Shown here: piece by piece, positions 1-64,000 of the stretch
Layout of the letters: every line of letters starts with the position of its first letter
Position numbering within the stretch: the stretch's first letter is position 1
Origin: Octopus sinensis
Lineage: Eukaryota
Reading direction: 5' to 3'
Assembly (NCBI RefSeq): GCF_006345805.1
Contig: NC_043003.1
Coordinates: 82,150,001-82,214,000 of the forward strand
Length of the DNA stretch: 64,000 bases
Notes under the pieces: model-generated
Seen by the model: the letters and a program-made list of their open reading frames with translations, nothing else
Databases searched by the model: none
What the model was told of the DNA's origin: nothing
Made by a program: the position numbers and the translations under genes

Positions 1-99
1 CGCTGCTATTATTGTTTAAAGAATGGTTAGTGTTAATAAGATCAATGTTATTATTTTCATTAAGTGGATTTGTGATTAACAACATATTATTATGCGAAA

Positions 100-1003
100 A
101 TTGACTTGTCGTGCAGGCGTTGTCGTGCAGCAGAAGAACTCCATACTTCCGATTAGGTCTTTTCTTGTGAATAGCCGTGTTGAGTTCAGCGTTGACCGTT
201 GAGATCCCTTCAAGCAATTTCTAATGGATAATCCTTTCCCAGTTCCACCATATGCATAACATCATTTTACGCGGATGAACATTTTGTTTCACGGGCAGTG
301 TCGCTTGTTTACCGGGACTAAGTCATATTGATGCACAAGCACCATTTTTCGTCGCCAGTAATGATTCGGTAAGGACATCGTTACTTGTGTCCATGAGCTG
401 AGTGGTGACGAGCCAGCAAACTAGCGGAGATTGTGGCTCGTTGATTTTTGTTGATGTCACTTAAAGCATGCGGGACCCATACTCCATACTTCTGAACCTT
501 GCCCATCAGGTGAAGATGCTTTTCTATAGCAGTGTGGGAGCATTCAATCTTCTCTGCCAGTCCCCTTGTCGTTTGACGAGAAGTTTTGTGCAAATGTTGC
601 TTTAATCGCTGTTTATCGAACTCAGCTGGACAGTCAGAACGAGGTGTGTCTTTGAGGTCAGCATTTCTATTTTTGAACTTGGCATACCGATCACGAGCGG
701 ATCTTTCAGCTATGTGACTCCCACCATACACGGTACAAATGTTGCTGGCAGCTAATGCGGCCTTAGAACCTTGGTTAAAAGCAAAAGGATGGAGTTGTCG
801 ACAATGCTCGTGTTTCTTAACTTGACATTCCATTTTAATGATCTGAAAATAAGCAAATTTAACTAAAATTAACTAGAAAAATAAGAACAAAATAGATTCT
901 AAAATTATTCCAAAATATAATTCTCGAAAAATAATAGATTCCAAAATTTAAAAACGCAATAAATTCCAAAATTTAAAATATCTGCAGGAACTTAGTTGCC
1001 AAC

Positions 1004-1009
<6 letters not shown>
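100..1009 (-). mobile_element. Decayed, 3'-truncated mariner (Tc1/mariner) transposon
   Basis: ORF 381-833(-) has the mariner N-terminus including WVPHAL. Reading past the stop at 381-383 gives RIITGDEKW (first catalytic D), then HPRKMMLCIWW (~245-280) and VLLLHDNA (~116-140). A mariner-type terminal repeat (minus strand TATTGGGTTGGCAACTAAGTTC) at 988-1009 abuts (TA)n. Confidence 0.93.
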
Positions 1010-1268
<259 letters not shown>

Positions 1269-3972
1269 GTAGAAATCTAAGTAATAAGTTCGTTATAGAC
1301 ATGTATAATATCAAATCTTATATAAAACACAAATAACAATGATCAAAATAGATAAGTGATGTTAGAAGTTCAAGTTAGAATTCGAATTTTTACTTTCAAC
1401 TTCTCTTTTAACTTTAATTTTTAGTAGTGTTTTACATAAGATTTTATCTTATACATGGCTCTAACGAACTTTTTGCTTCTTATTTCCATATTTGAATTGC
1501 CTGCTTTTGCAGGCTATTGTTTTGATATGCTGAATATTTATTAGAAATATTTCTTTTGGGATTCCCTACGCACGGATATATATTAGTGCGAGTTGAAAAG
1601 AAATATGCTTTACTGTAAGCATGCTCGTACGATTTGCATGCATGTCTCAGTTTTCGGTGTATTGAATATATGCTACAATATAAACCAGTCATGAATATGA
1701 TCGGGTATTCAGTCGAGCTCACATTAGAAAAATCTATCAGTACTATTCTTAATTCCACAACCTTTTTTTAGTAATAATTCTTTGTAATATACAGAAATAT
1801 ATCATGTTTTATGTGAATAGCAAACTTATTACTTCATTGTTCTAATACGTGGAAAATTCCACTCCAAAATCTATGTAAAGATACCTTGATGTAGACCATG
1901 AATTATCACACTTATATAATGTGCTTATATTTAACATTCATAATTTGTTCTTTAAATTTGTCTAGTACATTTCTCTTATGACGTTTTGTTATATTTGTTT
2001 CATTTTATTTCACAGACGAACCTATGTACTATGGATAAGAAAACAAAATTCAGAGGTAAATATTGCTTCATTAATTTTCAAATAATCATTTCATCTTACA
2101 TTCTATGTTATGGAGACCATGATATGTTCAAACGACTCTGAACAATGAAATACGCTGTATTACACACGAAGTAATTTTTTTATTAATGGAGCCGTGATAC
2201 ATAACTCACTTTTATACGCCCATTGAATTCAATATTTTTATAAAGCAAAGGAAAATATTAAAAAAATATTGATTGAGCAGTGACTGGAAGAACTAGTGAT
2301 AATTGTATATACAAATATACTTACATAGGATAATAAATATAGCAGATTCATGGCATAATCAGTGACTTGCGGAGCAAAATCCCTTATCACTTTTTTCATT
2401 CCATCATTTTATACACCGATTGTGAATTCTCAATTCTTACACTTATTTCACGTTTTCTGAAACTGAAAATATTGTAATTATTCAAATTTGAAACATTATT
2501 TGTCCTTGCTTTTATGTTTTCTTTCATCCTGAAAAGACATAAACTTTGTTACTGCATTTTTTATACGTTTTGGTATGATTACTTGTATTGTATATGTTAC
2601 ATTATTTGCATTTAATATATGTTTGCAGCTGTATATATCATATTTGTTCCACAATGAACAATTTTAACATATCTTTTGCTTCTGTTGTCCTTGCGCCAGA
2701 CTGGTTTCGACAAGTCACATAAGCCCTATATTTTACTGAAGCGGCAGATGGAAAATTAGTGTTACTGAAGTGAAATGACTTCAAACTGCGAATCAAAAGC
2801 CGTTTGGTTTTCTTGCTGGAGATATACACTTTGCTTTATTGCAAGAGCCAGAATATATTAATATTAAAACCTATTTATATTGAATATATTTAAGACAATT
2901 TTCCATCGTTTATAACGTTTCCTTATCAATTACTAGTGCTAGTGTATCGACAGTCTAGGGTTTCCTATAGATATCATTATTTCAATAAAAATTGCCAGAT
3001 TACAAGTTACTCTGTAGCGTAGAGTATGCTTTCTTTTATGTGAAAATTCATTGCTAAGATAGTAGTTTCCGTTTATGTAACACAAATATATTGCTTGGTA
3101 TTGAATGTTTTCCTTATCTACCATCGCATACTAGATCACTCATTGATGTTATCTGTTTGTAGTAGAAGAAAATGTGGTCTTCCCGTTTCTATTACACACG
3201 GTTAAGCATCTGAAATCAAAAACTGTAATCTTTTCATTGAAATTGTGAATCTCAATAAGTTTGCCAGAAGATTCCAATTGCTAACTGAAAGACGTTTCTA
3301 TACTTGAAATATCATGCCTGTAACTTCCATCTTTTATTAGTTTCATTGTAATTTTCGGTATTATATATCTGCAAGAAATAGTCTACCAAACATCATTATA
3401 TGTTCATTAAAGTTTATATATTCGTAGCTCTCTTTAAAATATTTCCAATTGAATAATTCAGCCAGCTGATTACGAATAAGCAAAATGAAATCAGTGTTTT
3501 CTAATATCTGACATAACTCGTTGTCTCGTTGTTATTGGTACGTCTAAAGGTTACACTTATATATTACCACATTGCTCCTAACATGGATTAAAAAATGTAA
3601 AGTAGTTTTCATTTCTGCACAAATATAAGGGCCTATATATGAATACCCATATGTGTTCTCTCTCTCTCTCAAACGCAATTGCAGCAGTATTCAATTAAAA
3701 TAGCCATCTATGAATCATTCATAATATATATACATACAGCGTTGATAGGCAAAGTTTTAATAGTTTTCCTCAGAAATAAAATCCTATTTGTATGTGCTCT
3801 ACTTAGAAACGCTATATATATATAGTAGATACGGATGACATTTCTTCGCAGTTGTGCCAAGAGAGAATGTCAGATGTATTTCCCTCATTTGTGGCCTTGT
3901 TAATAACTTGTACTCAAAGCCAGCCACTTGGCAGTAAATGTGATATTCACTGTATAAGACACGTCCTTCGCT

Positions 3973-4320
3973 GTGGGTAGTAAAGAGATAGGTATTTCGT
4001 CTGCCGCTACGCTCTGAGTTCAAATTCCGCCGAGGTCGACTTTGCCTTTCATCCTTTCGGGGTCGATTAAATAAGTACCAGTTACGCACTGGGGTAGATA
4101 TAATCTACTTAATCCGTTTGTCTGTCCTTGTTTGTCCTCTCTGTGTTTAGCCCCTTGTGGGTAGTAAAGAAATAGATATTTCGCCCGTCGCTACGTTCTG
4201 AGTTCTAATTCCGCTGACGTTGACTTTGCCTTTCATCCTTTCGGGGTCGATAAATTAAGTACTAGTTGTGAACTGACCCTAAACCCCCCCCATTTCGGGC
4301 CGTGTGTCGAGAATAGAAAA
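3973..4320 (+). mobile_element. tRNA-derived SINE family M (possibly Meta/MESC-core-like), head-to-tail multimer
   Basis: B-box GAGTTCAAATTCC followed by GAGGTCGACTTTGCCTTTCATCCTTTCGGGGTCGATAAA-TAAGTACCAG, present twice with a ~184 bp period (GTGGGTAGTAAAGA at 3973 and 4157). Many copies elsewhere in the window. Domain name is from memory, not a search. Confidence 0.85.
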
Positions 4321-6333
4321 TCATATCTTGTATGCGTGTTCACATAATTCTATAACCTATTTAATTTCAGGTGATCACGTACGCCATAGTATTAACTCTA
4401 GAGTATGTTTTGCGTGCGGAAATTAGAGGTAAACATGTCTGCCCAGAATGATTTACTTATCGACGCATAAAGAGATTCTTGAATAAGTGATTCATACATT
4501 ATTAATTTTATCGTTTTAAATCACATTTAAAGTTTAAATAAAATCAGATATTACAGTAATACGGCAAATGTTACTTAACAAATAAATAATATGACCGAAT
4601 ACTAAAGTATACGCTGTAAAAAAAATCCATTACTTCTATAGTAAAATCAAAACTATATATTTTAGTTGCAAATCATGCAAGATACATTAACCTAATTACA
4701 GTTATTCGTTGCTCAAATCATTGGCTGTAATTTTAATCTTTTGTGCTTATTGCATAAATGCGCTGGATTGCTATTCACATTGAATGTTTCGAACTTTTTT
4801 TTTGTCCTCAATGCGAATTACTTGTGATTAATGCAACATTATCTATTAGCCAAAGGAAATGGATCATGAATAACATTCGGTGATCTAAATTTTAGAAAAT
4901 GTTCCGTTCTTTATACATTGTTATAAATTATGTTACATTATATTATGATACTAAATTTGGTGAACTTCCAACCAAGAATAAGATACTTCTGTGGATAACT
5001 ATCTTTAGTGAAATGTGCGCAATAACATTGAAAAAAATGTACTCAAATTGAATAAGTACATATTCTTCAGTATAAACCTCTTCTGTAAAACAAATTCAGC
5101 AAATATTAATTTACAATAATTTTGTTTCCATATTAGTCTTATATGTTGTAAGTTTTAAAACTAATGTCCATTTTATAACTACAATAATATAAGTTGCCAC
5201 ACATTACTGCATTATGCGTAGCTCAGCAGAATAATGAAATATATACAAAATATATCTGGAATGTTAATGGAAATATGTAGATTAATAGATTTTTTGAAAA
5301 TGAATGGTTGGATTAAAACAAACAAAAACTATATCCAAAGTAGTTTCTTGTCACAAGATGGAAATTATTGAAAGAAATTATTCCTTTGAAAGAAATGAAA
5401 GGAGAGCAAACGAAGCAAAATCTTGAGTTGGGCTCGAGAACAGAATTTACAATAATGTAACATCAAATAAGTAAAATATATTTTAGAAGTTACAACTCAT
5501 TTCTAAGAAATTCAATAAAGAAACATTTCCTTCAATGGCATGTAATATATTGTTGGGATCCCTTGCTAGAAAATGTTTAAAATTTGTTATTTGTATTATA
5601 TATCGTCATACATCATTTAAATGTGTAGGATCAGAATTCTTTCATGGTAATCACATGCAGTTATCATCACGCCTCAGCGCTAATTGTACTTTTATAAATT
5701 TCATTCCAATTTTGATAATGAATTTTCTAATATATGCAGTAGTTATTAATGGTGTAGTGAGTTATGTCAAAGACAATTATAAAATTCATAATTAGCATGA
5801 AATGTAATGTATTTCATTATAAAGTGAACTAGAACAATGCATATTTTAGAATTGCACACTGAAAATAAGAATAACATACGATTTGATGTGTTCACACACA
5901 CACACACACATTGTTACTAATCCAAATATTTATTAGTACAAAAGAAATAAATGATGTGGAAACCGTACACAAATTATATGAAGATTCATTGACATTTTTA
6001 ATATATTTGTGTGTGTAAACATGCATACATACGTACTTAGATAAACAATCAGTTTGAGCTGTGATTCAAACTATATGGTTTCTAGCTGTCATTTTAAAAG
6101 TGTTTATATAGACTGTAGTTGAAATTGCTGTTAGTTGAGGTACCGATTAATTGTTTGAGGACGGTATAGTACATCTGTGGAGAAAAGTCAAAATTAAGCT
6201 TGAGTCCACTAAATGTCATACGACATTCATAACACCCGATATGAAAGGTGAAAATCGAATTTTAATTTCTCATTTTAACTGTCCCGTAACTCTGTCTTAT
6301 CTCACTTAATCAAGGTGTGGTGAATTTTTGTGT

Positions 6334-6390
<57 letters not shown>

Positions 6391-6392
<2 letters not shown>

Positions 6393-6586
6393 TTGCCTTC
6401 ACCATGATAGATCACTAGCCACTACACATTCTTTATTTTCTCTCCTTGTTTCTTTATGTGTTCCTTTCAGTGGAAGAGCGTAGGCTCGAAACGTTAGACT
6501 TTTTCACTTCCTGAAAGCGTTATACAAATACATTTGTTTCTTGTCTACAGCACCTGTCTTCCTCTTTTGATTTTGTGAATTGTCCC
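6391..6586 (+). mobile_element. Penelope-type pLTR fragment with degenerate hammerhead motif, inside (TA)n
   Basis: CAGTGGA-A-GAGC-GTAG-GCTC-GAAAC-GTT at 6468-6495: intact stem II and GAAAC, degenerate CUGANGA. (TA)n on both sides. Confidence 0.55.
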
Positions 6587-6590
6587 ATAT

Positions 6591-6661
<71 letters not shown>

Positions 6662-6663
6662 TA

Positions 6664-7037
6664 CTCTTTTACTCTTTTACTTGTTTCAGTCATTTGACTG
6701 TAGCCATGCTGGAGCACCTACTTGAGTCGAGCAAATCGACCCCAGGACTTATTTGTTTGTAAACTTATTGTTTGTAGTACTTATTTTATCAGTCTCTTTC
6801 GCCGAACAGCTAAGTTACGGGGACGTAAACACACCAGCTTCGGTTGTCAATCGAAGCTGGGGGGGGGCAAAAACAGACACACACACACACACATATATAT
6901 ATATACACATATATACGACGGGCTTCATTCAGTTTCCGTCTACCAAATCCACTCACCAGGCTTTGGTCGGTCCGAGGCTATAGTAGAAGACACGCTCCCA
7001 AGGAGCCACGCAGTGGGACTGAACCACTCCTACGCCT
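6664..7037 (-). mobile_element. tRNA-derived CORE-like SINE family C with internal (TA)/(TG) tract
   Basis: Colinear with 61737-62122. Head carries a deletion between CTGAACC and ACTCC. Minus-strand tail ends in GTAAAAGA repeats. Confidence 0.88.
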
Positions 7038-7079
7038 ATATATATAATATACATACATACACACACACACACTCATATA

Positions 7080-7110
<31 letters not shown>

Positions 7111-7649
7111 CTGCTTTAGTGAATGATTTGTTCTTACTAAACCGTGGTCAAACAGTTGAAAAAGACATGTTACTTTCACACTATTTGGCGTGTATAACTA
7201 TAATAAATAACTACCGATTAAAAACTTGCAGAAAAATCTCAAGTGAATGAAAATTAATTATTTGCTTCTTAAATTTTCACAACTGTCATTTAAACATGTG
7301 TTAACACAACGGGACTTTTAACTGCAGTTATTTAAGCTAAGCACTACAAAGAGTTTAACAATTTTTCAATCGTTTATAACCCACGTTCATAAGAGAGACT
7401 AGTGCGTTCCCTAAAACAGTACATATAAAGCAAAAATCACCACGCTTTAGCTTAAACAAATAATAGCTGCTCAAACAACTACTGAACAATGTCAAGAGGC
7501 ACTAAATTCGGACACAACTTTCACCTTTCATGGGTATTATTCTGATTGTCACACGACACTCTCTTCTTGATTTTAGCTTTGCCGTAACATTCCCGCATGG
7601 CTATTAGAGAACCAGTGCCAGCAAATCATTCTGTAACTTAACTGATAGT

Positions 7650-7845
7650 GATAATAATAATAATAATAACATCGAAAATACCTTAGGAATTTCGAACCTG
7701 GGTTCGAAATTTTCCCCCAAAACACCTGATGAAGACTGGAGATTGTATCAGCTGATAAGCTGTGTTAACAAAAAACAAGATGAGGACAAAATATCCATGA
7801 AATGTAAATAATGTACGTAATTCCCCATCTCTCAAATATAGAAGT
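7650..7845 (+). mobile_element. Solo Penelope pLTR with decayed hammerhead (same family as 19218-19430)
   Basis: (AAT)n-CATCGAAAATACCTTAGGAAT...AACAC-CTGATGA-AGACTG...CAGCT-GATAAGCT-GTGTT matches the reverse complement of 19218-19355. The tail matches 20503-20555. Confidence 0.8.
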
Positions 7846-8100
7846 AATTATTCGATTTGACTGTGTGTGTTTGTGTTTGTGCGTATATCCGATAATATTC
7901 TAAATATCGTGTATTAGCAATATCGTACATTTACTAATTGTAGCACCAACAACACCATCATTTGTGGTGCTGCCGCAGCTGGCACAATCATCGGACTAAA
8001 ACGGTGTCACTGCCCATCTATCCATTGAAATGTTGAAATACATTTCTTCGAATGTACTCCGCTGAAGATGGGCCACTTACACGTACACATGTATATACGT

Positions 8101-8470
8101 GCCCAGTGGTTAGGGCAGTGGACTCGCGGTCATAGGATCGCGGTTTCGATTCCCAGACCGGGCGTTGTGAGTGTTTATTGAGCGAAAACACCTAAAAGCT
8201 CCACGAGGCTCCAGCAGGGGATGGTGGTGATCCTTGCTGTACTCGTTCACCACAACTTTCTCTCACTCTTACTTCCTGTTTCTGTTGTACCTGTATTTCA
8301 AGGGGCCGGCTTTGTCACTCTCTGTGTCACGCTGAATATCGCCGAGAACTACGTTAAGGGTGCACGTGTCTGCGGAGTGCTCAGCCACTTACACGTTAAT
8401 TTCACGAGCAGGCTGTTCCGTTGATTCGGATCAACCGGAACCCTCATCGTCGTAACCGACGGAGTGCTTC
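8101..8470 (+). mobile_element. tRNA-derived SINE family R
   Basis: A box (GCCCAGTGG) and B box (GGTTTCGATTCC). Highly similar by eye to 22051-22431 over the full length. Confidence 0.9.
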
Positions 8471-9456
8471 CATCAAATGTATACCAGCAATTTTCTCATT
8501 CTTATAACTCACATTCTGTTTGCCTAAATGAAATTAGTCTAGTACATTAATTGCTTGGTCTGTTCTGAAGAAATATTTGAATGATATGTGTACGTGAAGA
8601 GCTTTCCAAGGAATGGCTTCTAGTATCAACTGTGATACGAATGAGTATGTTTGTGGATAATATATCGAATAAATAAAAGCTGATATAGAATAGAATTGAT
8701 AATTTAAGGAATGTAGAGGTAATATTCTAGCATTTTACGAGCCATATGTTAGGTGATAAATATATCAGTCTTTTGTACAGATTTCAATAATGAATTCCGT
8801 GTTAAGTTAATAAACATTTGCAGAGCAGCTGCATGAAATGCGTTCTGTCATCTTTTACTTTTCAAGTTACTGGAATACCTGACGTTGCTGATCGGAATGT
8901 ATTTTCCACAATTTATGTATATGCTAGAGCACCTAATGGATTACGTTTTATGTAAAAATTCGAAGAAATAATCACTGAACTAATTGACAGAACAGAAACT
9001 TCCCAAAACAAAGTTATCAGTGAAGAAGACGTAGCACTGACAATTACAGTTGAATTCCTCATTTAAATAGGTGTATGCTAAAACTACCATACAAGTTGCT
9101 TAAGCCTGCAACGCTGATAAATTAAAAAATATGCATTTTGTCCAAAATGTCAACAAATAAAAAGCGATATATTGTGAGCAGTAAAGTATAACGAAACACA
9201 TTCATCTTCAGCTGCAATAAAGTTTAGACATTGCATTTTGACGGTCATATTTTTCAATATGAAACACCGATGAATAATTCTATCAGTTTCATATTCACAC
9301 GGTTTTTTGTACAGTCGTTTCACGTGTGTGTTGTGTGAATATAGTAGGATGTGTGGTGGCTTTTTATGCATAGTAGGTGTCGGAAATCTAGGTTTAATTT
9401 CAAATTATGTTGCCTACAATAACTAGAAGTCGAGAGATTGTGTAAAGGGTATACTT

Positions 9457-9536
9457 CTGCATCTAGTTGTGTGTATATGGAATCCTGCATCTAGCTGTGT
9501 GTATATGGAATCCTGCATCTAGCTGTGTGTATATGG
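9457..9536. repeat. 28-bp minisatellite, ~3 copies
   Basis: CTGCATCTAG(C/T)TGTGTGTATATGGAATC starting at 9457, 9485 and 9513. Confidence 0.9.
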
Positions 9537-10149
9537 CAATGCACACCTTAAACTTGTTTGTGTAGTACTGTGATTCGTAATTGGTGATTCATGTATTTTT
9601 TGTGTGAATGACTCTGTGTCATTCATGCAATTGTACGGTGTATACATGTATACTTGTGCGTACTTATATATAGCAGGGTTTGTGCAGTTGTGTGTAATGC
9701 TGTATGACAAGTAGTTTGTGTGTTGAAGAGCGTACTATATCTATAGAGTTGTATACTTGATGTATATGTGTAATTATATGTGTGATGTTATATGTTTAGG
9801 GGTATATGTAATGCCATTGTGTATAACTATTCAGCTAGTTTGATTTGTAACATAGCCGCCAAACGCACCTATTGCTTAGGTCAATGTTTTACCCGAGTTA
9901 TTTATATTTTTGAAGCCATACCGCTTTTGATTACTGATGCGTATTAATATCTTGTAAGTATAATCTTACAAGATAAGCATCGTCTGTTTCTAACAGGTTT
10001 CCGTAGTATCAGACTTTGCGTTACAACCTACAGTTCTTACGTCCTAGTGGTTCTCAGTTACCTTTCAGTGACTACAAATTGTAAATTATAATTCTCATAT
10101 TGTCTCTTGATCAATGATTTCTTCCTCAGTTATGCTTCTGCTTTTGATT

Positions 10150-10181
<32 letters not shown>

Positions 10182-11350
10182 CGTGTGTGTGTGTCAACAC
10201 ACACACACAAAGATACGCGAATATATTCACGTATCTTTATATATGTGTATTCATATATATATCGAATATGATGCACACATATATTAAATATATCATTGTT
10301 TCCTGTGTCATTGCAACCAATTACATTTCTATAATATTTAGTTTTCAAAAGGGGATTTACAAATCACATAATTAAACAAATATGTACAATTGATGCATAT
10401 GCGGTTTCTTTGATCTATAGAACGATAAACAATACTACAGTGAGTATCTGTGTAATTTAATTCACCATAAACACAGATTATTTTGAAACCTAGCTTTGAT
10501 CGATATTTTATTCTCGAAAATAAGATAGATATTGTTTGAATTCTAATCACCGTGCGTTCAGCACTGCTATCCAGATAACTACAGCAGTCAACGTCACTAT
10601 GCGTATAGCAATCACAGCTAAAGCCATCGCCATAAGTAATCTGTTTTTGAATAGACGATTAAGTAATTGTTTGATGCCTACTACCAAAATACTAGCTGTC
10701 TATGCGGTAGAATAAACTTGCAAACTTGCGAAAAATTCTGCAGGAAATATAATTAAACGGATGATTAACTGAACAGCAATTTTCCACATAATAGCTTCTG
10801 TTTCATCCTTGATAGAGATTTGACATTTTGTTAGTAATCTAATTCATGTAATCGGCTGCAAAACAGTGGGAGGAATGTAATCCAGCTATGTTTAGGATAT
10901 TAATGACTTTGTTATTAACAACAAGATTTGATACTGTATCATCACCACGAGGAAGGAAATTAAAGACACGAATGAGAATACGCTTTAAACTAAACGCATT
11001 ATTTATTACTTTTTTGAAAAAGTGAAACTATAAACAGTTCTCAATGATATTGGACATAATCATTATTAACATCCACGAGATATATCTTAACTGGTACCTC
11101 ATACATAAGAGAAAACAAACTCACATACACCGACACACACGCACATGCGCATACGCACGTACACACTAAGAAATTCGCTTAATTCCATATCGGATAACTG
11201 TCTATATCGGTTAAAAGCATTACTTTTCATAACGTCGAGACGAACGCCGTCAAATGAGTATAAGTTGACCGATAAATTGCATATGCAAATGCAGCCAATT
11301 TCGGTTAATTCGATATCTTCCACTTGCTGATTGTTTTATGATTGTGTACA

Positions 11351-11381
<31 letters not shown>

Positions 11382-11684
11382 ACATATATATCTATAAACA
11401 CGCACGCACACATACACACACATGCAGTGTATCTTGTGTGTACAAATAGATGTACAACTGCTACTGTTAAACATTGTCCAATGTGCTAGTGGTCAAACAA
11501 CTACTATATTTAATAATATTATTAGGTATGAGATGGAGAGCAAGCGTAGAAGATAACGTAAGTTTATATTATTAAGTCCTACCTACATTTCGCCATTGCC
11601 ATTCTTGGAATTCTGAAATGGGGTTTTCAAGTGTATCTGGCTACTTAGCCACAACGGATCGTCAGAAATCACTTCATCGCATAA

Positions 11685-12035
11685 TCTCTCTATATATAAA
11701 CGGCAGTTTGTCTGTGTGCGTGTCTGTGTGTCTGTTAGGTTGTACCCTCACCCTGACAACGGCTTTCAACCGATTCTGATGAAACTTGACACACACATAG
11801 CCCAATGCCATAATTCAAAACTAACGCAGCGAAAATTTTGAAAAGTTCTCCCAGTTCTGAAATTCGACATGGGGTCGAGAATCAGAAACACAAACCACAG
11901 ACTGTCTAGGGGACGCAACTCGACCTTTTTAACTCTCAAAAAAAAAATTACCATCATTTTTTTTCCATAAATATCTAAAAATGCTTTATAGTTATTTCCC
12001 TTACAAACGCGAACAACGCCGGGCGATACTGCTAG
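11685..12035 (+). mobile_element. Non-autonomous Helitron
   Basis: 5' A|TC..TATATATAAA, 3' imperfect hairpin CGCGAACAACGCCGGG followed by CTAG|T (AT target, no TSD). The 3' end is shared with 57663-58060(-). Confidence 0.82.
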
Positions 12036-12134
12036 TGTTACATATATAGGTGTGCGTGATTATGTATATGTGTGAATGTCTGTGAAAATAGTTATCTGCT
12101 CATAGTGATCTTGTTAGTAACAATCATCTTGTAT

Positions 12135-12292
12135 GTTCAAATTCCACCGAGGTGACATTGCCTTTCATCCTGTCGGGTACGATAAATTAAGTACTAGTTA
12201 CGCACTAGGGTCGATGTAACCGACTTAATCCCTTTGTCTGTCCTTGTTTGTCCCCTCTATGCTTTGCCCCTAGTGGGCAATAAAGAAATAAG
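12135..12292 (+). mobile_element. SINE family M, 5'-truncated
   Basis: GTTCAAATTCCACCGAGG...GCCTTTCATCC...TAAGTACTAGTTACGCACT...GTGGGCAATAAAGAAATA. Confidence 0.85.
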
Positions 12293-12639
12293 AATCATAG
12301 TACGGTACTCTTCCAGCATTCTTTATTTTCCTGAACAACAAGAGACCGGTACGCTTTAGAGGAAGTATCGTGATGGGCTAATTTTATTTGCTGCTATTTT
12401 CTTGCAGCGGTGTGCTACTTAATGCATCGGAGAACCTGACCCATGGTTTTAAATACCAGCTATATAACATTTAAGTTCTTGACTTGTGTCACACGTGTAG
12501 AGGAAATCCAGCTATAGAGGATATAACATCACCTTTAGTTAGCAGATTGAAATATGCATGCCCTAATAAGCCTGAATGTCTGAACTTCCTCGTTGCTCTT
12601 CTTCAAGAAATCAACAGAATAATGAGAGGAGTGAGTCTT

Positions 12640-12950
12640 CCTGAATTACTCTCCTGATTTTCCCATTACCTAATCATTCATTTCTCTTCAGTTATACTTC
12701 CCATTGTCTCATCGATTTTTATAAAGAGCATAAAAATGTTAATATTTCCACGAACTCAGTGCGTGAGTGGGCTTTTCAAAATCCAATACAATGGTTCATT
12801 ATCGTATCACTTCTAGTGTATCAGGCACTTGATCTTTATTTCTCCCTCTTGATTTCTCTGATAATTTCTCAAAATGGTTGTTTCAGCTAGTATGAGATTA
12901 TTTAGTAACCACAGCAATAGTAGCCATACATTAGATCTCTTTTTACTGAT
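12640..12950 (-). mobile_element. Possible very old non-LTR RT fragment
   Basis: Only weak, frame-broken resemblance to R4-type RT motifs (xDFxKA-like, MRQWE-like). Confidence 0.25.
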
Positions 12951-13154
12951 TCTACTCACACGCTTTATCTTTTTGTATTCATATAGTCCTTCATTTTGTT
13001 ATTCACGTTGAGGTTCCTACACTTCATATATATCTTTTCAATGTCCCCCTCATTATGTTTGCTAGCTGCAAATTAAAGAATTCTTCTCCTCTTCTTTTCT
13101 TCTCCTCTTCCTCCACCTCCTCTTCCTCTCTCCTCCTTCTTGCCCAATAAAATA

Positions 13155-13270
13155 AGAACTAGTTAAGTACTAGGGGTCAATATAATCGTTTTACCCTCTC
13201 CTCCAAAGAATTATTATTATTATTATTATTATCATTATTATTATTATTATTATCATTATTATCATTATTA

Positions 13271-13312
<42 letters not shown>

Positions 13313-13428
13313 AGGTGGCAAGCTGGCTGAATCGTTAGCATGCTGGACCAAATGCTTAGCAGTATTTCGCCTGTTGCTACATTCTGAGTTCAAATTCCAC
13401 TGAGGTCGATTTTGCCTTTCATCCTTTG
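13155..13428 (+). mobile_element. SINE family M tail + (ATT)n + second SINE M head
   Basis: TAAGTACTAGGGGTCAATATAATCG tail, then (ATT)n at ~13209-13311, then AAGGTGGCAAGCTGGCTGAATCGTTAGC...GAGTTCAAATTCC...GCCTTTCATCC. Confidence 0.8.
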
Positions 13429-13869
13429 GTAGTTAAGATCTTAGGGTCGAATCATCTTGAAATTTGGAACGGATCTGTTCAATATGTAATCTCGGTGTTG
13501 TAACAATTTGCGCCCTAGTTATATTGTTATATGTTATTTCTTTTGAGGTTAGTCGGCACCTGTTTATTTAACAAAAGTTTGGTATTTCTTTCATTCTGGC
13601 GATTTTGCGATCATTACTAGCCATTCCAATACACACATACATATATAGGTGTGTGCATTTTTGCATGAAATTTTTATACTTCAATCAGTGTATGTGTGTG
13701 TGTGTGTGTGTTTGTGAGACAGTTTTAAATTTATATTAAAATCATTATGCATATAGGACAAAAAGTACAAATAAATTCAGCTAGCATTTTGCAGACAAAC
13801 TATCATAATACCAAATTTTCTATGCTTTGTTTTTATATGAATATCCATATTAATATTTCTTGAAACAAC

Positions 13870-14060
13870 AAAACGTCGAGCTAACAAAATCATTAGCTCA
13901 CCGGCATTTATTAACAGCATTTCGTCAAATTCCGCCGGGGTCGACATATTCATTCATCCTTTTGTGGCCGGTAAAAAATAAGTGTCAGTTGTACACTGAT
14001 ATTGATTTAAATGGCTTAACTCTTCCCCAAATCTGCTGGCTTTGTGCCAAATTTTTGATA
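13870..14060 (+). mobile_element. Old SINE family M copy
   Basis: Degenerate GAGCT...TCAAATTCCGCCGGGGTCGAC...TTCATCCTTT...CTTTGTGCCAAATTT. Confidence 0.6.
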
Positions 14061-15223
14061 ATATTTCTTAAAATTATTGCATATTATTAAATGACACTGT
14101 AATGGATGGAGATAGTCACTCTATATTGCAAAATAGGAAATTCCTCGTTGATCTTAGGAATCATACTCCACTGTAACATAATTACCATAGTACCCCTACT
14201 GTGAGTGAAATACGTCTTTACAGTAATGACAACATTAGCACATAATGATATATTAAGCACGTTTCCATCCACAACCGTTCTTTTGACACAAACTGCTGTG
14301 AATTTATGAACACGGTTTGACTTTCTAATTTATTACTATTAAATAATAATCGTGTTATGATCCATTTAGCCTATTATTAGAGTCGTTGATATTGTATTAT
14401 AAGCATAGCGTTTTCAGTGCAATTTAGATAATCTGACTAAATCGCCATTATATGGTTACATGTATTTAGTTTTAGATTTATTCAGCAAAAGTCATGTATC
14501 TTATAATTGATGAATGTTAAGACTTAACAATTATGACTTACACCCGTTTACCTAATGCATTTTCATCATATTCCATTGTAATTGAAACGATTATATTGGA
14601 CGGGGTGAAGTAACAGATTATGATACAGGCTCCCGATGACTTTAGGGGACGACATAATTTAAAATATGTATTCAAACGTATACGCTTCACATCCGATCTT
14701 AATGTATTTCAAAAAGATTTAAATGTATTTCGAAATATTTTGTACAACTCTATCTATATAAACATCAAAACGATGAACTTTTGAGCATAAAATTAGAATC
14801 GACATGGTCTGTAAGGTAAAATACTAAGCAATGCATCATTTTTTCTTCCTTTTATCAAATAGTACAACATAACAAATATGGCACTACTAATTATAGTGAA
14901 CTGATGACCTAGTAGTGAAATCAATAGTATTGTATAATAAAGTACTGTGAGGAGTATCACTAATTATAACCATGTAGTTATAATGACTACATAAAAGTTA
15001 AATGATGCTTCCAGATGCATGCCTCAAGTGGGCAGTGATGCTTCTGCTTCAGTACTAATTTCTACATCACCTATCACTTCAAAAGTTCTTCATTTGTCAA
15101 ATATGATAAAATGAAATTACAAAGTTTATTATGCCACAAAATATATTATATCTATGTACTTAGTTATTTCACATTGGGAAATACATCTAAGACTATATTT
15201 CTACAAATTATTGCTAGTTATAT

Positions 15224-15275
15224 TTTTGTGTGAAATAAGAATTTTGTGTGAAATAAGAATTTTGTGTGAAATAAG
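15224..15275. repeat. 18-bp tandem repeat, 3 copies
   Basis: TTTTGTGTGAAATAAGAA repeated. Confidence 0.9.
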
Positions 15276-15544
15276 GGTACATTAAAAATTAAGAAATGTG
15301 ATGTAATTAGTCTTCTTTGAACTCAATTATGGGTTAAATAGTAGCATTGTTCTGCGACAACATCATGTGGCAAGCAAAAATATCAAATGTTGCTGAAGGA
15401 GAATGCGCAAATTTGTGCAAGATTGGGATTAGTAGCAATTGATAAACTATATTATCTAAGCAAAGTGAATATTTAAGAAACAATTAAACAATTAACAAAA
15501 TAATAGATGTAAAAAATAAGTGAAATGCAATAAATAAAGTATTA

Positions 15545-15600
15545 AAACGCTTTGCAGGATCTCAAAGAGCTAAGAATTATTCAAGGAGAGAGAGTGAGAG

Positions 15601-15654
<54 letters not shown>

Positions 15655-16110
15655 TCTTTAGATGAGAATACCTCAGGAGATACAAGTAAATTGCGAAATA
15701 GACTCAATAGAAAGAACGCGCTCAAGGCAATGAATACATGAGTTGTCTCTTTAATGTGGTAAAAGCGTTGTTAGATGGATAACGAATGATCCTGAGAAAA
15801 TGAACGGAAAAACCGAGAAAGCGATGACGATGAACAAAGAACTGTACCTTAAAAACGATGTCGATAGATTGCCTGTGTCTTGAAAATAGTGGGAAAGAGG
15901 ACTCATAAGAAGCGAGATCTGTGTGGTCAATAAGAAAAGGTTTAGTTTGAGATGGAACGCTAATTAAGCAGATATAATTTTTGATTGTTGCTGTTAGAAA
16001 TAGCAACAGGATAACTAGTGAAAATGTAACACAACAAAGAAAATTAAGAAATAAGATGGAGAGCAAAGATTGAATCACTGCAAATTTAAAGTGATACACG
16101 GGTGAAGGTT
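15545..16110 (+). mobile_element. Decayed R4/Dong-like (RLE-type) non-LTR retrotransposon fragment, post-RT region
   Basis: Plus-strand translation with stops and frameshifts: EYLRR...LNRKNALKAMNT...VRWITNDPEKMNGKTEKAMTMNKELYLKNDVDRLPVS*K*WERGLIRSEICV...KVIHG. Resembles the conserved DRKTRK...LHPKSDVDRLYxxRxxGGRGL motif. A (GA)n tract has expanded inside it. Confidence 0.75.
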
Positions 16111-16166
16111 CGAGGAATGAATAGTTTATTCATATGCTACATTATCAATAACAAAAGGAAATTGGG

Positions 16167-16325
16167 GATGAGCTGGCAGAATCGTTAGCATGTCTGGCAA
16201 AATACTTAGCAGCATTTCTTACGTTGCCGAGGTCGGTAAAACAAGTATCTGTTGAGCACCGGGGTCGATGTAATCGATTTAGCTTCTCGCCGAAATTTGC
16301 TGGCCTTGAGCCAAAATTATATATC
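16167..16325 (+). mobile_element. SINE family M, internally deleted
   Basis: GAGCTGGCAGAATCGTTAGC...CCGAGGTCGGTAAAACAAGTATC...GGGGTCGATGTAATCG...GCTGGCCTTGAGCCAAAA. Confidence 0.75.
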
Positions 16326-17386
16326 AGTAGAGAAAGGAAATATATTCTTGATTAAATATATCAATTAAGACTAAAAAAGCATTTATTTCTTTTACATCTT
16401 GAAATGCAACAGAAATTTCTTTTAACCCAATATATATTTCAAATATATAATTATTCTAATAACCTTCATGATTTTAGCATACATTACTAGATGTAAATTG
16501 GAGTTCGATATATAATTTAACCACATACGCATGGTTGAACGTAATATTCAGACAAATTTCTTCTTGTGAATTTTATCGTAGTGTTTTATTCACCCTGTAA
16601 GAAAGCCTAATTTTTAGAATATTGATTACATATTTGTCTATGGCAGTAATATCATTGAAAACTTTGACAGATCGCACAGGAGATTTCCACTATTACTTGA
16701 ACTATAATATAATGTTGAACATGTGTACATCTTCAAAATAGACCTGAAAGGAAATGTAATTAGCAAAAATCGTGTTCTTTTACCCATGGTATTTTTATGT
16801 TGTTAATGTTTCAAAGAAGTTATTTATAGAGTTATTGTATTAAACACTCTCCTTTTTCCCTAGTGTTCACTATTGATTATGCAAAATATTTTTGATGTAG
16901 TTATTCAAACCAAATTAATTCATCATCGTTCACTAATTGGAAATTAATTATAATGTCATTAAAAAGTAATTCATCAGTTTTAGGCATGGAATAATAATTT
17001 AATTATGTAGTTCATTTATTTCAAATCATTTACGAATATTTTACATGCATATTTTATACTCACCCATGAATGAATGACAATAAGGCCGAATAATGTATCT
17101 TCTCAATTACAAATCAAGGATTGCATATTCTGTATATGTCATAAATGTTTTGAAATTTCAAAATCAATATTTTAAAATATACATATTCAAATTAATTAAG
17201 TCACAAATCAAGATTATCTCATACAAAACCAAAGTTACCAGAATTTTATTGTGATTAAAATAGTCACTGTTCTTTCCAAAATTGCTCAATCCCAAATACT
17301 CAAAACTTCTCTCTTCGGCAAAAATATCCTAGGCTTATTTCTCTTTGGATTTGATGTAGATAAATTCTAACTATTATCTGATCATA

Positions 17387-17607
17387 CAGGATTGGCCAGA
17401 AGTTACCTGACAGTAAATCAAAACTAACTCTAAGATAAAAACCAAAAAATTATTTGATATGTGACTTCGCAAATAAATAGACAAATGTTGAAAACAAAAA
17501 CGGTAATTTTAACTCACAACATTCAGAATTGGAATAAATAAATAAAACTGAATATTCGGTACTTATGGAACTTTGATTTACTGTCGGGTGACTTTTGGCC
17601 AACCATG
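17387..17607. mobile_element. Tc1/mariner-type MITE (221 bp)
   Basis: 36-bp TIRs (CAGGATTGGCCAGAAGTTACCTGACAGTAAATCAAA; 5 mismatches to the right end) with TA on each side (17385-86, 17608-09). Confidence 0.88.
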
Positions 17608-19241
17608 TATTACTTTCTTCTCGTTATACGCAGAAGATATATCTTTAGACACTACTTCCTACTTATTAAATTTATTTCATGTTACCCAACAGATAATTAC
17701 TTTTGACACTGATTTATGCTTTCATATAATTCCCTACGTCAATTAGTATACTTATTTGTTTAGTTCTGAAATCAGCTCTGACCTTGTAGATATATGGCCA
17801 AAGGCTTTTAAACTTTACCAAATCGTACTTTGTTTCAGAAGTAGTGTATCGAATATATCCTTCTCTTCATTTTGGATGTTAGATTGCATGATATAAGAGA
17901 TCATTTTACTATTATTTCTGACAAGCTGTAAGACGATGAAGTGGCTTACTCTATTTAACTCGAAATTGTTACACTGTCGAATATTGTGGTAAATATAAAA
18001 TAAATAAGAGAAATTTCAGATACGTAAAAAGAACCAACATATTACAATTTTGGATGAATAGCTGATTAACTAGGTAAAATACATGAACACTACAAATTTT
18101 TTCTTCTATTTGTCACACATAGCTGTTGCATTTTCCTTCAGAAACAGCGTCTAATCTACGAAGTTCAAGGATGCCTTTAATGGATTCTTAGGTATAATTT
18201 CTAGAACAGAAAGATTACTAGGTAATACTGTTGTATTTATTATGTTCAACCCGGAAACGAACTGAGTGTTATTCTACACTCTTCATAACATGTACAAACG
18301 CAAAGAAAAGTTTACTTGACATATATTAAGTACAGAAGAAACAGTTTTATTATAGAAGATGGGTGTTAATAGTGTAATAAATGCAAGAGATACACATGTA
18401 CAATTAGAATAAAGGAAGAGAGGAGTGTCTACCATTTCATCTACTTCAACTAATTGGAATTTAATGCTTCGACTGTCATTAACGTTTCTTAAGAGGGAAG
18501 GCAGTATACTTCCACATACAAATATACAACTCTTTACACTGATTTTATTTGTTATACACATTTACGCACAAACCCACCTACATTGTCACGTATATTATCA
18601 CTCATGCAAACTCAAATTCACACACTTGTAACGAAACAACACACACAGAAATTGTATTGTGCATATGTGTGTGTGCATGCGTGTGTGTTTGTGTGCGTAT
18701 GTGCGAGAGAGAGAGGAGGAGGGATAGAGAGAGAGATTGGCTGTGTGCTCAAAGAAATGTTTTCTATTTAGAGTAAACGAATTGAAAATAAAACTTTTTA
18801 TAGTTGTCTTCTCTCTTGAAATTTCTAATTATACTCATCATTAGGGTCATGCGTACACATTTACGCAACAACTGTTATATTCTCTTCTCTCCCCACATCT
18901 CTTTCTCTGTCCGCCTCTGTCTATCTTCCACTCTCTTTCTCTCTCTCTATATCACTCTGTGCAATCGTGTGTATTTGCATGTATTTATGATAGTATACGT
19001 GCTAAGCAATGTGTGCTGGCGCTCTCACAAATATGAAATGATCTGCATATTTACAAATACATATGTCAGCTTATAAACATGCAGTGTAATATGAATTATC
19101 TACCTCGTAATATTGTTACACTTTTAAGCAGAGTGTTTGTGAAGGCAACTAAAGTCAATGTAGAAAAAGGAATATTGGATAAAAATATAAATTATCTTCA
19201 TATATCTGACTATATTTACATTCGACAGATTGTTTGTTGTT

Positions 19242-19282
19242 AACACAACGTTTCGGCTGATAAACCCTCCAGCCTTCTTCAG
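19242..19282 (-). ncRNA. Minimal type I hammerhead ribozyme motif (5' arm of stem I lost)
   Basis: Minus strand: CTGAAGA-A-GGCTG-GAGGGTTTAT-CAGCC-GAAAC-GTT^GTGTT. The copy at 7721 retains AACAC, which would pair with GTGTT. Confidence 0.65.
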
Positions 19283-19355
19283 GAAATTTACAACCTGGGT
19301 TCTCATTCCTAAGGTATATTTCGATGTCTTTGTTATTATTATTATTATTGTTGTT

Positions 19356-19429
19356 CAGATCACTGCCTGGAATTGAACTCGGAATCTTGGGATTAGTAGC
19401 CCGTGCTCTTAACCACTACACCATATACC
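19356..19429 (-). other. tRNA-like sequence with Pol III A and B boxes inside the Penelope 3' end
   Basis: GGTATATGGTGTAGTGGTTAAGAGCACGGGCTACTAATCCCAAGATTCCGAGTTCAATTCCAGGCAGTGATCTG: A box TGGTGTAGTGG, B box GAGTTCAATTCC, tRNA-like spacing. The acceptor stem pairs poorly, so not called a tRNA gene. Confidence 0.75.
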
Positions 19430-19459
19430 AATGAGCAATTATGGAGTGAATTTTGGGGC

Positions 19460-19789
19460 TTATAAATCTAATATTCTCCTATCCTTCCTTAATACCGGTT
19501 CCCATATGCTACTCATATCTGCACTCGGCCTGCTTAGGAGGATGTTGTGTCCTAGCATGTGTGCTGCTTCTTTTAGTTTTCGTATTTTCCAGTGCTCTTT
19601 TCTGTCTATTATTTTCACTTCATCCCACAGAAGCAGGTTGTTTCCATTTTTCCATACATGATCAGCTATACCCGATTTATCGATATCTCCTCGTGTCACA
19701 GCTTTGCGATGTTCGTCTACCCTTATTTGGAGGGGGCGGCATGTTTCTTCTTTGTATAACCTGTCACAGCTGCATGGGATGGAGTACAT
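19460..19789 (-). pseudogene. Penelope GIY-YIG endonuclease domain (degenerate)
   Basis: YSIPCSCDRLYKEETCRPLQIRVDEHRKAV...SGIADHVW...WDEVKIIDRKEHWKIRKLKEA. Confidence 0.9.
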
Positions 19790-19923
19790 TCAGTCTTTAG
19801 TCATATTCTCTTCTATTGGTGGTTTTACTCGAAGGAAATATTTGCGAAGTGTTGTATTACTCTTGAATACTGTCCTGATGTCATATGGGCCGCATATATT
19901 TTGTATTTTTTCGAAGAGGCCTT

Positions 19924-20466
19924 TCAATGGGGTAGACAGACTGTGGACAGTTTATTGGTCTCATCCTCTCTCTTCTTCATAATTGGAGTGGATAGTATAC
20001 TTTTGAGGTAGTTGTTGCTTAATAGATTGTTACTGAGCTTGATCATTTCTTCGTGGTGGGTATCAAAATCGCTATTTATATTCTTAGCTCGATGTTTTAG
20101 GCACTGAGCAATCCCTCTCTTTACACTGTATGGTTGGTGGGAATTGAAGTTGAGGTATCTTCTAGTAAAGGTCGGCTTACGGTGTACGGATGTCCTGAAT
20201 CCATACTTGGGGCGTTTTATTAATACGCCCAGGAATGCCAGCTGATTGTATTTTTCCTTTCCCATTGTAGACTGTATGGATGGCTTTGTTGAGTTCACAT
20301 GATCTAATAACACTAGGACATCTTCCTGGTGGGGCCAGAGTATAAAGGTGTCATCAAAATATCGAAGCCATAGTTTTGGTTTTAGTGGTTTTGATCCTAA
20401 AGCCAAATTCTTAAAGTATTCCATGTCGGCTATTACCGGTGATAATGGCGAACCCATATCTAAACT
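19924..20466 (-). pseudogene. Penelope reverse transcriptase, C-terminal half
   Basis: MGSPLSPVIA, WLRYFDDTF, FLGVLI, VHRKPTFTRRYLNFNSHQP. Frameshifted relative to the endonuclease. Confidence 0.92.
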
Positions 20467-21884
20467 CTCCTCTTGTCGATATATATCCGTCGAATGTAAA
20501 GAATATCCGTCAAATATAAATAATGTGCATCATTCATCATCTCTTAGATATAGATCTGACTATATTTGTTTTCAATTTATAATCTGAACTCGTCTTCATA
20601 TTACATCACGCTTTTGTACTGCATCTTCGTTTATATAGAGAGATATATCGTTGCTTCTATGTTACCTTTCAGTGTTGCGATAGGAACTGGATTGTAAATT
20701 CTTTTTCCACTCTATAATGTCACTGTATGTAGGTAACATTCGTATAATCTAAATAGAAATATAGTTTTCCTACCATAGTTACACTAATTATATTGCATAT
20801 TATCGTTTTTGTATCGACTCCCTTTTACTGAACAGTAAATATTTGGTTAGGTTTTAGAACGTATCTCTTAAATATAAATGCTATTAACATACAAAATCTA
20901 GGAGAAACTGAAGCCTTGTTTTATTTATTCAATTTTTTTTCTACTTTTGCATGTGTTAGTACATTACGTTTCAAATACATAATTTAAAAGGATTACTGCC
21001 TATATGTATAAAACACAATAGCATGAAGGTATTCATTGATAAATATCATATTATGTTGCATTAAACACCCTGGGAAAGCAACACAGCTGACATAAGTTCA
21101 CTGTACCGTCCCCTTCAATTATTAATTCTTCGAAATTCTACAAAACTAAACAGTAGTATTCAATCTATGCTGCTCAAAAGTGAGCAAAAATAATACTGCT
21201 CAAAAATGTTATTTGGAATGAAATATATAAAAATTAATTTTCGTATTTTCAGAAAAAAAATATCATCTCCAGGAACACGGAAATTGTGCAAATTAATGAC
21301 GTTTACGAATCACTTTCTATTATATTTGTAATTACGTAAATCGATTGAGTAACGGAACTTCTGGCATGTCAAAACAAGCACATAATTTATTGGCATGAAA
21401 TCAGTTGCTAGCACATCTAGCCTCAGTCTAATTGACATGATACTTTGCAATGCTTTTTGTTCCTACATAGCTACTATCGTTACCGCATGTTCCCAGCGTT
21501 GTCTAAACTGTCAGATTCAAACAAATTATCTAGATCATCTTTATCATCGCCCCCATATTTTTTCCAGCGCTGCCACTCTACTAGCAACTTTATCCGGCTT
21601 TGCCCTGCAGAAAATCACACACTAATTCTATTTGTGTCCGTGTGTTTTACTTGCAATCCGTAAACGTACGCTTATTCGTGTATTGCATTGCTTTCAAGTG
21701 ATACTTACTATGTTACAGTAATATTACATGTCAAATTAAATAAAATAGAAGCAGAAACTCCCTTTCTTTTGCGCCATATAAACATATCCTTATCCATATG
21801 TAGCTTCACCTGTTGACTTTACGTGGAATATTAGATGTTGATCCCGGGTACAATCTATGTACTTACGTACAAAAGAGGACTTGT

Positions 21885-22030
21885 GCGCCGTCTTGATAGT
21901 GTGGTTAAGAAGTTAGTTTCGTAAGTACAAGGCTTCATATTTGGTGTTGCACCTGCGGCAAGTGTCTCCTACTATAACCCCAGTTTGTCTTTTGTCTTCT
22001 GAATGATTTTGGTAAACGGAATCTGTGTAG
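21885..22030 (+). mobile_element. Old SINE family C head (tail resumes at ~22690-22885)
   Basis: GTGTGGTTAAGAAGTT...GGCAAGTGTCTCCTACTATAACCCC...TTTGGTAAACGGAA. Tail-like GCAAAAG...AGAATAAGTAC...AATAAAAGATAA downstream. Confidence 0.6.
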
Positions 22031-22050
22031 AGTAGCATATATATATATAT

Positions 22051-22431
22051 GGAGGCGCAATGGCCCAGTGGTTAGGGCAACGGACTCGCGTTCATAGGAT
22101 CGCGGTTTCGATTCCCAGACGGGGCGTTGTGAGTGTTTATTGAGCGAAAACACTTAAAGCTCCACGAGGCTCCGGCAGGGGATTGTGGTGATCCCTGCTG
22201 TACTCTTTCACCACAACAGTCTCTCACTCTTACTTCCTGTTTCTGTTGTACCTGTATTTCAAAGGGCCGGCCTTGTCACTCTCTGTGTCACGCTGAATAT
22301 CCCCGAGAACTACGTTAAGGGTACACGTGCCTGTGGAGTGCTCAGCCACTTACACGTTAATTTCACGAGCAGGCTGTTCCGTTGATTCGGATCAACCGGA
22401 ACCCTCATCGTCGTAACCGACGGAGTGCTTC
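22051..22431 (+). mobile_element. tRNA-derived SINE family R, full length, inside (TA)n
   Basis: GGAGGCGCAATGGCCCAGTGGTTAGG...GGTTTCGATTCC...CGACGGAGTGCTTC. Paralog of 8101-8470. Confidence 0.92.
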
Positions 22432-22445
22432 TATATATATATAGT

Positions 22446-22518
22446 ACGTTTAAATATATAGTGCGTGTGTTTTTATTGGCTAAACTGGCAATATGACCAT
22501 TCCGAAATATAACAATAT
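22446..22518. repeat. Short dispersed repeat identical to 55179-55245
   Basis: AAATATATAGTGCGTGTGTTTTTATTGGCTAAACTGGCAATATGACCATTCCGAAATATAACAATAT occurs at both loci. Confidence 0.9.
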
Positions 22519-24661
22519 ATATATATATATAAATATGTATTAGAAACGCCGAATGAGTTGGTGTTTCACAGAAAATAAAATGATGTATATCTCAAACGCA
22601 GAATAACTGAAAGCTGCTTGGAGAATTATAGTGCCACGCAAATAGGTGAGTGTATGCACATGTGTGTGTAAAGGAAAGAGAGATTGAGTGTGCGTGTGTG
22701 TGTGTGTTCGAGTTTGTTGATTTGCTTTACCTCGCTGGAACTTAACTTTAACTTAGTTTTGCAAAAGTACAGACAGAATAAGTACAAACTTTACAAGAAA
22801 TGTACCGTAGTCACTTGTTTCAATAACCCATCAAAGCAGCACCCCAGATGAACGCAGTTCAGCAATTGTAACAAATAAAAGATAAATGACACCTCTTACA
22901 ATTTAGAAGTTTTTTTTATTTTTTTTATTTTGACTGGCTTTGTCTGTACTGACAAGTTTAGAACAATATAGTATGTGTATGTTTATCGTACTACTTACTA
23001 AACACAGTTTCTCAATTAAAATACGTTGCCCTGACGAATGGTAATGGTAGAGACAATAGAGTGATGAGTTGAATATCGAGTAAAATTTAAGTATCTTTTT
23101 AGTATTTGCGTTTAAATTGCACCGTATTTCGAGTATTAAAAAATAAGTGCCAGCCAGTAGGTTTAACCAACACCTTCTAAATTGACGCCCTGTAATGTTC
23201 GAGATTCACCGCATTGAATATTGGTAATGAGGCAAGTAGTTAAACGAAAAAGTGGGTGAGTTTTGAATACTTGTTACAGGTTTTCATATTTTATGTTATG
23301 AATTAAAATTCTGCATTGATTGGTTAGTGTTGAAAGCTAATATGCCAGCAACATACTGGTACCAATATATTAACCGCATTACCTCTATTAAAATGATTTA
23401 GCTTGCTCCTAATAAACACCCTCCATGCAAAATCCAATCGATTGAATTTAAATTCGTGTTGGGTGTTCCATTAGAAACACCATCTAATTGTTAAAGAGAC
23501 CAGTTGGTTTAATCATCTCACAAATGCCAACCGAAGAACTTCCAAACTGATAATCAATCAAATCACTTTCAGTTGCCTCTTATGTATGAAAATACAACTT
23601 GCAAGTCCTTCTCTTACAAAGTAATACTAAATAAGCAACGAACAGGCTCTCTACTTGGACACTTAATATAGTTTGAAATGGTAATGACGTCTCAAATAAC
23701 AGCCTTTTGACACTATACGTTGTTAAACGTGGTTCTTCGTGCACATTGCCTGACAAAGCATGGAATCATCACAGCTTCAGTTTCGTTTGGTCATAGGAAC
23801 GCTTAAGTGGGTTCCAATGGTGGCCAAATAACCAACAACAACAAATAAAAAAAAAAGAATCTGGTGGCAATTTGAGCTCAGCATAACAGATCAGAACTTC
23901 ATTAGTAAATAAAACAGTTCACACACCACATAAAAGGCCAAAAAAGAACTTTTCTTTGCCAAATTGCCACACCCAAATGTTAATGTACCTTCCAACATTT
24001 ATGACACAAACTACTCTGACTATTCATATATACGCAATTACGGAAATACAAATATATACACACTCTCTTGAGCAGTATCAATATTGTTCAGTCACTTCGG
24101 AACAGATAGATTATTATTACAAAACGTGAGAGACACCTGAATGTGTAAATGTTTGGTGAAACTACTAATGATTCTATCTCTTTCATTGACAAATAATGAA
24201 GTCTCTATATAGTTATAACGATCGTATATCGATGTGTTTGCGAATATTTTCGTCATGTTGTCTCTCTACAAACAAATGGCTATTCACCTCATTACATATA
24301 TTTGTTACGTTACACAAACATACACATTTGTGTGTGTGTGTGTGTATGTGTGTGTGTGTTACAAAAAGTATTCTGCTTCTCTCACATCTAATGCCATTTT
24401 ACCTTCCAAATAGAAGTCTTGTGAAAATAAAAACTGTCAATCCGATTTTGCATTAAAATTGATGACAGTCTAAAATGAGGTTTGTTTAAAGTTTAATGTA
24501 TGTCAAAACTTTGAAATGTTGCATAAAAGAACATTTTCGATTCAACGAAAATAAGTCAACTGAACCAAAATTACTTATCCTAAGGTCTTTGGTGAATTAA
24601 TATTAGCATTATTATTAAAATTAGAATTACCTTATGGCATTTAATGTACGTTTTATATCTG

Positions 24662-24792
<131 letters not shown>

Positions 24793-25179
24793 GAAAAGCA
24801 GAGAAACATATGGATAGTCAGGCAAATATAATTAAAGGATGATGTACAGAATGACGTTTGCAATTGTTATTAGTTACTGGAATTTGTCTCCAGCAGAAAT
24901 GAGAAAACAGGCCACATGGGGTGGTTATCAAATAAAAGAGAAATAAAGATAGAACATAAAGAATAGAGAATAATTTCTCTCGTTAATTTACGTTATTAAA
25001 CATAGTATCTACCTATGTTTCGGTTTGAACAAAACTCGTCACCAGATTCCTTATTACTGAATACTTGCTATCAGTAGCTATGGTGTTCGTATCACTGGCT
25101 ATTACATATGGAAAATAAAGTACGTATGCATATACATTTGCGCTTATAAATCCATATACATCAGGACGGTAAATTTTTA

Positions 25180-25586
<407 letters not shown>

Positions 25587-25594
25587 ACCATACA

Positions 25595-25879
25595 CTCCCA
25601 GGCACAAATCCGGGCAAGGATGTTTATGGAAGACCAGCAGTCGCCCATGCATACCGGCGTCCCCTCTCCACGCAACCAGTGTCATCCAAGGGAAAGGCAA
25701 AGGCCGATAAAGCTTGGCACCTCTGATGTCGCAACTCATTTCTACAGCTGAGTGAACTGGAGCAACGTGAAGTAAAGTGTCTTGCTCAAGAACACAACTC
25801 GCAGCCCGGTCTGGAATTCGAACTCACAACCTCACTACCATAAGCTTGACGCTCTAACCACTGAGCCATGCCCCTTCAC
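25595..25879 (-). mobile_element. tRNA-derived SINE (head related to 60657-60890, different tail)
   Basis: Minus strand: GGCATGGCTCAGTGGTTAGAGCG...GAGTTCGAATTCC...GTGTTCTTGAGCAAGACACT...TTCACGTTGCTCCAGTTCACTCAGCTG. Confidence 0.85.
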
Positions 25880-26737
25880 ACACACACACACACACACACC
25901 ACACACACACACATACGAATATATATACATATATGTGTGTGTGTCTAAATATATAGATATAAGTTTATATATATACACACACACATATTTACGTACATTA
26001 CACACACACACATCTATGTGTATGTTTACAGACACAAATGCATATATGTTTGCTATGTAAATATAATTTTTTTTGTGAGATGTGAGGTATTGGCCACGAC
26101 ATACAAGCAAATTTTCATCGTTTTCAAAAGATCCTTTAATGAGAATCAAATATGTTAATATTCATATTTTTCCCTATAGTTTTATTACAGTATTTCGAAC
26201 ACAGAGTACAACTGTAAAAGCAAGTGTAGAGATAAATTCTACATTTATTTAATAGCTCTTACACGTATTTCATTCAAAATTATATGTTATATAAGGTAGC
26301 TTTAAAAACACTTTGCTTAATTAAATTGTAAATTTTGGTCCAGAAACGGAAAAAATTGTTAAGAATGGTCATATAGTTTGCTTAAATTCAAACGAATTTT
26401 CTTTATCACAGTAAAGAGCGAAATGAGTAATTTTGTCCCCATAAAACAGTTACAAGTTTGAAACAGGACATATATGGTATCAGAATATGTTACAAATCTT
26501 TCCTAGATCGTATTACCTCTGTCTGACAGATATTGGATAGTTACCGTTTGTTTTCAAGGAAACTGGTCAAAGTAGCATATTCGTATACATAGGAGCTCAT
26601 ACGTATGGAAGTACTGAAGTATACTTCAAGCATTATCATATACACATACCTATACTTATATATATACAAGTATTTACATATACAAACATACATCATATAT
26701 GCGTTTACGTATCTCTCTATGTATTACACTATGTATT

Positions 26738-26798
<61 letters not shown>

Positions 26799-27719
26799 GT
26801 ATATATGCATTATGTATATATGTATACGTATATAAGTATGAATTTAAATACATGCGGTGATACACTCACACATACGTCCATCTGTATTAAGTGTATTTAC
26901 ATAAATACACAAATACAGATATATAGACACACGCGCGCACACACAAGGGTGAACATGCATACACATACCAATATGTAATTATATTGTTTATTGTAACAAA
27001 ACAGCGTTCAGATTATGCTAAATAACTGAGAACTGAGACCCAGCTAAACACACAAAGTGTTATGCAAACATGAAATATAATGCCAATGCTCTGCCTACAA
27101 TCCATTGCACCATCAAACAAATTAATATTGAAAATGTAGCTGATTGAAAAATACCAAACTTACATTCGATAGTGATACTAAATCTCATAAGCTTCAGAAA
27201 AAGCATTATAATAATTACTACTGCATAGAATAACCCGGAAATATGAAGACGACCACCGCAAATATAATTAGCAATGATAAAGTGAAAAATATATGTAGTA
27301 GCCAAAATTTTGTGTAATTTAACAAGCCAATAGAGATAAAAGCGCTGCTAAAAAATTTCCGTCTAACCTAAGAGTGAATCTAGATTCAGTTCTAAGACTG
27401 CTAATCATCAACATCGTCCAAAAATTGTAAGACTAATAAAGAGGAAGGCAAAAGAAGGATAGCTAATTCATATATCTTCCACGTGAAAACATCGTCTGTC
27501 AAAAGTTCTGGTAATACATTGATAAACAAAAGCAACAGAACAGTATGTTACGAGTGTAAGGTGCTAAACAGGCAAACGAGGAACCAAATTCAGCTTCACC
27601 AGAAATTAGAAAACTAGAAAGCAGAATACTATTTGAGTAAAAGCCATCTTTCTCAAAACCTATTGAGATTAAACTCTGAAAACAAATCGTGATATATAAA
27701 TACAATATTTCGAAGTAAT

Positions 27720-28100
27720 AAGGTGACATGCTTGGCAGAAACGTTAGCCCGCCCGGCGAAATGCTTAACAGTATTTCTTCTGCCACTACGTTCTGAGTTC
27801 AAATTCCGCCGAGGTCGACTTTGTCTTTCATCTTTTCGGGGTCGAGTAAATAAGAACCAGTTACGCACTGGGGTCGATATAATCGACTTAATCCGTTTGT
27901 CTGTCCTCTCTGTGTTTAGCCCCTTGTGGGTAGTAAAGAAATTGGCATTTCGTCTGTTTTTACCTTCTGAGTTCAAATCCGCCGAGGTCGACTTTGCCTT
28001 TCATACTTTCGGAGTCGATAAATCACATACCAGTGGCATACTAATCGAATGAACCGTTCCCTAAAGATATCGGGGCTTGTGCCTAGAGTAGAAAAGAATA
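27720..28100 (+). mobile_element. SINE family M dimer
   Basis: Full head + core + tail A, then a second unit lacking the A box (from ~27943) ending in tail B (GGGCTTGTGCCTAGAGTAGAAAAG). Confidence 0.88.
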
Positions 28101-29892
28101 TTTCGTATTTATATAGAAACGTTTTCATATTCAACAACTTTTATTGAATATGATTATACAAATTATTACACTGTCGCTAAAACTAAGGCATACATAGTTA
28201 GTGGGAGCAATCCGCCAAGAACAAATATCTGTATTTATCGTAATTACCATTCTAAAAGAAACACGAAAACAAAATAGAATAAATCAATCCGATAATAGCT
28301 GCCATGCAGAGAATACAATAAACAATGTAAATAAAAGTAAAAGAAACGAACTTATCCCATTCTGTTCATAAAACTCCGACAATAGTAATGACTAAATCTT
28401 GAACCAGAATGTTACCAAACACCAAGTTACCAAAAGCAGAAACAAGGAAAGTAACGGCATGCGAATATAATAGTAGCCGCTCGTATTCGAACGAAATATT
28501 AATTCTAAGTCTGTTAGAACTAGTAAACATTATAATAAAATGAATAAAGCGGCATGGGTTACTTTTTAAACGGGATGAAGTCAGAAGGCAACGGAAACAA
28601 CAGGATGCAAATGGGCACCACGTAAAAAGATAATGATGCAGCAGTGTTTTTGTTTTTTTTTAACTACGAGCTCTGATATATCACATAAAATACTGTGTCT
28701 GCCCTTTAAAAAGCTTAATGGGTACAAAATATACATCTTCCCTTATGTACCATGGTATGAAAATGTCCCTACACTTCAGTATTTAAGTAATTTAACACAG
28801 TTCTTATGTTCCTTTGTTGATACAATGTGTCCCAGATCCATTATATATTTAATACTTATTTACGTTTGTTACGCAATCGCTGGAGGTTTGATTTTGTAAT
28901 CTGTTTATAAGTTATTTCCTTACAAACCAGTTACTATTAATGAAATACGTGTAAGCGGCATCAAAGGAATACTAAATAAATAATATTCGTAATGGTTTGT
29001 ATATAATGAATATATGTGTATGAGAGAGTGCGTGTGTTTGTGTATGTTTGTGTTTGTATGTATCTTGCATCATTGCAAGTCTTCTCGAGATTTATATTCT
29101 TCATCATTCTTACACTTGCTGTCAAGAATAATTAAGCCGATTATTGCTCATGAGGAAGCATCTAAGGAAACGTTCGACATTATTTTGAAATCTATTATAT
29201 ATATAATATGAACAGTTTCGTGTTTTAATTACACTCATAAATTGAATTACAATTCATATTTACGGCAAAAGGTTGTTCAAAATTTAGTTTTTTTTTTCTA
29301 AACTAGCCCAGTATAAAATGTTCCTTACGATAATTGGTTGTTCAAATAATATGAAACAGCAAATCTAGTGTGTAGTAGATATAATTTCAAATAGTAGAAT
29401 GGTGTAATTATATCAAAGGTATGATGATGTATTTATCAATGTATCCCATTGTCTAGCATGTTAGATCCAGGTCAAACTCTCATTTCATTAAAATCCATAA
29501 AACAATAGGCTGTTGATCATACAAGACTGTAATAACGAGGACAGATCGTTTTGAGACATTAAGACTGATTTGAATTCCCGTACTTCATACTAAATACGAT
29601 GGATTCACTCACCATTTTCTACACTTGTGCTGCTGGTAATTTAAACCAAATATTTCGCTTGTCTTCAAATTTATAATCTCATTCATCCATAACGTCGATG
29701 TATATTTTGCTGAGAAATAGTCTATAACATTTGAGAAGATACTAGCAGTATAATTATGAATAATTATTTATGCGCATATGTGTGTGTGTGTCTGTGTCTC
29801 AGTTTGTATTTATGTATATGTATATATGTATATGCATATACTTATATACACATAAATGTGTCTATACATATATATATAATTATATGTTTAGG

Positions 29893-30010
<118 letters not shown>

Positions 30011-31516
30011 TGTATGTAAAAAAAATTTGTAAATTCTAAGATTTCAGCAAATCCTTCGTGTTGTAAAGAGCACCATTGCTTTCTTCAGCGGGAGGCTATT
30101 ACTGCGAACGGAAGCTGAATTTGTTTGCCGTAGTCTATTCATATATTCTACTTATAAAATAAATATGTCCACTATGTCAGTCTGTTGGATATGTATTTGG
30201 TCTATTCAGCAAGACGATTAATAAACTCTTCTTAGATGACATAGGAATATGCTGTATAGAAACTTTTACCATTTCAGAGTCGTTGTAGTTGTATTTTTAT
30301 TGTTTCTTTCCACGTCCGTGGGCAGTCAAGGCAATTTAGTGAACAAGTATGAAGAACGCTTGTATTTACAAGTGGGGAAAAATGTACTCAAGTTCAATGT
30401 GTATATTTATTTCAGAAGCTGGAGTTTACCATGTTATAACTCAGTAACTCCTTATCGATAATTCGCTTTCAAATGTGCTTTATACACTGCATAGCTAAAC
30501 TATTAACTGATTTTACTTTAGCACTGTCTGGCTTTGTGAATAAACACTAAAACATCACATCCTGTGAGTAACAAGTACTAACTTTTCCTTCTGTGCTATA
30601 TTTGAGTTCAGTTTTATCCGTTTATTAAATTCACATGAGCATGAAACACCGAATATTTCACTTTTAAGGATTAATAATCTCGGTCACTTGAACTAAAATT
30701 AAACTACATACATTCTTGTATCTCTATATATATAATCTTATATATAATCTTACTGGATTGCATTTTCTTATTTCTGTATCTTATATTTCCCGAGCAGATC
30801 ATACCAAATATTTCTTCATATCTTTTTATAGGCAGTGGTCATTTCTCGGCTACGTATAAAAGATTTGCTCATTTTCGATTAAAATACTAACTGGCATACT
30901 TACATACATAGATACACACACACACACACAAACATATATGCTCATATATATGCACTCACATTTATATATACACATATATACATACACACTCGCATATATA
31001 TATATATGTATATATATATACATATATATATATATATTTGTGTGTGTATGTGTGTGGTTGACGAGTGTATCTCTATATGTCAAAAGACAAAGGAACCTCT
31101 TAATAAACAGAAATCGATAAATGGCTGGCTGAAATTATTTCCTGGTTGATATAACTGACAAATTATTTTAGGGCGGTGACTCTGCCTTGTACTCCGTCGA
31201 GTGGAACATGTAAAACAAGGAAAATGCAACATGTTTTATGTTAAATATGCTATGTTCATCTCATAATCTTTCTGTGTTTATGATCATACTCCTCATCTTC
31301 AGCAGCAGATATGTCGAAAGAATTACTTCAACATTCTAACGTACAATGTAGGAGCCTCCACGAATTTGGTAGACTTGCAAGAAAAAAGCACACTATTTCC
31401 ATTAGTGTGCACACAAACATTATTTTAGAGAAAAAGTATGACAGTTGATGTAAGAAATTATAGAATATAACTGTAAAGGAGCAACCAGAATACTATGGTA
31501 GCATTGTTGCTAAAAG

Positions 31517-31552
31517 AAATCGAGCCTATTTCTAAAATCGAGCCTATTTCTA
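31517..31552. repeat. Perfect 18-bp tandem duplication
   Basis: AAATCGAGCCTATTTCTA x2. Confidence 0.9.
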
Positions 31553-31830
31553 TATAACTTAATTTTAAATCTGAAATCCTTGTTTCTCCCTGTGTTGATT
31601 TAATGGTACCTACTGAATACAAAAGTAAATATGATTATTATCAACCTCAAAATTATCTGATAAAATTTTAAAGAATCTTCTAAAGAGATTTTACTGCCTA
31701 GCTTCCAACTGGTTAGAGAGATGGCATTTACAGACACACGTTTCTGCAGTATCAAGGCGGCGTATAATGTAAGCACTTCCTTGTATAAAAATATTTTAAT
31801 ACGCATTATGTCAAATTATCATGGCTAATA

Positions 31831-32537
31831 TACAAGGGTGTACTCGAAAAGATCCGGTATTTTGAAATATTATTTTATTCACTTAGTTTTACATGTTTAG
31901 GATTTTATCACCTTCAAATTATTCTCTATTTGAATCAATGCATCAGTCCAGGTGCGTTTTCCACTATTCGAAGTAGTACTGAAACTCTTGCTATTTGAGG
32001 CCTTTTAACGCTTCCGTCGTTTTTTTTTCTTCTTTTCTTCCTCTCTTCCACATCTGCAAATTCCATAGCTCCAGCTTTCATCACCAGTGATGACCTTGGA
32101 AAAATGGTCCGAATCAACTTCCAATTGTTCTTTCGGTTTACGATACGCCTTCAGTCGTGACTACTTTTGATCTTCCATGAGTAAGCGAGGCAGAAATTTT
32201 TCAGCAACTCATTCCATTCGCAGTTCCTCGCTCAGAATTCGTTGGTAGGAGTTCCTGTCATATAAACAAGTTCGAAAAATGTTATGTGACGATCCTTCGC
32301 GATCAGTTTATGAATTTTCATGTTCGGGAAGTCGACCGTCGTCCTGAAGGAGGTTGCTCTTCAAGCGACAAGTGACCATTCCGAAAAATTGGAAATCACT
32401 CGTAAATTTCCTTGTATGGTGTTTGAAGCATGACAACTGTTTTGACCGCCATTTCCCCAGAATAAAACAGAATTCCACGGGACCACACTGTTTCTTCGCT
32501 TCAGCAATCGCAAAATCGACGAACAGGGGCGAAACGC
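31831..32537 (-). mobile_element. Internally deleted mariner transposon
   Basis: Minus-strand pieces: QCGPVEFCFILGK...TVVMLQTPYKE (N-terminus), KFLPRLL (WVPxxL equivalent), KVITGDESWSYG, then directly FADVEE...TTEALKG and FE*WKTHLD*CIDSNRE*FEG (C-terminus). TIR-like TA|CAAGGGTGTACTCGAAAAG at 31831. Confidence 0.85.
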
Positions 32538-32539
32538 TA

Positions 32540-33056
32540 CAATTGTTTCATACGAAGAACAGATTTATTTAAAGCTGCAAATATTGCAGCAAATACAGGT
32601 GTCCCGTATTCATCAGCCAAAACACATATGAGTTTTCCAAACATCCTAGGGGGTGAGGCTACACTCATGATGTATCGAAGAGAGTTCTATGAAAAGCAAA
32701 GTTAGATTTTAAGCAGACTTAAAATGTTTTCCAATGATGCACAGTTTTATAAAAGGTTTTTAAAAAGATTGTTAGCTTCACAGAAAAGATAAAACCATCC
32801 ATAATAATGCAGGTGTAATTTCCAGAGATATGAGGAGAGATTTTATTCACACTGTGCATCATTGGAAAGCATTTTAAGTCTGCTTACAATCTAACTTTGC
32901 TTTTCATAGAACTCTCTTCGATACTTCATGGGTGTAGCCTCACCCCCTAGGATGTTTGGAAAACTCATATATGGTTTGGCTGATGAATACAGGACACTTG
33001 TATTTGCTGCAATATTTGCAGCTTTAAATAAATCTGTTCTTCGTATGAAACAATTG
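32540..33056. mobile_element. Foldback/MITE-like element with ~206-bp inverted arms
   Basis: 32538-32745 and 32851-33058 are reverse complements (about 8 mismatches by eye) around a 105-bp spacer. Ends TA|CAATTG...CAATTG|TA. Confidence 0.88.
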
Positions 33057-33111
33057 TACTGAACAACTAATCCATTCTTGTTGCTTTTTTCTTGTGTATA
33101 TATATATATAT

Positions 33112-33141
33112 TTGCATAATAGTGGTTTTGTCTCTAATTTA

Positions 33142-33181
<40 letters not shown>

Positions 33182-33340
33182 GTATATATATGTATATATA
33201 TATGTATGTATATAATAATTATATGAGGGAATATTATTCCTAACTTACAGGGAAAAATTCAGTTGAGAAATGCTAAATCAAATTTCACAAAATATAATAT
33301 AATATAATGATATAATGCATACTGATTGTTAAAACGAATG
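33112..33340. mobile_element. Fragments related to the 51751-52140 pLTR family, in opposite orientations
   Basis: TTGCATAATAGTGGTTTTGTCTCTAAT (33112) matches 52023-52049. The reverse complement of 33225-33300 resembles 52060-52130 (TTTTTCCCTGTAA...ATTCCCT). Confidence 0.65.
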
Positions 33341-33786
33341 GAAGACAGATAGTTTACTTGCGGAGAATTAGGGGCGAGAGCAAAGAAACGAAAACAAAGC
33401 TAGCAAAGCGACATACAATGTGGCTTAGATCGGTAGACAAAGACGAACAGTCAACCAAAATACGGCCTTGTTGCCAAGGAGACGAGAAGAGTGGGTCACG
33501 CTTAGAAAATGTCTTGTAGGATGGAGGACAGAGAGACAGAGAATTGCGACTGTTCAACTACGGGACTAGTGTAAGGAAGGAAGGAAAAGGGGAACTGGTC
33601 ACAGGTCACGTAACAGCAGCAGGCAGAGGAGAAAGACAAGAGAGAGGAAGAGAGAGGAAAAGAGAAAGAAGGAAAGTGATGAAGACAAAGGAGAAAGACT
33701 AGGAATACAAGAGGGAGAGAGAGAATAGGAGAAAGTAAAATAGAAGTGAAAAGGTGATAGAAGGAAAAGGGGTAAGAATGAAGGCA

Positions 33787-33830
<44 letters not shown>

Positions 33831-36694
33831 GAGAGTCACATGGTTATATAAAAATCTTGTTAAAACAAATTCAGTATGTTCACTTTCAGTATTATGGAAG
33901 CAGTGCAGAAATAAATGGTCAACCGCTGATATAAATGTTTATATAATCTGCTCATGTGGGGCTGCAGAAATCTATCTGAAGTAGATATTACTGAAAATAT
34001 TAGCGTGCATCAATCATAGTCAACTATATTTGGGGAAAGAAATTCCATGTTTTCTGCATAAGAAATTCCTGAAATTCTGGGAAATTGCATTGAATTGATT
34101 TCCCCGTTTTGAGAAGATAACATCCGGATGACATTTGTTATTTAAATATTTTGTATTTTCCTTATTTATTCTGGAAAATATGTGATCAGGTATCGCTTTG
34201 AATGCAGATGTCTAACTTTTCTCCCCAATATTATATCTTTCATCTATGTCTTAGTGAAAATTACACAGACTCTCATTTCCACACTAATGTATACGTTTGG
34301 CTTTGGCTCCCACAAAAATTAGTTTCCGAAACAAAATAGTTTCATCTGGATATTAGTCATCTCAGAAACATAGTAGATTGCAGTAGCCATATAGTACAAT
34401 TGAGTGAGAGCGAACCGGTTACCTGAATTGGCGAAACAAACGTTTTAACGATACTCTTATGTATATCAAATTTGCATCACAGACGAAGGTTGAGAATTAT
34501 AGTCAGAAATTGATGTAAAAGAGAATTCACATTCTTTGAATGAGTCGTTGCCGATCTTCGAACCCTTGCAGAGAACAACGCCAATGTTCTAGCTGAATGT
34601 TGAAAATGCTAGTTTTTAATACATATCAAGTGGTATAGTATTGCCTCTTATGAGATTTTTTAGTGATATTTAGGTAATTAATCGGCGTTGTATTATTTAC
34701 GCTATTCTCTTGAGTATAATTCATGCCATTATATAGATACTTATCCATGCAAATATATATTAACAGCGTAGCATGAGCAGTACGATGCATTTTATGGATG
34801 CTTATCAACACAGCAACAATAAACGTAAACCTCAATAGCAGCATTTCATCGGAATTCTATTATATATTTGATGCCTACTATATATGTCTCAATCTCCTGT
34901 TCCATTGCATCTAATAATTTCACTATTGCCCCAATGATTAGAATTTCGATTTTAATATATAATATGAAATTATCAACTCTTATTTCATATCCATTCGTCT
35001 TAAATATTACAATAATTACTGAGATAATTTGTTTTCCTCGTGATATAATGTTTATCAAAATTTTATTCTCAATTCTGAAAGAATTTATCATTATAGAGAT
35101 ATGCGTTTGTTTATTTAGTGAATTCTTACTTTCTTTACACAGAAACTTCTTCCTATACTGACTCATTGATGCATCCATTTAGAGCAAAATTTGCTCGCCA
35201 ATTCCATTATATTTTAAAACATTTATCATTGAATTACTTCTTTCTTTCCTTTGTTCTAACGTTATTTTGGTATTCTAGCTTTTCCAAACTTGGCCTTTCT
35301 ACAAAACATCAGTCATATTTATACCTCATTTTATTTTTATTATGTGCACAGACGATTAAATGCTTTTAAATACAAACAAGCGGTGTCAAATATTATCATT
35401 GCAATCTTTATATACATACATACAGTTATACTGACAGACATACAGTGTTTGTATGTATGTGTAAGTTTGGTTTTGTATGTACTTATATTATGTGTGATGT
35501 GTTTGTATATATGTATTAGGCATAAATCCAAGAGCAACTGGTACTTCAATTTTGCATCATATTTTGGTTCTAGTATCAATCAAATTCACCACAGGTAGCT
35601 TAATGGGAAGACTGAACGGAAAGTTGCTCGATTAGCTATAACATCTATTTGATGGAATTAACGATGAAGTGACTGAGTATTCCACGGGTATTTCTACGCT
35701 TAATCTAATCCTTAAGTAGAATCTGCGTGGCTCTCTTTCATGAGTGAAGGCATTTTTAGTTACTGGTATAATCAATCCGAGGGATTTTTGCAGAGTCTCC
35801 GTCTCCGAATCGGAAAATTTTCTGTTTCTACCAACATGAATGAAAATGGTTATAAATGTTAAAGCCTCCATTATAAGTACTTTCCAGTATCATATTCTGA
35901 GATTTCAGTACAAAGTTTGCGAAAAACAAATTATTGCATACAAACACACATGTACATATGTACGGATGAGCTTAAGTTTGGACATCAACCCTATTCCCAT
36001 ATTTTGTTATCTTACTTGCGCATAAACCAACATCATACCACTCGCACCCTAGAACCAACCTTACTCTGAATGCAATATCTCCTTACGATGACGAGCAATG
36101 ACTCTGAAACTAGTCTCAGAAACTTGCTCAAAGCAGTGTAGATCAAATTCCAATCTAAACAGCCAACGGTCTTTTCCTTTCCCCCTTCCCGTTTGCCACA
36201 ATACATTCAAACAATAACTGACACATCCTGCACCTCCAGAAAGAGAGATATGCGACCATACATTTTTTATACCAGCCCCTCGGATGAACGCCAGAATTGT
36301 GTTTTTCAAAATTTCTTGTGTACAAATTGATTGGTAAAATAGGCTGAAATAGAACTGAAGCAAAATGTATTCTTTAAATAGTAATATACGCATCATCTGC
36401 CTTAGGGTTAGTGCGCGTGAGTGTGTGTTTGTGCGTGTGCATATGTGTGTGTGCATGTACGAACATAAATATAAACGACTCTGTTGCTCTACTCTTTATG
36501 CATGAAATAACACGCCCAAGACATATATATTTTTTTATTTTCTATTTCAAAATGAGACTGTGCATAAAATTTCTTTCGCTATAATAAAGCAGCACTTTCT
36601 ATAATTTCATCTTCCAAATTATTGGATTTTGATATCCTGTCCCCCAACTTTGACAATTATGCCAGCAGTCTAACGACTGAAACAAATAAAATAT

Positions 36695-36820
<126 letters not shown>

Positions 36821-37624
36821 GTACGACTTAACATACACACGCACAAATATTTGAGGATGGGTATAAGGTTTTTGACTGCAATCATATTCCATACCTGTAT
36901 ATACTAAATGAAAGAATGTTTTATAGTATATCCACTGTTATGTGAGGTGTTTCATAAGCTTATTTAAGATTTAAAGGTGAGAGAAGACCTCATATCGCAA
37001 CCCACTTATGTGTGTGTATCTGTACGTACGTGTGTGTGTGAGTGCGTGTGTGTATGGATATGTAATCTATCTCTTTGACTTTATGTAACTATGTTAGTGT
37101 GGGTGGAGTTATGTGTAATTCGTATTTAAACATGTGTGTAAGTGTAGACGAATGCAATGACTGTAATGATTATATCCTAGCTCTAGGATAAACATTGCAG
37201 TATTCGTCTATATAAATTGTATTCATAATGAGTCTTATTTGACTGGAGGAAGTAATTACAGAATGATTATCTATTAGTAATACCTGAATAATTACTTAAC
37301 ATTTCACTTTTGCTTTTACATAAGTGTTAGCTATATAAAGTACCTCCTTAATGCTTATATACGTAGTTTTCTAATACATCATCCATCGCAATTTTAACGA
37401 ACACGAGGTAAAGGACACAGGTATACACATTTATCAAGCACGTGTGTGAAAATCACGTTCTTGTTAGTTGTCCCAAAATTATTTTGCTGATCAAATTTTA
37501 CCTATTTGCTCTACTCACATTTCGTGTGTAAATAGGTATATCAATAGTGTGTTGTTGTTTTTAATATTCTTTCAATAATTTATACCGAGATGCAGGTCCT
37601 TCGGCTATTGGTTACGTTGCAGAA

Positions 37625-37735
37625 CAGTTTGCTGAACAGTTTGTGGCTACGATTCCCTTATCCGGTGGTGCATGTTGCTCTTAAGCAAAATACATCATTC
37701 TTACATTACTCCAGTCAACTCAGCTGCAAATAAGT
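37625..37735 (+). mobile_element. Old SINE fragment related to 60657-60890
   Basis: GCTCTTAAGCAAAATACATCATTCTTACATTACTCCAGTCAACTCAGCTGCAAAT resembles GTTCTTGAGCAAAACATATCATTTCACGTTGCTCCAGTCCACTCAGCTGGCAAAA. Confidence 0.55.
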
Positions 37736-38190
37736 TTCAGCGATCGCTAGGGAATTTTACCCTTCGACGGAGCGATTTCTAATTAAGAGTGGTAGTGTTG
37801 CAATGTTAATCAATTAAACGACAAGCAAGGTAGGTATAGCTCCAGAATGAGGGGTAGTGGGGCTTATCAGAAATTCAAGGAGTAGTTAGGATTATGAGAG
37901 AACTAAGACGAAGTTTACACTGCTTGTACTGAAAATCGTTACCTTCTAAATCTCTCTGAGAGATTTATACAGTAGCATATTTCTATTTTCGAAATCAGTG
38001 AATGTATTTCACTTGAAATCTATATCTTTTCAAAGGCGAATAAGCATTGACAGCTTGCAAGTCATGCTACTCAAGATTGATGATAAGCAATGACTTTGAA
38101 ACTAGTCTCTGAAAAGGTCGCAAGACCCAACGAAAATATGCTTCAACACACGAACTCACATAAAGAATCTTGCGAACTAAATCCACATGC

Positions 38191-38250
<60 letters not shown>

Positions 38251-38701
38251 TAGATAAATGGTACAACAAGGTACCAATATTTACTGGAAAATAGCAATCG
38301 ATATAAATACGACGCTATTGTATAGCTTCACTGCGTATATATAAGCAAAGGCGTGTGTGTGCAACAAACATGAAAAAAAAAATGTCTTACCTCTAGGGAA
38401 GAACATTCGATAAATGGACAACCTAGAATCGGATAATGCAGGACCGGTTTTTAATTCTTCAAATACATTTGACAACGTAAATTTGATTAGTCTTCATCAG
38501 CTGCATTTACATGGACAAAATTTCAAATGTTGCCACATCAATGCCAGTACACTCGACTGAACGCCAAAACGTTAACAGAACGAGAACAGTGAAGAAGTTT
38601 CAATGAAAATAATAATGCAATACAAATGTATTACTTTCCAGTAAAGGATAGCCCCATAAGGGTAAATTATACATATAAAAGTTGATAAATGGTACATACA
38701 T

Positions 38702-38737
<36 letters not shown>

Positions 38738-38747
38738 GAGCACACAC

Positions 38748-38791
<44 letters not shown>

Positions 38792-38855
38792 CACACTGAT
38801 AAAGAATTCGGTATTTAAATTCAAATGCATAGCAGAACTACGTTTTCACCTATTG

Positions 38856-38897
<42 letters not shown>

Positions 38898-39766
38898 TGT
38901 TTGTGTGGCTGTGTAGAATGTTAAATTCCTATAAGCTGTAACATAACGTGCATGGACACTGACATATCCATGCGATTACAATATACATAATCATATTAAT
39001 GTTTAACGGTTTTCACTCATAATAAATAAGAGCAAGAAATTATTTCTGCAGTTTTACGTTACTTTAGAAATCGTAAAAAATTGTAATTCATACCTATCTT
39101 TTATATTCTCTATTATAACTAAAAATCAAAAATTTTCTACGGCTTTTCAATATGAAAGCAGGTTGCATGTTAGAGAACATACATACTTGTTATTTTGTAA
39201 TACCAATATGTTGTCCCACACATTTATTTCGGTGCTTTGCTGGGGTTCATTTAGCTACGTATTCTATCTAAAAGCTTGATATCTATGGTTGCGTGCATTT
39301 TCGATATTTTGACTAATTAGATCCCATTTGAAAGAAAAGCATGCTGTATTTTGAAATATATTTTGTTGCTTTTGAGCTAAAAACTACGTGTAATGTACAG
39401 CTATAGTAAATGTAATATGAACCCAGAAAGAAATTAATTTTAATGGCAACATAGATATTCTCGATGTAGATAAAATAGAGTTATTGATTGGGCACGAGAA
39501 ATATTACCAAAACTGAGTTATTACAAGTCTTTTATAAGCAAATAGCAGATAATAAATCATAGAAATTTTTGCTGAAAGACTGAACAGTGAATTTAAACTA
39601 AAACTTATTTTCTGAGGACGAAGAAAGAGACGGCTGTACATAAACTACTTTTGTAAAACATGCCATATTTACTACTAAATAATATGTCAACGATTAACAT
39701 TCCAAAAGATTTGGATTGTATTCCTGATTATGTCTGTGTAATTGATATACTATTTGATAGACTTCA

Positions 39767-39832
<66 letters not shown>

Positions 39833-39951
39833 CTTAGTTTATGCAAATCAGTGTCAAGTGCGCTATCACATTTTCGAATAATCTTATGCATAAGCTATTT
39901 TAAAACGGTGTGCCTTGACTTCTGTTGCAGAAACATGCAACACAAAGATAG

Positions 39952-40170
39952 ACTCTTTTACTTGTTTCAGTCATTTGACTGCGGCCATACTGGAGCGCCG
40001 CCTTCAGTCGAGCGAATCGACCCCAGGACTTATTCATTGGAAGCCTACTACTTATTATATCGGTATGTTTTGCCGAACCACTAATTAACGTGGACATACT
40101 CACACCAGCATCGGCTGTCAACCATGTGGTTGGTAAGCAAGCTACTTACCACACAGCCACTCCTACGCCT
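39952..40170 (-). mobile_element. SINE family C with central deletion
   Basis: Tail (CTCTTTTACTTGTTTCAGTCATTTGACTG...CACCAGCATCGG) joined directly to the head (AACCATGTGGTTGGTAAGCAAGCTACTTACCACACAGCCACTCCTACGCCT). Confidence 0.87.
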
Positions 40171-40949
40171 ATGCACAATTCGAGATTAAAAGTCAACTCG
40201 TAACACAAAAACTTAGGCACCACTTTGCACTTGAGATCTATGGCCATGCACACAAACACACATATATTTCTGTGCATACATCGAAGCACACTTTTCTGTA
40301 TAAGTTAAGAGAAAATACATTCGAAACTAATGATTCTCTCCGTCGATCCTGAGAGCTTCTTGATGAGAGTGGCAATTATATGCATAAAATTCTTCGAAAG
40401 AATATATCTACGTATACATGCTTATAAAGATACCAACAATCATGCAGAAAGCGGCACATACACATAAATACATACATACACACGAATGTACACACAGAAA
40501 TTATGTTGGCCGCACCATATATTTCATGAACTGAACTATTTCATGTAACGAACCGACAATTTTCACAAGCCATGATGTGGAGAGTGTCCGCATATAAGAA
40601 TATTAAATATCTATTTTGAATAGTTTCATGTATATTTAGAGAATTCTCGGGAAAATATAATGGCGATTTCCGTCTAGGATGTGGTTATTTATTTGAAACT
40701 TAAACACACCGAAACGGGACATTAGTTTTCATAAACTTTCAAGGGAGCATTAATACGTTAAGTATTTCCAATTGTAGAAGAGTTCACGTTTTATTTAATT
40801 AATCAATAAATTCATTCATGTACCACGTTGCTACTCAATGTACTGTTGTGCAAATTAGAGTCGGCATACCAGCTGATCCCTCGTTTATATTTGATACAAA
40901 TATTTATAATCTATGAACTTCTGCAAACACAGTGAATAACGTAAATGCC

Positions 40950-41270
40950 TACTGACTGGCATGGAGTCATTCACAGTCTAGCTGCTCCAGCCTCTGGCCC
41001 ACCATGTGCAGTCCATCTGACATTTCTGCCACCAATTTAATGGGGTCCGCTCTGTAGATCTGGTTGGGCTTGTGAAAATTTAACATATGATTTTCTGTTG
41101 CAACCTCCTCTTCTTACTCTTGTTTTATTGAACCCCAAATCGGCATAATACTAAATCATAATGCTCATAACGCCGTGTTTCATTCTTGAAGTATCGGCCC
41201 TATGGTATTCCTTTCCTACTTAAACATTTCCGCAGATATTGACTAAAAAATTTCAAATGGAAAATTAATG
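40950..41270 (-). mobile_element. Possible old RTE-like LINE 3' fragment
   Basis: Weak, frame-broken resemblance to an RTE C-terminus (YLRKCL...xNE) and locally higher GC. Confidence 0.3.
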
Positions 41271-42024
41271 TCATCAATCTCATTGGTCAAGGAGCGTCTG
41301 CAAAGAAATGAACACTTCTCTTCCCTACCCACTGCGACAGAACCAGCTAATATTATGTATAATGTTACATAAAATACCATGCGCTATTTGCTTATACACT
41401 GTCTTTTCTGATTACAAATTTAACCTTTCGTCCATTAGTTGTTTATACATAACTTGCAATCAAGAGCAGAGGGTTGGTGGTATATAGAGTTGGTTGGGAT
41501 GCCTTGTAACACCTGTTTCAGCGTTGTGGGTTATGAGCGTCCTCATGAGAGACGGCAGAGACTCTTTCATATCCTTCAATTCAATCAAAGGATAGAAGTA
41601 TATCACACATGAATATACACACGCATACACCACACATACACAAACGTATATACATATATATACGTACAAATATACATTCATACGCCCACACAAACACCTA
41701 CATACAAGCAAGTGAATGTACGCATATTATGATATTATACGTAAAGCAATTGGAGGTCGTCGTCTACTAATATGAGTGATATGACCATGCCACGAATATT
41801 GCTCGAAGGAAAAGCAGACTGATACAGACTGAGACTTCTGTCATCACAACTAAATTATAAAGTCAAATGTTAGAATGAATAAGAGATAAATGGCCAACAC
41901 GCTATTTTGCCAAACCAATCTCCCATTCACTTACTCTGAAGTACACAAACACAAACACACAAACACACACAAACACACATACACGCACACTTCCTCTCTG
42001 CTTCTCTTTCTGTCATTCTTTCGC

Positions 42025-42132
<108 letters not shown>

Positions 42133-42258
42133 ATGTACAGACGTTAGAATCTCTCAGTTGATGTTTACGGTTTCTATTTTAAACGCGTATGCGTGTGTGT
42201 ATCCGTGTGCGCCGCACTAATTAAAGCTCTCATAAATTGCATGTTCATATGTTCATTA

Positions 42259-42441
<183 letters not shown>

Positions 42442-44120
42442 AATGCAGAAGACATCACCTCATGCTTTATATACTTACATAATAAAATGTGATGTAAAAT
42501 ATTATTGTAATTACTTTGCTGGTTCCCATTCAATAGTCATTATTTTCACGAAAACATGACGACTTGTTTAAGAAAAGCTGTATATGACATAGTGCAATAC
42601 ATTACACAAACTGCCGATGCAACCTGCCATTTTCACACAAACAGGAAAACAATTAGCATTTCTACTGCTTTGCAGTCAGCTTATATTCGTTGGGAAATGC
42701 CATTTCACAAACCCCTCTTTATACCCAAATAGTTTCAAACTTAACACCTTAAGTTCAAATGCCCCGTAGCTCTTTTGTATAGTTCAATACTGAATCAAAA
42801 TAGAATATCATTCACTTCAGTAATAACTGTGTGGTTTTCTCTGGTGGAAATAAATAACAAATAAACGAAAATGGAAGTAAATTATTGTTTTGCTTCACCT
42901 TGCACGACTTAAACACTTCGTATTCGTTTGTTGTTTGTCGTGATAACTATTGGCACGACTTTAAAAATATTCAATCACTACCAATTTGCTTTACTTCCTG
43001 CTATCGTGCATTCTGCGGAATATTTTTGGTTACATTATATACTTAAGAAAGAACGGTTCTGAAATAGTGCAAATATTTACTCTATAACTATTTAAATTTT
43101 GTTGCTTTCAAAAATTCAGGTAACTAGGAAATCTTAACAACTGTGTTCACGCCAACCTGTACACATATGTAAATACTTAACTACTTATACAATTGCATCC
43201 ACAGCACAACACCTACACACACATACCTTTGCTTGTTTTCAATAGCGAGGAATTAAAAGTTACGCTTAAATTTCTTTTGCTTTTTTTGTCACAAGTATTG
43301 TTTAACCGACTGTGCTTAACACTAACAGCAGACACATTTAAACAGCTAGCGACAATCATCTATAACCTGTGCAGTTATATAGACTTTATGATACATCAAG
43401 AATCTCGAAATTTGTCATTCTCAGATTTCTACAGGTGTCAACCACAAAATTTTAAGAGATGAAACCAAATAGTGCTGTCATGTTCTGTAGCAGATAGGAT
43501 TTATTCCATCGAAGATTTTCTTTATAATAATATTGCCTTACCAGGCGATATAGAGTATCTTCCATGGGCGCACTTGATGGTTTGTCCCTGATTATTTTGT
43601 TATGACTTCTATTTCCCTGCCAGGCATAATTACTGGTAGGGCAACTTCATTATACTGCCAGATTTTAATTTCAGTACATACGCTTGCTGTTGTCAGGATT
43701 TGGCTCATAAATTAAGATAAGGCCTCTACCTTGTGAGTTCAAATGTTTAAGTCACTACTGATTGTACTACTCAGTAAAAGAAACTATCAACATCTACCAC
43801 AATTTACTGTCTTATAAAAATAGGAGATTGCGTTGTGGCAATTCTATATAATTAATATTGCTCACTTACCCCCAAACTACATTCCAGAATCCTTGTTAAA
43901 TGTCCTTATTCTCTAATTCATAGGATCCAAAACTGTTTCGTTTTTATGTATAACATGAACTCATCGATATATAATAGATGCTATATATATATTCCCTCCA
44001 TACATTCAAGGCGCATAAGCGGGTCCAGACTTTTCAGTATGCTGCTCGAGGCTTACTAGATATAGTTGTTTTGGTTGTTGTTGTTGTTTTTATTATCATT
44101 ACTATTTATATTATCTTTAA

Positions 44121-47100
44121 TAATTTAAAAGGATTGACGTAACTCTTCACAAAGATAAATAGACAATAGAAAGAGAGCTGCCTCTATCGAGTTCAAAACG
44201 AAAAGCGATAAGAATTCAAAATTATACAAAAATATGAACGAGAACAACCAGCGTCCAGATGTTGATGGAATGACATCATCAGTCTTCAAAGCTGAATTTT
44301 ACAACTGGCAAAGAGAAAAAGAAAGAAAAAAAGTAAAAATGAAAAAGCAAAGAAAAGGAAAGGAAGGAAAATTTAATCAAACAGTTTATGTCAATTAGAT
44401 GAAATTCTCCTGTCTTTTTATTCATTTCTCCAGGGCGTGACGTTAATAACCCGCAAATGTATTTCTCCTCAAACATTTTGGGTACTACAAGTGTACCAGA
44501 TTCAGAATATTTTCTGAGAATATACACTTTCGAGTCTTTTTCCAAATTGAAGCCGTTTGATTCAAAATCTTCGGCAAGTTTTGTCGACGTACTGTTATTA
44601 TGCCTGGCGTCATATCTGTGCCCATTGAATTTTTTGTTTAATTGTTCTGTTGTACAACCAACATAAATCAAGTTGTGCTTCGTGCATTCTGCTGCGTACA
44701 CCAAATGGGAATTTCTACATGCCCCAGCTTCTGTATAAATCATAGCACTTCTGTAATGATTCCTGATGGAATTCACTTGACACGTATTATTGCAAAATGA
44801 ACGGGGCTTACCTCTCTTGCGGCTGGGTTTTTTTTTACATGGTACAGCGTGCAGATACTCTAATACTAGTTTTCTTGGAGTCAGAAGTAGAGGTTAATAG
44901 CTCTCATATTTTTTCTGTTTAAAGGCTACAATAGGCGGCTGAGGAAATATTTCTTTGAAATGAGGATATTTTCCTGCATTATACTGGTAACTTTCATGCA
45001 ACACTTTTGAAATGCCAGCGAAATTTTGATGCCAGTTAGTCACTAAATAAATTCTGACACATATTGTACTGTTTCCTAAAATTATGCGTGAAAGTTGCTA
45101 TTTCCTTTAATTGTGATCACTGTAATTGGCATAATGGAGTACAAAAGCATTTACATGTCACCCATAATCCCCTATATCAGTAGAAATCCGTTCCGTTTTA
45201 TCCTCAAGAATCGGGATTTCGGATTTGACCAAATTATAGGGTTGTATGATCAAAGCGGAGGTGGAGGTAAATGTGGGGTCAGGGGAGCTTGCGAAATAAC
45301 TCTGTCACTATTCTTCCTCTGGAAAACTTAACATTTGTGTAAGAAAATTCAACGCTAGATTTTGAAAAACTTGACGTAAATTATATGTTAGACTTAAAGC
45401 CATAGATTTTAGCGCAACAGCCACAGAAATACAAGAAGTAAATTGAACAATATTGTAATTCTTCCTAAACAAAAAAAATCATCACGGAATCGTAACCAGA
45501 GTATTGGTTCATGACCATGTAGTGATTATATTTTATTAAGTAACTGTGTCTCTAATTTCGTCATGAAGACATTAACGAAATTGACTACCATGGGGATACA
45601 CATGGCACAACCCCTCATCTGATGGTAACATTTTTGTCCAAACTTCATTGTGTTACTTCGTACCACAAGCCTCAATAACCTACTGAGAAAATTTGGTAGC
45701 ATACTTTGTTTGACCGTTTTCCGAAGGCATTCATGCATATTTCTACCCTTTCATCGTGATCCTTATTAGGTTATAAGGAAGAAACAGGCATGGTTACCAA
45801 AAATAGTTTCCGACATGGCTTCGGTACTTAAAAAAGTTGTTGATTTTAGACACAAAATCAAAGGTATCTCAGGAAGTAGAAAGACAGGCTAAATTAGAAA
45901 GACTCCTAAATTTTGGTTGTACAACATTCATATCCACTGCATTGGAGGAAATCGTTAGACCCTTTGGCGTATTTTGGGAGAGACCATAAAATACAGAGAC
46001 AGGAACAAACTTATTGTTTTCGAGACAAAATCATAAATGTGCTTGCATTTTTCCCTGATCAAATAAAAGCTTCTCTGGAGCGTTTCCAGTGACTAGTTCA
46101 AATGCGTACGCCAGGTCAAAAAGACCACAATCATGTGCGCCAACTTGGGATTACTAATATGAACTTGTTGAATTGTGAGAATTATGTTTATGGTGGCTAC
46201 AGCATTGTTATTTGTGCTGTTCTTGTGGTACTGGTAAGTTCAAACTGTCATAAATATAAACATCTCCGAAAAAATAGGTCGACAAAAGAAAATTACTGTA
46301 CTTGGTATGATGAATGAACAGTATGCGATGTGGACAGTATGTTAGAAATTCAGTGCGAGAAAAAAATCGTTGGTTGTAATGGAATTTCAGGAAACATTTC
46401 CGCTAACATTTTAAACTCAGTATCAATAAGTTTGTTGCATAACATTTGTCCCGAAAGTAAAAACGATTACGCCTCATATTTCAGAGCAAATGTGCTCAAC
46501 CAAAATACTCCCTTTCCCACTGGCTCTGAATAAATAGAAAATCAGCTTTTTCATCTTCTTTTCCTTTTTTGCCTCCAGGGCCGAAATTTCCTCAAACAAT
46601 TACACAAATAGTTTAAACTATTTTTAGAAGAAAATACCTGTTGAAGGACATTCATAATATCTTTAATGTCTGCACCAAGCCATACTAATTTTGAAAGATA
46701 GTATTCAATAATAACTTCCATTATGTGAAATGAATTGCTCTCACCAATCAGTTTAAACATTTGAAGCAATGAATCGTCAGGCTGTGATGCACACATTGGT
46801 ATATTTGATATAAGACCGTCCGGTATAACTTTTTCTAGTTTGCACGTTTCCAGAAATGATAAATGGCTTTTGATATTAGCATGAAAACGATTCATCTTTT
46901 TTAAGTGATAGAAATATCGATTTCTCATTTTCTGATTCGTATTTGAATGGTACAAAATCCATTGTCCCAGGATTTAGCTCAACACGTGGTCTAGCGAAAG
47001 TAACAGGGCTGACAAACCAACTGTAAGTAGAAATAAAACGCAAAAGCTCTAATTCACATTACGATTTTCCTTAGAAACACGACTGTTTTCGTAACTTCCA

Positions 47101-47220
47101 GAATTTCTAAATTTTCCAATTATTATTCTGGGTAACATAACATTAGTCATCTCAGTCTTCTTGATTTTGATATTTTAAAAGGATTGACATAACTTTTCGC
47201 AAAGGTAGATAGAGAATATG
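44121..47220 (-). mobile_element. Near full-length decayed Penelope-like element (Neptune-like features), ~3.1 kb
   Basis: N-terminal HLSFLETCKLEKVIPDGL (46551-46955). RT YHQMRGCAMCIP...NVFM (45526-45738) and PILWLRFRDDFF (~45472-45507). IFPQPPIVAFKQ (~44915-44950), a Cys-linker remnant, and GIY-YIG LVYAAECTKHNLIYVGCT...FNGHR (44400-44776). Direct repeats 44121-44170 and 47171-47220 (41/50 identical). Confidence 0.9.
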
Positions 47221-47371
47221 AAGAATGCGATGCGATTGCAACACATATTTGATTGGCTGAACGATATTTCAACAGAAAGCCTGTCTTTATCAAAATATCG
47301 TTCAACCAATAAAATATCTATTGCAATCACATCGCGCTTTTCATATTGTCTATTGTTTTTATTATTATTAT

Positions 47372-47770
47372 TAAGAGGGCAGAATAGTTACCGTGCCAGG
47401 CACAATGCTTGGCATCATTTCGTCCTTCTCTGCGTTCTGAGTTCAAATTACACCCAGGTCGACTTTGCCTTTCATCATTTTCGAGGTCGATAAAATAAGT
47501 ACCAGTTGAGCAATGCAGTTGATGTAATTGTCTTAGCACCTTCCCCTGAAATTGTTGGACTTGATCGAAAAATTTGTAACCATTATTATTATTATTATTA
47601 AGGTGGAGAGCTAGCAGAATGTCTTGCAGCATTTCGTCCATTTTTAAGTTATGGTTTCAAATTTCTCCGAAGTTGACTTTTGAAGTCAATAAAAAAATTA
47701 CTAACTGTGCACTGTGCTCTTATAACTCAACAATTAACCTATTCCCAAATTTCGGGCCTTGCTCCTCTTG
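47372..47770 (+). mobile_element. Two SINE family M copies chained by (ATT)n
   Basis: Copy 1 (47372-47581) ends in (ATT)n; copy 2 starts AAGGTGGAGAGCTAGCAGAAT at ~47600. Confidence 0.8.
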
Positions 47771-48139
47771 TTCGAAGGATAATCCTCGACATTGTCGTCG
47801 TTGTCGTCATCAATATCCTTATCATCAGCATGTAGGTGACCAATCAAGTACTATGTTTATATAGGTGGATTATGACGGCAATTTAATCACGCGTAATATG
47901 TTACGTATTGTACATAAAAGCGCCAGAAATCACTTCATAACCAATCAGTGAAATGCAATTATCTTATGAGTAAATGAATTCTTGAACTATTATGAAATAT
48001 GCATAATCGAATACGTATAAGCAAAGTATTGCTATAATCGACCTCTAAAGATATTATGTTTGATCATCTGCAAGTGTTGAAACAATTGTAAGCCATGAAA
48101 TAAACGTAATATCACAAAATTCATTATGCAGTTATTAAA

Positions 48140-48179
48140 TATGTATGTATGTTTATATATATATATATATAATATATAT

Positions 48180-48224
<45 letters not shown>

Positions 48225-48488
48225 GTGTGTATATATATACATTTAGGTATATATATATGTATATATATACACACGCACACATATATTTATATGTATATAT
48301 ATGGATATATATATACATATATATGCATATGCACGTACATATATTTGTGTATATATATATGCATATACATATGCATATATATGTTTATATGTCTATGTGT
48401 ATACATGTATATATATATATATATTATATATATATATATGTGCGTATATATACATACATATATATGTACACAAACACACACACACACA

Positions 48489-48531
<43 letters not shown>
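48140..48531. repeat. Degenerate (TA)/(CA)/(TG) microsatellite field
   Basis: Direct inspection. Confidence 0.93.
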
Positions 48532-48534
<3 letters not shown>

Positions 48535-48973
48535 AGCTGTGTGTATTTGCGTATGTGATTATATACGAATTTGTTAAACAAAATCTACTACTACTACAAG
48601 AGATCAGCATGTGAATATAAAAGTTACATTGACTGCATTTTAATCTAAATAGCAATTTCTTCCGTTATTGTGTACTCATTACAAGGCTTATAACAAATAT
48701 ACGTATGTGTATGTATCTGTCGGATAATTTCGTGTAATCGGATATATTTTATAATAATATTTATTTTGCTTTCTCTTATTTCAGCCTACAGGCTGTAATA
48801 ATAAGCCATTTAATTTTCCTTTAGTTTAAGGAATGTTTAGACTTTGCATCCTTCTACATGAGAGTGAATATGTGATATTCATCATAACATATACATACCT
48901 ATATTTATGATTTATATACAGCATTTATGATATATCTGTAAAATAATTAAATGCATAAATCTCTCTCTCACTT

Positions 48974-49453
<480 letters not shown>

Positions 49454-51504
49454 TTTTACATCCGAAAATTATTATGACTCTATGACATATTTGTTTGGAG
49501 ACAAATTCCAGGTTTTAGAAATGTCTAAATCATTTTCATAGATTGTTTTACAACTCCTTGGAATTTTGTTATTCGTTTTTCATTTTTGTTTTCTGTGTGA
49601 AAGTTACCTTATTCAAAGTCTTGTTTTAATAAGATCTTAATGTGTCGAAATTATCCACTCCTCCCAATCAGACGTGCTAAAACGTTTACTAGGCTTTCTG
49701 TTTTCCTATTTTGTCTCGCAGAATTATATTAAGAAATTAATTAAAATTGTAACTTTTATCTTCAATGCAACACTCCCTTTATTTTGTCAACTAAATGCAT
49801 GCGACTTTCTATCGTAAGTTATTTTCTCTTAGTTCATTTTAATTATTTGCTTGCAATTTGTCCTTGATCTGTTAGCATATGTTACATTAACAGTAACTGA
49901 CTGGGCGAGAGTTATATCAATGTTACGTTCATAAGAATCATTTCGACACAAATTAGGTATTTCTTATTCTTCTTTGTCTCCTCATCAACCACCAAATGAT
50001 TAATTTATTTTCCAGGGACCATTTTCACCTACACTTTTTAAATGTTAATCTTTTCTCAAGTAGTTGCTACAAAGATTGTTTAATTTCTTTGCATGAGATG
50101 GCAGTATTAAGAGATAAAATAGTTATCTTGTGTATGACATTTAGTACAGTTCTCCTTTATTCTCTCTCTCTCTCTATCTCTCCCTATATGTATATGTATA
50201 TATATATATATTATATATATATATATATAACGATAGATAGACAGGTGAGATTTACAGAAACATTTGTATGTTTGTGTGTGTGCGTGTGTGTAATGTACTG
50301 TTGCGTGATAAAAAACTGATGAACAAAAGATTACCGTCTGGAGAGAGATAAATATTAGCTATTTAAAGTACACAATTCATGTTTTTAAATGCTACTAATG
50401 GTTTCATATGTTCAGAAACATCTCAAGCATATTCATCAGGCACAAACCACATATTATAATGAACGAAAAAAAATGAACTAAAGAAGAAACGCGAAAATGC
50501 TGAGAAGGCAACACTTAGAAAACGCAGAAGATTAAAAAACGGAAAACGGAAAACGTAAAAGTAAAAGCTAAAATATAAAAATTAAAATAGATAAAAAACT
50601 TAAACTCCTTCGACCGTAAATTATAAGGCTGGAAAGGTATCAAGGAGTTAATCAGGTATAGTTAGAATTCTACAATTCTTCGAAATATATTTCCACATAT
50701 GTTTGCAACCACTGAAAATATAAGTAACTCAGTAAGAGTTAGATATCTCAGATCTGAAAAGGGTCTGAGCTCTTTCATCTAAAAATAATCTACATTTATT
50801 TCAACCATTAACATAAGGTGTGTATTTCTCAATTATTTTCCAATTAATCACATGAGGTGTTTCGTTAGCTTATACATATATGCTTATATTTACATACACA
50901 CAGACACACGCACACACATACATATGCATGCGTGTACGTTTTTCATGTGCTCGTGCTTACGAAAGTCTAAAGTTCACTTCTCTGTTTATATTCGATATAA
51001 TTTCGTGCTAAAATATATACCAGATTCAAGTTATACTGGAATCGGTATGATCGATTATAGCCATTAAAGGCTGAGTCCCAGTTTAGCAAGATATCCAGAG
51101 AGTAAATTATGTTAGGGAAAAGAATACATGTATTGTATTTTAATTATTGCGTTACTTTATTTTCATTTTTGTTTCATTCGTGTTCTCATTTCCATATACA
51201 AACTGATTCTTTTCCGCTGGAAATTTATGTTCTTTGTGTTACATTCATCATATTTGGTTCTTGGTTTCCAAAATACAAACACTGTCACTGAAGTTTGAAA
51301 TATATAACAAAGTAATAATTAATACTAATATATGTTACATTTTATGCTTTTCATAATTCATCAGAAAGTATTTCAGGTATTCTGGTGTACATAAGTCTTG
51401 ATCCATGCATGAGTTTTTGCATGTATATATAAATATATCCAAGTCTTGTGTGTCTGTGAAGCTGAACATTCGAACGGCAAGTTTTATTTCTCGGCGACAA
51501 AATG

Positions 51505-51508
51505 TATA

Positions 51509-51595
<87 letters not shown>

Positions 51596-51622
51596 ATATA
51601 TATATATGTGTATATATATATG

Positions 51623-51686
<64 letters not shown>

Positions 51687-51687
51687 G

Positions 51688-51742
<55 letters not shown>

Positions 51743-51750
51743 TATATATA
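51505..51750. repeat. (TA)n microsatellite
   Basis: Direct inspection. Confidence 0.95.
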
Positions 51751-51843
51751 TAATATTATTAGAGACAAAACCACTATTTTGCAAAACAAACAAGGAAAGA
51801 CTTAATCAATACATAAAATTTTAATAAAAAGTCAAAAAAACCG

Positions 51844-51886
51844 CCACTACAAATGTTTCTTGTCCTGATCGACAATCTTTAGGTGG
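51844..51886 (-). ncRNA. Hammerhead copy with mutated core
   Basis: Minus strand: CCAC-CTAAAGA-TTGTC-GATCAG-GACAA-GAAA-CATTTGTA-GTGG. G>A in CUGANGA, and the stem III palindrome is broken. Confidence 0.65.
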
Positions 51887-51920
51887 ACTTCCAATTTTCA
51901 CTGACTTGAAAACTGGAAGT

Positions 51921-51963
51921 CCACCTGAAGATTGTCGATCAGGACAAGAAACAATTGTAGTGG
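51921..51963 (+). ncRNA. Minimal type I hammerhead ribozyme (intact core)
   Basis: Stem I CCAC/GTGG; core CTGAAGA (51925-31); stem II TTGTC-GATCAG-GACAA; GAAA (51948-51); palindromic stem III ACAATTGT; GUA cleavage triplet, predicted cut after 51959. Confidence 0.85.
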
Positions 51964-52135
51964 CGGTTTTTTTGACTTTTTATTAAAATTTTATGTATTG
52001 ATTAAGTCTTTCCTTGTTTGTTTTGCAAAATAGTGGTTTTGTCTCTAATAATATTATATAATATTTTACTATAAAATTAGATTTAATCCTAAATCTGATT
52101 TTTTCCCTGTAAATTTGGATTTATTCCCTAATATT

Positions 52136-52172
<37 letters not shown>

Positions 52173-54740
52173 CATGTGTGTATTTGCATTTATGTGTATG
52201 TGTCCTTACTACAACCAATATCTAGTTACGAATGTGTGTCTTACAGTCCGTTGGAGTGCCAGAATGAGTTCGCATGAACACTTGATTAATCGACTCCTAC
52301 AACACTAACTTTGAACATAAATTATTACAGTCGACGTCTCCATTTTGCATATAATACTCTAACATGTAAGCATGTACACACACAAATCCATATACGCACT
52401 GATACATACACGCACACACACAAACACACACAAATCCACCCATGCACACAGAATGTTCATAGGTACCTCATGTAGTTGAATATGTAAGTTGCTTTTGTTT
52501 TTGTCTTTTTTTCTGTTTTTGCTAAATTCAAACTACTTAGCTTTAGTGAAGAGAAATAGAGAATGAATAATTCATAAATTTCGTTCTGCTAAAAGTAAAT
52601 TGACAATAATATTGCAATTGTAAAATTATATACACTACAGTATGTATACACTCCAAACACAGACTATTATTTATACACCTTTGTAGCGTATCGTTCTTCA
52701 TCTTAGCAGTAGTAAAAGCAAAAATAAATTGAATAATTAACAGATTCACTGCTTCCGCCAACCTAGATTTAATAGACAATCTTTGGGTGATATAAGAAAT
52801 GTTTCTGAAATCAGATTTAAGCTATAGCGTCTATACCATATACCTACCACAAATTAGATTGTGTTCTTGTTTATATATTTTCCTAAATTACATATTTATG
52901 AAGTAAAGTGTCTGGATATTTGGTGAAGGAAATATATAGACCATTATAATTCATTTGTTTTATGTGATTTCCTTTATTTAATCGAATTAGTAAAGTTTAT
53001 GCTGTTTAATCTGACTTTGCCAGCATCTATCGAAGTAAACAGATTAAGATATTAAAAGATTTGCTTTATTTATTCACAAAGTTTCTATTGATTTTATATT
53101 TCTTTAAAAACAATGATTATGTGTACGCTTTTCCTTTTGATATACAGTTTTCACATATTTTTTTCAGTATTACGTTTTCACTTGGTTAATTTTATATCGT
53201 GTATTTTGATGTACTTTCTTCTGAAATTGATAGATACAGTTTACCTTATTTTAAGAAATAATCGTGATCGACCTTCAAATGGAAACCTCACTCTTAATTT
53301 AATAAGGTATTACATATATTTCGGAGATGTTTACAAAGTACACTTGATATTCCCAGGTGAGAGCACTAGTTACACAGGAGTAAATTCGGTCAATATTAGT
53401 ACATTATAACGTACCACTACATTGGCGTTTGAAGTAACATGCTGTAAAACTATTGCAATACATTTCTTCTCACAAATGCAAAAGCTCTAATATCGATTAT
53501 TTTTACAATATAATATGTAGATTGACCAATACAGTCCGATATCAACAGCAAATCAATGCTTACATACTCAAATAGAACCACACTCTTCTTGAATAATTAG
53601 ATCTGTCATTCAGAAGAAATTTGAAATTCAAGCTATTTCTAGTTGCCCTAAGCCGGATGTCTCTAGAGTAATTCATTATTCTTTGTTATCTGAGAAAAGT
53701 AGTATTCTCGTTGGTGACGAATCATGTAGCCTTGTGTCACAAAGTGAACTTTCAAGAAAACACAGAGAACATTGTCAACGAACTGATAAGTTATGAAATC
53801 ATTAATGATTCAAAGCGCTAAGCATATTAATTCATTTCATATCTAGTAAGTGACGTTGTTTAACAATATTAGTATTATATTTATTAAACAGTTCAATAGG
53901 AAATAGCATTTAATGCTTATGAAGTTAAATAGTAATGAAATGTTATACCAACGTAATTGCTATTGGTGTAATAATCAACGTTTCAACAGATAGACTGGAA
54001 TAAATAGCTCAGGTAAATTTATGCTTTTCGATCATAAATTATCTATCACATTGACTTGCATTAAAATTTGTTTCGCTCAATTAAATATGCACCAGACTTT
54101 TATTGACAGCATAATCATCCATGAAGAATAGAAAAAATTATATTCACAATATTTAAGTTTTTCTCTGTTACAATTTACTTAAAACTGTTACAATGCATAT
54201 TTTTCTTAAGTACACAGTCCTTTGAATTTAAAATAAGTGATATATTTCAATTCAATACACACTTTTTACTATACGCCATTATTTTCATAAGTCAATGGTA
54301 AATCGAGTCTCTTAAAATCATAACTGTACATAGTTCGTGAAACCAACCTGTAAATAAATAAGTGTTGTCTTTAGACTTTGAATTCTATTTTTATCAATAA
54401 ATCTGATAGTTTTTATTTATATTATTTTAGGCCTACATTTAGTTATAAAAACATGAGAACCTCAAAGAAATTAAATTTTCCCTACCAACTGACATTTTTA
54501 TTAGAAAAATGCATTATAATTTACTGGGTTGACGTGATTTTACTGTTATCGAAATTTTCCTGATAATAGTAACACACTATTTGAACCTATGATATTCCAT
54601 TTATTAAACACTGCTCTTTATACACTAATATACCAACCCAGCTGATATTCTAATTACTAAATGACACTGTTTATTTCAGTCTAAATAATGCAATAACTTT
54701 CTGGTCCACTCATATAGATGATTATATCTGAGTTAATATA

Positions 54741-54972
54741 AGGCGGCGAGCTGGTAGAAACGTTAGCATTCCGGGCGAAATGCGTAGCCGTATTTCGTCT
54801 CTTGTTACATTCCGAGTTCAAATTCCGCAGAAGTCGACTTAGCCTTTCATCCTTTTGGGGTCGATAAATTAAGTACCAGTCATGCACTGGGGTCGATGTA
54901 ATCGACTTAAACCCTTTGTCTGTCCTTGTTTGTCCCCTCTGTGTTTAGCCCCTTGTGGGTAGTAAAGAAATA
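54741..54972 (+). mobile_element. Full-length SINE family M monomer with 18-bp TSD
   Basis: AGGCGGCGAGCTGGTAGAAACGTTAGC...GAGTTCAAATTCC...GTGGGTAGTAAAGAAATA, flanked by TATATCTGAGTTAATATA at 54723-54740 and 54973-54990. Confidence 0.93.
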
Positions 54973-55046
54973 TATATCTGAGTTAATATAGGATTATATA
55001 TATGTTATATGTGTGAGTTAATAAATGATATTATATATATATATAT

Positions 55047-55237
55047 ACGTTTAAATATTTGTTGTGCAAGATTTTTTATGTGAAATCGTGTGTTGAAACA
55101 GATATTGTTATATTTCGGAATGGTCATATTGCCAGTTTAGCCAATAAAAAATAAATATCACTGAAGCAAAATAACACCAAATATATAGTGCGTGTGTTTT
55201 TATTGGCTAAACTGGCAATATGACCATTCCGAAATAT

Positions 55238-55245
<8 letters not shown>
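55047..55245. repeat. Inverted-repeat element inside (TA)n (probable retroelement terminal fragment)
   Basis: Perfect 49-bp arms at 55102-55150 and 55197-55245 with a 46-bp spacer. Related copy at 22446-22518. Confidence 0.8.
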
Positions 55246-55296
<51 letters not shown>

Positions 55297-56799
55297 TATT
55301 TTAAGTTCCAAATGATATTCAGTACCCACTCTGCTCTATTTTTTTTTTATCATTACAGATTGCTTTCACGTTTAATATTTTCTTCGTTTTTCATTTCCAT
55401 TTTTCTTAAACTTTATTCTTACTTTTCTTCGATAATCCTTCCCTAGTCTGTTATTTTCTCCTGCTTTTTTTAAATATTTTCTACTCTGAGCTTTCCATTT
55501 ATGTTAATTAGTTGTCGTTGAATAATTTAGCTTGAGTGATTATGCTAACTTACGATGACAAGTCTCTCTTTGGAACTGCAAAACTAACCCGCATACTGCT
55601 AAATGATGAAGAAAAGCTCACGTCATTTGTACAGCTGTAAAATTGAAATATGTTAACATCTTTTATTCTGACTGGGAATTACAGATTGCTGAGAAATATA
55701 TCACATCACCAAATGCCAATACCTTGTGTTTCTATGAAAGTTAATAACATCTTGATTGTAAGAGGATTCACTTTTCATAAGTGTCAGAACCTCTTTACGT
55801 AATCTTCTTAAAATATGAGGTGTATTTCAGAATAAAATGCGATTTATATAAATGTAACTTTCCAAATACATGACAAAATTTTTGACATATTGCAGAAACT
55901 TTTCGGTGGAAAGACACAGCATTGCTTTCATCACATAGATAGGCTTTAGATTTTTTTTTTCTGTCATAGTACTAAATATAAAGATAATAAAATCAACTCA
56001 GTGTAAACGGTTACCAACATTTATACTGATCAAGTATTTCAAGTGTCACCTGAAATCAGTAACATATAAATAATGTTATTAATCTGGAATTCAACGAAAT
56101 TAACCGATAGAAGAAGTCATTACACGCATAAAAGTATTTGAAAAAGTAATCGTGATAAAAGTATGTCTAAGAGCTTTCACTGTTGCCAGCTTTGGAGGAA
56201 AACTTTTTTGTATAACTGCTCCAACACAACAAAGGAAAAGAAGCTAACAACCACGGAGAAAACTTCACCGATATCCTATTTAAAGTTAGAGAGAGTAATT
56301 AAAGATATTACTATTTATATCTGATTATAAATAATGAAACCTAACATAGTATATTGTAGTAACAATTTACATGGAATATCAAGGTGAGAAAGATTAAGCA
56401 AATATAACAAAATAATACAACTTAATATGATACATTCATTTCATTGAACTATTACCAGTATATGTATACAGATCTAATACTTCTTGAAAGGAAAATACTT
56501 TTTAAAGATCCAGCTATCTATTAAAACTAGTATATTCTATGCGCTTTACAATGTTATAGACTAGCGTAGTATAACGTTTTCCGTTTATGATTTTGCTTCG
56601 GGAATCTAGATTAAATATTAATTCATCTCAAGTATGCATTATCCGAAATATTATATTTGTAATAGAACTACGCAAGCAACACCCACTGCGCATCACGACA
56701 TCGGTTCCATTATGACCAGAAGAACTGCTAAAATATGCGAAATTTCCAATCTTATAGTAATTACACACACAGTCATAGTTATATACATGAATACTTATC

Positions 56800-56937
56800 T
56801 GTATGTATTTATGTATGCATGTATGTACGTACGTACGTATGTATGTATGTATGTATGTATGTATGTACGTACGTACGTATGTATGTATGTATGCATGTAT
56901 GTATGTATGTGTGTGTGTGTTTGTGTGCGTGTGTGTA
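56800..56937. repeat. (TATG)n/(TACG)n/(TG)n microsatellite
   Basis: Direct inspection. Confidence 0.93.
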
Positions 56938-57662
56938 TAATGATCTCAGATATTATAAACAGTGAGCTGAGACAGAAACGAGAAGCTGGCCCACTCATAC
57001 AGATATAGAAATGGATATGTATCTATGTATGCTTTGTGTGTATATGTGTGCCCGGGCGCGTGTATGTGTAAGTGCTTGATAGTGGGCACATGAATGCTGG
57101 TCGATTATAGCTCAGATATAAGGGAAAACTGTAGAGTAACATCTCAGTCGTCAATATAGCTCACAACAGGAGCGAACAGAACGGAAATCAGATCATCATG
57201 TCAAAATCGTATAAAAGCCTTTGTTTCAACAAGCTTTAACAGGCTAAGTGGTGAAAGGCGGAGGAGAAAAGCGATTGTAAATAAACCACCTACACTGACC
57301 CATAATCTACATACTTGCAACACAAACGAGCTTCTTTTCAAATCGATGACGGGACTCAAATTTTGCATTCTACTTATGCGTTGTGACTGACAAAGAAAGT
57401 GTAGACTGCGGGACCCTCATACGTCGAAACTGTCGGAAGAGTCCATCACACACATACACATATATTTATATATACACACATATATTTTTCTCTTTCTGTG
57501 TGTGTGTAAACTACACGTCTATTTACAAAGTTTTAATATAAAATAATCTCAAAATAACGTGGTTTACAACTAATTTATGGTCCTTTATAACAAGTTTATC
57601 GGCCCCATACTTGCACATCATATATATGATATTTTGTATCATGTGTCTAATTATATATCTAA

Positions 57663-58060
57663 CTAGCAGTATCGCCCGACGTTGCTCGGGTTTGTAAGGG
57701 AAATAACTATATAAGCATTTTTAGAGAGTTATAGCCAAAAAATAGCAAAAAAATGCACTAAAAATGGAAAAAAAAGATGGTAATTTTTTTTAAATCGTTG
57801 ACTCATTGTAGACATTTTTAGAGAGTTACTTCTCTTATATAATAGCGAAAAAATGCATTAAAATGGAAAAAAATGATGGTAATTTTTTCTTTAAATCGTA
57901 GACTCATCGTAGACGCGCGCTAATGACCAGAAGGGCTCGATATGTATCACGACTATAAGATACCCGGTTTTGGTTAAACTTCACCGCAAAATGTGGGAGT
58001 AGTTAGGAATCTAAATCGTAGGAGACAGACAGCACACAACCTCTGTTTTATATATAAAGA
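57663..58060 (-). mobile_element. Non-autonomous Helitron with internal ~97-bp tandem duplication
   Basis: Minus strand: A|TCTTTATATATAAAA...CCCGA-GCAACG-TCGGG hairpin...CTAG|T. Internal repeat CATTTTTAGAGAGTTA...GTAGAC x2 (~57716-57915). Confidence 0.85.
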
Positions 58061-60656
58061 TATGATTTCTAGTTGAATACATTTTTAACATATTATCCGA
58101 AGCTAATCCAGAAGCTACAGCTAGATAGTTTCGTTCGTACATTTCGTGGAGATAATTTTAATCTTTCAAAAACCACGGCTCCAACATATTTTAGTCCTTT
58201 TTGTATATGATCATGTAGTTAAATCAGAAAGATAACCTGCACGTGTTTAAACATTTCATTTTCACGTATAAATATATTTTTGTTTGTATATGTATGCGTC
58301 TATTGAGGCCATACATATTCACAGACGTTGTCTTATAGCTTCAAATGAAGGAAAATGTCAAGAATGCTGTTGAATATGAATAACTCTATAGCGAATAACT
58401 GTAAATAACCAGGTTTTCAAATATTGCAACACGTATGTGAAGTGTGAAGTTAAACAGCTGTTGACATTCAAATCTTCAAATGTTAATATTCATGACAAAA
58501 ACGCATTTGTAAATGCCTGTATTGTAAGCCAACTAGTTTACAGAGAATGCTTTCTCTGCAATTAGGCAATGGCTTACTTGTAAATCAAACAGTGAGGATG
58601 GGTATTCAATAAATTTGGAATCAATGTACCCTACTGTGTTTAATGTGACGTGAAATCCTGTTTGCTTTCTAAGCATGCTTCTTGCAAAATGGGCCACATG
58701 TTTATGCTGCTATATTACCTCAATTTACAAAACCACATTATATACTGACGTTAGAATATATAGTTTTGTCAGTAGTCCTTCAACAGGATGGAAAGGACCG
58801 GTGTTTTATGTTTCAGGTATATTACACAAACTTCTTAAAAGTTAGGACTTGCTGTGCTTTTGCTATGTAAATAGGTTTAATTGTTAATTTTATTTGAAAT
58901 AATTGATTACCCCTATTTCATTTCTGCGTTATGTTGTATTAACTAGTGAAGGAATGCATATTTTCAGTAGCTACTGATAACTTGTTAGATCTATTTTACA
59001 GTTTCCATAATCAGGGCACAATATCTAACAACAGTTAGAGTAATTTCTTATTTTTATTGATTTAACCAGAATGTTGGGAGTCTTCTATGAAGTATGAAGC
59101 GTATTATCGCTACTTATAGTATATGTTCACTTGAAGTAATTCCTAAATGCATATTGAAATGAAAGACATAATGTTAGGTACAAGGCATTTAATAATTTAG
59201 GGAATACGAATCTCTGCTCTGTGGCAATTGAAATATGACGTCAAACGCTTTTTAGCACTATAATCTACTTATCTACAACAGAATTTTCCATAATGCTTTA
59301 GCAACATATATATTCCCGTTATTGTGCCTTGAATTTAGTTCGTACGAGAGCAAATATACAACAACCACCACATTATTCTGAAATGCTAATCTATATTTTA
59401 TAGACAGCAGTATTCTGTTTGTATCTAGAGGTAAAAATATGGATTATCCTCTACACTGGGAATTTCCATAACGTAAATAATTCTCATTAGATATTGCTGC
59501 ATCACCAGGTTTTATAATGCACATTTTAAATATCGTATTTTAGGATTAATTCATTGGGAACTGTGAGAGGTATTGTGACTGTTAGATCTGAGGAAAAGGA
59601 GAGAATAATGACTACACAACTCCCTTATAAATGTATTTCTGAAGTGAAAATTCAACAGAATGCAACTTTTTAAGATACCTCTCAGCGTTTATTCATATAT
59701 CAATGTTTCAAAGGAGAAAATAAAGCTGCCGGGTATGAAACGCATACTTCAGTTCCATTCCAAAATTCTATTTAAAGGCGCAAAATTTAGGTCTTACTAA
59801 CCGTAACCTTTCTCCTTAATGGCATTATTATCAAATGTAGTTGAAGACATTGTGTTCCATCTGCCTGCTAGATTTGCGAACAATGTTGATGAAATAATGT
59901 ATTGAAGAAGGGGAATGCGGGGACGGTAACAAATACCACTAGTTATGCACTCATAATCACTTGACTTTTGTATAACGTGTCATAGTAGTGAATAGCTTCT
60001 CTGAAGATCAGAAACAAAATAAATGTTTCACAAGCGGAAATGTTGTTAAATGAGGAAATAGATTGTTATGCGGGGTCACGTAGACAATGATAGTGATGGC
60101 ATTGAAATGATTAGTATAACTGTGTGGTTTATTCTGAAAGAGGCTGTACAACACTGCCAAAAATTAAACGACCCTCTTTCAGTCTTTTACTTACGTAGTT
60201 GTATTCATTCAATTCTCAATATCAATGTATACTTGACCAATACTTAATATCTCATTCTCGAAAGTATTTAGTGTTTGAATTTCTTTAGACAATAGTTAAG
60301 AAGCTATATTCTCTCTTCAAATAGCTCTCTTACCACATTTTCCTCATCAGTTATTCTATCTTTAAATATTCACGCATATCAGTAAATATACATACACACT
60401 GGCAGATACTACACCAACGTAAACACAAAAATAGGCGTCTATAACCACAAGCTAACATCGTTAAATCATATTACCACAGGCTGAGGGTAATTTCTTCACG
60501 GGAATTCTTTACAAAATGTAGATACATATATAATATAGCAAGCTCTAAGACCTTCGATTAACTAAGATTATTCAGGTAAACAATAGACAAACAAAATTTT
60601 TAAAATCCGAAGGATCTTAAATTCTCGCAAAATAAAAGTAAAGGTAATTCCAATGA

Positions 60657-60890
60657 TGTGGAGGCGCGTGACTTAGTGGTTAGGGTGTCAGCATCATGAT
60701 CGTAAGATTGTGGTTTCGACTCTTGGACCGGGCGACGCATTGTGTTCTTGAGCAAAACATATCATTTCACGTTGCTCCAGTCCACTCAGCTGGCAAAAGT
60801 GAGTAACGCTGCGATGGACTGGCGTCCCGTCAAGCTGCGGAACACATACGCCATTGAAACCCATGAGCCTGGCTAGGCTTTAAAAGGGCG
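60657..60890 (+). mobile_element. tRNA-derived SINE with V-domain-like motif and 10-bp TSD
   Basis: tRNA-like head GGAGGCGCGTGACTTAGTGG...GGTTTCGACTC; GCGATGGACTGGCGTCCCGTC (V-SINE-like, from memory); TSD ATTCCAATGA at 60647-60656 and 60898-60907. Confidence 0.85.
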
Positions 60891-61414
60891 CCAAAATATT
60901 CCAATGACATAAAATCTTCTTTTACGAATGACAATGGGGATTGTCATCTGGCTAAACACATCGATAGGAAGCTATTACAAAAAATAGATATGCAATAGTA
61001 GTACAAAAAATAGGGCAGTTTCAAGAGACTAATTACCAACAGTAACTGCTGCTACTATGGTGAGGGGTTCCTGTATTTCGCAAGATCGGCTAGCTTGCAG
61101 AAAATCTATTTCCGCCTCTCCAAAATAATCCCGTGAACATGCAAGGCATTTCTGTGTGTGTGTGTGTGTCTGTGTGCGTGTGTGTGTGTGTGTGTGCGTG
61201 TACTCCTTTCTCCATCTTTCTGTGAGCCTTAGACATTTCAAAAGTAATTGTTTGCACGATGTAACGAGTGAAGATAGGACATGGAGTTAAACTCAAATAT
61301 GGATGCACAAAGGACAAACAAATGTGTGCCTTTCTCTCTGAAATCGTACCAGAACACATTTTCCTTAACAACAAAAAAATTATAACATTTCATCACTAAG
61401 TTAAATGAAAAAGA

Positions 61415-61490
61415 TACGAGAACATACGGTCAAAATGCCGCTAAGTATTTTACCCGACGTACAAACAGTACTGCCGGCACGCCACCCTAA
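61415..61490 (-). mobile_element. Old SINE family M head fragment
   Basis: Minus strand: AGGGTGGCGTGCCGGCAG...GGTAAAATACTTAGCGGCATTTTG. Confidence 0.5.
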
Positions 61491-61630
61491 TAGGAGTTTA
61501 TACTGAATGCTGATTAATGCATAAACTGATAATGAACAGAGTCCGAAATGTAGCTTCAAACACACATGTATATTTCTATAATATGAAATTCTGGCATTCT
61601 TACAGTCATACCTGTGTGAGTATATGTATA

Positions 61631-61730
<100 letters not shown>

Positions 61731-61736
61731 TGTATA

Positions 61737-62122
61737 CTCTCTTTTCTCTTTTACTTGTTTCAGTCATTTGACTGTGGCCATGCTGGCGCAGCGCCTTTAG
61801 TCGAGCAAATCGACTCCGGGACTTATTCTATCGGTCTCTTTTTGCCGAACCGCTAAGTGACGGGGTCGTAAACACACCAGCATCGGTTGTCAAGCAATGC
61901 TAGGGGGACAAACACAGACACACAAACACACACTCACATACATATATATATATATATACGACAGGATTCTTTCAGTTTCCGTCTACCAAATCCACTCACA
62001 AGGCATTGGTCGGCCCGGGGCTATAGCAGAAGACACTTGCCCAAGATGCCACGCAGTGGGACTGAACCTGGAACCATGTGGTTGGTTAGCAAGCTACTTA
62101 CCACACAGCCACTCCTGCGCCT
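61737..62122 (-). mobile_element. Full-length SINE family C (tRNA head + CORE-like region + internal microsatellite + tail)
   Basis: Minus strand: AGGCGCAGGAGTGGCTGTGTGGTAAG...GGTTCAGTCCC...CTTGGGCAAGTGTCTT...(TA)(TG)...CAAATGACTGAAACAAGTAAAAGAG. Flanked by TA-rich microsatellites. Confidence 0.92.
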
Positions 62123-62167
62123 ATATGTATATGTATATATCTATATCTATCTATCTATCTATCTATA

Positions 62168-62202
<35 letters not shown>

Positions 62203-62221
62203 ATATATATATATATTATAT

Positions 62222-62348
62222 GTAGAAAATACAAACTGGGACAAGAACGTAAAACATATGGAAGACGATACAAAAAACACGGACGGGACATTCGAAGCCT
62301 TCAATCTTCAGTCAAGAACCGGATCATCCTAGCAATTTCGGCTGATTA
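62222..62348 (-). mobile_element. Possible Penelope pLTR fragment with partial hammerhead-like motifs
   Basis: Minus strand begins CAGCC-GAAA-TTGCTA (like the 3' half of a hammerhead) and contains CTGAAGA. Lies between microsatellites. Confidence 0.35.
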
Positions 62349-64000
62349 TCTATATCTATATACATACATACATATATATATCATGGCTATAGTCAAATGA
62401 CTGAAACAAGTAAAATAATATATATATATATATTACATAAATTCGAATGAAAGTTGCAGGGGTAAAAGATGGAAAGGCCTTCCGAATTTCAAAAAATTAT
62501 ATAAGTAGTTCCTACTTAGCAATCTGTATCGATCAACACATGGACACATATATCTCACCCAATCGCTAAAGTTTTTGCGTATGACCGTGATTATCATAAT
62601 GTCAACAAACAACATATGATGTATAATAATAATTTCTATGTTAATTTTGTTATCAGATATATTCTATTTTGGGCGTAATGTGATAAGTAATTATTTTAAC
62701 GAATTTACTCACGATATCCTTTGTCCGTGCAGATTATATAGCAAACATTTTAATCAATAACTAGATGATTAGATGAGAGAAATTACAATTTCTCGCTCGC
62801 TATAATTATCTTCAAAATTTGCTTTCTTGGGACATTTAATGAAATGATGATTTCAATAACAATATGTCATAATTTAAACGTACAACTAACATAAAATTGT
62901 TATAAAAGACTGTAGCAGCTTTCCTGTATAAAGAATCATTTTCAAAAAGACATCTAAGTTTTCTTCATCTTACATATACAATTCTCTCCATAAATACATT
63001 CCTTCGTGAATATTAAGCCATGAATATAAATATGATCGATATGTCTAGCTGAAGTCTTCGGTAAATGTTGAAGACAAGTAACTCTAAACCTGAGCCAAGA
63101 TGCTCAAACATTGATTTTTCTCTTCGTTTTGAGAAGGTTACTGATTTCAATGTTCTTCATTCTCAGTTTAACTGACTGAAGTGAATGGGATATTTCTATT
63201 TAAAAATGTTATGTTATTATAACGGAGAAATCGACACATACTCAATTTTAATTGTATCTAGAATTATCAATATTTTCCCAATAATTCTGTCATACTCTAA
63301 GTGCTTGTTTTGTTACTTATGAAATCGATAGTTTTAATCAATAGTCGTACAATTATTATCACTTCATTCTAACACCTTATGTGTTGACTTTTTTCTCATT
63401 GTTATTGTGGTTTGTGTATTTCTTTCTCTCAGAACCTTTTTGTTAAAAGTATACAATACGGCATCATTCTGATAACTTCTTTTCAGTTCTTCCTTATTCG
63501 ATGAAAATGTCATTTATTATTAAACAGTAAATAGGAATTAAAATACAGGCCCGAGGCAATTACTTGATTGTGGGATCTTAATTTAATTCCTATGCCTAAT
63601 TGCAAGAATATTCTGTTCATAACTTTTAACTAACTTCATCAGAATTAAACATTAGACAGCTGTATTGTATTTTAGGATCTTTTTGTTTTTGCTTTATAAA
63701 ACTTCATTATCTAAGGCAGTAAAACCTCTCATATCAATAGCTATTTACCATTCTTCTGCTGATGCTTTCCTTGATGATATTAAGTAGTATGAAATCCAAG
63801 TGATTGCATTCGGTTTGGGGTTACCTTTTAGATATATTAGAATTGATTAATTTCTTTCAATGTTTTCGATAGTTTATAATCTGCTAATGAGACTAATAAA
63901 ATTCTTATAACTTCTTTGCTACTTCAACACGCTGAAGAATACTTTTAAAATCTCTCATCAAAATATTTCCTTTGCAAGATAAATTAACATTTTATGCACT

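Follow-up and report, generated by a model that had tools for sequence, protein, structure and literature searches.

A tRNA-derived head with A and B boxes marks the start of the terminal repeat in an octopus Penelope/Poseidon-type family

A broken Penelope-type element and its family

The 64-kb stretch of Octopus sinensis DNA analyzed here (the window) carries, on the minus strand at 19462-19213, a broken RT/GIY-YIG reading frame whose stop is followed by 29 nt, a tRNA-like head, an (AAY)8 tract, and a hammerhead core (Table 1). The frame is damaged by a frameshift near 19925 and an in-frame stop near 19790; its C terminus reads ...RILDL, with the TAA stop at 19462-19460. The element is truncated at its 5' side near 20480, where it is fused to part of its own 3' end in inverted orientation. 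A tRNA-like sequence with A and B boxes about 30 nt past the GIY-YIG stop, as described in an earlier note on this DNA, is indeed present, with position +1 of the head 29 nt after the stop. The final 7 nt of the spacer pair with the first bases of the head; they read TGCCCAC in most copies of the family and are mutated in the window copy. The head is the only A and B box pair in the window. When the 245-nt region was shuffled 5,000 times with dinucleotides preserved, such a pair arose once and the hammerhead core with stem II never.

Table 1. Features of the two window copies and position of an associated repeat (window positions unless a locus is named)
Feature	Position	Strand	Remark
RT + GIY-YIG ORF, Penelope/Poseidon-type, broken, 5'-truncated	19460..20481	-	60-65% identity to RT/GIY-YIG proteins P0001-P0029
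Spacer, 29 nt	19431..19459	-	predicted transcription start ~G(-6), 19436
tRNA-like head, 5' end of pseudo-LTR, cloverleaf decayed	19356..19430	-	+1 = 19430
A box TGGTGTAGTGG	19413..19423	-	motif
B box GTTCAATTCC	19369..19378	-	motif
(AAT/AAC)n tract, (AAY)8 here	19332..19355	-	length differs among copies
ATG opening the element ORF in tandem copies (MRTQVRNF...)	19304..19306	-	open reading in natural copy L195
Minimal type-I hammerhead within coding region	19242..19282	-	predicted cut 19247/19246
Hammerhead parts	core CTGAAGA 19282-19276; stem II 19274-19255; GAAA-CGTT 19254-19247	-	
Pseudo-LTR 3' end to first RT start point (TGTAAATA)	19213..19241	-	15-nt deletion in window copy
Inverted pseudo-LTR 3' end with tail	20502..20558	+	joined to the truncated 5' end of the element, typical PLE inverted structure
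Second copy, 5'-truncated: (AAT)n, decayed hammerhead, tail; without head	7650..7842	+	
~550-nt repeat	L033:2075-2620		also L053, L109, L117, L193, L258, L288, L348, L349, L355

The hammerhead reported for the window copy stood in its core and stem II and fell in its fold: a deletion of about 10 nt has taken the 5' stem I strand, which reads GACAC in 96 of the 137 hammerheads that we collected, and this copy therefore cannot fold as a hammerhead. The 137 sequences were gathered with an anchoring pattern that fixed stem II; their core is CTGATGA in 56 and CTGAAGA in 37, the variant position being N7. The family hammerhead, with a GACAC/GTGTT stem I and an ACGT palindrome, has the minimal type-I form of Penelope-like elements (PLEs) described by Cervera and de la Pena (PMC4209133; all literature is cited here from the accessible parts of each text), which the window copy lacks, and one copy (L068) takes the hammerhead as its MFE fold. 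From its sequence, the family hammerhead appears to be an ordinary PLE minimal ribozyme that defines neither end of the copied RNA. The predicted cut triplet is GUU, and U17 makes a weak cleavage site. The earlier note also had (AAT)n plus hammerhead recurring alone at 7650-7845; a head-less second copy does lie there, on the plus strand at 7650-7842, beginning inside (AAT)n, and its core is mutated, with GATA in place of GAAA. A hammerhead-like match on the plus strand at 51925 was rejected, as it sits in an unrelated palindrome.

The head does not behave as a foldable tRNA. ARAGORN called no tRNA gene in the window and, at its default threshold, none among 60 head-anchored loci; at -ps90 it gave six matches in the 60, called a Ser(ACT) pseudogene. 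An Rfam search returned neither a tRNA nor a hammerhead match, the acceptor and T stems are broken, and the head folds no better than its shuffles (z +1.5). A functional tRNA gene is ruled out by these ARAGORN, Rfam, and fold results. The best-scoring candidate parent in an incomplete set of 20 distinct genomic tRNA calls was Arg-TCT, barely above Ala, Lys, and Thr. A sequence resembling the head also stands by itself, without the other parts of the element, at L097:1500-1560. Its A box is the same, its B box has diverged, and a T8 run follows directly; it may be a related Pol III unit or a relic of the donor.

Head, (AAT)n, and hammerhead together are the pseudo-LTR of one Penelope/Poseidon-type family. 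Exact 24- to 26-mers occur in the genome 3,662 times for the hammerhead, 907 times for the A box, 2,886 times for the B box, 5,729 times for the tail side, and 47 times for the tail-to-ORF junction, against 0 occurrences of reversed control words, giving at least 5,700 copies. Two insertions in forty blind 10-kb stretches correspond to about 14,000 genome-wide (95% range, 1,600 to 49,000). The copies are 80 to 90% alike, so the family is old and decayed, and its words are present in DNA-scale runs under five organism labels. Among 29 other loci picked by endonuclease DNA alone, 27 run into the head (two of them partially), one stops before it, and one lacks it (24 of 26 with head once four identical loci are merged), which rules out a one-off SINE insertion. 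The head as the start of the terminal repeat is a family trait, tRNA-derived, fixed, and unusual for a PLE. The one exception (L050:1813-1900) is an ORF-linked copy missing precisely the head and retaining the spacer and (AAC)n; it is either a deletion or a pre-capture allele. When an in-genome control was sought with a distant Poseidon-like protein as the query, 30 of the 30 fetched loci were the head-bearing family itself. Scans for relatives yielded nothing in the first metagenome or in the viral set, and a second metagenome scan gave only 35 to 56% relatives.

Several other repeats lie in or beside these copies. A noncoding repeat of ∼550 nt sits inside (AAT)n tracts, including those of the Penelope family, where it separates the head from the hammerhead; judged by its sequence context, it looks to be a microsatellite-targeting element, perhaps with Dong/R4-like targeting. 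At L240, L246, L247, and L043, the place of the head is taken by a different repeat, which ends in ...AAAACTACTG(AAT)n and is fused there to the (AAT)n of the family. The window also holds a second, unrelated, decayed PLE (44280-46970, minus strand), Neptune-like, with a Cys-rich linker before a GIY-YIG domain (Pfam E value, 3e-4); no tRNA head was seen there. Two long, near-perfect inverted repeats, at 32538-33058 (217-nt arms, 94%) and 51747-52060 (154-nt arms, 98%), are unrelated to the family. Copies of yet another repeat, at 22060-22430 and 8100-8200 (both minus strand), show tRNA-like boxes on the plus strand by eye and are probably an ordinary SINE.

A reading frame that begins inside the repeat

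The earlier note saw in the module just a 3' end; tandem copies show that the element also begins with it and that the ATG of the ORF lies inside. The order of parts is head, (AAT)n, ATG, hammerhead, tail, ORF, and head again. The frame starts inside the repeat, 50 nt behind the start of (AAT)n, with the ATG about 25 nt after that tract, and the hammerhead thereby falls in the coding region. One natural copy (L195) is open from this ATG through hammerhead and tail into an N terminus also seen in protein P0025, and the frame to the junction is intact in 9 of 15 junction copies that have the ATG. Another natural copy (L335) keeps an open frame of 551 amino acids, 60 to 65% identical to P0001/P0003 (RVT_1, 1e-11). 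The tail region contains a 9-nt unit, GTAAATAAT, whose number varies between copies with the frame kept (NVN repeats), and the N7 variant of the hammerhead is a D/E change in the protein. As the unit number varies in frame and the N7 variant exchanges D and E, constraints on RNA and protein overlap here.

In its protein and its copies the family resembles EN+ PLEs: a single ORF encodes an RT followed by a C-terminal GIY-YIG domain with an aligned YSIPC..C..YKGET motif, partial tandems provide a pseudo-LTR, 5'-truncated copies are inverted, and a tail of 33 nt matches the optional 30- to 40-nt tail of that group. The GIY-YIG assignment is based on motif and homology; Pfam gave no match for L335 or for the endonuclease piece of the window, and a PDB search gave no match. 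No Cys-rich linker is seen between RT and EN in the protein alignment. Among the RNA-read joints displayed, no GT..AG joint was seen of the kind expected from the pseudo-LTR intron of some EN+ PLEs.

Most of this architecture is shared with PAc of Anolis (PMC11167929) and Penelope of Drosophila virilis (PMC2377424), which likewise have an ORF with RT and C-terminal GIY-YIG, a pseudo-LTR from partial tandems, inverted truncated copies, a 30- to 40-nt tail with two end points, and a promoter position in the pseudo-LTR. In PAc, too, the start of the ORF and a minimal hammerhead overlap; its RT begins copying from two internal positions, which delimit the tail (PMC11167929). The pseudo-LTR of PAc and Penelope, in contrast, begins at a variable truncation point and has a LINE-like promoter, whereas the present one starts at a fixed A/B-box head; the accessible parts of the two reports say nothing of a tRNA head.

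Where the copies begin and end

For the 5' ends, we took the first 30 matches to the A box and the first 30 to the B box along contig C1 as anchors; all of these 60 loci were scored, one duplicate was removed, and ORF-linked copies with a damaged B box were kept. Ends cluster at the head: 39 of the 51 arms reaching the A box end within 28 nt (−19 to +9), and the other 12 continue upstream past the head. The upstream loss rate predicts 12% of arms in that interval (P = 2e-26), and the rate within the head itself predicts 28% (P = 6e-13). The pile-up lies at −8 to +6 in both short and full-length copies; ends scatter over about 15 nt, blurred by fold-back and microhomology, and those at −16 to −18 are fold-back artifacts of ends near −7. 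In a tail-anchored set blind to the head and read by eye, 15 of 30 copies have their start at the head or just within it, 3 extend into the ORF, and the remaining 12 start further 3' (5 in the (AAT)n region, 7 beyond). The two copies met with in the blind stretches, 400 kb in all, both begin at the head. Two full-length copies (L279 and L280) begin at the head, cover the complete ORF, and finish within the 3' repeat, the 3' head included, so head-initiated templates can be 2.9 kb long; two others (L201 and L218) start at the head and extend 190 to 350 nt into the ORF. Many head-start copies are palindromes centered on GCCC-NN-GGGC, as would be expected if cDNA folded back at an RNA end near −6. 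In RNA-seq reads under a related organism label (three runs from one study, 6% read), depth rises 2.2- to 3.0-fold at the head, and 317 to 422 reads per run depart from the reference exactly there. Altogether, we consider it highly probable that templates start at the head.

The 3' ends lie elsewhere than at the ribozyme. Of 30 hammerhead-anchored copies, 26 end 45 to 95 nt past the cut, at either end of the Penelope tail (14 at the far end, three of these being references, and 12 at the near end); 3 end earlier, one of them at the cut, and 1 is unclear. At the 5' side, 5 of 28 ends are scattered within −8 to +13 of the cut without a pile. Ribozyme-defined copy ends are ruled out by these two observations. 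The earlier note had offered, as one of two branches, a Penelope-mobilized, self-cleaving SINE/retrozyme whose Pol III RNA would be trimmed by the hammerhead to ∼185 nt. Head-start short copies do outnumber long ones, Sm-alpha offers a precedent, and one copy ends at the cut; yet 26 of 30 end at tail points beyond it, 5' ends do not pile up there, the hammerhead is inside the ORF, and no tandem monomer arrays were found among the copies. Furthermore, T:A alleles at N7 stand at 14:15 in ORF-linked and 11:10 in head-start copies, and shared alleles at three diagnostic sites (n = 50) rule out a separate solo subfamily. That branch is largely refuted, and we give it a very small chance, although a 185-nt cut product may exist as an RNA that is not what was copied. 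The A/B-box 5' head at which copies start is a property of SINE2 elements; the alleles shared with ORF-linked copies and the contiguity with the ORF are unlike a separate nonautonomous SINE2 lineage.

The other branch of the note, a Penelope family that captured a Pol III-type promoter, is supported: ORF-linked copies carry the head as a fixed part, and short and full-length copies alike have their 5' end there. The note's further remark that the combination is not standard needs dividing. A tRNA-type head with a hammerhead has a precedent in Sm-alpha/Sj-alpha of Schistosoma, SINE-like repeats in which a Pol III-type promoter is followed by a hammerhead (review, PMC6765202); within an autonomous PLE, we found no case in the literature. 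Sm-alpha and Sj-alpha are noncoding tandem elements with a canonical hammerhead that releases monomers, whereas the present module belongs to an autonomous RT-encoding element, and its cut defines no copy end. The non-LTR retrozymes have a type-I hammerhead related to that of PLE pseudo-LTRs (PMC7761336; bioRxiv 10.64898/2026.07.22.740005), but they, too, consist of noncoding tandem monomers (PMC7761336), and the family shows no such monomers bounded by the ribozyme cut. TRIMp3 elements (Cassandra, Helenus, and Ajax) carry a small-RNA-derived Pol III promoter in their terminal repeat, for which a SINE insertion into the repeat is the proposed origin (PMC10886601). They are nonautonomous, with two true LTRs and 0.3 to 1.3 kb in length, unlike this 2.9-kb coding PLE with pseudo-LTRs. 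The precedents, Sm-alpha and Cassandra/Helenus, are thus nonautonomous. Within the accessible text, two cephalopod repeat papers (PMC13282606 and PMC8967140) and PMC7761336, PMC5786205, and PMC3653858 mention no such element, and the terms tRNA, pol III, and promoter occur 0 times in the bioRxiv preprint. This literature search, which found no PLE with a tRNA-derived promoter, covered the accessible text of articles, and an entry for the family may exist in Repbase or Dfam.

Candidate sources of the template RNA

The position of the start relative to the intact A and B boxes fits a type-2 promoter. From the sequence, we put the probability that a captured internal Pol III promoter in the head makes the template RNAs at roughly two in three. 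Since Pol III stops at runs of four or more T (PMC3141230), we counted such runs on the sense strand: the majority sequence of 28 long copies has none in its 2,606 columns, against 4.7 expected by composition (P = 0.006), with P values of 0.09 and 0.25 under first- and second-order Markov nulls; runs of four or more G are also absent from these columns. Single long copies have 0 to 3 private T runs (19 in ∼49 kb). Six distant Poseidon-like loci have 38 in ∼9 kb (2 to 8 per 1.2 to 1.7 kb) and no A or B box in the 0.15 to 0.76 kb downstream; for the Neptune-like copy of the window, whose T content is higher, the count is 32 in 2.7 kb. The L335 open frame contains 2, versus 2.8 expected from synonymous shuffling. 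Because one family amounts to one evolutionary observation and L335 is not depleted, the missing T runs are only suggestive. The family reads in the RNA-seq runs are mostly passengers of host transcripts, 76 to 80% continuing into unlike sequence equally in both directions; no pile of transcript starts or ends was seen in these fragmented cDNA libraries, which would hardly show one. The RNA-seq data bear out the copy structure, including the step and the fold-backs at the head, not Pol III transcription.

A start at the head need not be Pol III, because D. virilis Penelope has a TATA-less, LINE-like internal promoter at the same position. Characterized PLE promoters lie in the pseudo-LTR and are LINE-promoter-like, with the start site there in Penelope (PMC2377424) and likewise in Chlamys (PMC8557442), and templates of 2.9 kb and their translation would be easier for Pol II, the head then being a fossil tRNA/SINE insertion at, or co-opted as, the pseudo-LTR promoter. 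What speaks against Pol II is that the start precedes the A box by 7 to 15 nt and that the A and B boxes are both intact and spaced as in a tRNA while the cloverleaf has decayed; the sense strand is, furthermore, free of T4, and 5' junctions inspected by eye show no consistent extra G. We regard this alternative as unlikely. A start without any promoter would require a long read-through RNA on which RT stops or folds back at the hairpin TGCCC-AC-GGGCA or at a structured head. Many head-start copies are indeed fold-back palindromes on that hairpin (12 of 41 arms ending at −20 to +8 were flagged), and the RNA-seq reads have loose ends, but in the majority of head-start copies the flanks are plain or another inverted arm is attached, three-quarters of RTs would hardly be halted by a hairpin of 5 bp, and the head lacks folding beyond that of shuffles; structure would, moreover, halt RT at its 3' side and not at its 5' edge. 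We hold this to be quite improbable, and RNase P cutting of a read-through RNA at +1 of the tRNA-like fold scarcely credible: it would suit the group of ends at −1 to +2, but many ends retain a leader of 3 to 8 nt, and the acceptor and T stems are broken.

With Pol III initiation as the preferred reading, the following course can be proposed. An ancestral pseudo-LTR would have received the insertion of a short SINE or tRNA retrocopy that ended in an (AAT)n tail, and TFIIIC/Pol III would initiate there, some 13 nt ahead of the A box. The RNA would pass an uncut hammerhead to the tail, and Penelope RT would initiate internally there, as in PAc. Each copy that reached the head would regain promoter and RT start site and, with both regenerated, would no longer need a tandem partner. 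At the RNA 5' end, cDNA would often fold back on the GCCC-NN-GGGC palindrome, yielding hairpin copies; from a 5' repeat, the same RNA could run on through the terminator-free ORF, yielding full-length copies. The protein might be translated from the uncapped Pol III RNA or from Pol II read-through, and we leave both as options. SINE/TRIMp3 RNAs reach up to ∼1.3 kb, so 2.9 kb would be unusual, and the same paper argues that autonomous partners of TRIMp3 must use Pol II (PMC10886601). That Pol III also makes the full-length RNA is a tentative proposal which we would not favor at present. The wider picture of an autonomous element with a 2.9-kb Pol III RNA, purged T4 runs, SINE-like head-reaching repeats, possible uncapped translation, and the ribozyme as an off switch is speculative and rather doubtful.

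PLEs regain a promoter by chance tandem insertion; a Pol III promoter within the repeat would solve that problem, and one element would then be SINE and autonomous partner at once. A promoter-bearing repeat may also explain why one family makes up all 30 Poseidon-like loci examined. If true, the arrangement would run counter to the rule by which Pol II (or read-through by Pol I) transcribes autonomous retrotransposons, and it would be a natural test of long Pol III transcription and of uncapped translation. The fixed RNA 5' end would give a handle on the formation of inverted PLE copies, and Pol III hammerhead elements of the Sm-alpha kind could have arisen from PLE repeats along such a route.
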